DNA of 64,000 bases. Origin: Paraspadella gotoi (taxonomy: Eukaryota > Animalia > Chaetognatha). A model generated the notes under the pieces. That model ran no database searches and had not been told where the DNA came from. It saw only the letters and a list, made by a program, of their open reading frames with translations. Positions 1-64,000 of the stretch are shown here, piece by piece. Every line of letters begins with the position of its first letter. Within the stretch, counting starts at the first letter, position 1. The position numbers were made by a program, and so were the translations under genes. The stretch covers positions 13,656,414 through 13,720,413 of the forward strand of contig CM119263.1 of the NCBI GenBank assembly GCA_051294375.1, in the 5' to 3' direction.

Positions 1-526
1 AACAGATATGATTTTTTAAACTTAAGTATTCCAAAACAAAAAGGGAAAATTGTATTTTCTTTAAAAGCTTCAGAATCATTGACCTTGTTTTCATCTGATT
101 TTTTATTAATTTTAAAAATATTATCTACGGATCTGGGTCGATCCACTTGTCCAGCCATAATTCCAGATGACCAGTACATTTTTTTTTCTTTTTTAATCAA
201 TTACAAATAACATAAAATATCAGAATAAAGAAGATTAATCGTAAATGAATCAAATTTCTTCACGTTTAATTTTTCTGTGATTTATTTCATTTTAAAAAAT
301 CACTGCTCCTAAATGAATAGCCCGATTTTTATAAAACTTATGCCAAACTCTTTATCTTTCAATTTACTTATAAATTTGTAAAAAAAATCAAAATAGACAG
401 GATATTTTTAAAGACTCATATAAAGTGGCTCGTTTTTTTTTGTTTTTTTTTTCTTTTTTGCACGTGACTGAAGAGTCATTCATCTTCTGGTCTTATCTGT
501 CTGTCTGTCGTCTTCTCTCACTCTCT

Positions 527-611
<85 letters not shown>

Positions 612-1764
612 ACGCTTTCCATGGACGCGGTCCACTTGTTTGTCTTCCAACCGTCGAAAATCTTTTAGCTAATAAGCTTCCAGCGCCTCCCTGATTCGGC
701 GGTGGGCCACGACCGGTGCGCGGCTGGCGGCGCGTCTGCAGATTTTGCTTCTGTCAATATGAGAGACAACGATCATTGCGACACATCGGCAAACACCGAA
801 AAGGTCTGTTGCCTCGATGGAAAGAGAAGCAGTTGCAACCGACGCGCGCAGCAACTTTTGCAACGCAAACTACGAAATTTCGGCCCGCGCGATTTGGATT
901 CGTCTTTTACGGGCCGTTAAGGGATCGAGAGGATTAGAAAGATTTTCTTTTTTCAAATCGCCCTCCCGGCAACTAATAACTCACCGGTTTTAATTGCTCA
1001 CAATAGAAAAAAAAAAAGAGAAGAAATTAGATTCTCACCGAGCGATTAATCGTAGTCCGTTTCTTTGGCGATAAGGGATAAGATTAGGATTTATTATTGG
1101 GTGGAGGAGGTTAGAAGAAGAAGGAAAGAAAAGAGAGAAGAGCAGGATAGTAGAAAAGATAGAAGACAAAGAAATAGGCGAGAGGACCTCTAAAAAAAAA
1201 AGAGAAGTGAAAGAACGGCTCAACGAAACCAAGAGAGAGAGAGAGAGAGGGGGGGAAGAGTCAAAATGAACGTTCAGTTTACTGAGAGAGGGGGGAATAT
1301 AGCCTTATAGGATACTTTGTTGACTCAGTCATTTCCTTTCCTCGACGAGGGAGAAAGCCTCTCGAAATGAACGAATAATGTCTGACTTTAGTGGGAGGGT
1401 CTGACCGGCCACCCGGGGTCAGACCGTCCTTGAGCTTGGAATTATATCAGAAATTTTGAGATTATTCTGATAAAAAGCTGTACTAGATAAACTTTTAACG
1501 GCTTTTAATCATATTGGTACATGGTAATCATTTTTTTCGTAAATACATAAATTGAAAGGAGTAATGTAAAAATATGGAACGTAAAGCTTGCAAGAAATAA
1601 ATTAATTCCAATCAGTTTACTTTTGAATCGTAGATATACAACAGTTAACTCAGCGATCGATAGATCAACTGCTGCACCCGTGATCCCGCGGGTTAATGTG
1701 AGCAGATTCTGAGAAAAACGATTTCGGATGAACCATTTGGTCAGATTTTTAGTTGCCACGGAGC

Positions 1765-1819
<55 letters not shown>

Positions 1820-3215
1820 GAGACCTCACGCGGTCCAAGTAAAAAGACGATTAACCTTTTAAGTAAAAAAAAACAAAAGCAAATCGGATTCCTCGTCCAC
1901 GAAAAAGACGAAGACGAAAACGACAACGACGACGAAGACGACTAAGACGAAGACGACGACGACGACCGCAGCCGGATGAGCCGCCGAGAGAGAAAATCCA
2001 AAGTCATCCTGGAATCAAAGGCAAAGGAAAGATAGAAAGAAGGAAAAAGAATGGAAAGAAAATAAGTCGAGAGACATCAAAGGTTTTGGAAGGGAAGACT
2101 CGGCACCGAGCGCGAGGGGGGGGGATTAGAGAAAATGGTTCAGGATCTCTCCGTTTATGGAATGGAAGAGTCGTTTTGACGCGGATTTTTCTCTCTCTCC
2201 TCTCTCTCATCTCTCTCTCTCCTCTCTCCTCTCTCTCTCTCTCGTCTCTCTCTCTCTCTCTCTCTCTCTCTTCCCTCTCTCTCTCTCTCTTCCTTGTGGT
2301 GCTCACGGGCGATTTCTTTTCCGAAAGAGAGTATCGGGCAAAAGCAAAGAGGAAGTTTGACGGATTCGTCCGAGTTTTTCGTTTTCTTTCTTGATGATCT
2401 TTCTTCGGCGACGGATTGTCCGATGGAAGGTCCGATCGAAGCTTCCTGGGAATATATGAGAAATCGTCGTCGTTCTCGTCGTAGTCGTCCCTTCAGGAAG
2501 ACAAAGGGAAGAGTTTTAATTTGATCCCCGGTGGAGCCGCGCGAGAAAAAAGGACTTTGTTGTTTTGATGCCAGAGAACGCGATGCCTTTTTCGGCGTGA
2601 GGCGGTGTCGTTACCGACATCACAGCGTCATTTTCTCACGGAGTCACTAGTGAAAAAGTCAATTTAGGTTTGGAGGATAAAACCGGAGCGAATCTAAATA
2701 AGACTTTACTGGGGGGTCGAATTTTTCGTCGTCCAAAGTTAATCAAAATTACAGACGCTTATATTACTTGGGTGGTTTCAAACACTGACTAGAAAAACGA
2801 CCGCTGATTAAGGAGCAACGAATTTTATACAGTGTAATATGTCAACTGCTAATATTTTTTTTCCTTGAAAATCCTTTTACTAATTTGTAAGAAATTCCAA
2901 ATCATGCATGATCATGCGCGTTATTTAAAATGAATTTAAAAGTTGGTTGTACCAATTTCATAAAACTATTCACTCGTGAACAATTCGCCGTTCACCTCGT
3001 CGGTTTCTGGACCAACGTACAAAAGAAAGTCCCACCGCCTCGCGGGGGAAGAGATTCTTTATGGCAGAAGGAAGCTCTTTGCCTGATTCCATCTCGTTCC
3101 ATCCTGATTCCATCTTGGAATCTTCTTTAAGAGATGGAATCGTTTTTGTCATCGGATTCCTCTTTGCTTTTTCTTCGGACGTTCGTTAGTGTTCGTGCGA
3201 AATCCCCGGACGACG

Positions 3216-3285
<70 letters not shown>

Positions 3286-3351
3286 TCTGGCGTCGGATCG
3301 TCTAAAGTGAGAGTTTCTTCAGGGACATTCCGTCTTCCAATCGGAGAGAAA

Positions 3352-3415
<64 letters not shown>

Positions 3416-3893
3416 AGAAGAGAGAGAGAGAGAGAGAGATAGAGAGAGGTCGAGACAAAAGAGGCGAATAAGGGATGATCCCTCGACGCCGTAGGAAGAG
3501 CGATGAATACAAAAGGAAGAGAGAAAACTGATTGAGGACGGATTAACTCGATTAACCTTTTTTTTTTTTAACTTTCCTTCCCTCACCGACTCACCGTCCG
3601 ACGGGCCGAAAGAAGGAAAAAAAACCGGTGAAACTGACTTTGGGCGGATTAGCTCCTCCTAGCGGAGTCCCGGGGCCACCGCATTGGCAGGCGTTGGATT
3701 AATTTGTCGCGTCAACATCTCCATCTGGGAATCAATTATCGTATTTCGCGTTGCGAAGGATCAAAAAATTGTCGGACCTTCTCGCGCGATCTACGCTGAC
3801 GCTAAAAAAGAGATTTGCTTTGTTGATTTGCGTCGGCGTGATAGCATATTCGCGGCGGCGTTTGCGGTGACGGCGGTGACGGCGTTTGGTTTT

Positions 3894-3941
<48 letters not shown>
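3894..3941 (+). repeat. (GCG)n microsatellite
   Basis: Directly visible; source of the poly-Ala ORF. Confidence 0.95.
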
Positions 3942-5575
3942 TCAGCAAGTTTTCTAACCGCGGGATTCTATCTCTCGACGATAAAGGGTGAATGACCTAA
4001 ATATCAATTTTTTAAGTTAATTATCTTTGTCATTTTAAACAAAAAAGACGATCTATTGATCTTTTGGGGATTTTTTATGGTTTCGACCCCGAAAGAGGTT
4101 TCAGTCGAAGGTCGCGATACTTGCTTGCTCGTCGTTAAATGTCTAAAGTGTTACTTGCAACGAGTGCAGTTATTAAAGCATATTCCCTGCCTTTCTGCTA
4201 GTAAAAAAAAAGGATATTATTATTTAATTTATATTTTAAGTAAATGACTGTCGGATTATTTACTGATAGAATAACTATTTCTTCATTATATTTCTTCACT
4301 ATATTTTTTATACTTAAATTAAATTATAGGTTAACTATAACAGTTTTTTTTAGGATTTTGACCCACTTAATGAAAAAAATCAACTTTTCGTGAGGAATCC
4401 GAATCTGCTTTCAAAAATAGGAAAAAAACATTTTAAAGTTTTAATATTTTCTATGGTTAGTACTATGTATAAATATGGGCGTATGCGAAAATTGAAAAAT
4501 GAATAATAATACATAATAATAATAATAATAATAATATTTTTTTATTTAAAAATGTTCATGATCTATACTATTCGAAATTCGATTCTACTTGACTTTAATA
4601 TTTTTGCTATGCCTTATTGATGACCCCGCAAGGTTTCCGTGGTCACAACTCAAAATCAATTTGCTCGTAAAATAAAAGCAAAAAAATTCTTTCCGAAAAA
4701 ATTTAAGTTTTATTTCCAGCGACGTCAGAGAATTGAGGTTCGTCTTCGCGAGTAAATCCAGGCTTGTTGTCGCTAAATAGACGCTTCGCTTAATAGAGGC
4801 TGGTCGCCGCTAAAACGAGGCTAGTCGCCGTTAAATCGAGACTCGTCGCCGATCTGTTCCGGGGCGACGTCACCGGAGTGAGCGCCTTCGACCAGGAAGG
4901 TAAGCCTGCCTTTCGGCGCTCACGTTTGCCGAGTGGTGTGGAAACTCGAGGGAAAAAAAGAACAAAAAAGTCGGGAGAACCTAAAAGACACAAACGGAAA
5001 CCGTGGCCGAAAAAAAAGAGGAAAAAGGACGAAGGTTTAAGAGGCAAAAAAGACTTGAAAACNNNNNNNNNNNNNNNNNNNNNNNNNNNNNNNNNNNNNN
5101 NNNNNNNNNNNNNNNNNNNNNNNNNNNNNNNNNNNNNNNNNNNNNNNNNNNNNNNNNNNNNNNNNNNNNNNNNNNNNNNNNNNNNNNNNNNNNNNNNNNN
5201 NNNNNNNNNNNNNNNNNNNNNNNNNNNNNNNNTTTTGCAAACTGTTTGTCCCACTCTATCTACACATCTCTCTCTCTTTTTATCTCCGTCACTCTCACCC
5301 TTTCTCTCATTCCCACCGCCAAGACAGAATAAAAGGCAAACGGACGCGAGGCTCCAGGGGGTCGCCTGACCCCGGTGTCCCCCTCCTTGCCTCTCAATGT
5401 CCAACCCCGATCGGCCCGCGTCCTCGGCGAGAGAAAGAAAACGGAGGTAAATGGAATTTGGGAATGAAAGGGTCGGGCCGCCCTTTTGAAACACCTACCC
5501 GCCTCCGCGGTAATGATCGAGGCCTCCCGAAGCAGATAGCTTCGGTTAGAGAGAATGAATAAACGGAGAGAAGAG

Positions 5576-5653
<78 letters not shown>

Positions 5654-5997
5654 TGAGAAAGGCGGGCAAAAAGCCCTCCGAAATTTCAACCGGTGGAAAA
5701 CAATTGGAGATCAACCGCCGGACCGAGTTTTTAATTGAGAATCTGGCCTCCAGTCTTCTCGACCCCTTAGCGGGACCGGAGACATTTTTTCTTTTACCAC
5801 GCAGGTAATGGCCGTGGCGCCCCCAAGGGGGGCCCACACTAGTTTGTTAATTTTGTCAATCTGGGCGGTCTTCTTCCCACAAATAACTGTAAAGCCATTG
5901 TTATCTACTTCATCAGCTACTTCGTTAAGTTTAGCTAGTCGTTCCTGATTGTCCGGGAATAAAGCCACACAAGACTTAGGTAATCAATGATTACATA

Positions 5998-6158
5998 AGT
6001 CTTACTAATCATCCTAATTACTTGTATTTTTTAGGCCCGTTTTGGCCTTTTGTTGCTGCAAGATCGCGTAACCATCTTAACCAGTCTTACTAATCATCCT
6101 AATTATTTTTTTTTTTGCCTGTTTTGACCTTTTATTGCTGCAAGATCGCGTAACCATC
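5998..6158 (+). repeat. Two-copy ~85-bp direct tandem duplication
   Basis: AGTCTTACTAATCATCCTAATTA...TTGCTGCAAGATCGCGTAACCATC occurs twice. Confidence 0.9.
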
Positions 6159-7125
6159 ACCACCTTCAGGTTTCCACTTCCGCCGTCACTTTCCTCGCGT
6201 CAATTTCGTCAATTCGTAAATTTCCTTTTTCTCTTACGGCCAATTCGTAAATTCGTCATTTCCCTTCCTCGTAAGTGGCATTTTCCCCTCGCCATCAACG
6301 GCATAAATTCTCTCCTTTCCTCTCCTCAAATTCGTGCCCCACCCCCCAAAATTCGTAAATTTCTTTCTGTGAAGTCTTTCCCTCTCCCCCAAATTCGTAA
6401 ATCGGCCCCGCTGTCGCGCCCGAACAATGCCGGGGCGGAAGAAAGGGCGGAAAAGGGCGGGGGACATCGGGGTTCGAACCCGGTATTTACGACGACGTCG
6501 CTTCCTCCCCTCTCTCCATCGACGGAGGTTTTTTCCCGCCGCGTATATATTTCCCGTTCGCCTCGGAAGGGAAGGCGCGAAAAGGGCGTGAATGGGTGGC
6601 TGTCAGGCGGGCGCTGAGTGACGACCAGTAGATCACGTTCGTAGTGACGCATTCGTCCTCCTCTCTCCTGCCTCCTTGGGGTCATAACTGTCGATGGGCC
6701 CCTCGATTCGCCGGGTCGGTCGATGAGTCCGATTCCATCGATTTCGCAGCCATAGATCGGTCGCCGCATAATCGCCAATCTGCAATGAATTTCAATGAGA
6801 GTATTGACTCTGTTGTTCAGTATCTAGCCTTTTCGCTTGTCGATAGAATTTTATATTTTGTACCTATTATTTCGATTTTTAGTATACTCTTCGATAGTTT
6901 TCTAATATATTACGGTTCTAATCTGCTATTTTCCTAAGTATCTCTCGATTTCTTCGCGTGTTTTTTTTCCTTTGTTTTTTATGTATTAATCCCTAATCCC
7001 TAACGGTTAACACTTTTTCTTTCTTTCCTTGCTTATCATTGACGTCGGCCTTGTGGATAAATATGGATTTGAAATATTGGCAAATTCATTTGACGATTTT
7101 NNNNNNNNNNNNNNNNNNNNNNNNN

Positions 7126-10100
7126 GTTTGCGTTCAAAATGTTTGGTCTAGGTTAATGTTTAGGATGCTCGAGTGTTTTTCGGTTTCGGCTTGTGGAATT
7201 TAGCTCGATTAGCTTGCGATTTCTGTGCAAAGCGCTGTTAAAAGAATTTTTGTAAAGACATTAGTAATTAGACATCTATAACGGTGATGGATTTTAAAAT
7301 TGACGCTGGCTATTGAAAACTCGGGTCTTTATGTTGCTGTTTTGTCTGTGTCTCGCCGTGAATACTTAAATTAAAAGATCATTTTTGGACCAGAAGGTAT
7401 ACGAACCATTTAATCCAGAGATAAGCTTTTTTTTTACACAGTCCCATGCGTTATTAATGTTTTCATTACTCTTTCTTTACTTTATTATTTCTTTTCAGTC
7501 GTTGATTATAATAAAAATATAAATCATTTGTGCTCTACATAACACGACTCTTGCTTTGTAGGTATTGTTCAATTTTCGTTACCGTCGGTTCAATAACGAC
7601 ATTCAGATTTTCCACTAATCTGAGGCATTATTTAATCGATAATAATCAATTCTTATTAAATTTCGTAAGCGATTCTTCAACTTATAGGTAGCTGAATAAT
7701 TTTGATGTTTCGGTCAATTAGGCTCAGGAATTAAGCCAATTAAAAATCGTTAGAAAATATGTCTAAAGTAATATTATAAACATATTAAACATATATAATT
7801 GATTCTGCAGTTTAAAAGAATATTATAAAACGTTTTTCTCCCTATTATTCGTAGTCGAACCAAATTGCCTTGCTCTCTTAAAATTCCTTTATTTCTCCTT
7901 CTTTCCCTGCCACGTCCGGCTGTTCTCAGTTGACCCCTTCATTCTCTCTCTCAACTCACATGACGCTTCTACCCTCTTATGCGATCATGTGGCACGTCTT
8001 TCATTGATCATACTATGGTATCCGCAATCCTACGGTGTTGCCCTCCTTTCCGAGAGTGGACCTGGCTCTTCGCACTCCGACTTCATTTGTTCCTGTTCTA
8101 TGACCAAAATCATAATCAATCGAGCCTCGATAGGAATCACGTGAATTCAGGCATCCCCCACCCCCCCCCTAACTGAGCTCGCTTTTCACTCTTTTTTCGC
8201 TCTCTATGTCGGCGTCTATCTGACTACCGCATCGGGTGCCCTTGCCGTTCCCGCGCTCTCACTTTTCTCTCTCTTCTCTCTCTCTTTCTCTCTCTCTCTC
8301 TCCGTTCTCTCTCTCTCTTCTTCTCTCTTCTCTCTTCTCTCTCTCTTCTCTCTCTCTCTTCTAATTCTTCCTCTTCTCTCTAACGGTCTCTCCCTTCTCG
8401 TCTTCTTCTTCTGTACTACATAGATCTAGATTCTCTTTCGTCGATATTTTTTGATGGAATAACCAGCCTTCCTCTCGATTCAGGCGACGGTCCGATAGAT
8501 TCTGTTTCGGATGTCTCGGTCCCCAGCTCGACGGCGGGAGTTCCCCGCGGAGGTGTCCCGCGCCGACGTTTCAGAGATTTTAGGGTCATTACCAGCCGCT
8601 CGGGTGGGGTTTTCACTCAGCTCACCCCCAGGCCTCGGTTTCCCATTCCGAGAAGTTAAGAAAACTCGCACTTACTCCCATGGGTGGACTGAAAGAGAGA
8701 GACATACGCGAGGAGGAAGATGAACGATGGGGGTCGTAATTGAAATTTCACGCAAAGATTATTTTCATATGTTTTTTTATACTGATATACTTCAATAATC
8801 CATATCTTTACGCTGACAAAATTTATTTCAATAAATCGGACCCTCCTCGATGACTCTCTCTTCAGTCCACCATGGGAAGGTGAGGTTTTCTTAACTTCTC
8901 GAAATGGAACCGAGGCTGGGGCACTCGGCAAAGGGGGCAGCACCGGAGGCGAAAAGCGTCATGTGACCGAGAGAGAATGAAGGGGTCAAGTGAACGCGAC
9001 TGGGAAAGAAGAGAATAAGGATTTAAAGAGAGGCAAAGGCAATTTGGTTGACCGGATCGGGAGAAAACGTTTAAATATTCTTTTTTAAACTGCAGGATAT
9101 AATTTAAATGTTTTAAATGTTTAATGTTAACTTTTACATTTATTCTCTAACGACTTTTATTGGCCTCTTTAATTGCCTGAAGCTAACTTGACGCGAACAC
9201 AAAATTTATTTCAACTAAACCTATAGTTGAAAATGCTCGAATTTAAAATGAATTTAATTATTATTTCGATTAAATAAATGCCTCAGATTAGTAGGCAAAA
9301 TTCTTGATGTTCGGTTATTACCGACGGTAACATTGAACATGCCCAAAAGCAGAGTCGGTGGTTATTAGAGCAAATAATGTTATTTTTTTATTTATCACTG
9401 AAAGAAATAATAAATAAAGAAAGAAAGTATAAAAATTTAATACACGCATTTNNNNNNNNNNNNNNNNNNNNNNNNNNNNNNNNNNNNNNNNNNNNNNNNN
9501 NNNNNNNNNNNNNNNNNNNNNNNNNNNNNNNNNNNNNNNNNNNNNNNNNNNNNNNNNNNNNNNNNNNNNNNNNNNNNNNNNNNNNNNNNNNNNNNNNNNN
9601 NNNNNNNNNNNNNNNNNNNNNNNNNNNNNNNNNNNNNNNNNNNNNNNNNNNNNNNNNNNNNNNNNNNNNNNNNNNNNNNNNNNNNNNNNNNNNNNNNNNN
9701 NNNNNNNNNNNNNNNNNNNNNNNNNNNNNNNNNNNNNNNNNNNNNNNNNNNNNNNNNNNNNNNNNNNNNNNNNNNNNNNNNNNNNNGCATGGGACCTTGT
9801 AAAAAAAAAAGCTTATCTCTGATTAATGGGTCCTTCTGGTCCAAATGAGTCTTTAATTTAAGTATGTCAACGGCGAGACACAGGACAAGACAGCAACACA
9901 AGACCAGTTTTCATAGCCAGCTTCCAATTTTTAAATCCATAGCTGTTTTTAGATGCTAATTACTAATTACTTTCAAAATTTTTAACGCGCTTTGCAAGAA
10001 ATCGCAAGCTATCAACTAAATTCACCAAGCAGCAAACGAAAACAACATCTAAACATTAACCTACCAAACTTGAAACGCAAAAGTTTCTTGTCCGATTCGA

Positions 10101-11224
10101 TCGCGTTCTGATCCCCGTAATATTTCACTTATCCTCCATCGACTCCAGAACGCGACCCTTCGCCTTCTCCCCGTTAATCACGATCCCCATGAACAAAACA
10201 ATCGTCGATGCCGACCCCCGGCACCGACGGCCCCGCGCCGGCTCCGCCCCGCGGCCTCGTCACCCTTTCCGCGCGCCCATCGCTCCGCGGTCGTCGTCGT
10301 GGCCGTTGACGGTGGTCTCCTCCCATTCGAGTCCCTCTGAACTCCTTTCCAGACTCGCGGAGACTCGATCGTGATTTACTGCCTCCCGCGCCGTGGAGGG
10401 ATCCAAAGGANNNNNNNNNNCTCGATTGATTAATGATTTTGGTCAGAAGGAACAAATGAATCGGAGTGCGAAGAGCGCAGGCCACCTCGGAAAGGGGGCA
10501 GCACCGGAGGGAAAGGCGTCACGTGACGAGAGAGAATGAAGGGGTCAATGAACGCGACTGGGAAAGAAGAGAATAAAGGAATTTTAAGAGAGTAAGGCAA
10601 TTTGGTTGACAATGGGAGAAAACCTTTTAAATATTCTTTTTAAACTGCAGATATCAATTTAAATGTTTAAATGTTAATGTTACTTTACATATTTCTACGA
10701 TTTTATTGGCTTAATTCCTGAGCTATTGACCGAACACAAAATTATTCAAGCTACCCCATAAGTTGAAAATGCTCGAATTTAAATAGAAAATATTTTTACT
10801 ATTATTTCGATTAAATAAATGCCTCAGATTAGTAGGAAANNNNNNNNNNNNNNNNNNNNNNNNNNNNNNNNNNNNNNNNNNNNNNNNNNNNNNNNNNNNN
10901 NNNNNNNNNNNNNNNNNNNNNNNNNNNNNNNNNNNNNNNNNNNNNNNNNNNNNNNNNNNNNNNNNNNNNNNNNNNNNNNNNNNNNNNNNNNNNNNNNNNN
11001 NNNNNNNNNNNNNNNNNNNNNNNNNNNNNNNNNNNNNNNNNNNNNNNNNNNNNNNNNNNNNNNNNNNNNNNNNNNNNNNNNNNNNNNNNNNNNNNNNNNN
11101 NNNNNNNNNNNNNNNNNNNNNNNNNNNNAGCTCATCTCTGATTAATGGGTCCTTCTGGTCCAAATGAGACTTTAATTTAAGTATATCAACGGCGAGACAC
11201 AGGACAAGACAGCAACACAAGACC
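7126..11224. repeat. Noisy inverted/direct triplication of a ~1-kb segment around assembly gaps (7126-8110 inverted vs 8925-10082 and 10421-11224; inner palindrome 8630-8720 / 8840-8920)
   Basis: Shared text such as GCCTCAGATTAGTAGG and CGGCGAGACACAGGACAAGACAGCAACACAAGACCA, with many single-base indels between copies; bounded by N runs. Confidence 0.85.
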
Positions 11225-12812
11225 ATGTGAGAGAGAGAGGAGAAAGGACGAGAGAGAGAGATGATATGGGTGAGAGAGAAGAGAAGAGTAGAGCAGGGAG
11301 TAGAGAGTGATGAGAGAGAGAAGAGAGAGAAAGATCGGGATGAGAGAGAGAGAAAAAGACAATAGACAATTAGACAAATATTAGATTACTTGCGGCTTTA
11401 CGCACCATTGATGCGGGCCTTTAAAAGCTACGCTATTTCTCAAGAATATGTTACAATTTGTAATTGACCTGAAATCGAAAAAGTGCATCGCTACTTCTAA
11501 CTACCTAGTCCGGTTGAACAAAATTCATGAAACCTCTCCAATTTGACAAATGAACACAGATTCGCTCCTTTCCCTTAGTTATTTCCCATCCCAGAAGTGA
11601 GTTCTATCGGAGATATATTGGTGTGTTTGAATACGGATTCACAAGAAACATTAGATCAATAATGTCACAATTCAACACAATTGTAAAACGAATAATACGA
11701 GATAAGCATTCTGCTTTAGAAAAGAGTCCGCGTACTATATTTCTGTAACGCGGGATCATGTCTGCTGCATCTAATAAAATGATCCAGATAGGGGTATGGC
11801 TCGCAGGGGTAAATTTGAAAAGTTCTGTATAGGCAAAGTACTGAAGCTTCTGTCAAATTTTTCCCAGGATGCCATCTTGCACCAGCTGAAGCCAACAACA
11901 TGGTGATGAATACATAAATACATGAGGACAACAAAGACAGAGAATAATAAATATGCCGTAAACAAGCACGCGGCTAGTTATCATTTTAGCCGTACAAATC
12001 TAGACAGGCGCATTGATTGCTAAAATTTTTTGATCTTGCTTTAGCTAAAATAGATCATTTAAATGTAGGAGTCCATGTTAATTTTTTATCTTAAGTTACA
12101 TTTCCTAAAAAATTTAAAACTGTTTGACAAACAGANNNNNNNNNNNNNNNNNNNNNNNNNGAGAGAGAGAGAGAGAGAGGAGACATAAAGACAGAGAAAA
12201 ATATATTCTCGGGGGGCTTGATTGAGAACTTTAGAAGTTTCAAAAATAAATTCAAATTGTAAAAATGTAATCATACATAATTTAAATTAAAAAATAAATC
12301 ATAAAATTCTAAATAAAAGATACACGTAAACATTGTTTTTAACAGACCAAAAGAAAACTTATTTTCAAATTTTAAAAGAACAATGAAGATTGTCAGACAA
12401 AAGGCAACGAATTCTCCTCCCTTAATCGTCTAATTTGAGATTCCCCCTTCCCCTTAATCAGAGACTAAAATCTTCGATTGTTGGTCTGCCCTCTACCCTT
12501 TCTTGGAGAAAACAAAAGGTACCGGATTTCTCTCTCTTTCTCTCTCTATTTATCTCTCTCCCTTGGGCGGGGAATTTCAGAGCAAATTTGATCGGATTCC
12601 GCCCCTTGGGGTCAAGGGCGGTCCCGTTTTATGTAACGGCCGCCAAAACGGACCCAGAAACAAAGGCTCCGGGTCACCTCTGGAAAATTGAAAAGAAAAT
12701 CCAGAGAATTCGAGAGAAATCGAGGAGCGGAGCTCAAGTGTCAAAGGAGACGAAGAGACGGGTCACGGTGCCATTGTGTTCAGTTCAGACTCCTTGTCTC
12801 CTATCGCGGTCG

Positions 12813-12858
<46 letters not shown>

Positions 12859-13154
12859 TTCTTTCTTTTCTTTTTTTTTTTCTCTCTCTCTCTCTCTCTT
12901 TCTTCTTTTTTTTTCTCCCTCTCTTTCTTTCATTTTTTCTCTCTTTTCTTCTCTACTTCTCTTTTACCCTCTCACCTTTTTTCTCATTAATATGGAGCTG
13001 TTTTTTTCTCCTGGAAACGAAACGAAGAGAGAGACAAAGGGAGAGGGAGAGCAATGAATACCTTTTGCCAGTCTGAGTGGCGCCACTCTATCAGGAAGAG
13101 GGCCATAAAAGTTATTAATGGAGTTGCCAGTAGAGATTCTCTCTCTCTCTCTCG

Positions 13155-13191
<37 letters not shown>

Positions 13192-14738
13192 TTTCACTCT
13201 CCAGGACACCCAAGATAGCCCTCCCTCTCTGAGGCATTGAATTCTGCGATTGGGGCGAGCGAACCGACCCTGGAAAAACTTTCACGATCAGTGCCATTTT
13301 TACGACTCGCGTAGTAAGTCAGCGAGCAAGTTACAATTGAATTGGTCCCTCCCCGATCGTGAAACAAATTGGGTTCGTTTATCTATCGAGCGATTTTATT
13401 TCACTAATCGGGAATTTCGGACGATGAAGATTCCGTGAAGATTCATGATTGGGAATTGAATACATTTAATTATTTAATTAATAAATTACTTTCTCGGTAC
13501 AATAACAATCTTCATTATACCACATAAGTTCACGCACACTTTATGTGACTTTAGTGATATTACTGGTAATCAGGAAAATTTGTAGTCGTCGCTGTCTTAG
13601 CATGTTCGTGGTGGTAGTACAATCGTAGTTGTGATAATTTTGGTAGAGGTAATTTTTGCACAGACTTTAGAAGGCAACAACGATCGAGGAATTTGAACCC
13701 GGTGTGTTTGGCGGAGCGAAGGACCACCGCGGCAACGATCGTTGTCAAACCTTTCGATCGCAACTTCGTTCCTTTCTCCTCCTCGCTTTTGTTTATTTCC
13801 GTGATTAATGATCAACGGCGGAGTTCTTTTGTTTTCTGAAATCGACGCGGGAGAAATTATGGCTTGCGTTGGTATGGCATGACTTTGTTTTGTGAATAAT
13901 CAACAATAACATAATTTTTAAATGATATCATCGCTTTATCATTTAAGTTTTCAAGATGAAAGCGAATTTAGAAAAGAAAATTGGCATCTGCTAAACCAGA
14001 ACAAAAAAATATTTGTTGTCGGAGTTACAAACTCATCCCCTCTTGCTGCACCCCGAAAAATAAGAACCGCAGAGTCTAGCGAATTGCGGAACCGTCAATC
14101 CCCTCGCACTAAACCGTTTCCTTTCATCCAGGCGCTAATCCCTCACAAGCAAGTGTCACAAGTAGGCGTGCAATTTGAAGGGGGCCTGGGGGGCCTCGGT
14201 GGAGGCTAGGAAAGTGGGCGTAGAAAAGAAGGAATTGTACAAAAGGGGGCGTCGCGCGAGAGCGTCGAACGCACACAAATCCCGCTGGGGGCTCCAAATC
14301 TCCGACGAAGGAGGCTCTCGAACGTTGACCACAAACCCGAATCCAAAGAGGATTACCACTTCAAAAAAAGGGAAGAAACGAAGAAAAAGAGGAGAGAGAG
14401 AGAGAGAAGAAGAGAGAGAGAGAGAAGAGAAGAGAGAGAGAAGAGAGAGAGGAGAGAGAGAGAGAGAGGAGAGTGGAGAAGAGAAGAGCAAGAGGTGGCC
14501 CCTTGTAATTTGTTACAACAAACATTCGATATTAGTTCGACGTGCGTTCTATCCTTGTTCCTAAAGTTTCAAACGTCGTTCCTTATGGCTTTTATACCAA
14601 ATTCGGTTAACAAAAAATCTAGACCAATGATGGTATAATATATTTTTCTATTTAGCTTTTGATAATTTTTAAAGCAAAAATGTTCGGATTTTTATTACCT
14701 CAAATTCAAAAACAAAAACTCAAATATAAATTTAAAGT

Positions 14739-14877
14739 ATTTAACAAAGTTTGAAAATGGTTTCGTCAACGATTTTATTTATGTACGAACAGTTGGTTCG
14801 ACTCTTCATATTCGAGTCTTCATCAGCGTTAATAATGTATTTTTACAAATTTGTGCAAAGAAGGGAGAAGAAGAGAG

Positions 14878-14921
<44 letters not shown>

Positions 14922-16547
14922 AGGAGAGAGAGAGAGGAGAGAGAGAGAAGAGGGCAAAAAAGGTTTCCAACACAGAGATAGTGGTTAAAGAGTGAGTACA
15001 GTTTTAAGTTGAGGACAGATCAGTTGTGAAAAGAAGTGGAATGGTCAATTGGTGAAAAGAGGGAGAGAGAGACAGAGAGAGAAAGAGAGAGAGAAGGAGA
15101 GAGAAAGAGAGAAAAGAGAGAGACAAAATAATACATTGTGCAATGTACAACAAAGAATAAGTTTAAGTTTAAACTAATAGTGAATGTAACAATTAATCTA
15201 ATAATAAATAGATAGTAATGAAAGGAAAGAAAGTTTTTAAATATGAAATGATACATTTTGTGAGGGATAGATAAGTGACTGTTAAGTAAAAAATTAAGAA
15301 TTAAGATAGAGCTCCATCGTTAAGGCCTTTCATTTGCATAACAAGGGGGCCTGCTCATTTGAGCTCTATATTAATTCTTAATTTTTTTACTTAACAGTCA
15401 CTTATCTATCCCTCACTAAAATGTATCATTTCATATTTAAAAACTTCTTTCCTTTATTTTACTATCTATATTTATTATTAGATTAATTGTTAAATTCACT
15501 ATTAGTTTAAACTTAAACTTATTCTTTGTTGTAAATTGCACAAATAGGGTTGAGTGATGAAAAGATTGAGTGATGTTGAACATTATTTTTTTTGCTGCCT
15601 ATGAATATTAATTAATAAATTTTAAATCCTTTTTAAAAAAAATTTTAGCTTACAGTATAGCAAATTCAATCTATTTATGTAGTAATTATCCTTATAAACT
15701 CGTCCAAATTTTAAAATTAATTTATTTTTTATTTTTAAGAACTGTTTGGGATTCGCTTGCTAAACTAAGAAACTGTATTAAAATGTTATATGGATATTTT
15801 AATGTTTTATTTTTTTGATCACAAAAAATGTCTAAAACATTTTTAAACATATATAAGTTTCTACTACAGAGAATAAAAAGTTCGAGGGAATTTTTTCACG
15901 CGTTTTTTCTTATTTTAAACATTTGAAGATGACAGAATTTTTGGATAACATGTTTTATATTTTTGATTTCAACTTTTATGAGAATCTGAATCTTTATAAA
16001 AGTTTAAAAAATTATTAAAATTTACTATTTTATATGGAATTATTACAAATATATTATATTTTACTATTCTGTTTCCCGAGATAATATTGAACAAAATATT
16101 TTTCTGTAACTTGTTAATCATACTAACTTCACATCTAAATATCATTGTTCGATCAGTTCAATATTTTTTGTTTCTTGAGTGCTCCACTCTATGGCACAAT
16201 GTATTATTTTGTCTCTCTCTTTTCCTTCTTTCTCTCTCCCTTCTCTCTCTCTCTCTCTGTCTCTCTCTCCCTCTTTCACCAACTTGACCATTTCCACTTC
16301 TTTTCACAATGAATCTGTCCTCAACTTAAAACTACGTACTCACTCTTTAACCACTATCTCTGTGTTGGAAAACCTTTTTTGCCCTCTTTTCTCTCTCTCT
16401 CCTCTCCTCTCTCTCTCTCTCTCTCTCCCTTTCTTTTTGCACAAATTGTAAAAATCCCATTATTAACGCTGATTGAAGACTCGAATATGAAGAGTCGAAA
16501 CATGTCCATAAAACCGTTGACGAAACCATTTTCAAACTTTGTTAAAT
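14739..16547. repeat. Large foldback (inverted) repeat: left arm 14739-15314, 46-nt loop, right arm 15361-15543 plus 16194-16547, with 650 bp extra in the right arm
   Basis: Arms are reverse complements, e.g. GTGAGGGATAGATAAGTGACTGTTAAGT / ACTTAACAGTCACTTATCTATCCCTCAC and GGTTTCCAACACAGAGATAGTGGTTAAAGAG / CTCTTTAACCACTATCTCTGTGTTGGAAA(C)C. Confidence 0.92.
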
Positions 16548-17694
16548 CTCTAAACTCAACGAAGCTGAAAGGATTAATACAACAAAATTTAAAGTAATAT
16601 TAAAGTAATTTAATGGCTACCCGACGCTTAAACTTTTGATAGAAACAGTAAAATCTGTTATAATTTAGATATTAAATTGGTAGCCCTTGTTAGTTATATA
16701 ATATATGTGGTTCTAAAGTTAAAAAGGTCAGCAGAGCTAGAAAGGATTCTGACAAGGATTCGGAATTGCAACCAAAAATCGACGGAGGCCGTCACGTCGC
16801 CAACAAAACGCGACGCTTCTAGCAAATCCTGTAAACGTTTCAGTAACGGTAGTCGAGTTATTGTATCCTCGTCGATTTAACCGAACCCCCGGAGTCGCCC
16901 CTGACGTCACCGATGGCGAATCCGAGGCCGAAACATGATAACGACCCATTAACTAATCGTAACAACACCTGATACTGTTTGCGGGACTAATTACCCGTTA
17001 TTATCCGAAGTACATCTGTTCCACGCCAGCACCCCGCCGGTGCTGATTGCTTAACGGCTTGCTTCGCGAAACAGCTGTTAATTTGTGAGATCCTGACGCG
17101 CGGAATTACTATTTTTTGCTCTTTGTCGTGTTAGGCTTTACGTTTCAACGTTTTACTCTCAAAATCTTACTTTCATCTTCATATCTGCTTAGCACAATAT
17201 TGTGTTACCTAACGAATAAAATAATTTTCAAAAATGCTATAAAGCATAATTAGGGAAAACGGCAAATTTTTCTGGGCTGGTAAAACAGTTGTCCGCAAAA
17301 TTCGGCTTACCGTTGAACATTTTGTGTCAAGGCTCCCCGAGATTTCTTTGTAATTACCTGAAAATCGTTAATATCAAAGGTTGTGAACGAGCATATTTAC
17401 GCAAGGATTATTTATGACGATAATTTTAATCATTTGTAAACTCTTGGGATTTTAGTTACGACCTCGGTCGACTCGACTCAATAAAACGCTTTTTGTTGAA
17501 AAGTTCGAGTCTGTTTTCTAAAAATGTTTTGAAAACACAACTGAAAATAGGTCCGAACTTGACCATGGACTGGAGAGACAGGCGCGTACGTTTTTTTGTT
17601 TCTATAAATCTAGCCGCTAACAAGTTTGAGTAAACAATGCCGGATCTGCGTACGATCATTCAGAGGTATTCAGCTAATCAGATGATCTGTTATG

Positions 17695-17830
17695 TTTTTA
17701 GTTGCGCCATGAGTACTCGCGGAGCAACTCTATAATTCACTTTCGGTCGGTCTGTCGATCTGTTGGTCGATCGGTCCTTATGTCTGTCCGTCGGTCTGTC
17801 CCCTTATGTTAAAAATGCTCATAACTAGTT
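17695..17830 (+). mobile_element. HINE/DINE-1-like fragment
   Basis: TTTTTAGTTGC...GCAACT inverted repeat, CTCTATAATTCACTTT, (GTCY)n tract, AAAATGCTCATAAC. Confidence 0.5.
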
Positions 17831-18915
17831 GGTTGATCGTTTGTTAAGATAAGAAAAACCTCAAATCTAGGTGACTGCTAGCGCCGCCTTCAGGAAATCT
17901 TAAAACTCTAAAGAATAAAAGACAGAACTCCGATGCAGTGCGTGTCATAAATATACGGGTAAAGTAAGTTGCTGAGGTGCAACACTTTGAAGGACCGATC
18001 TTATTTTTTTTTCACAAGCTCTTTTTTATCATTTGTCTTTTTTTATTATATTTATTCTTTTTTATTAACTAGTTATTGTTTTATTAATATTTATTTGTCA
18101 ATTTTCTTTTGTATTTCCATTATTTTTTGTTCATTTCATTCTGTTGTGTCATTATGGCAATATTGGTAGTAGTTGTGGTGGGTTTTGGTCGTTATTGTAA
18201 TAATTGATTTTGTTATAGTGATTATGCAATTTATGGTTGTTAACTTGTTAAGATTTTTAGGGTGGTTAATATAATGGTTGTGGTGGTTACCGACATGATC
18301 GTGGCGTGGGACCGACGGACCCACAAAGTGAATTATAGAGCCGAGATTCTGCTACATAAAGCAGATGCGGCGAAAAAACGTTTTTGTGGAGACCCCACCG
18401 TCTCTTTTAGGGCGCTTGACGGGAGATCGCTGGTTCCCAGTGGGTCACCCGCCCGGGCGGTTGGCTGTCAGCGAAGAGCGGCCGGGGAAAGGGCAGTAAA
18501 CGGATAATTCTTCTCTCTCTCTCCTCTCATCTTTCTTCTTCTCTCTTCTCTCTCTCTTCTCTCTCTCTCTCTCTCTCTCTCTCACTCACTCACTACTCAC
18601 TATCTGGGATATGGTTCCCTCTTTAAGTCCCGCACGCGTTGACCCACTCTCTCTGAATTATTCGCCCCAAGATCTGCTCCCATAGCGAACGCTTGTCTCT
18701 GGCGTTCGCCGCCCCCTTTCCTCTTCGTCGAAATTAACGTTAATCATCTTAGGGAATAAAATCTGACGCTTGTAATTGATTAAATTAGCAGAGCGCGCGT
18801 CCCCGGAGCGCGAAGTAGAAAACGAGAGAGAGGACAGAGAGACGGGGACCCCGGCACAGAGCGAGAAAGAGAGAGATTCAAATTTCCGTCACGGTCTTGA
18901 GTCAAAACCACATAT

Positions 18916-18982
<67 letters not shown>

Positions 18983-19908
18983 CTCATTTTTCTCTCTCCC
19001 TTCATGGCCCCCCTCGCTCTCATCCCCTAGTTTTTCTCAACAATTTCCTCCTATCATAAACATCGAAGCAGGAAGGGAAACCGCAAACCTCGTCTACACG
19101 CAGCGAGGCCTCGTCCACGCAGCGGCGGTCCTTGTGACGTCACGTCTTTTCCGACGATGACGTCACGGAAAATCTCCGAGGAGCCGTTCGACGCGTTCGT
19201 CGGTTGTTCTTTTGTTAATCGAATTAATCAACGAATCAAAGTTTTTTCGCCGTTAGTCACACTTCGTAATGAATCGCTAGGGCGGAGGTGGCGGGTTATT
19301 TCTCGAACCAAATATTAATCGAGAAATTAAAGTCGGTTCTAAATTAGTCACCGAGTCCAAAGTTTATCGTCTCATTTCCTGCCTATTGTCTAATTATCTT
19401 AAGAAAATATTTCAAGTAATTAAAATGACGAAGTATGCATTGTCCGCCTCAGTGGTTTGAAACAATAGTAATAGAGGAAGTTCTTTATACCAGGCCCAGG
19501 TTAGTCTTCTCGACGAATTCCTTTGATTCTGTCAGCAGTTGACGAGATATTCAACTTAAGTCTTACATTACGATGCCCCACAATACTAAAATCAGTATCG
19601 CTCTTATTTAACCCCACGTCGTTGAAAATTCCTCGGGGGAAAAATTATATCAGTTCGCGTTTCTTCCACGTGTCGACGTCGTCAGCGTCGACGACGATGA
19701 CGGAGATGGGTGATGGCATCGCGATTCCATCGTTACGTGTTAGCCAGACCTTCGCTTTGGCGTCGTCATTAAAAATCCTTCCTCGCCGATATAACTTCAA
19801 AGTGAAAGGAGAAAAACTTTTATGAGATTTTTTGTCGCAACCGTGTGAGTGAAAGAGAGAGGGAGAGAGAGAGGGAGAAGAGGGAGAGAGAGAGAGAGAG
19901 AGAGAAGA

Positions 19909-19967
<59 letters not shown>

Positions 19968-21781
19968 GAAAACTGAAAAGTCAAGGTTGTCAATGTCGGG
20001 GACATAATCGTTTGTGACGGCGACAGTTAATGCGGTCATTGAAAGGCCTTTCGTTATGGCCAATGGCTTTGATCATCCGCAATACTTTTAAGAAATATAT
20101 AATTTTCTTTTAAATATTTATATAACGGGGTGGCCCGTGAATAATCATCAGTTTTTTACTGACATTAAAAATAAAAACCAAACTACTTATTATAAAGATA
20201 ATTTTAAAAAGTGAGAACGACAGCCAAGCGTCAACATCATAATGGGCGACCAAGACGTCTCGTGTTGAACCCATGACACGCCAGTGACACGCTATTGACA
20301 CGCTAACGTCACGTCGAGGGTAAAAGTGGATAGCATCGTTTCATGATTAAAAGCGCCGATTATGATTAAAAGCGCCGTCGAAGCTGAGGCCGCGGTGACG
20401 AGGTCGGGGGTTACGATGCGGCATCGGGAGACCACATCGCGGGCGGATCGACGAATAAGATTAGTGCGAAGAAAATCTCGTAAACTCCCTCGTGTGGAAC
20501 GAAAATCCGGCGCGGGACCGTGTTTTGGGTGCTGCGCTTGCAAAGCCGTGCTTTTCGAGGTTTCGTTTGCCGCATTTGGAAGGTCCTTTGGTTGGTTCTG
20601 CGTTTGCTTGACAGCGTTTGCATATTTTATAGAGTTCTACAGAAATTTCTTATTTTTATACATGTTTCTCTTTTAATCCNNNNNNNNNNTTATTTTCTTT
20701 GAGCTTTTAACAGTTGCGGAGTTGCATAGGAGTAGGCGGCATCAGATATCGGGATTGTTTGAAGTGCGAGATAAATATTGCAATGGAACGGATAGCAGGG
20801 TGGCATGATATCGTACCCTCATTTATACAGGGCCACCGTCGTTCTGTCTACTAATAAGGGACTCTTCGGGTCAGGGTTCGGCGCTTGGCCCTTTGAACGT
20901 CTTAACGTCACGAAAGTGGGCGCTTGATGGAAGAGGGGCGCCTCTGCGAGGTGAGCTTCGTCTCCCGGACGAACGCATCGGAGCAAAAAAGAATGGAAAA
21001 TCGAAGGGAGCGATCGGGCGGAACGGAGATTTTCGCAACCGGAGAACGAGGAGCGGACAACCGGACGACCGGAGTGTCGAACAGAAATCCCAACACGTTA
21101 CAACGAGATCCCCGCCGGTAAGGCCGCCGGTAAGCCGAGGTAATGCTGCCGGGAAAGCCGGACAGAGCATAAATCCTCCCGGCTGGAAACGGACACTTTG
21201 TGAATTATGATGACGATTAACTGAACAAATAAATTCGTGCTTTATTGTTGTTTTGTTTTATTTGATCTTTATTTCTATTTTTAGAAAGAAATACAGTATA
21301 TTTACATCATATTTTAAAAGTTCCGGAATTCTTGCGAAAAATAAAAAAACGCAAACCGAATTAAATTTCTAAAAGGCTGATATATTTATGAATTATGTAA
21401 AGTTATCTACTAAACTAATGATATTCCATAAAGGCCCAAATTCTTTAGTTTTAAAAACCAAACGTAGATTATTTATATAAAAATAAGAAAAAAAAGTAAA
21501 AACCCCAAAGTACGAGTCGTCCCCGGCGAATGGTCCGACCCCCTTGGTGGGACAAAAACTCCCACGATTCCCTCTCTGAAATCCCGGAATCTCGAACGTT
21601 CCCGCCCCGGCTGTCCGAGGAAGGAGTCCGCCGCCATATATCGTCTCGAAGTCGACTGACCGACTCGCCCCTGTCGCGCCCTTCCCTTCCTTTCCGGATT
21701 TAAAGGAAGAGAAACGAAGGGCGAGCGCGGAAACGAGCGACGTTTTAAGGTTGGAGAGAGAGAGAGAGAGAGATGAGAGAG

Positions 21782-21813
<32 letters not shown>

Positions 21814-21919
21814 AGAGACTGGAGCGCGTAAACGAAAAAAGAGGAAATCCTCCTCTCGTTGGGAAGGGAATTATGAGCGTCACCCAGGAAGAGACGGGAT
21901 GAGACGAGAGAGAGAGAAA

Positions 21920-21956
<37 letters not shown>

Positions 21957-22272
21957 AAGAGAGAGGATTCGGGTCCAACTCGGTCCCAGCGCAGCGGAGT
22001 CTTGTCTCCGCAGCGTCGATTCGAGGCGACGAAGGCGCGTTCCATCGTAAACGACGGAGTTGAAGTAAATCGTTTACGCTCGCGGGGACCGTAAAGGGCA
22101 ATACCCAGAAAGGCGGAATCCGTCTCTTGCGAGAGATAACCAGGGGGGGAATGCAATCTCATGGTGAGAGAGAGAGGGAGAGAGCGAGACTCGTAACCTC
22201 GGTCCATTGCGTCTTCAACCCCCATAAAATCCTCTCTGTCCCTCTCGTTGAATCCTTTACCCCTGGAGGGAG

Positions 22273-22372
<100 letters not shown>

Positions 22373-23409
22373 TTTTTTGACGACCGTCACAATAATTTCC
22401 TTTTTTCATCTCTAGGCCGTTTTTACAGTCGGGGTCCGGATTTAACGTCTCCCGATTTAACGTCATCCGATTTTACGTTGGCTGATTAAACGTCACTGAC
22501 GGAGCGGAAAAACGCCGGGGAAATTTTTTCCGTTTCCTGGGCGGAGGTGGAGGAGGAAGAGGAGGAGGCTCCACGTGGGAAATTTCCCATGGGACGTCCG
22601 GGAGAGGGAGGGCGTTTCAGTGAAAAATCCGGGGGTAAGGCGGCGTGACATCTTGGGCATGGCGACGGAGCTTAGAATCCAAGGTGAGGCGCCGTGGGAT
22701 CCTATGCCCACGGGTCGACGAAGTCAGTTACCGAAAAAGACCTTGCTGTGAATGAAATTTTATGAAATTTGAAGGAAGTTTCAGTAATGAGTAATGAGTA
22801 TATGTGATGTTCAAACTGCCGCGAATAAATTACTTATCACTTTAATATAACAGGGAAAATTTATAATGTTTATCTATTAATAAATTAAAACATTTTTACT
22901 ATTTAGCTTTATTTACGTTATAAAAAATTTCTTCCAAAGACATTTATCGAGATTTTTTTTCAAAAATTTGGATTTAATTTGGATTTAAATTGGATTTAAA
23001 TTGGTTTTGATGGAAGCTTGAAATGATATTTCATAATAATCTCGCCAGTTTTTTTCCTATTTTGTTATCAACATGATTTTTTAATTTTCAAAATCAAATT
23101 CGAACGCGTCTGGCATCAAAAATGCTGCGAAGAGGAAACGAGATAAAACAATCTTTTTTTTTACTAATTTATCTGCTTTTCTGACTAAAACAGCAATTTC
23201 ATAAGCCGACTGCTTATTCGCCCTTTAAAATATAGCTCACAATTGTAGTAGAGCTTCCAGTCGCATCAAAGAACAACAACAATCAAAAAGTGCGCTACTT
23301 TTGTTGTAGTCTTAACTCTTAACTTCTATTTTGTTGTTATCATAAGGATGTCAAAGCGTGTGATGCAAAGATCTCTTGGCTTTTGCGAATGGCCGGAGAT
23401 TCTTTCTTT

Positions 23410-23468
<59 letters not shown>

Positions 23469-24340
23469 TATCTCCCGCTCTCTTTTGCCTTAAAACTTTT
23501 ATCTGATTCCGCTGTCAGTCACTCTGGAATATGGAAGCTCTCCTCTCCTTGTCCGACCTTTTTTTCCCCCTAGAGGAAAAAGCTTGGGCCACAACCACTT
23601 AATATTCCAAACATAGATTTGTTTATCTCACCATCTCGGAACTTGGAAGTCAAGGTTTTTTCTATAATTTTTTTCTCTTCTTTATTCTCGCTTCAAGGAA
23701 AACCAAAAAAAATCCCACCGGCCCTTATGTTTGTCGAACAATCTGCCAAGAGGCAGAAAATGACGTTGTAAAAAATGACCGACTCATTTTTAGTAAAACA
23801 TTCAATTTATTGTATTCGAATTCTCCAAAAACGACGCGTTAAACTTAATTTAAATAATTTTATTATTTTTAGTATTTTCAAGTGAAAAAAAAAAAAGGTT
23901 CGGAGTTTATATTCTCGATTCCCTACATGGACATAATCGATTTAAATCATGATGATAAATGCTCGTTTGAAAGGATTGGACGTTGGACAACCGCAGGTTT
24001 GGAAACTCCCCGTCGCTAGACGAATTGTTCTGACCCGATTATACCCAATCAGACGCACTCTATCCGCGGCCCTCGGTTCGTCACAATTCGGCGAGTCCAA
24101 AACCGAGATCGATTTTGAAGCCTCCGTTCGAATTGAGCAAAGTGAACCGATTTCGCCTCAAACCGACTTCGACTTAATAGAGAAAAAAAAGTAAACAAAT
24201 TCCGGTGTTTCACGATTGAGGCGCCCTCCACCCCCCCTTCTTTCCCTAGCTGTCAGCGCCATCGTGGCATCCTTTTAAATCGAAATGAAAAACGATTTGG
24301 CTTCAACCTTCGCCGAAGACGAATTTCTATCAACGACAAG

Positions 24341-24409
<69 letters not shown>

Positions 24410-26216
24410 CAGGGAAACGAGAAATGTTATCTTGGCGTCATAAATATTCTCTGTCCTTTTCAAACTAAATATACTTCTCGCCTTTTTTGTCTTAAAACGC
24501 GGTTCTCCACGCACCCCCCCCTGAAAAAAAAGAGGGATGACGCATGCGCCGCGGATTTTTTCCTCTGTTTTCGTTGGCCTCAAATTCGCCATCTTCAAAG
24601 AGGAACATGACACTGCGTCAACATTGACTTAAAAAATCTGAAAAGGAAAAAAATATAATCGTTGAAAAAAAATCGAGTTTTTGTTTTGTCCGACGATCCA
24701 TTCATCCATCGATCCATTCATTTCGACGAGGAAAAAATTTTATAAAGTTACAAAAATCGTTTCTTCGTTTCGCTCGTGATTTATGTAACATTAAAACAAT
24801 TAAAGCGAACCTTTTTTGGCCTTTTTCATTGGTATTCTTTTTATATCATCCATTCAAAAAATAAACAATCGCCTTGTCAACCTTTTATACTTTCAGGAAA
24901 AAAAATATCTTAATTCCCTCTTTTATTTTCGAATTAAAATTCTCTTTGAAATCCGTCGAGAAGTTTTACGTCGAAATTATATCGTCGAGGTCCCAGTACC
25001 CTCTGAGAACCCCCATCTCGGGCCTCCCCAACTTCCCCGCCAAACCGTACGCATCATTAACACCCCGTCCTCCGGCGTCCCCGGACTCGTCCTCGACCGC
25101 AGCCCCGCATTTTCTCGAAGACACCCACATAACCGCCCACGTCCGACATCCTCGCCGACCTGGCCGGCTTCCCCAAGGCCCCTCCAGTAGCGGCGGGGGT
25201 TCGCCCGGACCCTCCAGCGGAAAATCCCGGAAAAAGCGCCATCAGCGCCGAGGGGCGTCCGCAAAAATCCTTTCCAGACTTTCGATCCCTCCCAACCCTC
25301 CCCCCCCTCCTCGCCTTCTTCCTTCTGCTCCTCCTATACACTGCGGCGCAAAAAAAAGTAGTCACTTGTTAGCTTTAAATACCCCACTATTTCTTTTTTA
25401 AATTTTAAGAAAATATTTATAAAAAATATAATTTTTTAAAAAAGCTATTGATTGGTTCAGGCAGTAGAATACAGCAATTCTTTAAAGTCAGAGTCTGAAA
25501 ACAGAATTGGGAAAAAATTATTTTTGAAGGTTAAGTTGATACTTTTTTTTGACTGATGATAAAAGATTGTTTTTTTATATAGTTTTTTTACTTATTTTAA
25601 TCTGATTTAGGTAAAAAATGGTTGACACCTATCCCTACAGATATTCTATGTATAATTTATTCAGCCAATTTTATATTATAAATATTTTATAATAAAAAAA
25701 GTTATTAACTCTTATTGATTAAAAAAAACTAATTTCATTTTTTTTCAATTTTTTGTACCAATCGACTTTGTCGTCCTATAACTTTAAAACGCTTTGCTAG
25801 ATTTGATTGGAACTTGGACCAATTGCTTTATCTTTTAATAAGCGTTGTTTTATATTTCTATATCTTTGTAAAATTCAGCCATCCAATACAGTTTTTTTCG
25901 TTGTGAAAAAGTAGCTATTTTTTTTTGCGCCGAAGTGTACTTTCTTTCATTTACATTCACCTTCTTTTACTCATCCTTTCTCTTCTCCCTTCACGTCAAT
26001 GGGCCACCCCTCTCTGCCTTTCCTTGTAGAGATCATTGTTTGCGTCAATCGCGTCATTGGCGTCAATTTCGCCGTTTGCTGCATTATTCTTCCCTTGATC
26101 ACGACTCTCCTTTCTCAATTCTTAACATCGTGAGTCACATTTGAACGTCCCAACTCCGATGTAATCTGATAATATAATCCTGTTAAATCCATAAATTTTC
26201 AAATTATTCCGAATAG

Positions 26217-26375
26217 GTTTTCAGTTACGTCGTGGTCGGTCTGTCAGTCTGACCGTCTGTCCGTTTGTCTCTCCCACTCACGTTTTAAATGCTCATAACG
26301 CGAGTCATACCGTGTCAATTTGGTTCATATCTGGTAGAAAGGTAGGGTTAAAAAGGAGCTTTAGTTTTCTTATGT
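26217..26375 (+). mobile_element. HINE/DINE-1-like fragment
   Basis: (GTCY)n tract followed by AAATGCTCATAAC, as in the 17.7-kb copy; GGTAGAAAGGTAGG resembles the body of the 51.2-kb copy. Confidence 0.4.
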
Positions 26376-27009
26376 CTCATAATTGTGCAGTCACATCTGA
26401 TCGCATGGCCAGACATGACCAGACATTCAATGTCGGTTCTTCTTTCGTGCCAATTTCTTTTCGTCCTCACTTCTGGCCCCTTTGCCATCGCCTTTAATCC
26501 TGCAATCCCTACCATTTTCCAAATTACCCCGAAACTTTTTTAATTCACCCTCGATCCCCAAAATTCATCGCCAACCCTTTTTTTTTCTTTCTCTTTGGCC
26601 ACAAAAGGCTAAAGTCGCTGAAAGAATAAATGATCGAAAGAAAGAAAATCGCAGGAGAAATAAAGAACCCGATCCTCGGTCTCGGATCCAGGATTGATGA
26701 ATTAATAGGGGGGAGGCCGTTCAGTCTCCTTCACCTTTTTCTTATAAATTTTTTAAAAAATTCTTTATTTTATCTTTTTTTTTTAAATCTTATATATGAA
26801 ACTGGAATTATAACCTCCATTAACTTCGCAGTGCTGATTTATATTAACATTTAAATGAGAAAATTTAAAATATTTAAGCTCCCTTCTTTTATTTATTACG
26901 TTTCATTTTATCTATCGTCCTCATTTTTTGTGATCTTCTTTGTTTTTAGATTATCCTGTCATCGTTCTTTTTTTTTCTCCATCCTATTCTTCTTCCCGTC
27001 CCAATGAAA

Positions 27010-27120
27010 TTCTTCTTCGTCTTCTTCTTCTTCTTCTTCTTCTTCTTCTTCTCCTCCTCTTCTTCTTCTTCTTCTCTTCTTCTTCTTCTTTTTTCTTCTT
27101 CTTCTTCTTTCTTCTTCTTC
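27010..27120 (+). repeat. (CTT)n microsatellite
   Basis: Directly visible. Confidence 0.97.
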
Positions 27121-27214
27121 GCCGAATCATCAATTAAGAATCGTTTATCGGCAAAAACACCATCGATCGAAGCCTCGTTAGTATCATCGTCATCCTCCTC
27201 CCTCTGTTAATTAC

Positions 27215-27317
<103 letters not shown>

Positions 27318-27573
27318 CTTTGGTCGGGCCAAATCAAAAGAAGAGCAAGAATGGACACACTTTTTGATCTCCTGGCGCCGGTTTCGTCAGACAGACTCGA
27401 CACGAGGAAAACAAATGACTAAAGATTTTTTTCTTGTTCTTTTGTTCTTTTTTTTTTTTTTTTTTTCGTCCCCGATTTTCTAGTGCATCTCCATTGAGAA
27501 TTAGTGGCGGGCGATGGGAGACGACGTTTCGCTAAATGAAGATCAGATGACAATTCTCGCGACGAAGTCTCTC

Positions 27574-27663
<90 letters not shown>

Positions 27664-27732
27664 ATTATCCGCTGTAAGAAGAAGGCGTGACGAAGGTTTC
27701 GGAAGGACACCATCGGAATTTGTCATTGTATT

Positions 27733-27828
<96 letters not shown>

Positions 27829-28423
27829 AATAATGATGAGCGTAAGAAGAAGGGATGGGAAGCCGCGGGTTTAGACGAAGCCTCTGTCTGGGATAGACGC
27901 GAAATGGCTTCGCGGTTTACATCCCATTTAGTGTTGAACGGAGAATGTCTCAGCCATCACTGATTTTTATCATTCTGGAGCTAAATTTTTTTTTCATCAA
28001 CGTACAAAACTTAATCATCATCAATCGATAAAAAATAAAATCGAAGTAAACTCGTCTTTTTTTTTTCACCGTTGATCACCGCCGATTGAAATATCTATTA
28101 TCGAACTCGTTCCCAAATTGAATTGTTTGTAAACAAATCGCGGGAAAGTTTGGGACGCTTGGGGAATCTTCGTTAATATCTCGAATGGTGGCGAACCACA
28201 GTGGAATCGGTTTCCCGGCAAAGTTAAAAAATAGAGAATTTATTCCGTTTGTAATTTACACAATCGTTAAGTAACTTCCGAGTTATTGAGTTTTCTCCTT
28301 TTCTCGAGTTTTCCGGAATTTTTCAAATTAATTAAATTGGAGTAATCAACGTAATTTAATTATGATTTTCGACGCCGACTTTCTCGCTTCCTTCGCTTTA
28401 AGTGTAAAAGTTTTTTATTATAA

Positions 28424-28451
28424 ATATTATTGTTATTATCATTATTACTAA

Positions 28452-28527
<76 letters not shown>

Positions 28528-28571
28528 ATTATTATTATTATTATTTTTATTATTATTAATATTAATATTAA

Positions 28572-28643
<72 letters not shown>

Positions 28644-28645
28644 CA
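28424..28645 (+). repeat. (ATT)n microsatellite
   Basis: Directly visible; source of the poly-Ile ORF. Confidence 0.98.
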
Positions 28646-30031
28646 TTTTAAGGTTAATTGTACTTTATCGACCATTATCAGTATTCGTCTCAAGGTGGTT
28701 TTTGTAGTCGCTTTGGTTGAATGATTTTCTTTTGACTATGCCATGTCCTATTCCTTTTCAAAAGTTGAAAATTCGTCAAACTAAAAATTCGGAAATACCT
28801 TTTGTTATAGGTTTTTACTAAACGTCGAACATATCTCTTTTTTTTTTTTTTTTGTTTCCAAATTTGTTCCTTTTTGATTTTTCAATTTTCATGAATCATT
28901 CCAATTTCCAAGTTCCTTCAACAACGAGATCTTCGTTTCAGCCGTCGACGTATTCTCCCTCCTGATGTTTCTCACTCATCCCTCCCTCCCTCTTCTGTTC
29001 TCCCTCTTACCCTCCTCCCCCCCCCCATCGTCTTCAGCGCTAAGCCTAAAAGTACAGATCGAAATCTAAAGAAAAGAAAGAAAAAAAAATGGGGGGGAAA
29101 AAAAAGGAAAGGAACTCGATGTGAAGTGAACGCCGATATCGAGCGAGAAAGAAGAAAGAATTAAAGAAAACAAAATCTTAAAACGAAAATAAATAATTAG
29201 GAAGGGAAAAAAAAAAGAGAGTGGGTATTGAAAAAAAAAAAGGAACTGAAGGAAATCGACAATCGGAAGAGATGAGGTTTGAACTCGGGATTCTAATCGA
29301 GTATCTCCTTCGCCCATCTCTCCATCCCTAGTCCCAGCCTGGGCGCCTCTACCGTCTTCAGATATCCGATGCCAATACTTAGAAAATACTGAAAATGAAA
29401 TTTGGTTGTTACCTTACTCAAAGCTGCGACGTAAAAGTCGTTGCTGGGGCCGTCAATATAGCCTTCGTCGTCGTCGTTGTGGTCATCACCGTCCATCTCG
29501 GAACTCTCGGAATGTTTTTTTTTTCCTTTAATCCCCTTTCGTCTGTTTCCGTCTTTATTTCTTTCTTTTTTTATTTTTCTCTCTTTCTTGTCCTTCCTTC
29601 TCTTCCTTTTCTTTTTTCTTTTTTTTTTAATTTTTAACATTTCATTTTTTTTTCTCTCCATTTTTAAGGAGTGATTAATTAAAATTAAAAATAAAATTAA
29701 AACGAAACGATACTTTAAAGCATTCCCTCGATTTCCCCCTCGAGTTGTTTGTCACGATGCGAGACGGGTGCCAGACTGGCGCTACCGATACTCCGTGAAA
29801 ACTCTTCCCTTTCGAGCGTCGTATCGAACGCCCACGATCTCCTATCGAACGTTTTGTTATAAAGTTTATTCCTTCTCTCGTTAACAACGAACTCATTGAA
29901 CGAAGCCTTCGAACGACCAAAAAATAACGATAAAATTTTAAAAAAGTAAACGAGGTCAAATACCTGAACCAGACTCTGAATCGATTTTTATGTCGCCCAT
30001 CAATTCGTCAAAACAGCGCGTCCCCCTCGCG

Positions 30032-30151
<120 letters not shown>

Positions 30152-30767
30152 ATCTTTCTCTCAGCGAAAATATCTATTTTTTCCTATTATAATTGTCAGA
30201 AGGATATTTCGACGAAGTTTCTAATGATGTCCCGTATGAATTTTCCGCGAAAGAGAAGTAAGTCCCTGTTGACCCAGATGTGAGAATCACTGAATATGAA
30301 TTTATGATCCGGATTCTCGCGCTGACTGAATAGAAAAAAATCTACCTCTTCAAGAGTTGTTTTTATGAGGGTTGATTTTTTTTAATACAAAGGTATATAT
30401 CTTTATTAAATGTACGACTTAATCATGATTCATGCTGTCCGTTCCTGTTCCAAACGACGTTTTGTTATAGAGAAAGAAATAAATTTGCTTCCTGTGATCA
30501 AAGGGCTTGTACACTCTCTCTTCGAATTTCTCAACTCGCGGCTCGCTTTTTAGAAACCGTAGATACGAAAGCCACACAGTAGGAGTTAACGTCTTCGATC
30601 CCTTATAATCACCACTACGGTGCAAAAATACAAAACAATTCCCGACTTATTTTTTAGCTAGGGGAAGATTTCGATTTTATTTCGTCAGTCTCGTGATAAA
30701 ACGAGCAGAAATAGAAACTTGTCCAGGGTTTCTGTTTTTGAGAGAGAGAGAGAGAGAGAGAGTAGAG

Positions 30768-30831
<64 letters not shown>

Positions 30832-31350
30832 TCTTTTCCACTTAAAGTCAAAGATGGTGGTGTTAAGACGTTGGTGGCGAGTGGTATTAATGCTGGGGGT
30901 AATTGTTTAAAATATAAATGAAAGAAATAGTATTACATCTCCAAAAGAAGCGGCAGTGAAAATATAAAAAAATATATATTGATGGAAGAATGAACGGATG
31001 GCTGATTGGATGGTTGGTTATTGAAATGGATGTATGAATGGATGGACAAACGGAAGGATGTGGCAAGTATACTTGGATGTGAAGGTCGAGTTGAAAAATC
31101 AATAAGTCACAACTTATAGTCTTATACTTGGATGTGAAGTCTTATACTTAGTCATTTTTGGATGCGCAGACGTCAAGATAACTGAGTGATGATCATTGAT
31201 AATATATGGCGACTTTGGTGGGAAGGTGTTGAAAGTAAGCACCGATGGTGGTAACGAGTGAAGATGATGAACTGAAGATGAATGGTGGCTCTGGGTGGTT
31301 GGAGGGAGAATTTGGAAACCCCGAATTCATCTCTAAGAAGGAGCCTCCGC

Positions 31351-31464
<114 letters not shown>

Positions 31465-31760
31465 GTTCCCCCTTCTTCATTTATATCATAATCTTCGTTC
31501 CTAGCTTTTATTCAAAAAACTGGAGTTCATCCTAGATTTATGTTATTTTAACGCCTTTGCGCCTTTACCTCCGCGAAATCATTCGAGTCTTCGCCCTCGT
31601 CGTCGTCTTATCCCCGTACTATAACGTGTCTAATATGGTTTATGAGTTTTTCTTTAATTACTTTTTCGCTCAAAAACATTTAAAGATAATGGACATGCAC
31701 TACTTTCTTCAATCGAAGGATTTTTTATAAGCTCCCTCGAGAAAAAAAAAGCGGTTTTTT

Positions 31761-31818
<58 letters not shown>

Positions 31819-32943
31819 ATGATTGTTATTATTAGTTTATTCTTTCCCGGGCTCGGTTTTCATCTTCTTCTCTCATCTCGTTATCTTGGGTCGTCTCCAT
31901 TCAAATGTGATACTAATGCTTCCCGATCAATTATTTGTTTCTGGTTCTTCTATTTTCCCGATCTCTTTCCCACTGCGTGTGTGTTTTTTTCGACGTAGGC
32001 TGCTCTATTTTTATCATCAGCCTTATTAGCTACGTCAGAGCGAAGGTTTTTTTTTTTTAGTGGCGAACCCCGAACGCGTCGAGCGTAATCTAAATCGAAC
32101 CTTTCTCTATAGTTCTTTGTCAACTCGTAACAGGCGATAAAAAAAAGCGCAAGTGTCCGACGAGAGGGCGTCGATTCTCGCGAGAGAGAGAAATGCTTAA
32201 AATCCCTACGCATTTCATCTTTTTTTTTCGTTCATAATTCATCTTTCGTATTCCGAACGACGAGTCGGAAAGTCTCTCCCTTCCCGCCACCGATTTTTAC
32301 GATGAAAACTAAAGTCGGCCCCGTCAGTTGTCGAAGACGGAGGCCGGGGGCGCCCCTTTTCTCCCTGGGCTTTTTTTTTCTTTTTTTTTTTTTTTACTGA
32401 GAAATATTAATTATCAAAAGGACATACGCCAAGTTTGAGAGGCCCCGAGGGCGGCTTCGGACTAGGGCGACGTCGGATATTTCTCGATATTTTCGCGCGC
32501 GTCATCGTCGCCCAAAAAATTATGAGCGCCCCCGTCGGCCCGTTTCCGCATCACACGACGAAAAAAAAAAATGCGTTTCCTTCTCTGACCCAAATGAACC
32601 GCGATATCAGCAATTGATATTCATAGTAGTTTTTTTAACTTGTGTTTTTAATTCTTTTTTAATTCGCTCCGCGTCGTAACTTAATGGATCTCCAGGGTGC
32701 GAAGGAAGCCATAACGAATTAAAGTATTCTTTCTGTTATGATCCTCGTCATCTCCGTCTCCTTCCTCATCCTTCCTTAACCTCCTAGAAAATTGAGGAAT
32801 CTTTGGCGGTTCAGACGACATCGCTCACTTCTCCCCCCTCCCCCCCCTTCGCCTTAAATCACCCCATCCCCTCTGAGCTCCTGCGTGGAGCTCGCGACGG
32901 AAAGAGAGAGAGAGAGAGAGGAGAGAGAAGAGAGAGAGAGAAG

Positions 32944-32990
<47 letters not shown>

Positions 32991-34553
32991 AATGAAAAGG
33001 AAGGGCTCGGACGCGTTTCCAAAACCAAGATTGGTCATTCTCCATCCCTCGTCTTACGTCAAAATCTCCACTTCCTCTTCCTCTTCCTCCATCTCTCTTC
33101 CTCTTCCTCTCGCAACCGTCTTGGATTATAAGCGGAAAAAAACCGAAAAGCTGACGAACAAATTATCCTAATTGGAACCACAACTTTGCCGTCAACCGTT
33201 TTGTTAAAAAAAAATTAACGCTCTCAAACAAAAAAAAGATACAATAAAAAAAAGAACGAGTTCATCGACTTCGGCGGCTTTTTCTAGTTTTTAGTGAAAT
33301 TTTCGTGAAAGAAAATTATATCACACCTTAAACTAATGCACACTTAACACTGATTAAAGATTATTTTTCTTTGTATTTAAAGAAATAAGATTTTTATGCG
33401 GAACTATATGGCAATGTGAAATAATAATTTGTAGGACGTGGATAAGATTTAAATTATTTTTTTAAATTATTTGACCTTAAAACAATCAACTCTTTTTTTT
33501 TTTTTGGTTAGCCTAACCCGAAGGCAATGTAATTTCCGTTCTAATTACACCTAATCAATGTGTTTATAAATAATTAAAGTACCGATTCGTAATGAAAAAA
33601 AATTTAGTCATTTTTTCGTCGAAGGCGTATTCACTTTTTTTTCGTGCGTCTTTATTTCTCTTCTTTCGAAACTGGTGGCAAAACGTTTTCCGTCATAAAT
33701 CTATGTCTGGATCAAGAAATTGGCCGCCAGGGCGTAGATGCTCGCTCTCTTTCTTCTTCTCCTTTCTCTCCCTACTCCCCAACGCCCCCTTTCTGCCTCC
33801 ACCTCACACTATCTCGCCGTCAAACTTTTTATATTTATATTAATCTTTTTTCCTTCTGTAAAGCGCGAGAGATTTTTCCATTTTCAAAAATTTATGAAAT
33901 TTTCAAATGCTCTCGGTTTCCCAGTTTTCTACCCACACACTCGGCGCCAAATCGAGGTTAACCGGTCGGGGGCGCAACTCGCTTCCTAACTTTCGACGCC
34001 TTCGTCCTCTAAGTAAAAACAAAATTGCCGAAAAAAGAAAAACCAACCACTTTTCATCTTGCCACATCGCCACAGGTTTTCTACTTTCAACTACGCAGAT
34101 AAAATAGCGCATCGTAACTTATTAAGGAATTACCTGATATATTACTCAATTTTCATTGACTTCCCGATAATGATACGCCCTTCCACTTGCCGCCTCCCAA
34201 TTCTCGGGTTGATCAAGTACATGAACCGTATGGAGGTGGAAGAGGAGACGGCGTAGGAGGAGGAAGAGAGGAAAGGAGGTGAGTTCCGAAATCTCAATCA
34301 AATTCGGTTTTGAAAGAAAAACATTAAAAACGTTTTCATCGGATTTGGACGAGTTCATCAACGGCCCGCCTAACCCGAAACATCACCACCGCACCTCCCC
34401 ACCTCCCCACCTCTTTCTCATTTAGATAATTTCGAGTCTCTTCTACTCTTTACAAGCAGGACACGGATGCAGAGTTGACTCTTGATATTTTAATAAACGG
34501 CGGCGTTTTTACTGGGAAATTAGTGAGATATCTGATATCATCAATCCATCATT

Positions 34554-34555
34554 TT

Positions 34556-34651
<96 letters not shown>

Positions 34652-34652
34652 T
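34554..34652 (+). repeat. (CTTT)n microsatellite
   Basis: Directly visible. Confidence 0.97.
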
Positions 34653-35187
34653 TTCTCTCAATCTCTTTTTCTCTTTCTCGCTTTCTATCTCTCCCTATTT
34701 ATTCCCTTTGTCCACCTGTACTATATCATGAACCAAACGTTTCCAGTTGGTTGCACATCCCTTTGTTTGAGGTTTTATCCCCAGAGCGAGACCACCAAGA
34801 AAAGGGGACCACCTTTGTCGGACTCCCTGCCGAATCCAATACAATAAAAATAAGGCAAAATTTTTAGACTAGAAGTAGAACCATTTAAAAAAAATAGAGG
34901 AAGAAAAAAGGCGAATAAGTTAAAGAAAAGAAGAGAGAGAAAGGCTACATCAATAAAAGGGAACTGAAAACCCGAAAAATAGGAAAGCCCTCTTTTATTT
35001 TATTTTTATTGTATAAACAATAAACTTTCGCGGTCTCTCGCGTCTTTTGTCAGGAGTCTCCTCCCCGCAACCCCGTGGATCCCATTAGGAACTCCTGGTG
35101 GCTAATCGAGCGAAATCCCCCTATAACCTGCGGTTTATAAATGGTTAATAATATCTTTTGAAAATATACCGATAATGGTTTGCTAAT

Positions 35188-35220
<33 letters not shown>

Positions 35221-36207
35221 TCCTTTGGTCTTTTTTCCCTCTCACCCTCATTAACCCTTTTTTATACATCGACTCGGATGCCCTGAAGAGTTATAACTGT
35301 AAGAGCTGTTGTTTACACAGACGCCGCCCCCCTCCCATTCCTCCTCGACAGGCCGACACTCGACTCTTTTTACGTCTGCTTCCATTTTTCTTTATTTCTA
35401 TTCACTCCTTCGATAGAAAATTATGCTTTTATGCTCTTATGGAAGCCGCACGTTTTTTTTGTTGTTTTTTTGTTTTTTGTTTTTTTTTGTTTAGGAAGAG
35501 AAACGAGCCATCAATTACGCTCATTTAGAAGGACCCTAGAGTTGTTGCAAAATCCCACTTTTTGGTTGTGTTAATTTTCGATGAAAATGTTTTTTAATAG
35601 CAGTTTTAAATCATTATTTTTCTAAGGTTCTCTTAAAAATTCATATTAAACGTCGCTTGAGTTCTTTCTTTTATTAATATATCCCGAATATATAATTCGA
35701 ATGATTCCGGCGAGCCAAACGGGGCCAAACTTAATTTGTTTACTTATTGACGAGCTGACCTTAAGTCGCAGAAACACTCTGTCGAATCAAAAGCGTCACA
35801 ATTCCTAGCCAGACGAGACAATTATAATGTCTGCTTCATGTCACTCCTTCCTTTTGAACCCTTTTCATCCGTTCCCCTTCTTTTGCAGGAGAACACGTCG
35901 CACGAAGACATCGTTACTGGCAGAGACGCTCTCGCTTCATTTTCTCGCGCTCCTCCGTTCGACGCGTCTCCCAACCAAAGGCGTCGTTGTCTTCGCTTTG
36001 CAGTGTCCTCGTCTCTCTCAGCGTCGTTTGCAGCAGCGTCGTTTTACCCAATAATCTGATCCCTCCCCGCTCACCGCTCTACCCACACCGGCGTCCCCAA
36101 TCCGAGCTGTCCCCCCCCCTCCCCCCGTCTCTCGCTCGCCTTCGAGAATTCGGGAGCCGGACGCCCTTTCCTCTTCGCTCATCGCAATCGTCCTTCTCGT
36201 CGTCGTC

Positions 36208-36289
<82 letters not shown>

Positions 36290-36309
36290 GGAGGAGAGAG
36301 AGAAGAGCA

Positions 36310-36440
36310 GATATGACGTATCCATCGGTTCTCGACTCGGCCATCCAAGCCAATGGGCGAACCTGCGCAGGAGCCTCATTACATTCCGCGTAGTGCAGCC
36401 ACGTATCGACGAGTCGGCGCAAAAAAGCGATGACGTTGCG
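36310..36440 (+). promoter_or_regulatory. Candidate FGF proximal promoter
   Basis: CCAAT box AGCCAATG (36348-55), palindrome CCTGCGCAGG (36362-71), two ATGACGT half-CRE sites, CpG-rich, ~0.8 kb upstream of the first in-frame ATG. The TSS cannot be determined from sequence. Confidence 0.35.
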
Positions 36441-36864
36441 TTCGGATTATATTTTTCCGACCGAAGGAATTCTCGCTAGTAGTCGCGAAAAAATCCACGA
36501 GCCTCGTCGTTTTCGCTCGTCCTCGTTGCTGGAAAGACGACAAAAAATGTCACCGAAGACTGGAATCGATGGGATTGAAATTTGTCATCGTCGCTGCGTC
36601 ATTTCGTTCCCACCTCACCCTCGGCGCTGCCGCCAATCGTCGTTTTCGTCGTCGTCGTGGTCAACGGCGAACAGTAAAACTGGGATCTTGGACGATCGAG
36701 CGGCAACGAAATCGTCGATCCCACGTCGTCATCGTCGTTCTCGCCGTCGTCGCCGTCCCTCTCTCCCATCGCACCATAGAGTCACCGCGGATTGACTTTG
36801 TGAATTCGAGAGAAAAAATAATAGGTTGAAGGGAAGAGGACGAGAGAGAGAAAGAGAGAAAGAG

Positions 36865-36963
<99 letters not shown>

Positions 36964-37202
36964 TTGACCGCCGATCATTGTCGTCGTCGATTCCATGGTA
37001 AAAGTCAAAGAATCATCGCGCATATAAAAGGTCCGCCCTTGGTCGAGGAATCGGAGTTGATCAATCGGCGATTGGAACTTGAACGCGACAATCAAAAGCA
37101 AAAAAAAAAACAACAAAACGCGGAAGAAAAGAAAATAATTACCACACGCACACACCCAAAAGACATTCCAAGACGTTTTCTCCCAAATTCGGACTTTTAT
37201 TA

Positions 37203-40200
37203 ATGTCTCCGCCGCCTCCTCTCTCTACCTCCGTCTATTCCCTGCTCTTCGTCGCCCACGAAGAGAAAAAATCCGGACGAGCGTGGACCCAGTTCGTTCC
37301 TCCCCTTTCCTCCGGAACCCAACTAGTTCTTCGTCCCTTCCAACTCTCGATTCCTCGCTGGCCCCAGGGCACCGAGCCTTATTACTTCCAAATCCCCGTC
37401 CGTCGAAGCAGCGGCGCCGAAGTCGCCGCCGCATCTCTCCCTCGCCTTTCCCGTAGAGACTTCGCTATGCCCCCTTCCGGATTTCACACAACGGTCTCCT
37501 TCGACTCATCGCCCTTCCGAGTTTGCGCCCCGGCGTCGCTGGCGTCGCCCGGCGTCACCGCCGTCTTCCAGTTGGTCGTCTACTTGGCGTTGACGTGGCG
37601 ACCTCTCGTCGTCGACGCGAGACCCTCCCCCTCCGGTGTGGCATTGCGCGTGCCACCAACGGCGTGGTCTTTCTCGTCAAGATCGCGAAAACTCCGTCGA
37701 GGGCGACGCGTTCGCTCCGATTCGATGGAAGACGCTTCATCCACCGATGTCAGCCTCTGGCTCAAACTGATGGCCGACGCGGCCTCATCTTCCTCGCCAT
37801 CCGCCCCTGGGTTTCCGCCCAAAGAACGTCGGCTGCGGAACACCCATGACCGTCGACGCCCTCGGAACATCTCCCCCTCCATCCATGGGCGTATCCTACG
37901 CCGGCGCCAGCTCTACAGTAGGACAGGATTCCACCTCCAAATCCATCCGGACGGAACCGTTAATGGAACGAGAAAGGACCACAGCACATTCGGTAAGGGA
38001 CTTAGCTTCACATTTTTTTACTTTCCTACATTAATATCATCTCTATCTTTCGAGGAAAGTTTGAGTCAAGGCATGTGAGTGGGGGGTCCATTTCTTTCTG
38101 TTTCTTTCTCTCTTTCTCAAACACTTTGGGTGTCTCTGTCCTGACCTTAGAACGAGGCGGAAAAGGAAAAAAAGCTGGTCCGAAAGTAAATAACTCGTCC
38201 AGATAACACTCCGATCATAAGCTCCTACGAACTAAAAGGGGAGAATGGATAAAGAATCTGTTTTAACAGTAAGGGCTACGCACCGAAGAGGCGAATGTTT
38301 TACGTTATTTGTTTGAGAGGTTGGGGCGGAGACGACGAGAGGAGGAAGATAGTGTGGAGTGGGGAAACGGGGTGCGGGGTTGATCGGGGATCTGACCCGC
38401 GGGATAAAAGAGTGCAGGGAAGCATCAATTAACTCAGTTTCGTTCGGCTTCCCTACTTTCCGTGCTCAAAAGCCAAGGAGCCATTGTTCCAGAAAATTTT
38501 TTTTTTCTCTCTCATTTACTATACTTTCAAGTCAATGACGAAAAATATAGAAGAAAAGCTTTTCATGAAACCGACGCAAACGCCGATTTAAGAAAGCTTT
38601 GAGAAAAATATGTTCATTAGTACTTTAGATCCCAGTTACAACTCCCGAGCAACATTTTTATTTTGAAACTATAGACGATTGTTTTCATTTATGTCACTAA
38701 GATTTCCCCTTGTCTTTTTTCTTTCCTTTTCCCCAATGAACATATCTCGGGGAAATACGTCTCGTTTGGATTAGATCTTTGAGGTTTCCCAGAACAGGCC
38801 TTCAGACATCCTTTCATCGTCGGGCCCAGCGATTTATCACCCTCGAAATACCGAAACAAATAATCAATTGACAAAATTTGGTTTCGTAAGGAAGAGGAAA
38901 AAAACCAATTCGATCCTAAAGCTGAGAGGCTTTTTCCTGACTTTTTTAAAACTCATTTCGCGCCTCCCATCTTAATTTGAGGATGTCTCTAGGGGGTTGG
39001 AGGGGAGGGGAAAGGGGGTCTGATCTAACTTAGATCAATAACAGGGATTTTTTTTTCGATCAATTAAGTTTCAAAATCTTCTCCGACGAAATTGAATCCG
39101 GATTGATCCTGAGCCAATGGCTCGAGGTCAAAATCGCGAGGTGTATGGTGGATCGAAAATCGTTGTTAGCCAGTCACGAAAAAAAAAAATTAGAAGGGGG
39201 AGTTAGAGATGAGAAAGATAAGTATCGAGGAAGCTCTCTCTTACGCTTCCGCCTCTCCGACTTCTGAATCAGTGATGGGGAGATCAATCTTGAGTTGAGG
39301 GGAAAGGTGGTTCTTTTCATCTCGAAAGAAAATAAACACGGTACTACAAAAGATTGGCGAGGCTGTATCCTTTCCCTCGATTTAACTCGAAGCTCTTCGC
39401 TCGTGCATACGCCACCTTAATTTTTGTTTTGTTTTTCTTTCCACAGGCATCTTGGAATTTATGCCCCTTATGGTCGGAGTGCAAACCATTGGTCCTTGCA
39501 TTGCTATCCGAAGCGTGGAATCTCGTCGCTACTTGTGCATGGACAAGCGCGGAAAGCTTTACGGATCGGTAAGTTTCGACGAACGATCATAAACTTTTTT
39601 TACGAAAAACGAAGGAAGAGAAAACTCGTAAATGTTTACGATGATGTTAAAATCTTTCGACGACGCTCTAAAATCGGAGTCAAAACTGATTAAAGACGGC
39701 TTCTTGTTTTCGCCCGCTAGTTTAAATAACGATCCTGGGTTTCATGTACTCCTAGACACAACACAGAAGAAAAAAAATACATAAAAATCAAGTCGAACCG
39801 AGAAGTATCTTTAATGAAAGAGCTGGATTAATGATTAATGATTTTCTTATTTTTTGTTACAGAAAGAGAAGAGCGACGAGTGCGAATTCAAGCAGACCAT
39901 GGAGCATAACTACTACGAAACCTGGTGGTCATGCAAGTACCCGTCGAAAAATGGCAAGAAGCTTAAAAAGAACAAAAAGTACTCAAAGAAAAAGTGGTAC
40001 ATCGCTCTGGATCGTCAAGGTCATCAGCGATCAGGACGCAAGTCTCGTCACACCCAAAAGTTTACCCACTTTCTCGCCCGCCCCGTGGACCACACAAAAG
40101 TCCCGTATCTTTTCAAGAAGCAAAACGTTTTCTTCAGCGGAAGCCCCACCACCCTCCCTCACATCGAAAACCGAATCGCGCTCCCCGAAGGCGACGAGGA

Positions 40201-40543
40201 AATGTCCGTCGAGGATTCCTCCGTCTCCTCGTCTTCATTCCCCTCCCGCAAGAACTCCGACGCCGATAGCTCAGTCGACGCTCCCGCCGTTACCGCCACC
40301 TCTCTCAACTCGAAAAACACAGTAGAGCCCAACGCCCGTCGCCCAGTGCCACGGGGTAGGGCTCGAGCGGGCGTGAGACGGCAGAAGTTTAATCGACGGG
40401 GCAAGCAGCGGCGACCGAAAGCGCGAAAATACGGCCGGCGGCGCCAGCTCCTCCACAAACGATTAGAGAAGCGACTGCTGCAGAAGGAGAGGCAACAAGT
40501 CTCTCAACAACTCAGCAAGGTCTTCGCCTTACAAAATCCCTGA
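37203..40543 (+). CDS. FGF9/16/20: Fibroblast growth factor, FGF9/16/20 subfamily (3 coding exons: 37203-37992, 39447-39568, 39863-40543; ~530 aa from ATG 37203 or ~442 aa from ATG 37467)
   Basis: Spliced translation gives [37 protein letters not shown]|ILEF...[13 protein letters not shown]|KEKSDECEF...WYIALDRQG...[17 protein letters not shown]. This closely matches remembered FGF9 motifs ([39 protein letters not shown]; LYGS; QKFTHFLPRPVDPDKVP). Both GT/AG introns (phase 1 and phase 0) sit at the canonical FGF positions. The start codon is uncertain. Confidence 0.95.
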
Positions 40544-40762
40544 AGGAACGCTCTTTTTGCGCCCATTTTCTTAAAGTCTCCTTACGTCAACTGACATCGT
40601 GATAACAATCCCGCCAAAGCCATAAAATTGACTTGATAGTGCCACTTGGAGAACAAAATAAAAAAGTTTAAATGGAAAAAAAAAAATTTTCCCACTCTTA
40701 AACGCTCTCTGTGAACAATTCAAAGACTAAACGGAAGCGAAAGTAAAATTCTATGCCAGTGA

Positions 40763-40991
40763 AATAAAAAGATGTTATGTACAAATAAAGTTTGCCTTCG
40801 GGTCTAGACATTGCTATTAGAAACGATATACGAAAATGAATATTGAAATTAAATATTTAATACTCCTTTCTTCCTGTTACTGTGATCCATTGTTGACTAT
40901 TCAATGCAAATGATTCTTAATTGTAGCGTGTAAGCGTATTAAATTGGTATGTCTTTCATTTTTGTCTTAATTTATTAAATGTGTAAATAAA
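40763..40991 (+). terminator. Candidate polyadenylation signals of the FGF gene
   Basis: AATAAA at 40763, 40784 and 40986 in AT-rich sequence after the stop codon. Confidence 0.4.
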
Positions 40992-41470
40992 CAGTTTCTA
41001 AATCTTATTTTGCTGTTAAAATTAACCAAACGATAAAGCAGTATAATTTTGTAGTACGTCATAGTTACAAATCAATAGCAGCCTTCATCAATAACGCAAA
41101 CACAAATAACATTGATAAACACAAACACATTAGTTTGTTACACCATGATAGATCAAAATAAAATGTCTTCGAAGTTAACCAAAAAACTATCTCATCGGCG
41201 CTCTTGCTTGGCTAGATTTAGCCAAACCAATCTTAAAACAAAAATCCTTAATTCGGCTGTATGCTAAGCAAACAGGGAGCGCTTCTCTACAAAAAGAGGC
41301 CTCCAATCCAAACAACATGACATTCTCGCGTCGGGCGTGTTGGTTGGATTATATTTTCTTCTCAAATCTTTTTCGCTCAATCAAATTCAAAATCGAAATT
41401 TTGTATAACTTATGATTAAATTATATTAAAGAATAAAATTTAGCTAAGTATTTGTGGGTTTATTTTTACG

Positions 41471-42207
41471 TTCGCCGATCGGGATTTTGCGGTCAATGAT
41501 TTGTTTTTTTCTAACGTAACGTATTGAAATCTCGTTATCTCGTTACCAAAAAAAAAAAAAAAAAAAACGGGTAAAAGCAACAAAAATTTTAATTAAAAAT
41601 TTTATTTTAAAATCTATCCCTAACCACCTCTAATCCCTCACCAGCCCACTAACCTTTTAAAAAATAACATAAAACAATAAAAAATATGAAAATATATTTT
41701 TTCAAATAACAAAAAAATAAAAATAATTAAAAAATTTGACTTCTTTTTACCTTCGCCGACCGGGATTTTGTGGTCGCTAATTTTTTTTCCGCTTCTTTTG
41801 AGCGACGTATTAAGAAATCTCACTAAGCAATAAGGTTGGTTGCGGACGTCAAATAGTAAAGTAACCCAAAAAAGGGATATTACTCCGCAAAAAGAATATA
41901 TATTATTATTACGCAATCAAACTCGACGCTAGAGGGAAATAAAATTCAATGGATTAACGAATCACCGATCGGTAGTAGCTAAGGTTAAGTGCGGCTGTTG
42001 AATTACCCTATTGTTTACTAATTTTTCAAAAAACCTTAAAAACCCTGGTCGGTGAAAAACATACCAACAAACAAATATTGTTATTATCTAAACCTAAACC
42101 ACCCCTAAAACCAACCTTAACCCTAACCGCTCCCTAACCCAGGTCGGCGAAAGTAAAATTAACCTTTTTTAACAATTGCAGCCGCAAAATTAAAGACCGG
42201 CGGCAAA
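41471..42207. repeat. Composite repeat (TTCGCCGA(T/C)CGGGATTTTG(C/T)GGTC direct copies, inverted partial copies, CCCTAA-like runs); probable non-autonomous element
   Basis: Direct copies at 41471 and 41752; inverted partial copies at ~42044, ~42139 and ~42181; AACCTTAACCCTAACCGCTCCCTAACCC near 42113-42140. Confidence 0.45.
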
Positions 42208-42721
42208 TCGGACAATTTAAATTTTAACTTAAAAACAATTACGTAGAAAAAGTTAAGAGAGCTTCCAGCTATGCACTAGCCTATGACTATGATCTAGTAT
42301 AATTCCATCCATTTTTTCTTTAACTTACAGTAGAATAAACTATGAAGAAAGAATAAACTTAAATATAGAGACAAAGAATTTATTATTATTTTAACCAATG
42401 ATCAGCATAAATGATCTGGTAATTTCACAATAAATTTCAAGAATTTGTGACGAATAATTCACCGCAAATAAATAAAAAATGTATTTACATAACAAAAGAC
42501 AGATAAATCTATGTCTATTCGTAGTAAGCCCTAAACGATATGAAAAGTCTCTATTTTCTTGATTTTATTACATTTATTCAGGCAAATCTATGTATAACAA
42601 TCAATATTATCGAAATAATTTAAAAATTACCTAAATACACCAGAAAATATTAATCAGTCCAGCAGTCATCCTCCCCCGCTTGAGTGCGCATGAACGAGAG
42701 AAAATTAACGCAAGGCCGATC

Positions 42722-45700
42722 TTACAAACTCTCGTCACTCTCGCTTGTCTGCAACTGCATTTCCTCCTCCACACCGTCTAAAGCGGAGGCGACGCTTGGC
42801 GAAAACATCACGTCCAAAGGAGCAACGACAGGACTAACGTCGTCGTCATTGATCCCACCGATAGCGGGTGCCTGACCAACGGTGTCGTCGAGACCTGGTC
42901 GGGGATGGAACAGATCGACCGAAGAGATCACGTCCTCTTCCTCTTCCTCGTTGAGCAGAAAGCGCTCGACGGCTTCGTCATCATCTTCGGCTCCTACGGC
43001 ATCGATTGCCTCGTCGCGAAGCGAGTAACGGAAAACGCCCGAGCGGAGTTCGGGAGATTGCAGGTTGCGCATCGGGGTCACATCTTCGCCAACCGCTTCC
43101 GATTGGGAAAGGCTCATTCGACCAGGTAGTACGGAATCGTCCGTCAATGAACCGCCGGGACTGCTTTGGTTTGCTGGGTCGTCTTCATCCGTTATGTATC
43201 GTTTATCGATTGCTTCCTAAAATGGTTCGAATTTTAAATGGTGATCTACCAAAACGTGGACAAAAAAATGTACCAACCTTGATTTGGTTGTTGGCTCCTT
43301 TAGGATCCAGGTCCATTGCCCAAGAAAAATTCATCAGGGCTAGGTGAGTGTTACCAAGCTTCTTATTTACTTTTCCCATGAGAAAGTAAACGAGGCTCTC
43401 GCGGGGGACGAGCTGCCTCAACTCTTCTAGCTCCTTCAAGGCCTCTTGGTGCCGATCGGTGGAAAAGAGGATTGATGCCTTGTGAAATTTGCAGAGCGGG
43501 TTTTGAGGGTCATGGTGAATGGCTTTTTCTAGCGTGGCCAGGGCTAAAGAGGAATGCTGCGAAGAAAATGAAAAAATAACGTCTAACTGCGAAACAAATT
43601 AACAATTGCAATTTGAACGGCTTAAACTTACTTGAAGAGCATGCTGAACGACGCCGACATGGCACATGAGAACAGAACTTCCCGGATTAATTGAAAGAGC
43701 CTTCCTAAAATGCACTTCGGCCAGCGAATATTTTTCCTGTTTGTAGTAGATCATTCCGATACCGTACCATCCATTATAGTGCCTAAATAAAAGCAATGTT
43801 TTAGTACTGATAAAATTTTATAACTTAGCCAAAAAAGTCACCTCGCGTCTAATCTGACAGCATTTCTAAAACAGGCGATCGCCTTGTCCAACTCTTCAGT
43901 TAAGACGTATTCATGACCCAGTAAAGTGTACGCATACGTGAAAGCAGGGTCAACTTGAATTGCTCTTTGAAAAAAACGTATAGCGACGTCGTGTTCCTAG
44001 GATAAATGAAAAGTTTTATAATGAATTTATAATAGGATTTTATAATATGATTATGTTTAAAGGACCAAAGGTCACCTTTTGCAGGGAAAAACAATTTCCC
44101 GCGACGCACCACGACTGGGGACTTTTCTTATCCATGGAAACTAGCTCTTGAGCCAAAGTTGAAAGAGCTATCTCTTTTTGAAGGTGCCACAACGATGAGC
44201 TGTAAATCTCCATGCCCTGAAAATAAACATCGAGCAATCTTAGATATAGTTTATAGTTTTCAAATTTTTAAAAAATTTTAAACCTCAAGGTTATGCGGTG
44301 ATAGTCTGTGAGCTTCGGCGAATGCTCGGATGCTTTTGGTGTAATCCTCTAGTTCGAAGTGAGCTCTTCCGGCAAGAGAAAGAACCCAGTAAGTATCATA
44401 GTGGTGGCTAGGGAGCTGCTGAAGCAGCTGCAACGCTTTGGAACACTCGTACGTTGTCAAAGCAGAGTAGGCATTTCCTACAATGAATTTCAATATTATA
44501 AAATGTGCTGCATCAAGAAAATGGCGTTAAATAATTACCTAAGTCCTGTAAAAGATGCAGGAGCGCTTCAGCCATCGCAGTTTGCTTAGCTTGCAAGGTT
44601 TGCAAGTGCAACGTTTGCCCGCTTTGAAAATTTCCTCCCACAGCCGTGGTAATAGTTGTAGTTGTCAAATCTTGCGATTCCGGTTTAGCAAAATTTTCTC
44701 CTATAAAAAGGATTAAAATGTTTCGAAAATAGCCTAAGAAACTTGAAAAACATTCGTCAAAATTACCCGAAGAGCTGACGGTCGAGTTGGGCCGGGACAC
44801 TTTATTTCCGCTAATCTTTCCTTTCTTCCCGTTTTTCGGGGATGAAATCCGGTTGCTTGAGTTCTTCGTGTTTTCTTTGACTGAGTTGGAAGAAGCAAAT
44901 AGACGACTGCTTCGTCGCACATAGCTTTGTTGCTGTGGGTTCGACTGTAGAAGCAGTAATAATTATAATGTAATAGGTGGAGTATAGGACAATTTATTCT
45001 GCCACTTTCCCAGGACTATCAAATAATTCCGATCGCCGAGTTACACAAGATAGGTATTCAATGCTAAGACCTTAGGTTCAGAATATTACACATGACATAT
45101 TATGGGTAAATGAACTTATGTGAAAATTGATATATTGCATAATTCAGGTGCGTAAAAGCCAAATAACGTTTGTTCCCTTCCTGTGGGTTAAAAAATCAAT
45201 CAATTTTGCGTTTTTCATGAATAAATGCGGCTAATCGATTTTTAGCAAACTTGTATTTCATAAGGTTGGATACATGTTTAAGAAAGTAATAAATAATAAA
45301 AAAATTAATTGCGATAAAAAATTACCTGAAAATTACTATTGACACTATTGCTGCTGAAAACCGGAGGCTTGGAGCGAGTGTTAGCAGCGACACCCTTTCT
45401 TGACATCATTTTTTTGGAAGGAGCACGAGGATCTTGCAGACCAATGGGGTCAATTCCTAAATTAACAAATTAATAATTTCAAGATTCAAGAAATAAAAAA
45501 AGATTAAAAATGTGGCTATCCCACACTATCACGTAGGCTTTCAATTTGGATCAATCCCTAACCTTGCACTGGTGATGGGGTAATAAACATAAGCTCCGGT
45601 CCATGCTCCTCTGGGCCAACAAAATTAGGCTGAGGGGGTGTCTCAGCGATAGGTTCGATCCCGAAGGATGGAGTCATTGGTAGGTTGACGCTTGTCGACG

Positions 45701-46807
45701 TGCTCAAAAGGTTTCGTCCTAATGGAAAATGATTAAATTAGATAATCAAGGCAGTAAAAAAGTTAAAAATTGTTTTAATCAAAAAATTATCTATTCTAAT
45801 AACTGTCAAATCCCTAGTGTAGACTGCGAGACTGTTAGTATGCAAATGTATAAATTCAAATGAGAAATAATAAAACGGCAAAAAATATCACTACCACATA
45901 GCATATTACAAAAAAATTGCTACTAATTCTAACGCACTAAATCACATCGACTGGCTTAATCATAACCCAAACCTGTTTTGGAGCCGGCCCGACCCTTAAT
46001 TGGGATTGTTGGAGGTTTGGCAGTACATGGAGAGGCGGCCATTTCTCGAAATCCTTGGTTACAAGGCGTTGTCGTCACAGTAGCGGGCGATGGTGTCAAA
46101 TTCGTTATAAGGTTCATAACAGGCGACTGGACGGCCGAAGTCATCGTTACCGGAGTAGGAGGCAGCATCGGTCGAGGGGCTGTTTTTTCATGTGCCGGAT
46201 TAGCAAGGCCGATGCTCGATATCTGGCTTCCATGATTCTGATTGACGGCATTGAAGACGTGCAGGTTAATTTGTCGTGTCAATTCCGGGGTCAGAGAAAA
46301 AACTTTTGAGGCGTCTAATTTTTCTCCCAAATCACACAGCTTTTCGTAGGACGACCACTGGAATGGATCGAGTTTAAGGCTTTTCTGGAAGTAGTCTGTT
46401 GCCTTGGAGGATCGTTCCGTTCTCGAACAGACGAGGCCAAGCAGGTGGAACACGTTAGAAGCGCACTCGGGAAACTCACCGACTAAGAGATTCTCCGAGT
46501 TGGCGCCACCTAACTGCAGCGACGCAGTGTGAAGCAAAGCATTTTCACACTCGGCGAACTTTTCCAACTCATAACACGTTCGCGCGAAAAGAAAGCGACA
46601 TTTGGTTGTTTTTAGGCCGCGAGACTTGAGAAGGTGATACGCTTGAAGGTATTGCCCGGCGCGAAACTGGCAGTTTGCCAAAAGCCAAACGGCTTCTTCT
46701 GATTTCTTCTCCGCCAAATTACGGTAAGCGAGGAAGATGGCATCATGATAGTTAAAATATTCAAGGGCATGCCATATGGCTTGTTCCAACGGTTCTTTCA
46801 AAATCAT
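42722..46807 (-). CDS. CDC27: Cell division cycle 27 / APC3, TPR subunit of the anaphase-promoting complex (~958 aa; exons 46807-45973, 45718-45563, 45456-45326, 44944-44767, 44700-44539, 44477-44284, 44216-44076, 43996-43842, 43782-43632, 43556-43278, 43216-42722)
   Basis: N-terminus MILKEPLEQAIWHALEYFNYHDAIFLA; internal TPSFGI and RRSSRLF; TPR block GMEIYSSSLWHLQKE...AYTLLGHEYVLTEELDKAIACFRNA...RHYNGWYGIG...HLALMNFSWAMDLDPKGANNQIK; C-terminus ESDESL. All splice phases are consistent (2877 nt total). Confidence 0.97.
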
Positions 46808-47450
46808 GATCAAATGTTTCGAAGTTATGACTAGACAGCAGCAAGATTCAACCTATCTGAAAATTTAAAACTGCAGACTTAACATGCTAAAGAAAACAGT
46901 CAAAATATAGAAATATTGCTTTGTGGGAAAGAGTATTGGGTAAAAACTGTAAATTCATTAAATCACTCATTTTTAATTGTTGAAATTTTTAAGTTTTTAA
47001 AAAAATATTTCAACTAACAAATTTAGACTTGCTCTCTCGAGTAAATTTTAAATATTCGAAAAGAGCATTCAACGTTTAGTCGCATTTTATTTAAAATTAT
47101 CTTAAATTTATCTAAATCAGAGGAATAAACATTTTCGAGAGCTCTAACAATATTTTAAGTAGTTTGCTTCTCCATCATCCATGACCATGGTCTTACGTTT
47201 TGGTGCGCTTTGAGGCCAATGGTACAATTTCAATTGCCAATCAACGTTTTTTACTATTCAGATTTTACAGTAAACCACGGAAAAAGATTTTTATTCCTCG
47301 GAAAGATCTTTTTTCTGAATGGAAAAAGGAGACAGATTACAGAAGCTTTTTGGAAAGAGAAAAGTAAAAAAAGCAATTTAAATATCTTCGAAAATCAAAG
47401 CTAATGCGATTGTTACGATTTTAGTCAAAATGGTTACCGCGAGTTATATA

Positions 47451-48433
47451 CACTCTTAGAACCCGCCGGTCCGTTACTCCAGTTAACAACAGAGGCATTA
47501 AATGTAAGAAAATTATTACAAGGAAGATGCTGATAAATAAAGTTTACTTAGTTTTATTTGACAGAAATCTATAAAGGATGCCCGAAATTATAATGATAAT
47601 AATAATGAAAGCCCGGATGTGCTGTACGAGAGTCTGTTTAGTGTTGAGGACGAACCGCAGAGTTTTGAACGCAATCAACGGAGAATGAGAATTAATATGT
47701 CTGCTGCCTAGTCACTGGCTGTCGACCCTCGGCTCGCTCCTTGCCCAATTGCAAACAACTCCACGAAAATCTCGAAAGATGGCGATTCATACACACAGCT
47801 TTCCTCTCAACAAGTAAACAAACGAGCCTTATCTCTTTGGACAAGGAAAAAAAAATGCTTTTGTCAAAAATTTTGACAGTATAATTTTAATTCTGATTCA
47901 TTCTTGGCACTCTCGACGGCATTCCTGGCGATTAATACGCTCCAGAGAATTATAGGAAAACGAAGAGCAAGCTTTTTCGTTGAATCTCGCGAACATATGT
48001 TATATCGTGATATCTGAGTTTTGACTTCGTCACAAGGTTTATCGTTTTGGATCATTTCATCATTCGTGCTTACGTCGTTCGTACTATTCAGTCTTTTCGT
48101 TGAGTTTCAATATTTTTAGTATATTCAATCGTTTCTGAATTTATACTGATTTTTCTTTCTTTGAGTGTGTAAATATTGATTTTGATGATTACTGTTTATT
48201 GTACTGTTTGAATATCTATATGCTTTGATTATTTTATTAATTTAAGGTACCCTTTTTAAACTTTTCATAAACTCAAAGAGAAATAAAGATTATTTTATCG
48301 TTGATCTGCTCAAGCCACCAAATCATGCTTTTGAAGCATTCTGGACTATACCGAAGCATCTCGCCGTGTGGTGGAGTTTCCTCCAATATTCTCCAGGGCG
48401 TTTTAGGACGACGGACCGGCGGGTCCTAACACA
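47451..48433. mobile_element. Degenerate TIR DNA transposon, piggyBac-like relic (~1 kb)
   Basis: Inverted repeats TTAGAACCCGCCGGTCCGT (47456-74) and ACGGACCGGCGGGTCCTAA (48411-29) match at 18/19. TTAA lies just outside the right end (48434-37), TATA at the left. An acidic coding-like remnant (NDNNNESPDVLYESLFSVEDEP) lies near the left end. Confidence 0.55.
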
Positions 48434-48787
48434 TTAAATTGTTTTTTTTTTCCCTTTCTAAAAAATAAAAGGTTTTAATTTTAATATTGACCAATTGCCA
48501 TAACATTCAAATTCATCATTATTTTTTGAATTTGCATTATTTTATTTTTTGAACTTGCATTATTTTTATTTTTGAACTTGCATTATTTATTTTTTGAACT
48601 TGCATTATTTTATTTTTTGAACTTGCATTATTTTATTTTTTGAACTTGCATTATTTTATTTTTTAAACTTGCATTATTTTATTTTTTGAACTTTGCATTA
48701 TTTTATTTTTTGAACTTGCATTATTTTATTTTTTTGAACTTGCATTATTTTATTTTTGAACTTGCATTATTTTATTTTTGAACTTGC

Positions 48788-49022
48788 TATGGTGGACTAA
48801 AATCCGCCAAACCGTTCATCAGCGGCCATTGGTGCCGAAGGCAGTCATTCGCCTCCCAACCCAAAGGTCCCGGGGTTCTAGCCCGGTGGTCGTCTGGCAG
48901 TTAAGAGGGACGGGGCGCTTAACCCGCCTGTAACATGGTGTTACAGCCTGATCCGAAGCTCAGGGACTGATTATATTGAACGGTTCTGTCATTAACACAT
49001 ATCAATAATTACTGTCTCTTCA
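48788..49022 (+). mobile_element. tRNA-derived SINE-like element carrying a twister ribozyme, inserted in a minisatellite unit
   Basis: GC-rich 235-bp block interrupting an AT-rich tandem array, with TTGC on both sides (48784-87, 49023-26). tRNA-like head 48822-48893: acceptor-like GCGGCCA/TGGTCGT, A-box-like TGGTGCCGAAGG, T arm CCGGG-GTTCTAG-CCCGG (B box), residual anticodon loop CTCCCAA with a broken stem. Confidence 0.7.
48898..48969 (+). ncRNA. Twister ribozyme, circularly permuted P5 type (predicted cleavage U48920|A48921)
   Basis: P5 CAGUU(48898-902)/GACUG(48965-969); P2 strand GAGG then core G-A-C-G-G (48909-913); minimal P1 hairpin; UAA at 48920-922; CCC then GCC; P3 UGUAACA/UGUUACA; P4 CCUGA/UCAGG closing loop UCCGAAGC. 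Pseudoknot T1: CG 48954-55 with CG 48911-12. Pseudoknot T2: GC 48926-27 with GC 48958-59. P2 has 3 bp plus a bulged A. Confidence 0.78.
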
Positions 49023-49897
49023 TTGCATTATTTTATTTTTTGAACTTGCATTATTTTATTTTTTGAATTTACATTATTTTATTTTTTGAACTTGTATTAT
49101 TTTATTTTTTGAACTTGTATTATTTTATTTTTTGGACTTTTATTATTTTATTTTTTGGACTTTTATTATTTTATTTTTTGGACTTTTATTATTTTATTTT
49201 TTGGACTTGCATTATTTTTGATATAGACATCTGCCGGGCAGAAATGGGATCCAGGACCAGGCAACATGCTTCCTTCTTTGGGTTAGGCTTTCGAGTAGAG
49301 GGCCGGAGTGGATTTTGTTTCGAATCCGGTATTGTCGGCTTCCCTTCCCCTTCCCTTCCCATGGTTGTTTTGGCAGTGCGGTGAATGAGAATGAGCCATT
49401 GAGCCAGTTTGGGAGGAGAGAGAGTCGCTAATTAGGCGAGTTTTATTGATGGGATCAAAAACTAAGGATATTCTTTATTAAGTACTATTTCGTTTTGATG
49501 AAAAATAAGCGATAGAAATAGACTTAATAATAGTAATAGTTTAATAGTTTAACGAGTCCGAACTGGTTAAAGAAGGTCCAAGCAGGTTAGTCCTTGTTAA
49601 AACCCATCTGATTTAACTGTTTATTATTATTATTGAGATTTTAGAGAAAACGGGGGTAACTTTACTATTCGACGGCCGCAACCAACCTTGGCTACCGGTC
49701 GGTGGTTTGTTAATCTATTGAATTTTGTTTTCCTTCTAGAGTCGTCTGTTTGCGCAGTAATACAAACTTTTTTTCTTAATATCAAAATGTATACTATTTG
49801 AAAAAAAATGTTTCAAGACTCAGATTTTCGAGTTTTCGTTTAATCAAATAAATCTTAATATTATTTTTAGGTTTTAATGTAATCTGGAGTTGACATC

Positions 49898-52800
49898 ATG
49901 GCTTTCAACTTCAAAACATTTTCGAACGTTACTAAACTTTCATATTTATTATCACCGCATGGGCACATATTTCCGAAAAGGGTTAAGCTTAATGAGCAGT
50001 TCTTTCGAAATGAAAGTAGTACAAAACTTACTACGCATTATACGATACATCCAAGAGATAAGGATCCAAGATGGGCTGATGTTGATATGACTCGGTAAGG
50101 GTTTACCCATAACGTCTTAAAATTTTGAGAACATACCCATTTATAACCCAATATTATCTATTTTAGGTTTGAAGATGTGGCCGACGTTGTCATTGTTGGA
50201 GGAGGACCGTCTGGACTTTCAGCATCAATTCGCTTAGCTCAGTTGGCTCAAGAACATGAGAAAGAGCTACGAATTATATTATTAGAAAAAGGGCCATATA
50301 TCGGCGCTCACACCCTTTCTGGGGCTTGCATTGAAACGAAAGCTTTGGATGAACTTATTCCAGATTGGAAAGAAAAAGACGCACCTCTAGATACACCAGT
50401 CACTGAAGACAAATTTTATATTCTGACTAGGAAATGGCGGATACCGCTTCCAATTCTGAAATTCTTTCCTATGTACAATCACGGGAATTACATCGTAAGG
50501 TTAGGCAAATTTGTTGAATGGCTTGGTGCACAGGCTGAAGAGCTTGGAGTTGAAGTATATCCTGGTTTTGCGGCGTCTGAAATTTTATACAACAGTGACG
50601 GTAGCGTAAAAGGTAATAAAGAAAACTTTTTATAAAGATTATTTTTTATAATGATTATTTATTTTAGGGGTTGCCACCAATGATGTGGGCATTCGCAAGG
50701 ATGGATCTCCTTCAGAAAATTTCGAAAGAGGAATGGAATTTCATGCAAAACACACAATATTTAGCGAAGGATGCCACGGTCATCTTACCAAGCAACTTTT
50801 TGAAAAATTTAATTTGCGTAAAAAGTGTTCGCCTCAATCTTATGGCATTGGACTGAAGGTAAGTTTAGGATAAGGATGTTTAGGATTATTTAAAATATAA
50901 TTAGACTTGCTTATCTTAATATTTAAGGAAGTTTGGAAAATTCCTAAAGAAAAGCATCATCCAGGGAAAATTGAGCACACAATTGGATGGCCGCTTGACA
51001 TACATACCTACGGAGGTTCATTTTTGTATCATCTTCAAGAAGACGAACCAATTATTGCCATCGGATTTGTCGTTGGACTCGATTATACAAATCCATATAT
51101 GAGCCCTTATCGTGAATTTCAGAGATTCAAGCATCATCCTTCAATTGCTAAAATTTTAGAAGGAGGTTTGTGCTTTCAGAAATATTAATACATGGTGACT
51201 ATTTTACCAGCAGATCCCGACTCTATAATTCACTTTGTCGGTCCGCCGGTTCGCCCCCTCAATATTGTCGGGCAATCACTTACATCATGTCAGAACATCG
51301 AATTATGATAAATTATGCAAAAAAAATGTCCGTCCGTCTGTCTGTCCATCCGTCCGTCCCACCTTAGCAAAATGCTCCAATAACTCGTGATTGGGTGGTT
51401 GGATTGAATGAAATTTTGTGTGTGGGTAGGAACGTGTGTGATGAAGCTGGATATAAAGTTTCGATGGAATCGTGCGAGTGGAAATAAGTTTAAATGGAAA
51501 AAACATAAGTCGCATTTACTAAAATCTTTTTACTTATTTTAACAAGTAATTATTCTAATTAATCATAATTGGATGGATAGATTGAGTTGAAATTTTGTGT
51601 GGGTAGGAAAGTGTGTGAAGAAGCTAGATATAAAGTTTGACGGAATCGTGCCAGTGGAAATGAGTTTAAATGGAAAAAACATAAGTCACATTTACTTGAA
51701 TCTTTATTATTTATGATTACTAATAAATGTTTTAATTAATTAATTAATGTGAAAAAATTCAGAATTCGGAATGCGGGTTCCGCCTTGTATGCACATCAAG
51801 TAATGTTTTTCAAAGTTAACTATCATTTACTTTGCACAATTTGTAATTTTTTTCAGCATAAAAAAAGCATTTTAAAATTATTTTAATATATAATGAATGA
51901 TAAAGTTGAACATATTTTATAATATAAGAACAATTAGGGGCAAGCTAAAATTTTACTATTTTTATCTCCGTTTTTTTTTTCGCCGAAACGCATTTTTTAT
52001 TGCTTGTTTGAATGAGCTATCTAATGCTGTAATAAATTATAATTAAAACTTTTTATAAGCATCATAAGTTATATGCTATGTCATCCAATATCCCTCTTTT
52101 GGCTTTTTCAATGTAGGAGAACGAGTTGGCTATGGAGCACGAGCGCTTAACGAAGGCGGATTTCAGTCCATACCCAAGCTGTCTTTTCCTGGCGGGAGTC
52201 TTATTGGTTGTGCCCCAGGATTTTTGAATGTACCTAAAATTAAAGGAACCCACACGGCAATGAAGTCAGGAATAGTTGCTGCCGAGACAATATTCAAAGC
52301 TTTGACTGATGAGAGTAGAACCAACAACACGGAAGGAGTTTTTGTGCCTGGTAAAATAATAAAATTGTTTTTAGCCGGATCTGCATATTGCAGATTCCGG
52401 CTATACGATTCACTTTGTCTGTCCGTCGATCGGTAAGTTACTTAAAATATTAAATTATGCAAAAAACCGATGTCCGTCTGTCTGTCCGTCCCAACCCAGC
52501 TTTAAGTTATAATCAACCATCGCTGTTTTTTTTTCAAAGAGTACGAAGAAAAACTGAAGAAGAGTTGGGTCTGGTCCGAACTGATGGCAGTGAGAAACGT
52601 GCGTCCATCTTTCCACAACCCTTTGGGGATGTGGGGTGGCCTGTTATACACAGGGTTATTTTACATTATCGGAAGAGGAAAGGAGCCTTGGACCTTATCC
52701 CATGGAAAACCTGATTACGAACGACTCAAGCCGGCCAGGGAGAGCATTCCCATCGAGTATCCAAAACCTGATGGGAAATTAAGCTTCGAATTGTTAGGTA

Positions 52801-53163
52801 TATCAATTATCCACGTACTTTTAGGACTATTTGGGCGTTGTACCTTAAAACTTTAGATCCTGACTAGATTCCGTTGGCCTTACGGCAACCAACCACAATC
52901 ATGATCAGCCTGCTCACCTAACACTGAAGAATGATGATATTCCTTTGCTACATAATTTTCCCGATTTTGACGGACCTGAGGGTCGCTTTTGTCCGGCCGG
53001 AGTTTACGAATTCGTTCCGGATGAACAGGGCGATGGCGTTCGTCTTCAGATAAACGCTCAAAATTGCATCCATTGCAAAACCTGTGATATTAAATGTCCT
53101 TCACAAAATATCAACTGGGTTTGCCCTCAAGGGGGCGAAGGCCCCAGTTATTCGGGCATGTGA
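49898..53163 (+). CDS. ETFDH: Electron transfer flavoprotein-ubiquinone oxidoreductase, mitochondrial (~619 aa; exons 49898-50094, 50167-50612, 50668-50858, 50928-51165, 52117-52350, 52540-52797, 52868-53163)
   Basis: [15 protein letters not shown]; FAD-binding [11 protein letters not shown]; GAHTLSGAC; [13 protein letters not shown]; [15 protein letters not shown]; 4Fe-4S motif RFCPAGVYE...[19 protein letters not shown]...[10 protein letters not shown]. Phases are consistent (1860 nt). Confidence 0.98.
51201..51789 (+). mobile_element. HINE/DINE-1-like non-autonomous Helentron in ETFDH intron 4
   Basis: T-rich start, CTCTATAATTCACTTTGTCGGTCCG, (GTCY)n tract, ~150-bp internal duplication (51390-51540 vs 51570-51710), 3' hairpin GCGG-GTT-CCGC. 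Shares motifs with copies at 17.7, 26.2 and 52.4 kb. Confidence 0.6.
52367..52500 (+). mobile_element. Truncated HINE/DINE-1-like copy in ETFDH intron 5
   Basis: 5' palindrome AGCCGGATCTGCA-TAT-TGCAGATTCCGGCT, then ATTCACTTTGTCTGTCCG and AAATTATGCAAAAAA..GTCCGTCTGTCTGTCC, shared with the 51.2-kb copy. Confidence 0.6.
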
Positions 53164-53237
53164 TGCTATGTGATCTTCTGATTATTACACAACAGGTGAA
53201 GATGTGTATACTAGAGCGTAGTGAAAGTCATGTATGA

Positions 53238-53256
53238 AATAAAGATACAAATAAAC
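53238..53256 (+). terminator. Candidate ETFDH polyadenylation signal
   Basis: AATAAA at 53238 and ~53249, 75-90 nt after TGA. Confidence 0.45.
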
Positions 53257-53281
53257 ATTAATTCATAAAAAATAAAATTTC

Positions 53282-53492
53282 AAATTTTTGTAGTAGGCTA
53301 TATATTTACATACTATATTTCATATATAAAAAAAAAATTTTAACCTTAAAATATCTTAAAGAATTTTTTAAAACTTTTAAAATTTTTTTAAACTTATATT
53401 TCTTTTTATCAACTTTTTATCAACAATTTATATTTGCAAAAAAATTTAAATTTTTATAATTTATATTTAAATATAGCCTAATGCGAAAATTT
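53282..53492. mobile_element. Small AT-rich MITE-like inverted repeat
   Basis: AAATTTTTGTAGTAGGCTATATATTTA versus the reverse complement of TAAATATAGCCTAATGCGAAAATTT. Confidence 0.4.
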
Positions 53493-53697
53493 TTATATAA
53501 ATTTTATACCTTAATGTTCATTATTAGTATGTTGTTCATTCCTCAATTTTAGAATTTTTACCCCGCTTTAGTGTATACTGCTGTGGAAGGAAGCATTATA
53601 ATAGTTACTATTTAATTCTGGAGATATCAAAATTTTATTGAAATGCACTTTCAAGAAAATTTTCGTCTTTAAGTTGCAGGTAAGCAATTTTTATATA

Positions 53698-54485
53698 GGG
53701 TAGTGCCGGGTAAAACGGGACACTTTTGTAAGTAATCACATTTTTCGCTTAAAAAATTTATTTTTAAAAACAAATTTTCTGGTGATATATCTAGGAATCT
53801 ATATATTATATATCTATCTGCTACAGGAAGTTATAAAAATAAATTTTAAAATATAAACTAAAATACTAATTAAAATAAGTTGTTTTCTTCTTGAATTAAT
53901 GTTTTTAATATTTTATCTGTAACATTTTAAACAATTTAAATTTTGTTCCATTTTAATAAAATTGGTAGTATAAGCTATACATAATTATCCATTTATTCTA
54001 TTTTATGGTATTTTTACTGGTGTAGAGTACATTTATTAGCAATGATACAATATTAGAGATGTTGTTACAATGAGAGATCGTGAGAGAACTAAACTAAACT
54101 ATTTTTTATTATTAAGTTTTTACAAATCCACTGAAAAAGCCCCAAGTTACTTGCAGACATGTAAAAAAAGTAACATTTTTTTAGTAATGCTCTTAATAGT
54201 AAGTAAAAATCAGTTGTCTCCTCTATAATTTATTAAAATTCCGTAGTCATATTATAACAAATGTGACTGTGACTGAGGCTTTAAAACGACTATTCAAAGA
54301 CAAAATTTGAAAAGCTTTTTTAAAATTGCTGAAGCAGCAGTGCAATGCAATACTGTAACTCTTTATATGTAAAGACAAGTTGATGGAATATTTAATGCAC
54401 CAGTAATAAATAATTATTCTTGTTCCTTACTTAAATATTTTATTTCATTTTATTTTTCAGTGTTCTGAATTACCCCGCACTACCC
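53698..54485. mobile_element. Non-autonomous pogo/Tc1-mariner-type MITE (788 bp)
   Basis: Left TIR GGGTAGTGCCGGGTAAAACGGGACACT; reverse complement of the right end is GGGTAGTGCGGGGTAATTCAGAACACT. TA on both flanks (53696-97, 54486-87). No ORF. Confidence 0.8.
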
Positions 54486-54868
54486 TATTCATTATTCTTT
54501 TCCATTTTATTATGAGATATATGATATATTTTTCTTTTAGAAAACCGCCGAATCCACATAAATTCTACTTATAATTATTATGACCATCGTATTCTAACGT
54601 TTGCGGCGGACCGGAAAATAGGAGTAAATCAGTGATAATATTTTCTGCTCTTGCTCTTCTTTGCACTGTTCTGAAACGATTTTATTTCTTCAGAAAATTC
54701 CTCATAAGCCTGTTTGTTGACTACGTTAAGCGTTGTGATTGTGCTTAAAATATTGTCTTCATCAAAGTTGGTTCTCATGATAAATATATTTTATAAAATT
54801 CGAAGTCTTATTTCATTAAACACTTTCTTAATAGCAAAGTTCACAAATCGTCCCTGAAGTAGTTAGCT

Positions 54869-56424
54869 TCATTTGGATCTCTTCTCGAGCTCTTCGTTGA
54901 TCTTCTGCATGAGCTCTCGCGATTGTCTCGCGGCGGCCTTCTCGTCGGCAAATCGCGCAACACTGGATCGGTTTTGCGCCATTACGGTGAACTTTTTTGC
55001 CTCCGCCAAGTCGCCCAAGGCATACTTTGACTATTGAGAGATTTTTTTTTAAATTTCCTGTGCTTGTTTCTGTATTACTCCTTAAAATGTAACCTGTGCC
55101 ATAAGGTTGATAGACTGGATATCCGTTGGATTGACAGTTACGGCACGACGAGCGAATCGACTAACGGATCTCCACGTTTCTTTCGATTCTTCGGGATCCT
55201 TTAGGTTAAAAAACAATTGTTCCTAATCGTAGCCGCTTCGGGTCAAGTCAGGTCCGGTAATGAAACTAACATACAAATTTTCGCGAGTTTAAAAATTAAA
55301 CCTGTTTAGATTGGCTGTCTTCCGAACTGAAGAAGGAGAAGGCAAAAGTTGGGCGTTTTACTTCTGCGTTGACCGTTTTGGCTTTTTCAAAATGAATCTC
55401 GGCCAATGCAAAGTTGGCTAAGAAGTTTTGTTTGTCCTCTTTCAGCGCTGCCGTCAAGTGCTGTTCTGCGGCCTGTAAAAATGATTATTCTAAAAAAACA
55501 AAATATTTCCTCCTGAAACCGTTTTCCAGAAAAAATGAAAATTTAGAAAATTCGAGCAAAAGCAAGAAATATTAATATAAAAAGGGAATCAAAAGCACAA
55601 TGTGCGAAAAAAGGATACAATATTTCTATCAATCAATCAGTCAATTAACAGATTTCGTCTGGACCGTACTCCAGTATATAACATAAGATTTTCGCCTAGT
55701 TTGGAATTCTCATCGTTTTGCTTTAAGTGACTCTAACTACCTCTAAGTGACTACCTCTAAATATTTCACTCTCTCTGTGTCTTCTTTCTTCTTTCCCTTG
55801 TTGTGCAGGACGATGGCGTAGAGTGAATGAAGGTTCGCCTTGAGGATGGGGTCGCTGATTTTAAGTTGCATCGCTTTGCCGATGTAAAGCAAAGCTTCGT
55901 CGTTGAGGGCCCTCTGACGCCCGGAAAGAGGACTCGCGAGGCCTGGCCATTAATAACTTAACAATCGTCGTAACCCATTTAAAAAAAATAATTTTTTTGC
56001 CTTCTTACTAAGTTTGTAAGTTGCCCGGGCCAAATGGAAAAGCAACTTCGGATCGTTAGATGTGTCGGGATTTTGGTTGAGTAATTCGTAAATCTCCGTC
56101 AAATGACCGTATTCGTAGTGATTTTCCAAACGAGTTTCGAGATCCACTTCTTCTTTTCTGAAATAAAAAAAGCGGAGTTAACAGTAAAGCCTAACCTTCA
56201 TTTTCATCCCCCTTCCTGTCAGACTACATGTTGAAGTTCGGCGGAGGTCGACAGCTACACTTGGCCGTTGTGATAAGACAAGAGCTCCGGATAGATTTAG
56301 GCCGAGCCCAGTAGGTAAGAATCATGGCGGTGGAAGCGACGACGCCTCCGGTTGCTGCAATGGCGGCCGACCCGAGCCCGTACGTCGCCGCCCGCAACAG
56401 TGCTCTCGAGACGAACGACGACAT
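54869..56424 (-). CDS. Divergent RMDN (regulator of microtubule dynamics / FAM82)-like TPR protein (~323 aa; exons 56424-56228, 56157-56009, 55942-55755, 55472-55302, 55198-55094, 55030-54869)
   Basis: Six exons join in frame (972 nt). N-terminal mitochondrial-like, hydrophobic leader MSSFVSRALLRAATYGLGSAAIAATGGVVASTAMILTYW; then EIYELL...DPKLLFHLARATY...EALLYIGKAM...HSLYAIVL...EQHLTAALKED, which resembles RMDN1 (ELLWRLARA...EALEYAKRAL...HKWYAI...EHFEKAIELN). The gene model is solid; the family call is from remembered motifs. The exon 3 donor could alternatively be at 55770. Confidence 0.75.
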
Positions 56425-56949
56425 ATTGCGTTTTTTTCGCAACCGGAAAGAACTTTTTAAAAAATTAAAAAAACTTAAAATACTTAAGGAAAGAAGCGGA
56501 AGACGGTAGTGGTCTTGTTTAAGGACGTGTTGTTATTTTCGTTAAGTGGGAATCTGTGAATAAATTTTCTACCGCATGTGAGATGAACTATGTTTGACCA
56601 CATTTTCGAAAGTCTTTCTTTATCGCAAACCAGTTCACCATGTCTAATTTACGTCATGAGTTCAACTTTTACCAAGGACTTACTCTAAATTTAATCTTTA
56701 TTTTATCTGTTTTTAACAAGAAGCAAACTAGAACGATGTCGTTTAACAATTCATATTAAACCGACTACGGAGCCAGCTGGTCAGAACATAAGTCATCTGC
56801 GACAAATCTACTAGAATTGCATCTTGAATTACGTCTATTATATCTAGCTCCTATTTTTTCAAAAACAAAGTCTTTTTTTCATATGGGTTTATTGGAAAAA
56901 GTTGTTTTATTTACAGCAGTTTATGTGCCAGCAACTGTGTTTACAAATG

Positions 56950-59900
56950 TTTTAAAATAAATAACGTGGCTTCATTAAAACACATACAATAGTGATGTTC
57001 ATCTTGGTCAATGAACAGGGACGTAGTAATACAATTAATAGAAAGCTACACAACTGTTTCCATATACAGCTGCAGATAAATTTATGATTGTTTGGGAAAG
57101 GATCCCTTCCACCTTACAATATTCCATTTATTAGTTTCCAATTTTTCTACTTGAAAAGCCTTTCTTAGAACTGTACTCACAACAGTACTAGAGAGGTAAG
57201 ACTCAGCTTAATTGTAATACAATAATGAAGTAGCAGGAACGTTTTAAGTAGCAGTTAGTACACGGTTGTCATCATAATAGCCTTGGTTCAGCATTGCTCT
57301 ACCTTTGATATATCTTGCACGTAAAGTATAATTTATCCACCTAAATTTTAAAATTATGTGGGTTCCTTGAAGTCAGCACCAAGTCAGCCACGACGCCTTA
57401 TTTCAGAATGATCTAAACTCAAATAAAATCATCAACCTTTTCAAAACATGTAGAACTTAAAATTTTTAAACTATTTGTTGAAAAAAAAATAAATGGATTA
57501 AAAAAAATATATATTGGTAAAAAAAGAGCAGGTTGCTTCAAATAATCCGTTTTCAAAATTGATACACTATCTCAAAAGATCAGCTCGTTCTTTTGAGACA
57601 TGCATTTCTACATACCCAAGTCTGTGACGTTTCAATTTTATTTTTAATTTTACTGTAAATGAAAATCGGATTTTTGAAGATTGACTAGGAATTAGCACCT
57701 TTAACCTTTGCTTTAATCGTAAAAAGCAACTTGTATCCAGTTTAGTAACATACTGGATATGCTTTTATTGTAGGATTAAGCATTAAAATGGAACTTTGAT
57801 ATTTTATACATGATCTAAAAAGGTGATGGTTTTTTTGAGTAAAAACTAATTCATAATGATAGTTCTGACTTTTTGGTAATCAAATGATAAGAGCTAGCCA
57901 ATTCAAAATTGTCAAGTACTACAAAAAACCTACTCTTACATTTTTTTTCAGAAAAAGCAGAATTGGGGGGAGATGGGTAAAGAAGTTATGGAAGCTTTAA
58001 GCATAAGATGATATTAAACGTTCTATGGCACTTAACAAACCTTTACAAAGAACATTTAAGTAGTTCTGGGTTTTGTTTTCATCTTGCACAATATCATGCA
58101 ATTATAGGCGTAAATTATATTTTAGAGAAATTTTGATAACAGCACACATATTTTATAAAAGCAGAATGGGTAAACACATTTCACTCTGCTCAAAATCAAA
58201 TTCAAGCATACTACATGAACATACAAATACAAATACGGAGAGTACATAAAAATGCTTTTGTTCTTTTTTCCTTACTTGCATAATAAAATATTATGATAAA
58301 ATCACAGTCTTCTTGCGTTTGCAAATCACGGCAGCTCATCCATTGCCTAATTGCTAGACAATAAGACAGTAATTCAGCAAACAGCAAAGTTAACAGTGAT
58401 GTTTTTAAACTATGAAAACGTTTATTGTTAATCCACACCATGTTGAACTTTTTTTATTAATTGAAACTCGTTCAATTTGTACAAAAAATTAAATATAAAA
58501 AGGTTTTGTGACTTGAAAGCAGTTATGATACCCTTTACCATCAAATGTGAAAAAGAGAAGCTACAGTTGTGTCTTATCGCAAAGCATTACTTTCACATGA
58601 GCATATATTAATACTGTTTGAAACCAAGTTTTGTCTATTTAACTCATATTTATTTAGAGGATATTTTAAATGTAATATTGAGCTAAAATTTTCCAAGACC
58701 ATTTACCATTTTCAACTTTCTTCAACGCAGAAAAATCTGAAAGGGTGGAAATGCATGTTTCAGTTGAAAACGTCTTTATGAAGAAAGTTGGCAACTTTTT
58801 AATTAAAAAAAACGCACTATGAATTAAGCTCATCGTGACAGTAAATAAGATTAGTAACCAGATGGAAAGAAAAAAATAAGGCACCAGTGTCAAAGATATA
58901 AAAAATTACTAATTACAATTATAGACTACCATTGCATTGATTTTTCTGTCGTGTTCAGTTTCATTACTCTTACCCTTATCCCCTATAACATGTCTTATAT
59001 TGACACACGTGTAAAAATCCTTAATTCTGCTTTCATCACTCCTTAGTGCAACAACAATTGTACCTTGCTTTGGAGGCAAGTGGTTGACGCGATGACGAGA
59101 CTAATTATGGGTTATTTAATAAAATAGTTATTGTTATATATTGATAAAGCAGCATGGAAAAAGCTGAGCTAAAAAGCAAGGTAATGCTTAAGAGCAATTC
59201 TAAAAAAAAATTTTTTTTTTTTGGTTTTTTGCCATCAGAATATATAAATCTTGAATTTTACTGAAAATTATGCACCATTCTGCCAGACTTTGACAGTGGA
59301 AGACAGGGAAATCAATGAGTCACTAGGCCAATTTGCCTTTTAATATTTTCTCAGAAAATGCCATCAATAATTACTTGAAATTTGTAGCGCATTTTTCACA
59401 CAAAAACACAGTGAACGCCTTCTTCAGCAAGGTTTTTAAATAGCTTTTAAAGGTGACCGTTCTTGTAACCTCGTTCGATGTAACTTGTTGAGGGTTATTA
59501 TCCCATAAACTGGATTGTGTATTAGTCTTTCAATTATGTTGACAATGCATACCATCTGGTAGTTTCAGTTTCACCAGGTTTTGCTTACAATTTCTGGATA
59601 TAAGATGGGGAGGCTGAGGGGAGGGGACAGAAGAATTCATGATTCTTCTATGAGTGGAAGTATCACGATTTACTTTTTTTTAAATAACATACTTCATGTT
59701 TGAAAAATAAAAAAAATTTTTTATCATATTACTATGATAAAGCTGTCATGTTGTGATCTTTTAATCGTAATGGTTTAATTTTACTAAATCTTTTATTTGC
59801 ATCAACTCCTCCATTTTGCAGGAATGCTGCATGCACAAATAAAGATAACAGAAGTACTTAAATTGTTATAAAAGGTGTGACTTATAGATGTATTATTAGC

Positions 59901-62900
59901 ACAGTTCATGCTCGCATAATAATTCTTATTTTTAAATAAATAACTTTAATCACTACCCATATACATATTCCCACTTAGTAGTTTATTTTGACACAATACA
60001 TGAGAATAGTACAAATTAAAACTACTTCTGCTGATATTTAAAGCTGATGTTAGAATGCTAAGTAAGAAACTGTGAGTTTGTGGTACTGATGAGACAGCGA
60101 GAAAATACATTAAAAATTTTTGATCGTTTGAAAACTTGGGCAACCGCTGGAATGAAATTTTGATGCAAAATAATGCACAATAAGGTTAGCACAAAAACAT
60201 TAACAAATGACGTAGTAGTTAACGAGGAAAGTTAAAAAAATGAAATTATTGCTTTAACGTTGAAACAGTGATTTTCTAATAAAACAATCAGCATGCATTG
60301 CTATATTGCTACAAATATTTTCTAACAAAGAAGTAATTCTCTTACATTTCTATTCTAATCAAAGTAACAATGCAACACTTCCTGTATTTTACAGCTTAAT
60401 TTCGAAAAATTTTGGTGATAAGGAGTTTTCATGCTTCATACATAAAAAATATGACATGTTATTAAAAAAAAGCGATTCGAAGTATGGCATTTAAAAACAT
60501 AACTGAAAGCAAGGACTAATATTGCCTTTTGGCAATAGGATATAGATTAAATCCTAATTTTTAAATATTAACTTAAATATAAAAATGAAAAAGTTATAAA
60601 AATTTATAATCAATTTAACTAAAAGCTAAAAAATAAAAAAATATTTAAGCACCTTCTTCACAACATAACAGGGGTACATTCTTCACTTCATAGAGAACTT
60701 CACGATTTGGTAAAATCTTCTTTGGCATAGAAAGAACAATGAAGCAGTAGCTAGAATGACACGGTGGTGAATAAGATTTTCTGACAATGTTTTTACTGAG
60801 TCAAAACACTTGACTAAATCTTTTTCAAAGCGTCTTTGATTGCCTAGACAGCGAAAAATAGATTAGCGGATATGGTAATTGTGAGAAATATTTTTATCAA
60901 TAAGCATTATAAGCTGTGACCCTCAAGATAACATTTAGAGGCATGAAATTTTCCGTTTCAGTTTACTTTTCAGTCCATTGATGTTTTAAGACATCTATTA
61001 ATATGGCGATATGGATTATTTTTGCACCATTGCTGTTTTCCCATATTTAAGTATAACACATGTTACATTTAAATTTGACAATTTATTGTAATTTTATTAA
61101 TCCTTTATTCCATATAGCACCTTTGTGGGAGCATAGATGTTGAGATTTTTTGTCACATATCTTTTTACCTTGGAATCTTATGTTTTATAATTATTAGACA
61201 TGATCTAATACCATTATCAACTTCCTAGTGTTTTAAAATTCATATATAACATTGAAATATGTTCTTGTAAATGGAGAACTATTTTAATATAACAAATTGA
61301 TGGTATGTATATAATATTGTGATTGTTAACAGTGCACACAATGAATCGCCTTTTAAAATAGTTATGATCTAACACTAGCCTTGACTAAAGAATGCTGAAG
61401 CCATTTAAACCTTTAGTAATTCTTTCTGCGCAAAAAGAATAGGCAACAGAGATGCATTGCTTTGATTTTTCCTTGAGTCGATCAATTAAATCTTTGTCTC
61501 TTATAGTTTTTAAAATGCTAAATTTTCAATTGGACTACATACATATACATGAAGAATAATTTACATAAAAATTTGTAGGCAAAAGGAAAAATAAGCACAA
61601 ATTTTTTTTGCACAAAAAGAATTATCAAGGAAAACCATAAAAATATTTACTGCCCCCAAAAAGTAACATATATGAATTTCTATGTTTAAGACTTTCATTT
61701 ATTCCTACTATATATAAAATATGCAAATAAAAATTAATCTTAGGGGTATAGAAATAAAAAATACACATAGGTGCATTGATTGATTTTAAGTAAACGGGAC
61801 GTTTTTTTCATACATAGTGCGACAACAAAATTGACACCTAAAAACAAATAAAGCGGAGAAAGAATCAGACGAAGATCTTGATAAAAGCATATTCAAAGCA
61901 TGTGCACGTTATGTACTTAAAATCTAGATCAGCATAGTGTTTTACATTAATGCTGTTGCCTTAAAAACCATCGCCTTCTTGAAAAAGCTGCGGATTGGAA
62001 TAGAAATAGCAGAGTCAAGATGATGATTAACGGGACAGACTGAATCCCAAGAGCCCGACCGTTTGGCCAGCAAAATTTATCCATCAAATGGAAAGATAGA
62101 AAAAGAAGTCCGTTACTTTTAGAGCATTTTTCAATTACTATTTCTTCGATTGTCACAGCCAAAAGGCCTCGGGCTCGGGAATAGATTGTCCAAAGCAGGG
62201 GGTAAGCGCCATTGTAGTTAAAAACTCCCCCAATAATGTACAGACGAGGTTAACATGCAGTTATCAGTTACTGATATTTTTCCATCAGTAAAAAATATGT
62301 TTCCGAGATTAGATTGAAGAAAAGGAGCGCAGAGTTGAGCAGCATTAGAGCCTTAATGTTCTTAAAGCTTTTTCTTTGGTTGGTAAAGTTTTGTAATAAT
62401 AGCTAAAAACCGTGTTGTCGAGAAATTGTGCTACGGATAACTGCATGATGTCTTTCCAAAACATAAGGAACACCACGAACAGTTAAAGCACATAATTAGT
62501 AAACGACAAACAATAATTAGTGAATTTTTGCTGTTCAGGAACATCATAAGGATATCTACGGGAACGAGGTTAAGTTCCATGCGATGATTTCCTTGTGATT
62601 GTCGCTGCAAGCCAACATTGAAAATTAAAAAAAAAAAAAAAACACGTTGAGCAAAATACTAGCAGAATTGTAAAAAAAAAGCACGCATTGATTTTTTCTG
62701 CCCTCTTTTAGCTCAAAGAGTGGAGCCTCATGGTGTTAATCGCATTATTAAGCTCGATTGACTTCACCTTTTCGTCAAAGCGAAAGGGAAAGGGCTCAGC
62801 CAATCAAATTCGTGTAGCGCGCGTCACATCAAGCACCACCATGTGTTACGTTAATTTACAAAAAAAGTACATAGAAAAAAATTATTTTTCTTTGATCTTA

Positions 62901-63830
62901 TATATTTCGCCAGTTGGTAAAAACGTTGAAAAAGTTTTCTACTACGACAGAAAGTTCATCGTTATTTCCAACAAGGAGTGACCACGTTTTCTTTCCTTTT
63001 TGTGCACACAGCGAGGTTAACTATGAACTAGGGATTAAAAAGCGTCATAGCAGCGACCTTGAGGTGTTTATCGATATAGACCAATATTTATAAAGGATAA
63101 CGCCAAACTTATACACCGGCGTCGGTCTTTGAGATCTTGCTTTTTCAGTATTTTTTTTGTTTTGTTTCGTTTTGTTTTGGTTTTTTTTTTTGCGAACTTC
63201 TCGAGTTTCAGAAACGAGTATTTCTCAAACTCGAGACGGAGTTGATGAAAATTAAAGTGATGTCTGTCGAGGTTCACCCATACTACGACTAAGTTGAGCA
63301 GTTATTATATAACACATTATTACAAAGCATGAAGCATGTTTAACATCAGAAAGGTTTTGTTAAAAAATAATAAATAATGACGACGAAATATCGGCAGGGA
63401 CGGGCCCGGGATGGTGTGTCCGCAGCCCACCCGGGACCGTAGCTCTGCCGGTTTAATTCTAAAATAGCGTCTATCATCACAATTCATTTTTGCTATGTTT
63501 TGCATCAGAAATTAAAAAAAAAGATATTTGGTTTAAAAAATGACGTATGTAACCGCCACGGCAAACACCCAAGCTAGCAAGGATAATCAATGAAGCGAAT
63601 TTGTAAGTAAAAAAAATGAGAGATGTTCATAGGAATAAAGATGATTTTTGTTGAGATGAGGTCGATGAGATTAAGGACTAGATTCATGGAGTCGGTTTTA
63701 GTCGGGGGTTTTTCGAGGGTAGGGGTAGGGGAGAGGGGTTTGTTGGGGTAGGGATTGTTGGGGATGGGGTCGTAGTTTTCGTCGTTGTTATTGTCGTTTC
63801 GGATTTTTTCTTTTTCGTTTTCGTTTTATT
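56950..63830 (-). pseudogene. Possible decayed multi-exon gene or transposon relic of unknown family
   Basis: Several AG..GT-bounded exon-like blocks on the minus strand (e.g. ~59064-59100 SRHRVNHLPPKQG; ~59553-59593; ~60652-60843) interrupted by stops and frameshifts; an apparent frameshifted N-terminus MSSNSRLQQTQIKRKRKRK / NDENYDP near 63.8 kb. No family recognised. Confidence 0.2.
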
Positions 63831-64000
63831 TGGGTTTGTTGTAATCGCGAATTCGATGACATTTTTAGCTATACGTCAATTGTTCTACTGTTATTGCTGG
63901 GTGAACGCGAGACGGATCGTTGCCGATTCGTCGGGGGCTCCCGCCGCCCCTCTGGCGACGAGGCTCCCCCCGTTGTTGTATCACCAAGAGCATCCTTGGA

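What the first reader, a model, noticed from the sequence alone, without database searches (positions are those of the whole stretch)
48788..49022. tRNA-headed SINE-like element fused to a circularly permuted (P5-type) twister ribozyme
Seen: a 235-bp insert with a tRNA-like head (48822-48893, A/B-box-like motifs). Four nt later begins a sequence with every twister element in P5-permuted order: P5, AA linker, P2 strand, G-A-C-G-G, tiny P1, U|AA, P2, GCC, P3, P4 with loop UCCGAAGC, P5. The usual loop CCC or CCU paired with GAGGG or GAAGG is replaced by loop CCG paired with GACGG, a compensatory change that preserves pseudoknot T1. P4 is a perfect 5-bp stem with non-canonical sequence. Established: twisters occur as P1, P3 and P5 permutations; Schistosoma has hammerhead-bearing Sm-alpha repeats and twisters in non-LTR retroelements; twisters tolerate a minimal P1. 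Inference: this is one copy of a Pol III-transcribed self-cleaving mobile RNA family (a twister-SINE or retrozyme-like system). Cleavage would release a tRNA-like 5' piece with a 2',3'-cyclic phosphate and a 5'-OH 3' piece, allowing ligation or circularisation. I do not know of a described animal SINE with a P5-type twister, but could not search.
Basis: partly seen in the sequence, partly recalled or inferred. Interest (0 to 1): 0.92.

Follow-up and report, generated by a model that had tools for sequence, protein, structure and literature searches.

The report
Twister ribozyme inside tRNA-bearing animal retroelement
This 235-base insert is one copy of an abundant mobile repeat in an animal genome that joins a tRNA-like stretch to a twister-ribozyme fold; it is likely a lone terminal repeat of a tiny LTR retrotransposon rather than a SINE, and its ribozyme, untested and predicted to fold poorly alone, would possibly cut only when two copies pair.

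Summary
Every twister element is present in P5 order. A structural descriptor hits 0 of 100,000 shuffles, and a covariance model built only from phage twisters finds it as the sole hit in 64 kb (E 0.013), although Rfam misses it. The swapped T1 pair and the 3-nt P2 strand are both natural in phage twisters, so no base is missing. The 6-nt P1 has no precedent among 106 natural examples (14-30 nt). Public runs show a high-copy dispersed family with sharp ends, TA...CA termini, no tail and a 4-bp target duplication. That fits a solo LTR of a Helenus-like (TRIMp3) element better than a SINE; the internal region, PBS and PPT were not seen. Best reading: an animal LTR retrozyme using a twister in place of a hammerhead. 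Cleavage is unproven: the single copy is predicted to misfold (penalty 7.5 kcal/mol, matched by 1 of 112 natural twisters). P1 is one G-U pair plus a palindromic tetraloop, like the dimer-dependent axolotl hammerhead, which suggests a 'double twister'. The scan found Helenus-type elements on other DNA before, none with a twister.

The parts
48788..49022 (+). Whole element, 235 bp, termini TA...CA, no tail, no run of 3 or more T on the + strand; likely a solo LTR
   Evidence: Ends fixed by loose ends at 48788 (55 contigs, X8) and 49022 (82 in X5, 123 in X8); T runs
48784..48787 (.). Left copy of the 4-bp target-site duplication (TTGC)
   Evidence: Sequence; outside the family ends
49023..49026 (.). 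Right copy of the 4-bp target-site duplication (TTGC)
   Evidence: Sequence
48790..48809 (+). Terminal 7-bp hairpin upstream of the tRNA-like part; role unknown
48810..48818 (+). Left arm of a 9-bp inverted repeat (partner 48977-48985) enclosing tRNA-like part and twister; weak, 31 of 1000 shuffles reach 9 bp
48822..48893 (+). tRNA-like segment: acceptor-like stem 48822-28/48887-93, weak A-box-like motif near 48830-41, B-box-like motif 48874-83; inferred Pol III promoter
   Evidence: Pair table; common variants at 48890 and 48893 turn G-U into G-C; not called by ARAGORN or Rfam
48896..48971 (+). Twister-like fold in P5 order: P5, P2, GACGG (G48909 = general-base position), 6-nt P1, U48920|A48921 predicted cleavage site, T2, P3, P4, L4 loop
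48914..48919 (+). P1 remnant: one G-U pair closing a palindromic GCGC tetraloop; self-complementary, could form a shared 6-bp P1 between two copies
   Evidence: natural P5-order spacers 14-30 nt in 106 of 106
48977..48985 (+). Right arm of the 9-bp inverted repeat
48519..48787 (.). Host 23-bp minisatellite left of the insertion (continues at 49023-49218); not part of the element
   Evidence: depth falls to near zero outside 48788-49022

Best explanation
The insert is one copy of a high-copy dispersed family carrying a tRNA-like segment and a twister-derived fold, and it is likely a solo LTR of a non-autonomous, Helenus-like (TRIMp3) retrotransposon that would work as an animal LTR retrozyme. 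Shown: family, fixed ends, TA...CA termini, 4-bp duplication at this site, twister anatomy, no T-run terminator. Inferred: in a two-LTR parent, Pol III starts at the tRNA-like promoter of the 5' LTR and reads on because no terminator follows; the twister in each LTR cuts at U48920|A48921, giving a unit-length RNA with 5'-OH and 2',3'-cyclic phosphate; a host tRNA ligase closes it; a Gypsy-type reverse transcriptase and integrase copy the circle and insert it with a 4-bp duplication, as solo LTR, full or tandem forms. The P5 permutation is then natural: the ribozyme half upstream of the cut is restored from the other LTR. The single ribozyme is predicted to be weak, and efficient cutting may need two copies sharing P1.
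For: Family: 4524 of 2,712,481 records laid in X1, 10,719 of 7,042,937 in X4, 707 of 448,509 in X10; 1525 of 582,731 in X5, 2039 of 688,116 in X8; three studies of organism A. Sharp ends with unlike flanks (agreement 0.43-0.45). TTGC duplication and one X8 contig joining 49022 to 48788 over 4 letters. Animal Helenus make 4-bp duplications, use Gypsy helpers, leave solo LTRs, and have LTRs up to 323 bp (PMC10886601); five wasp Helenus LTRs seen begin with TA and end with CA. Two wasp Helenus LTRs (Helenus-2_SyJa, -2_SyUm) carry, by my eye, a type III hammerhead behind the tRNA-like part and no T4 there, the same layout. Plant retrozymes: ribozyme in LTR, 4-bp duplication, solo LTRs, circles (PMC4918200). 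Twister features have natural precedent: T1 swap, 3-nt P2 strand (76 of 90 matches; Rfam Twister-P5 above gathering in 12 of 12 chosen loci). P1 is dispensable and T1 pairs can be swapped in mutagenesis of the rice twister (PMC5113685). Common variants in stems keep pairing: 48890, 48893, 48896 (G-U to Watson-Crick) and 48936 lies in the P3 loop.
Against: No two-LTR copy, internal region, PBS or PPT was seen; no genome was available and the read tool gives only summaries. The 4-bp duplication rests on this one site plus one tandem joint. No long terminal inverted repeat. Summed depth is 2-4 times higher over the twister than over the tRNA-like part, which could mean 5'-truncated copies, though it is no copy number and the window copy has indels against other copies in its 5' half. 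Activity is doubtful: a competing helix (48911-14/48923-26, 48908-09/48927-28) is 7.5 kcal/mol better than the active-compatible fold without pseudoknots, a penalty reached by 1 of 112 natural twisters; P2 has only 2 Watson-Crick pairs plus a C-A mismatch or a bulge, and both covariance models align P2 in a slipped register that uses G48909 itself. Model scores are modest (18.7-20.4 bits). A G-to-A variant at 48955 that breaks T1 makes up 4-13% of depth in three runs, probably CpG decay.
Confidence: 0.5

Rival explanations
1. Same LTR-type element, but the twister is a dead or nearly dead relic; the family spreads as an ordinary TRIMp3 with terminal redundancy, and the fold is only a passenger or a structural signal.
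For: Predicted misfolding, slipped P2 register, P1 shorter than in all 106 natural examples, no Rfam hit.
Against: All core nucleotides and both pseudoknots are intact in the majority of copies; no variant in the 48909-13, 48920-28 or 48952-59 core reaches a quarter of depth; the P1 remnant is self-complementary; no terminator follows the promoter, unlike most Helenus LTRs seen. The absence of common core variants is weak evidence, as few variants are common at all.
Confidence: 0.2
2. A tRNA-derived SINE moved by target-primed reverse transcription, with a twister in its body, akin to schistosome Sm-alpha repeats or non-LTR retrozymes.
For: tRNA-like part near the 5' end; higher depth over the 3' half; SINE-like repeats with hammerheads exist in schistosomes (PMC6765202); twisters occur at the 5' end of RTE elements (PMC8501958).
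Against: 34 bp of fixed sequence upstream of the promoter cannot be regenerated from an internal Pol III start in a single copy; no tail; fixed 3' end; 4-bp duplication, whereas animal non-LTR retrozymes have larger ones and occur in tandem (PMC7229834); only one head-to-tail joint is listed (3 further joints there and 15 were not shown); an active ribozyme in a SINE body would cut off the head (PMC5786205).
Confidence: 0.17
3. A non-autonomous DNA element (Helentron-associated HINE, or a Ginger/Sola-like MITE) that captured a tRNA-twister cassette.
For: Terminal hairpin 48790-48809 and a 9-bp subterminal inverted repeat; full-length fixed ends; an intact internal ribozyme is no obstacle to DNA transposition.
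Against: HINEs make no target duplication, sit in T runs and have 12-15 bp repeats 2-4 nt from the 5' end (PMC4067079); here there is a 4-bp duplication and the 9-bp arms lie 22 and 37 nt inside; 31 of 1000 shuffles reach 9 bp; no terminal inverted repeats for a MITE.
Confidence: 0.11
4. The twister likeness is chance.
For: No Rfam hit; modest model scores.
Against: 0 of 100,000 shuffles; sole hit in 64 kb with an independent model; loop and GACGG match a natural subtype exactly.
Confidence: 0.02

Closest known systems
Helenus / TRIMp3 (Kojima 2024, PMC10886601; main text parts 1-4 of 6 and supplement parts 1, 5-9 of 11 read)
   Same: tRNA-like sequence inside a short terminal unit, 4-bp duplication in animals, solo LTRs, TA...CA termini in some LTRs, size within the LTR range
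   Different: Carries a twister fold; no T-run behind the tRNA-like part; A box departs from TRGCY/YGG; no ribozyme is described in the paper; two-LTR form, PBS and PPT not seen here
Helenus-2_SyJa and Helenus-2_SyUm LTRs of Synergus wasps (supplement of PMC10886601)
   Same: tRNA-like part followed by a ribozyme-like fold, no T4 behind it, similar first dozen bases
   Different: Their fold looks like a type III hammerhead (my reading by eye, not computed, not remarked in the paper); here it is a P5-order twister
Plant LTR retrozymes (Cervera et al. 2016, PMC4918200; passages read)
   Same: Self-cleaving ribozyme inside an LTR, 4-bp duplication, solo LTRs, proposed circular RNA and Gypsy helper
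   Different: Plants, type III hammerhead, LTRs of 300-400 bp, no tRNA-like promoter mentioned in the passages read
Twister ribozyme type P5 (Rfam RF02684)
   Same: Strand order, GAxGG, UAA, GC, L4 loop, T1, T2, P2, P4
   Different: P1 cut to 6 nt, P3 and P5 helices present, inner P4 pair A-U instead of G-C, P2 with a mismatch; no Rfam hit
Axolotl hammerhead HHR_Amex1 of non-LTR retrozymes (Cervera and de la Pena 2020, PMC7229834; passages read)
   Same: A helix reduced to one pair plus a palindromic tetraloop, poor cleavage alone and efficient as a dimer
   Different: Hammerhead, tandem repeats, no LTR features; dimer dependence is shown there and only predicted here
Schistosoma Perere-3 twister variants and Sm-alpha repeats (PMC8501958 part 1 and passages; PMC6765202 passages)
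   Same: Twister with weak P1 in an animal retroelement; Pol III repeat with a ribozyme
   Different: Non-LTR; the Perere-3 twister marks the element's 5' end with P1 partly from the target site; Sm-alpha uses a hammerhead

Membership tests
Twister ribozyme (type P5) | Conserved core: GAxGG, U|AA, GC, L4 loop in P5 order | tested here: met
Twister ribozyme (type P5) | Pseudoknots T1 and T2 complementary | tested here: met
   swapped T1 natural in 16 of 106 phage examples, 0 mismatched
Twister ribozyme (type P5) | Stem P4 | tested here: met
   5 Watson-Crick pairs, probability 0.97-0.99
Twister ribozyme (type P5) | Stem P2 | tested here: inconclusive
   3-nt strand is natural, but only 2 Watson-Crick pairs plus mismatch or bulge, predicted probability 0, slipped register possible
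Twister ribozyme (type P5) | Stem P1 | tested here: not met
   6-nt spacer against 14-30 nt in 106 of 106 natural examples; P1 is dispensable in published mutants and could form between two copies
Twister ribozyme (type P5) | Match to Rfam RF02684 | tested here: not met
   No hit at E up to 10; positive controls hit. The Rfam model has an 8-bp P1 and no P3
Twister ribozyme (type P5) | Self-cleavage at U|A | not testable with these tools
   Needs a bench assay or raw RNA reads
Helenus / TRIMp3 | tRNA-like sequence with A and B boxes inside the terminal unit | tested here: met
   GGTTC B box and acceptor-like stem present, A box weak
Helenus / TRIMp3 | 4-bp target duplication (animals) and LTR-type termini | tested here: met
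   TTGC at this site, TA...CA termini, fixed ends; one site only
Helenus / TRIMp3 | Two LTRs around a short internal region | not testable with these tools
   No genome held; read summaries cannot show a minority internal region
Helenus / TRIMp3 | PBS and PPT | not testable with these tools
   Absent beside this copy, as expected of a solo LTR with a duplication; other copies not readable
LTR retrozyme | Self-cleaving ribozyme inside the LTR | tested here: inconclusive
   Fold present; LTR status inferred; activity untested
LTR retrozyme | Ribozyme is a type III hammerhead | tested here: not met
   It is twister-like; no hammerhead hit
LTR retrozyme | Circular RNA between the two cleavage sites | not testable with these tools
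   Only contigs were available
tRNA-derived SINE | tRNA-like head at the 5' end | tested here: not met
   Family starts 34 bp upstream of the tRNA-like part, at a fixed position
tRNA-derived SINE | Variable 3' tail and longer, varied duplications | tested here: not met
   Fixed 3' end, no tail, 4-bp duplication
HINE / Helentron | No target duplication, insertion in T runs | tested here: not met
   4-bp duplication against PMC4067079
HINE / Helentron | 12-15 bp subterminal inverted repeats, one 2-4 nt from the 5' end, and a terminal hairpin | tested here: inconclusive
   Hairpin present; repeats only 9 bp and 22 and 37 nt inside

The most novel reading that the evidence does not exclude
An animal LTR retrozyme driven by a tRNA-type Pol III promoter whose twister is an obligate 'double twister': the palindromic P1 remnants of the two LTRs pair into one shared 6-bp helix with an active site at each end, so only two-LTR transcripts are cut, and the resulting circle, holding a single misfolded copy, is protected from re-cleavage. 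This would be a natural dimer-gated twister and the twister counterpart of the double hammerhead.
Probability: 0.25. Interest if true: 0.9.

Novelty: new variant of a known kind. Interest (0 to 1): 0.72.

Why it matters
The biological role of most twister ribozymes is open, and LTR retrozymes are described mainly from plants and only with hammerheads. A high-copy animal family joining a Pol III promoter, LTR-type ends and a twister would show that ribozyme class is interchangeable in retrozymes, link TRIMp3 elements to retrozymes (with the wasp hammerhead-like LTRs as a second case), and give a direct test: monomer against dimer cleavage at one named bond. A dimer-gated twister would also be a useful part for making circular RNA.

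Tried and rejected
Whole genome: none held. Rfam on the element and window: no twister or tRNA hit; ARAGORN none. Second copy in the window: none. No RNA holder listed among 13 runs; X10 is only guessed to be RNA, so nothing is concluded on expression. Family-specific pattern in JGI metagenomes: 0 loci; a looser pattern gave 61 loci, none with twister structure. First viral patterns: 0 of 46, and only 2 real twisters among the 239 loci held. Phage and plasmid blastn: no match. Placing the animal by CDC27 and ETFDH exons failed: best named hits were at most 47% and 74% identical and spread over many animal groups. A MAFFT alignment of 13 mixed twisters was too poor to use; four were realigned. 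Helentron reading: rejected as main reading. Dimer energy as proof: rejected; 43 of 60 linker permutations give an equal or lower constrained energy and the unconstrained dimer keeps the competing helix. Reading the 4-letter tandem joint as an unprocessed LTR-LTR junction: possible, one contig only, not relied on. Flank consensus 4-mers had too low agreement to define a target preference. Summed depth was not used as copy number.

Full report
Setting. The window is from an animal: it holds spliced FGF, CDC27 and ETFDH genes. I could not place it further, and no whole genome is held. The insert lies between CDC27 (minus strand, last coding exon found ends near 46850) and ETFDH (plus strand, likely start near 49900), inside a 23-bp minisatellite. 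Whether it lies in an untranslated intron was not determined.

Observation. The tRNA-like part has a 7-bp acceptor-like stem, a T-arm-like hairpin and a GGTTC B-box-like motif; its A box is weak, and ARAGORN and Rfam do not call it. The twister elements stand in P5 order with both pseudoknots complementary. Rfam gives no twister hit, while phage controls hit Twister-P5; the Rfam model has an 8-bp P1 and no P3. A descriptor for the core hits once in the 64-kb window and in 0 of 100,000 dinucleotide shuffles of the element. A covariance model built from four phage P5-order twisters with P3, none from the window, finds 48906-48964 as the only match in 64 kb on both strands, 20.4 bits, E 0.013; a model from 99 aligned matches ranks it first of three, 18.7 bits, E 0.048. 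These E-values are rough.

Are the odd features natural? T1 swap: yes. In P1 order 44 of 46 viral loci with the swapped pattern have P2 and P4, against 101 of 110 with the usual pattern, and 7 of 8 in prokaryote genomes; Rfam twister-P1 matched 17 of 20 loci tested, all below its gathering score. In P5 order, with both letters left free, 90 are G-C, 16 C-G and 0 mismatched among 106 distinct sequences. Three-nucleotide P2 strand: yes, 76 of 90 matches in 62 of 75 loci pass, and 12 of 12 chosen loci, three with swap and short P2 together, pass the Twister-P5 gathering score. Six-nucleotide P1: no precedent here; all 106 have 14-30 nt. These patterns fixed the inner P4 pairs as GG/CC, so twisters with other P4 ends were not sampled.

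Against activity. A competing helix pairs 48911-14 with 48923-26 and 48908-09 with 48927-28. Keeping the catalytic and pseudoknot bases free costs 7.5 kcal/mol, a penalty reached by 1 of 112 natural twisters (medians 3.3-3.4); pseudoknot energy is not counted. P2 has two Watson-Crick pairs plus a C-A mismatch or a bulged A, and both models prefer a slipped register that pairs G48909 itself. For activity: in the rice twister P1 is not essential, P2 mismatches are often tolerated and most T1 pairs can be swapped (PMC5113685, whole text; PMC9901934, passages; PMC5408937, parts 1-2 of 7). I put the chance of real cleavage in some context a little above even (judgement).

The family. Eleven of 13 listed runs hold part of the element; I laid 8. 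Laid records: X1 4524 of 2,712,481, X4 10,719 of 7,042,937, X10 707 of 448,509, X9 2 of 392,053; X5 1525 of 582,731, X8 2039 of 688,116, X11 1 of 7,612,311, X12 0 of 7,743,421. The five rich runs are of organism A, three studies. 502, 799 and 111 contigs run over the ends in X1, X4 and X10, so hundreds of junctions are shown and thousands of copies are likely (inference). With flanks included, contigs leave the reference before 48788 (55 in X8, agreement 0.45) and behind 49022 (82 in X5, 123 in X8, agreement 0.43); 281 further loose-end rows were not shown. The element is thus dispersed, begins TA, ends CA, has no tail, and TTGC is a true 4-bp duplication at this site. One X8 contig joins 49022 to 48788 across four letters. 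Variants common by depth that fall in stems keep pairing: 48890 and 48893 in the acceptor-like stem, 48896 in P5; 48936 is in the P3 loop; at 48970 the window differs from 97% or more of depth in all five rich runs, whose base extends P5. Minor variants are mostly C-to-T and G-to-A at CpG, among them 48955 (4-13% in three runs), which breaks T1. Depth is 2-4 times higher over the twister than over the tRNA-like part; this may reflect truncation, or indels in the window copy and graph branching.

What kind of element. A SINE starts at its head and ends in a tail; here 34 fixed bases precede the tRNA-like part, the 3' end is fixed, and an active ribozyme in a SINE body would remove the head (PMC5786205, passage). 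HINEs make no duplication and have longer repeats at the very end (PMC4067079, passages); the 9-bp inverted repeat is reached by 31 of 1000 shuffles. Fixed ends, a CA end and a 4-bp duplication are marks of integrase insertion (established knowledge). [quoted passage not shown] In its supplement (parts 1 and 5-9 of 11 read; motif searches) five wasp LTRs begin TA and end CA, most LTRs seen have a T run just behind the tRNA-like part, and two Synergus LTRs lack it and carry what I read by eye as a type III hammerhead there; the main text has 'ribozyme' only in a reference title. The loop motif of this element's twister occurs 0 times in that supplement, line breaks aside. The window element has no run of even three T. 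Plant retrozymes supply the mechanism: ribozyme in each LTR, circular RNA, 4-bp duplication, solo LTRs (PMC4918200, passages). I therefore read the insert as a solo LTR of an animal TRIMp3 that works like an LTR retrozyme. It is not filed as a member: two LTRs, PBS, PPT, cleavage and circles were not testable.

The P1 remnant. It is one G-U pair closing a palindromic GCGC loop. The axolotl hammerhead HHR_Amex1 has one pair plus a palindromic tetraloop in helix III, cuts poorly alone and well as a dimer (PMC7229834, passages). With catalytic bases kept free, two copies of 48895-48975 fold into a strand-swapped double twister with a shared 6-bp P1 and P2 formed, -46.9 kcal/mol against twice -17.8 for constrained and twice -25.3 for free monomers. 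That topology is the best constrained fold for 1 of 60 linker permutations, the natural one, and 2 of 500 random linkers. Against: 43 of the 60 permutations reach an equal or lower energy by other folds, the unconstrained dimer (-61.8) keeps the competing helix, and 216 of 4096 hexamers are self-complementary. It is a lead, not a result.

Novelty. Searches of the held library listed no paper on a twister in an LTR element, TRIM or SINE, nor on a natural dimeric twister; most subscription papers, Repbase and the supplements of the original twister papers were not searchable, and the supplement of the 2026 preprint was not seen. Known neighbours: twisters at the 5' end of RTE elements (PMC8501958, part 1 of 9 and passages; PMC7761336, passages), hammerhead SINE-like repeats of schistosomes (PMC6765202, passages), and animal non-LTR retrozymes tied to Penelope elements (10.64898/2026.07.22.740005, passages, no mention of twister or tRNA). 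PMC6154101 (passages) gives P5 in 1% of annotated twisters. The scan's own notes hold no look-alike sequence, nothing for this genome, several Helenus-type elements elsewhere and tRNA-bearing ribozyme-free Penelope parasites. Verdict: real feature, new variant of a known kind, interest 0.72.

Noticed in passing
PMC10886601 supplement DataS1, Helenus-2_SyJa-LTR and Helenus-2_SyUm-LTR: Both wasp LTRs carry what looks like a complete type III hammerhead behind the tRNA-like part and no T4 terminator there; the paper does not remark on it. Candidate animal LTR retrozymes. Read by eye only.
   Followed up: partly
L240-L285, L396-L403, L418-L598: A twister subtype with swapped T1 pair is common in phage and gut-bacterial DNA; the P1-order examples tested all score below Rfam's gathering score (17 of 20 matched), so standard annotation misses them.
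   Followed up: yes
L582:37-1486, L529, L580, L590: Some phage contigs hold 3-5 P5-order twisters with 3-bp P2 within 1-1.5 kb.
   Followed up: no
window 49022 to 48788, run X8: One contig joins two copies head to tail across four palindromic letters; could be a shared target duplication or an unprocessed LTR-LTR junction.
   Followed up: partly
window 49012-49020 with 48903-48913: In the predicted fold of a read-through transcript the element's 3' end pairs with the twister's purine strand and displaces P5, a second possible off switch.
   Followed up: no
window 48917-48928: A 12-base stretch is shared with the two Ajax LTRs in the same supplement; they have no twister elements; probably chance.
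   Followed up: no
window 48519-48787 and 49023-49218: 23-bp AT-rich minisatellite of about 20 copies between the divergent CDC27 and ETFDH genes.
   Followed up: partly
window 14731-16554 and 15136-15543: Long inverted repeats, including a 408-bp near-palindrome, possibly MITE-like.
   Followed up: no
window 7127-11225: Cluster of inverted and direct repeated segments of 90-560 bp at 75-97% identity next to assembly gaps.
   Followed up: no
window 52155-52170: 15 of 16 match to the element's 5' hairpin region on the minus strand, E 0.5; may be chance.
   Followed up: no
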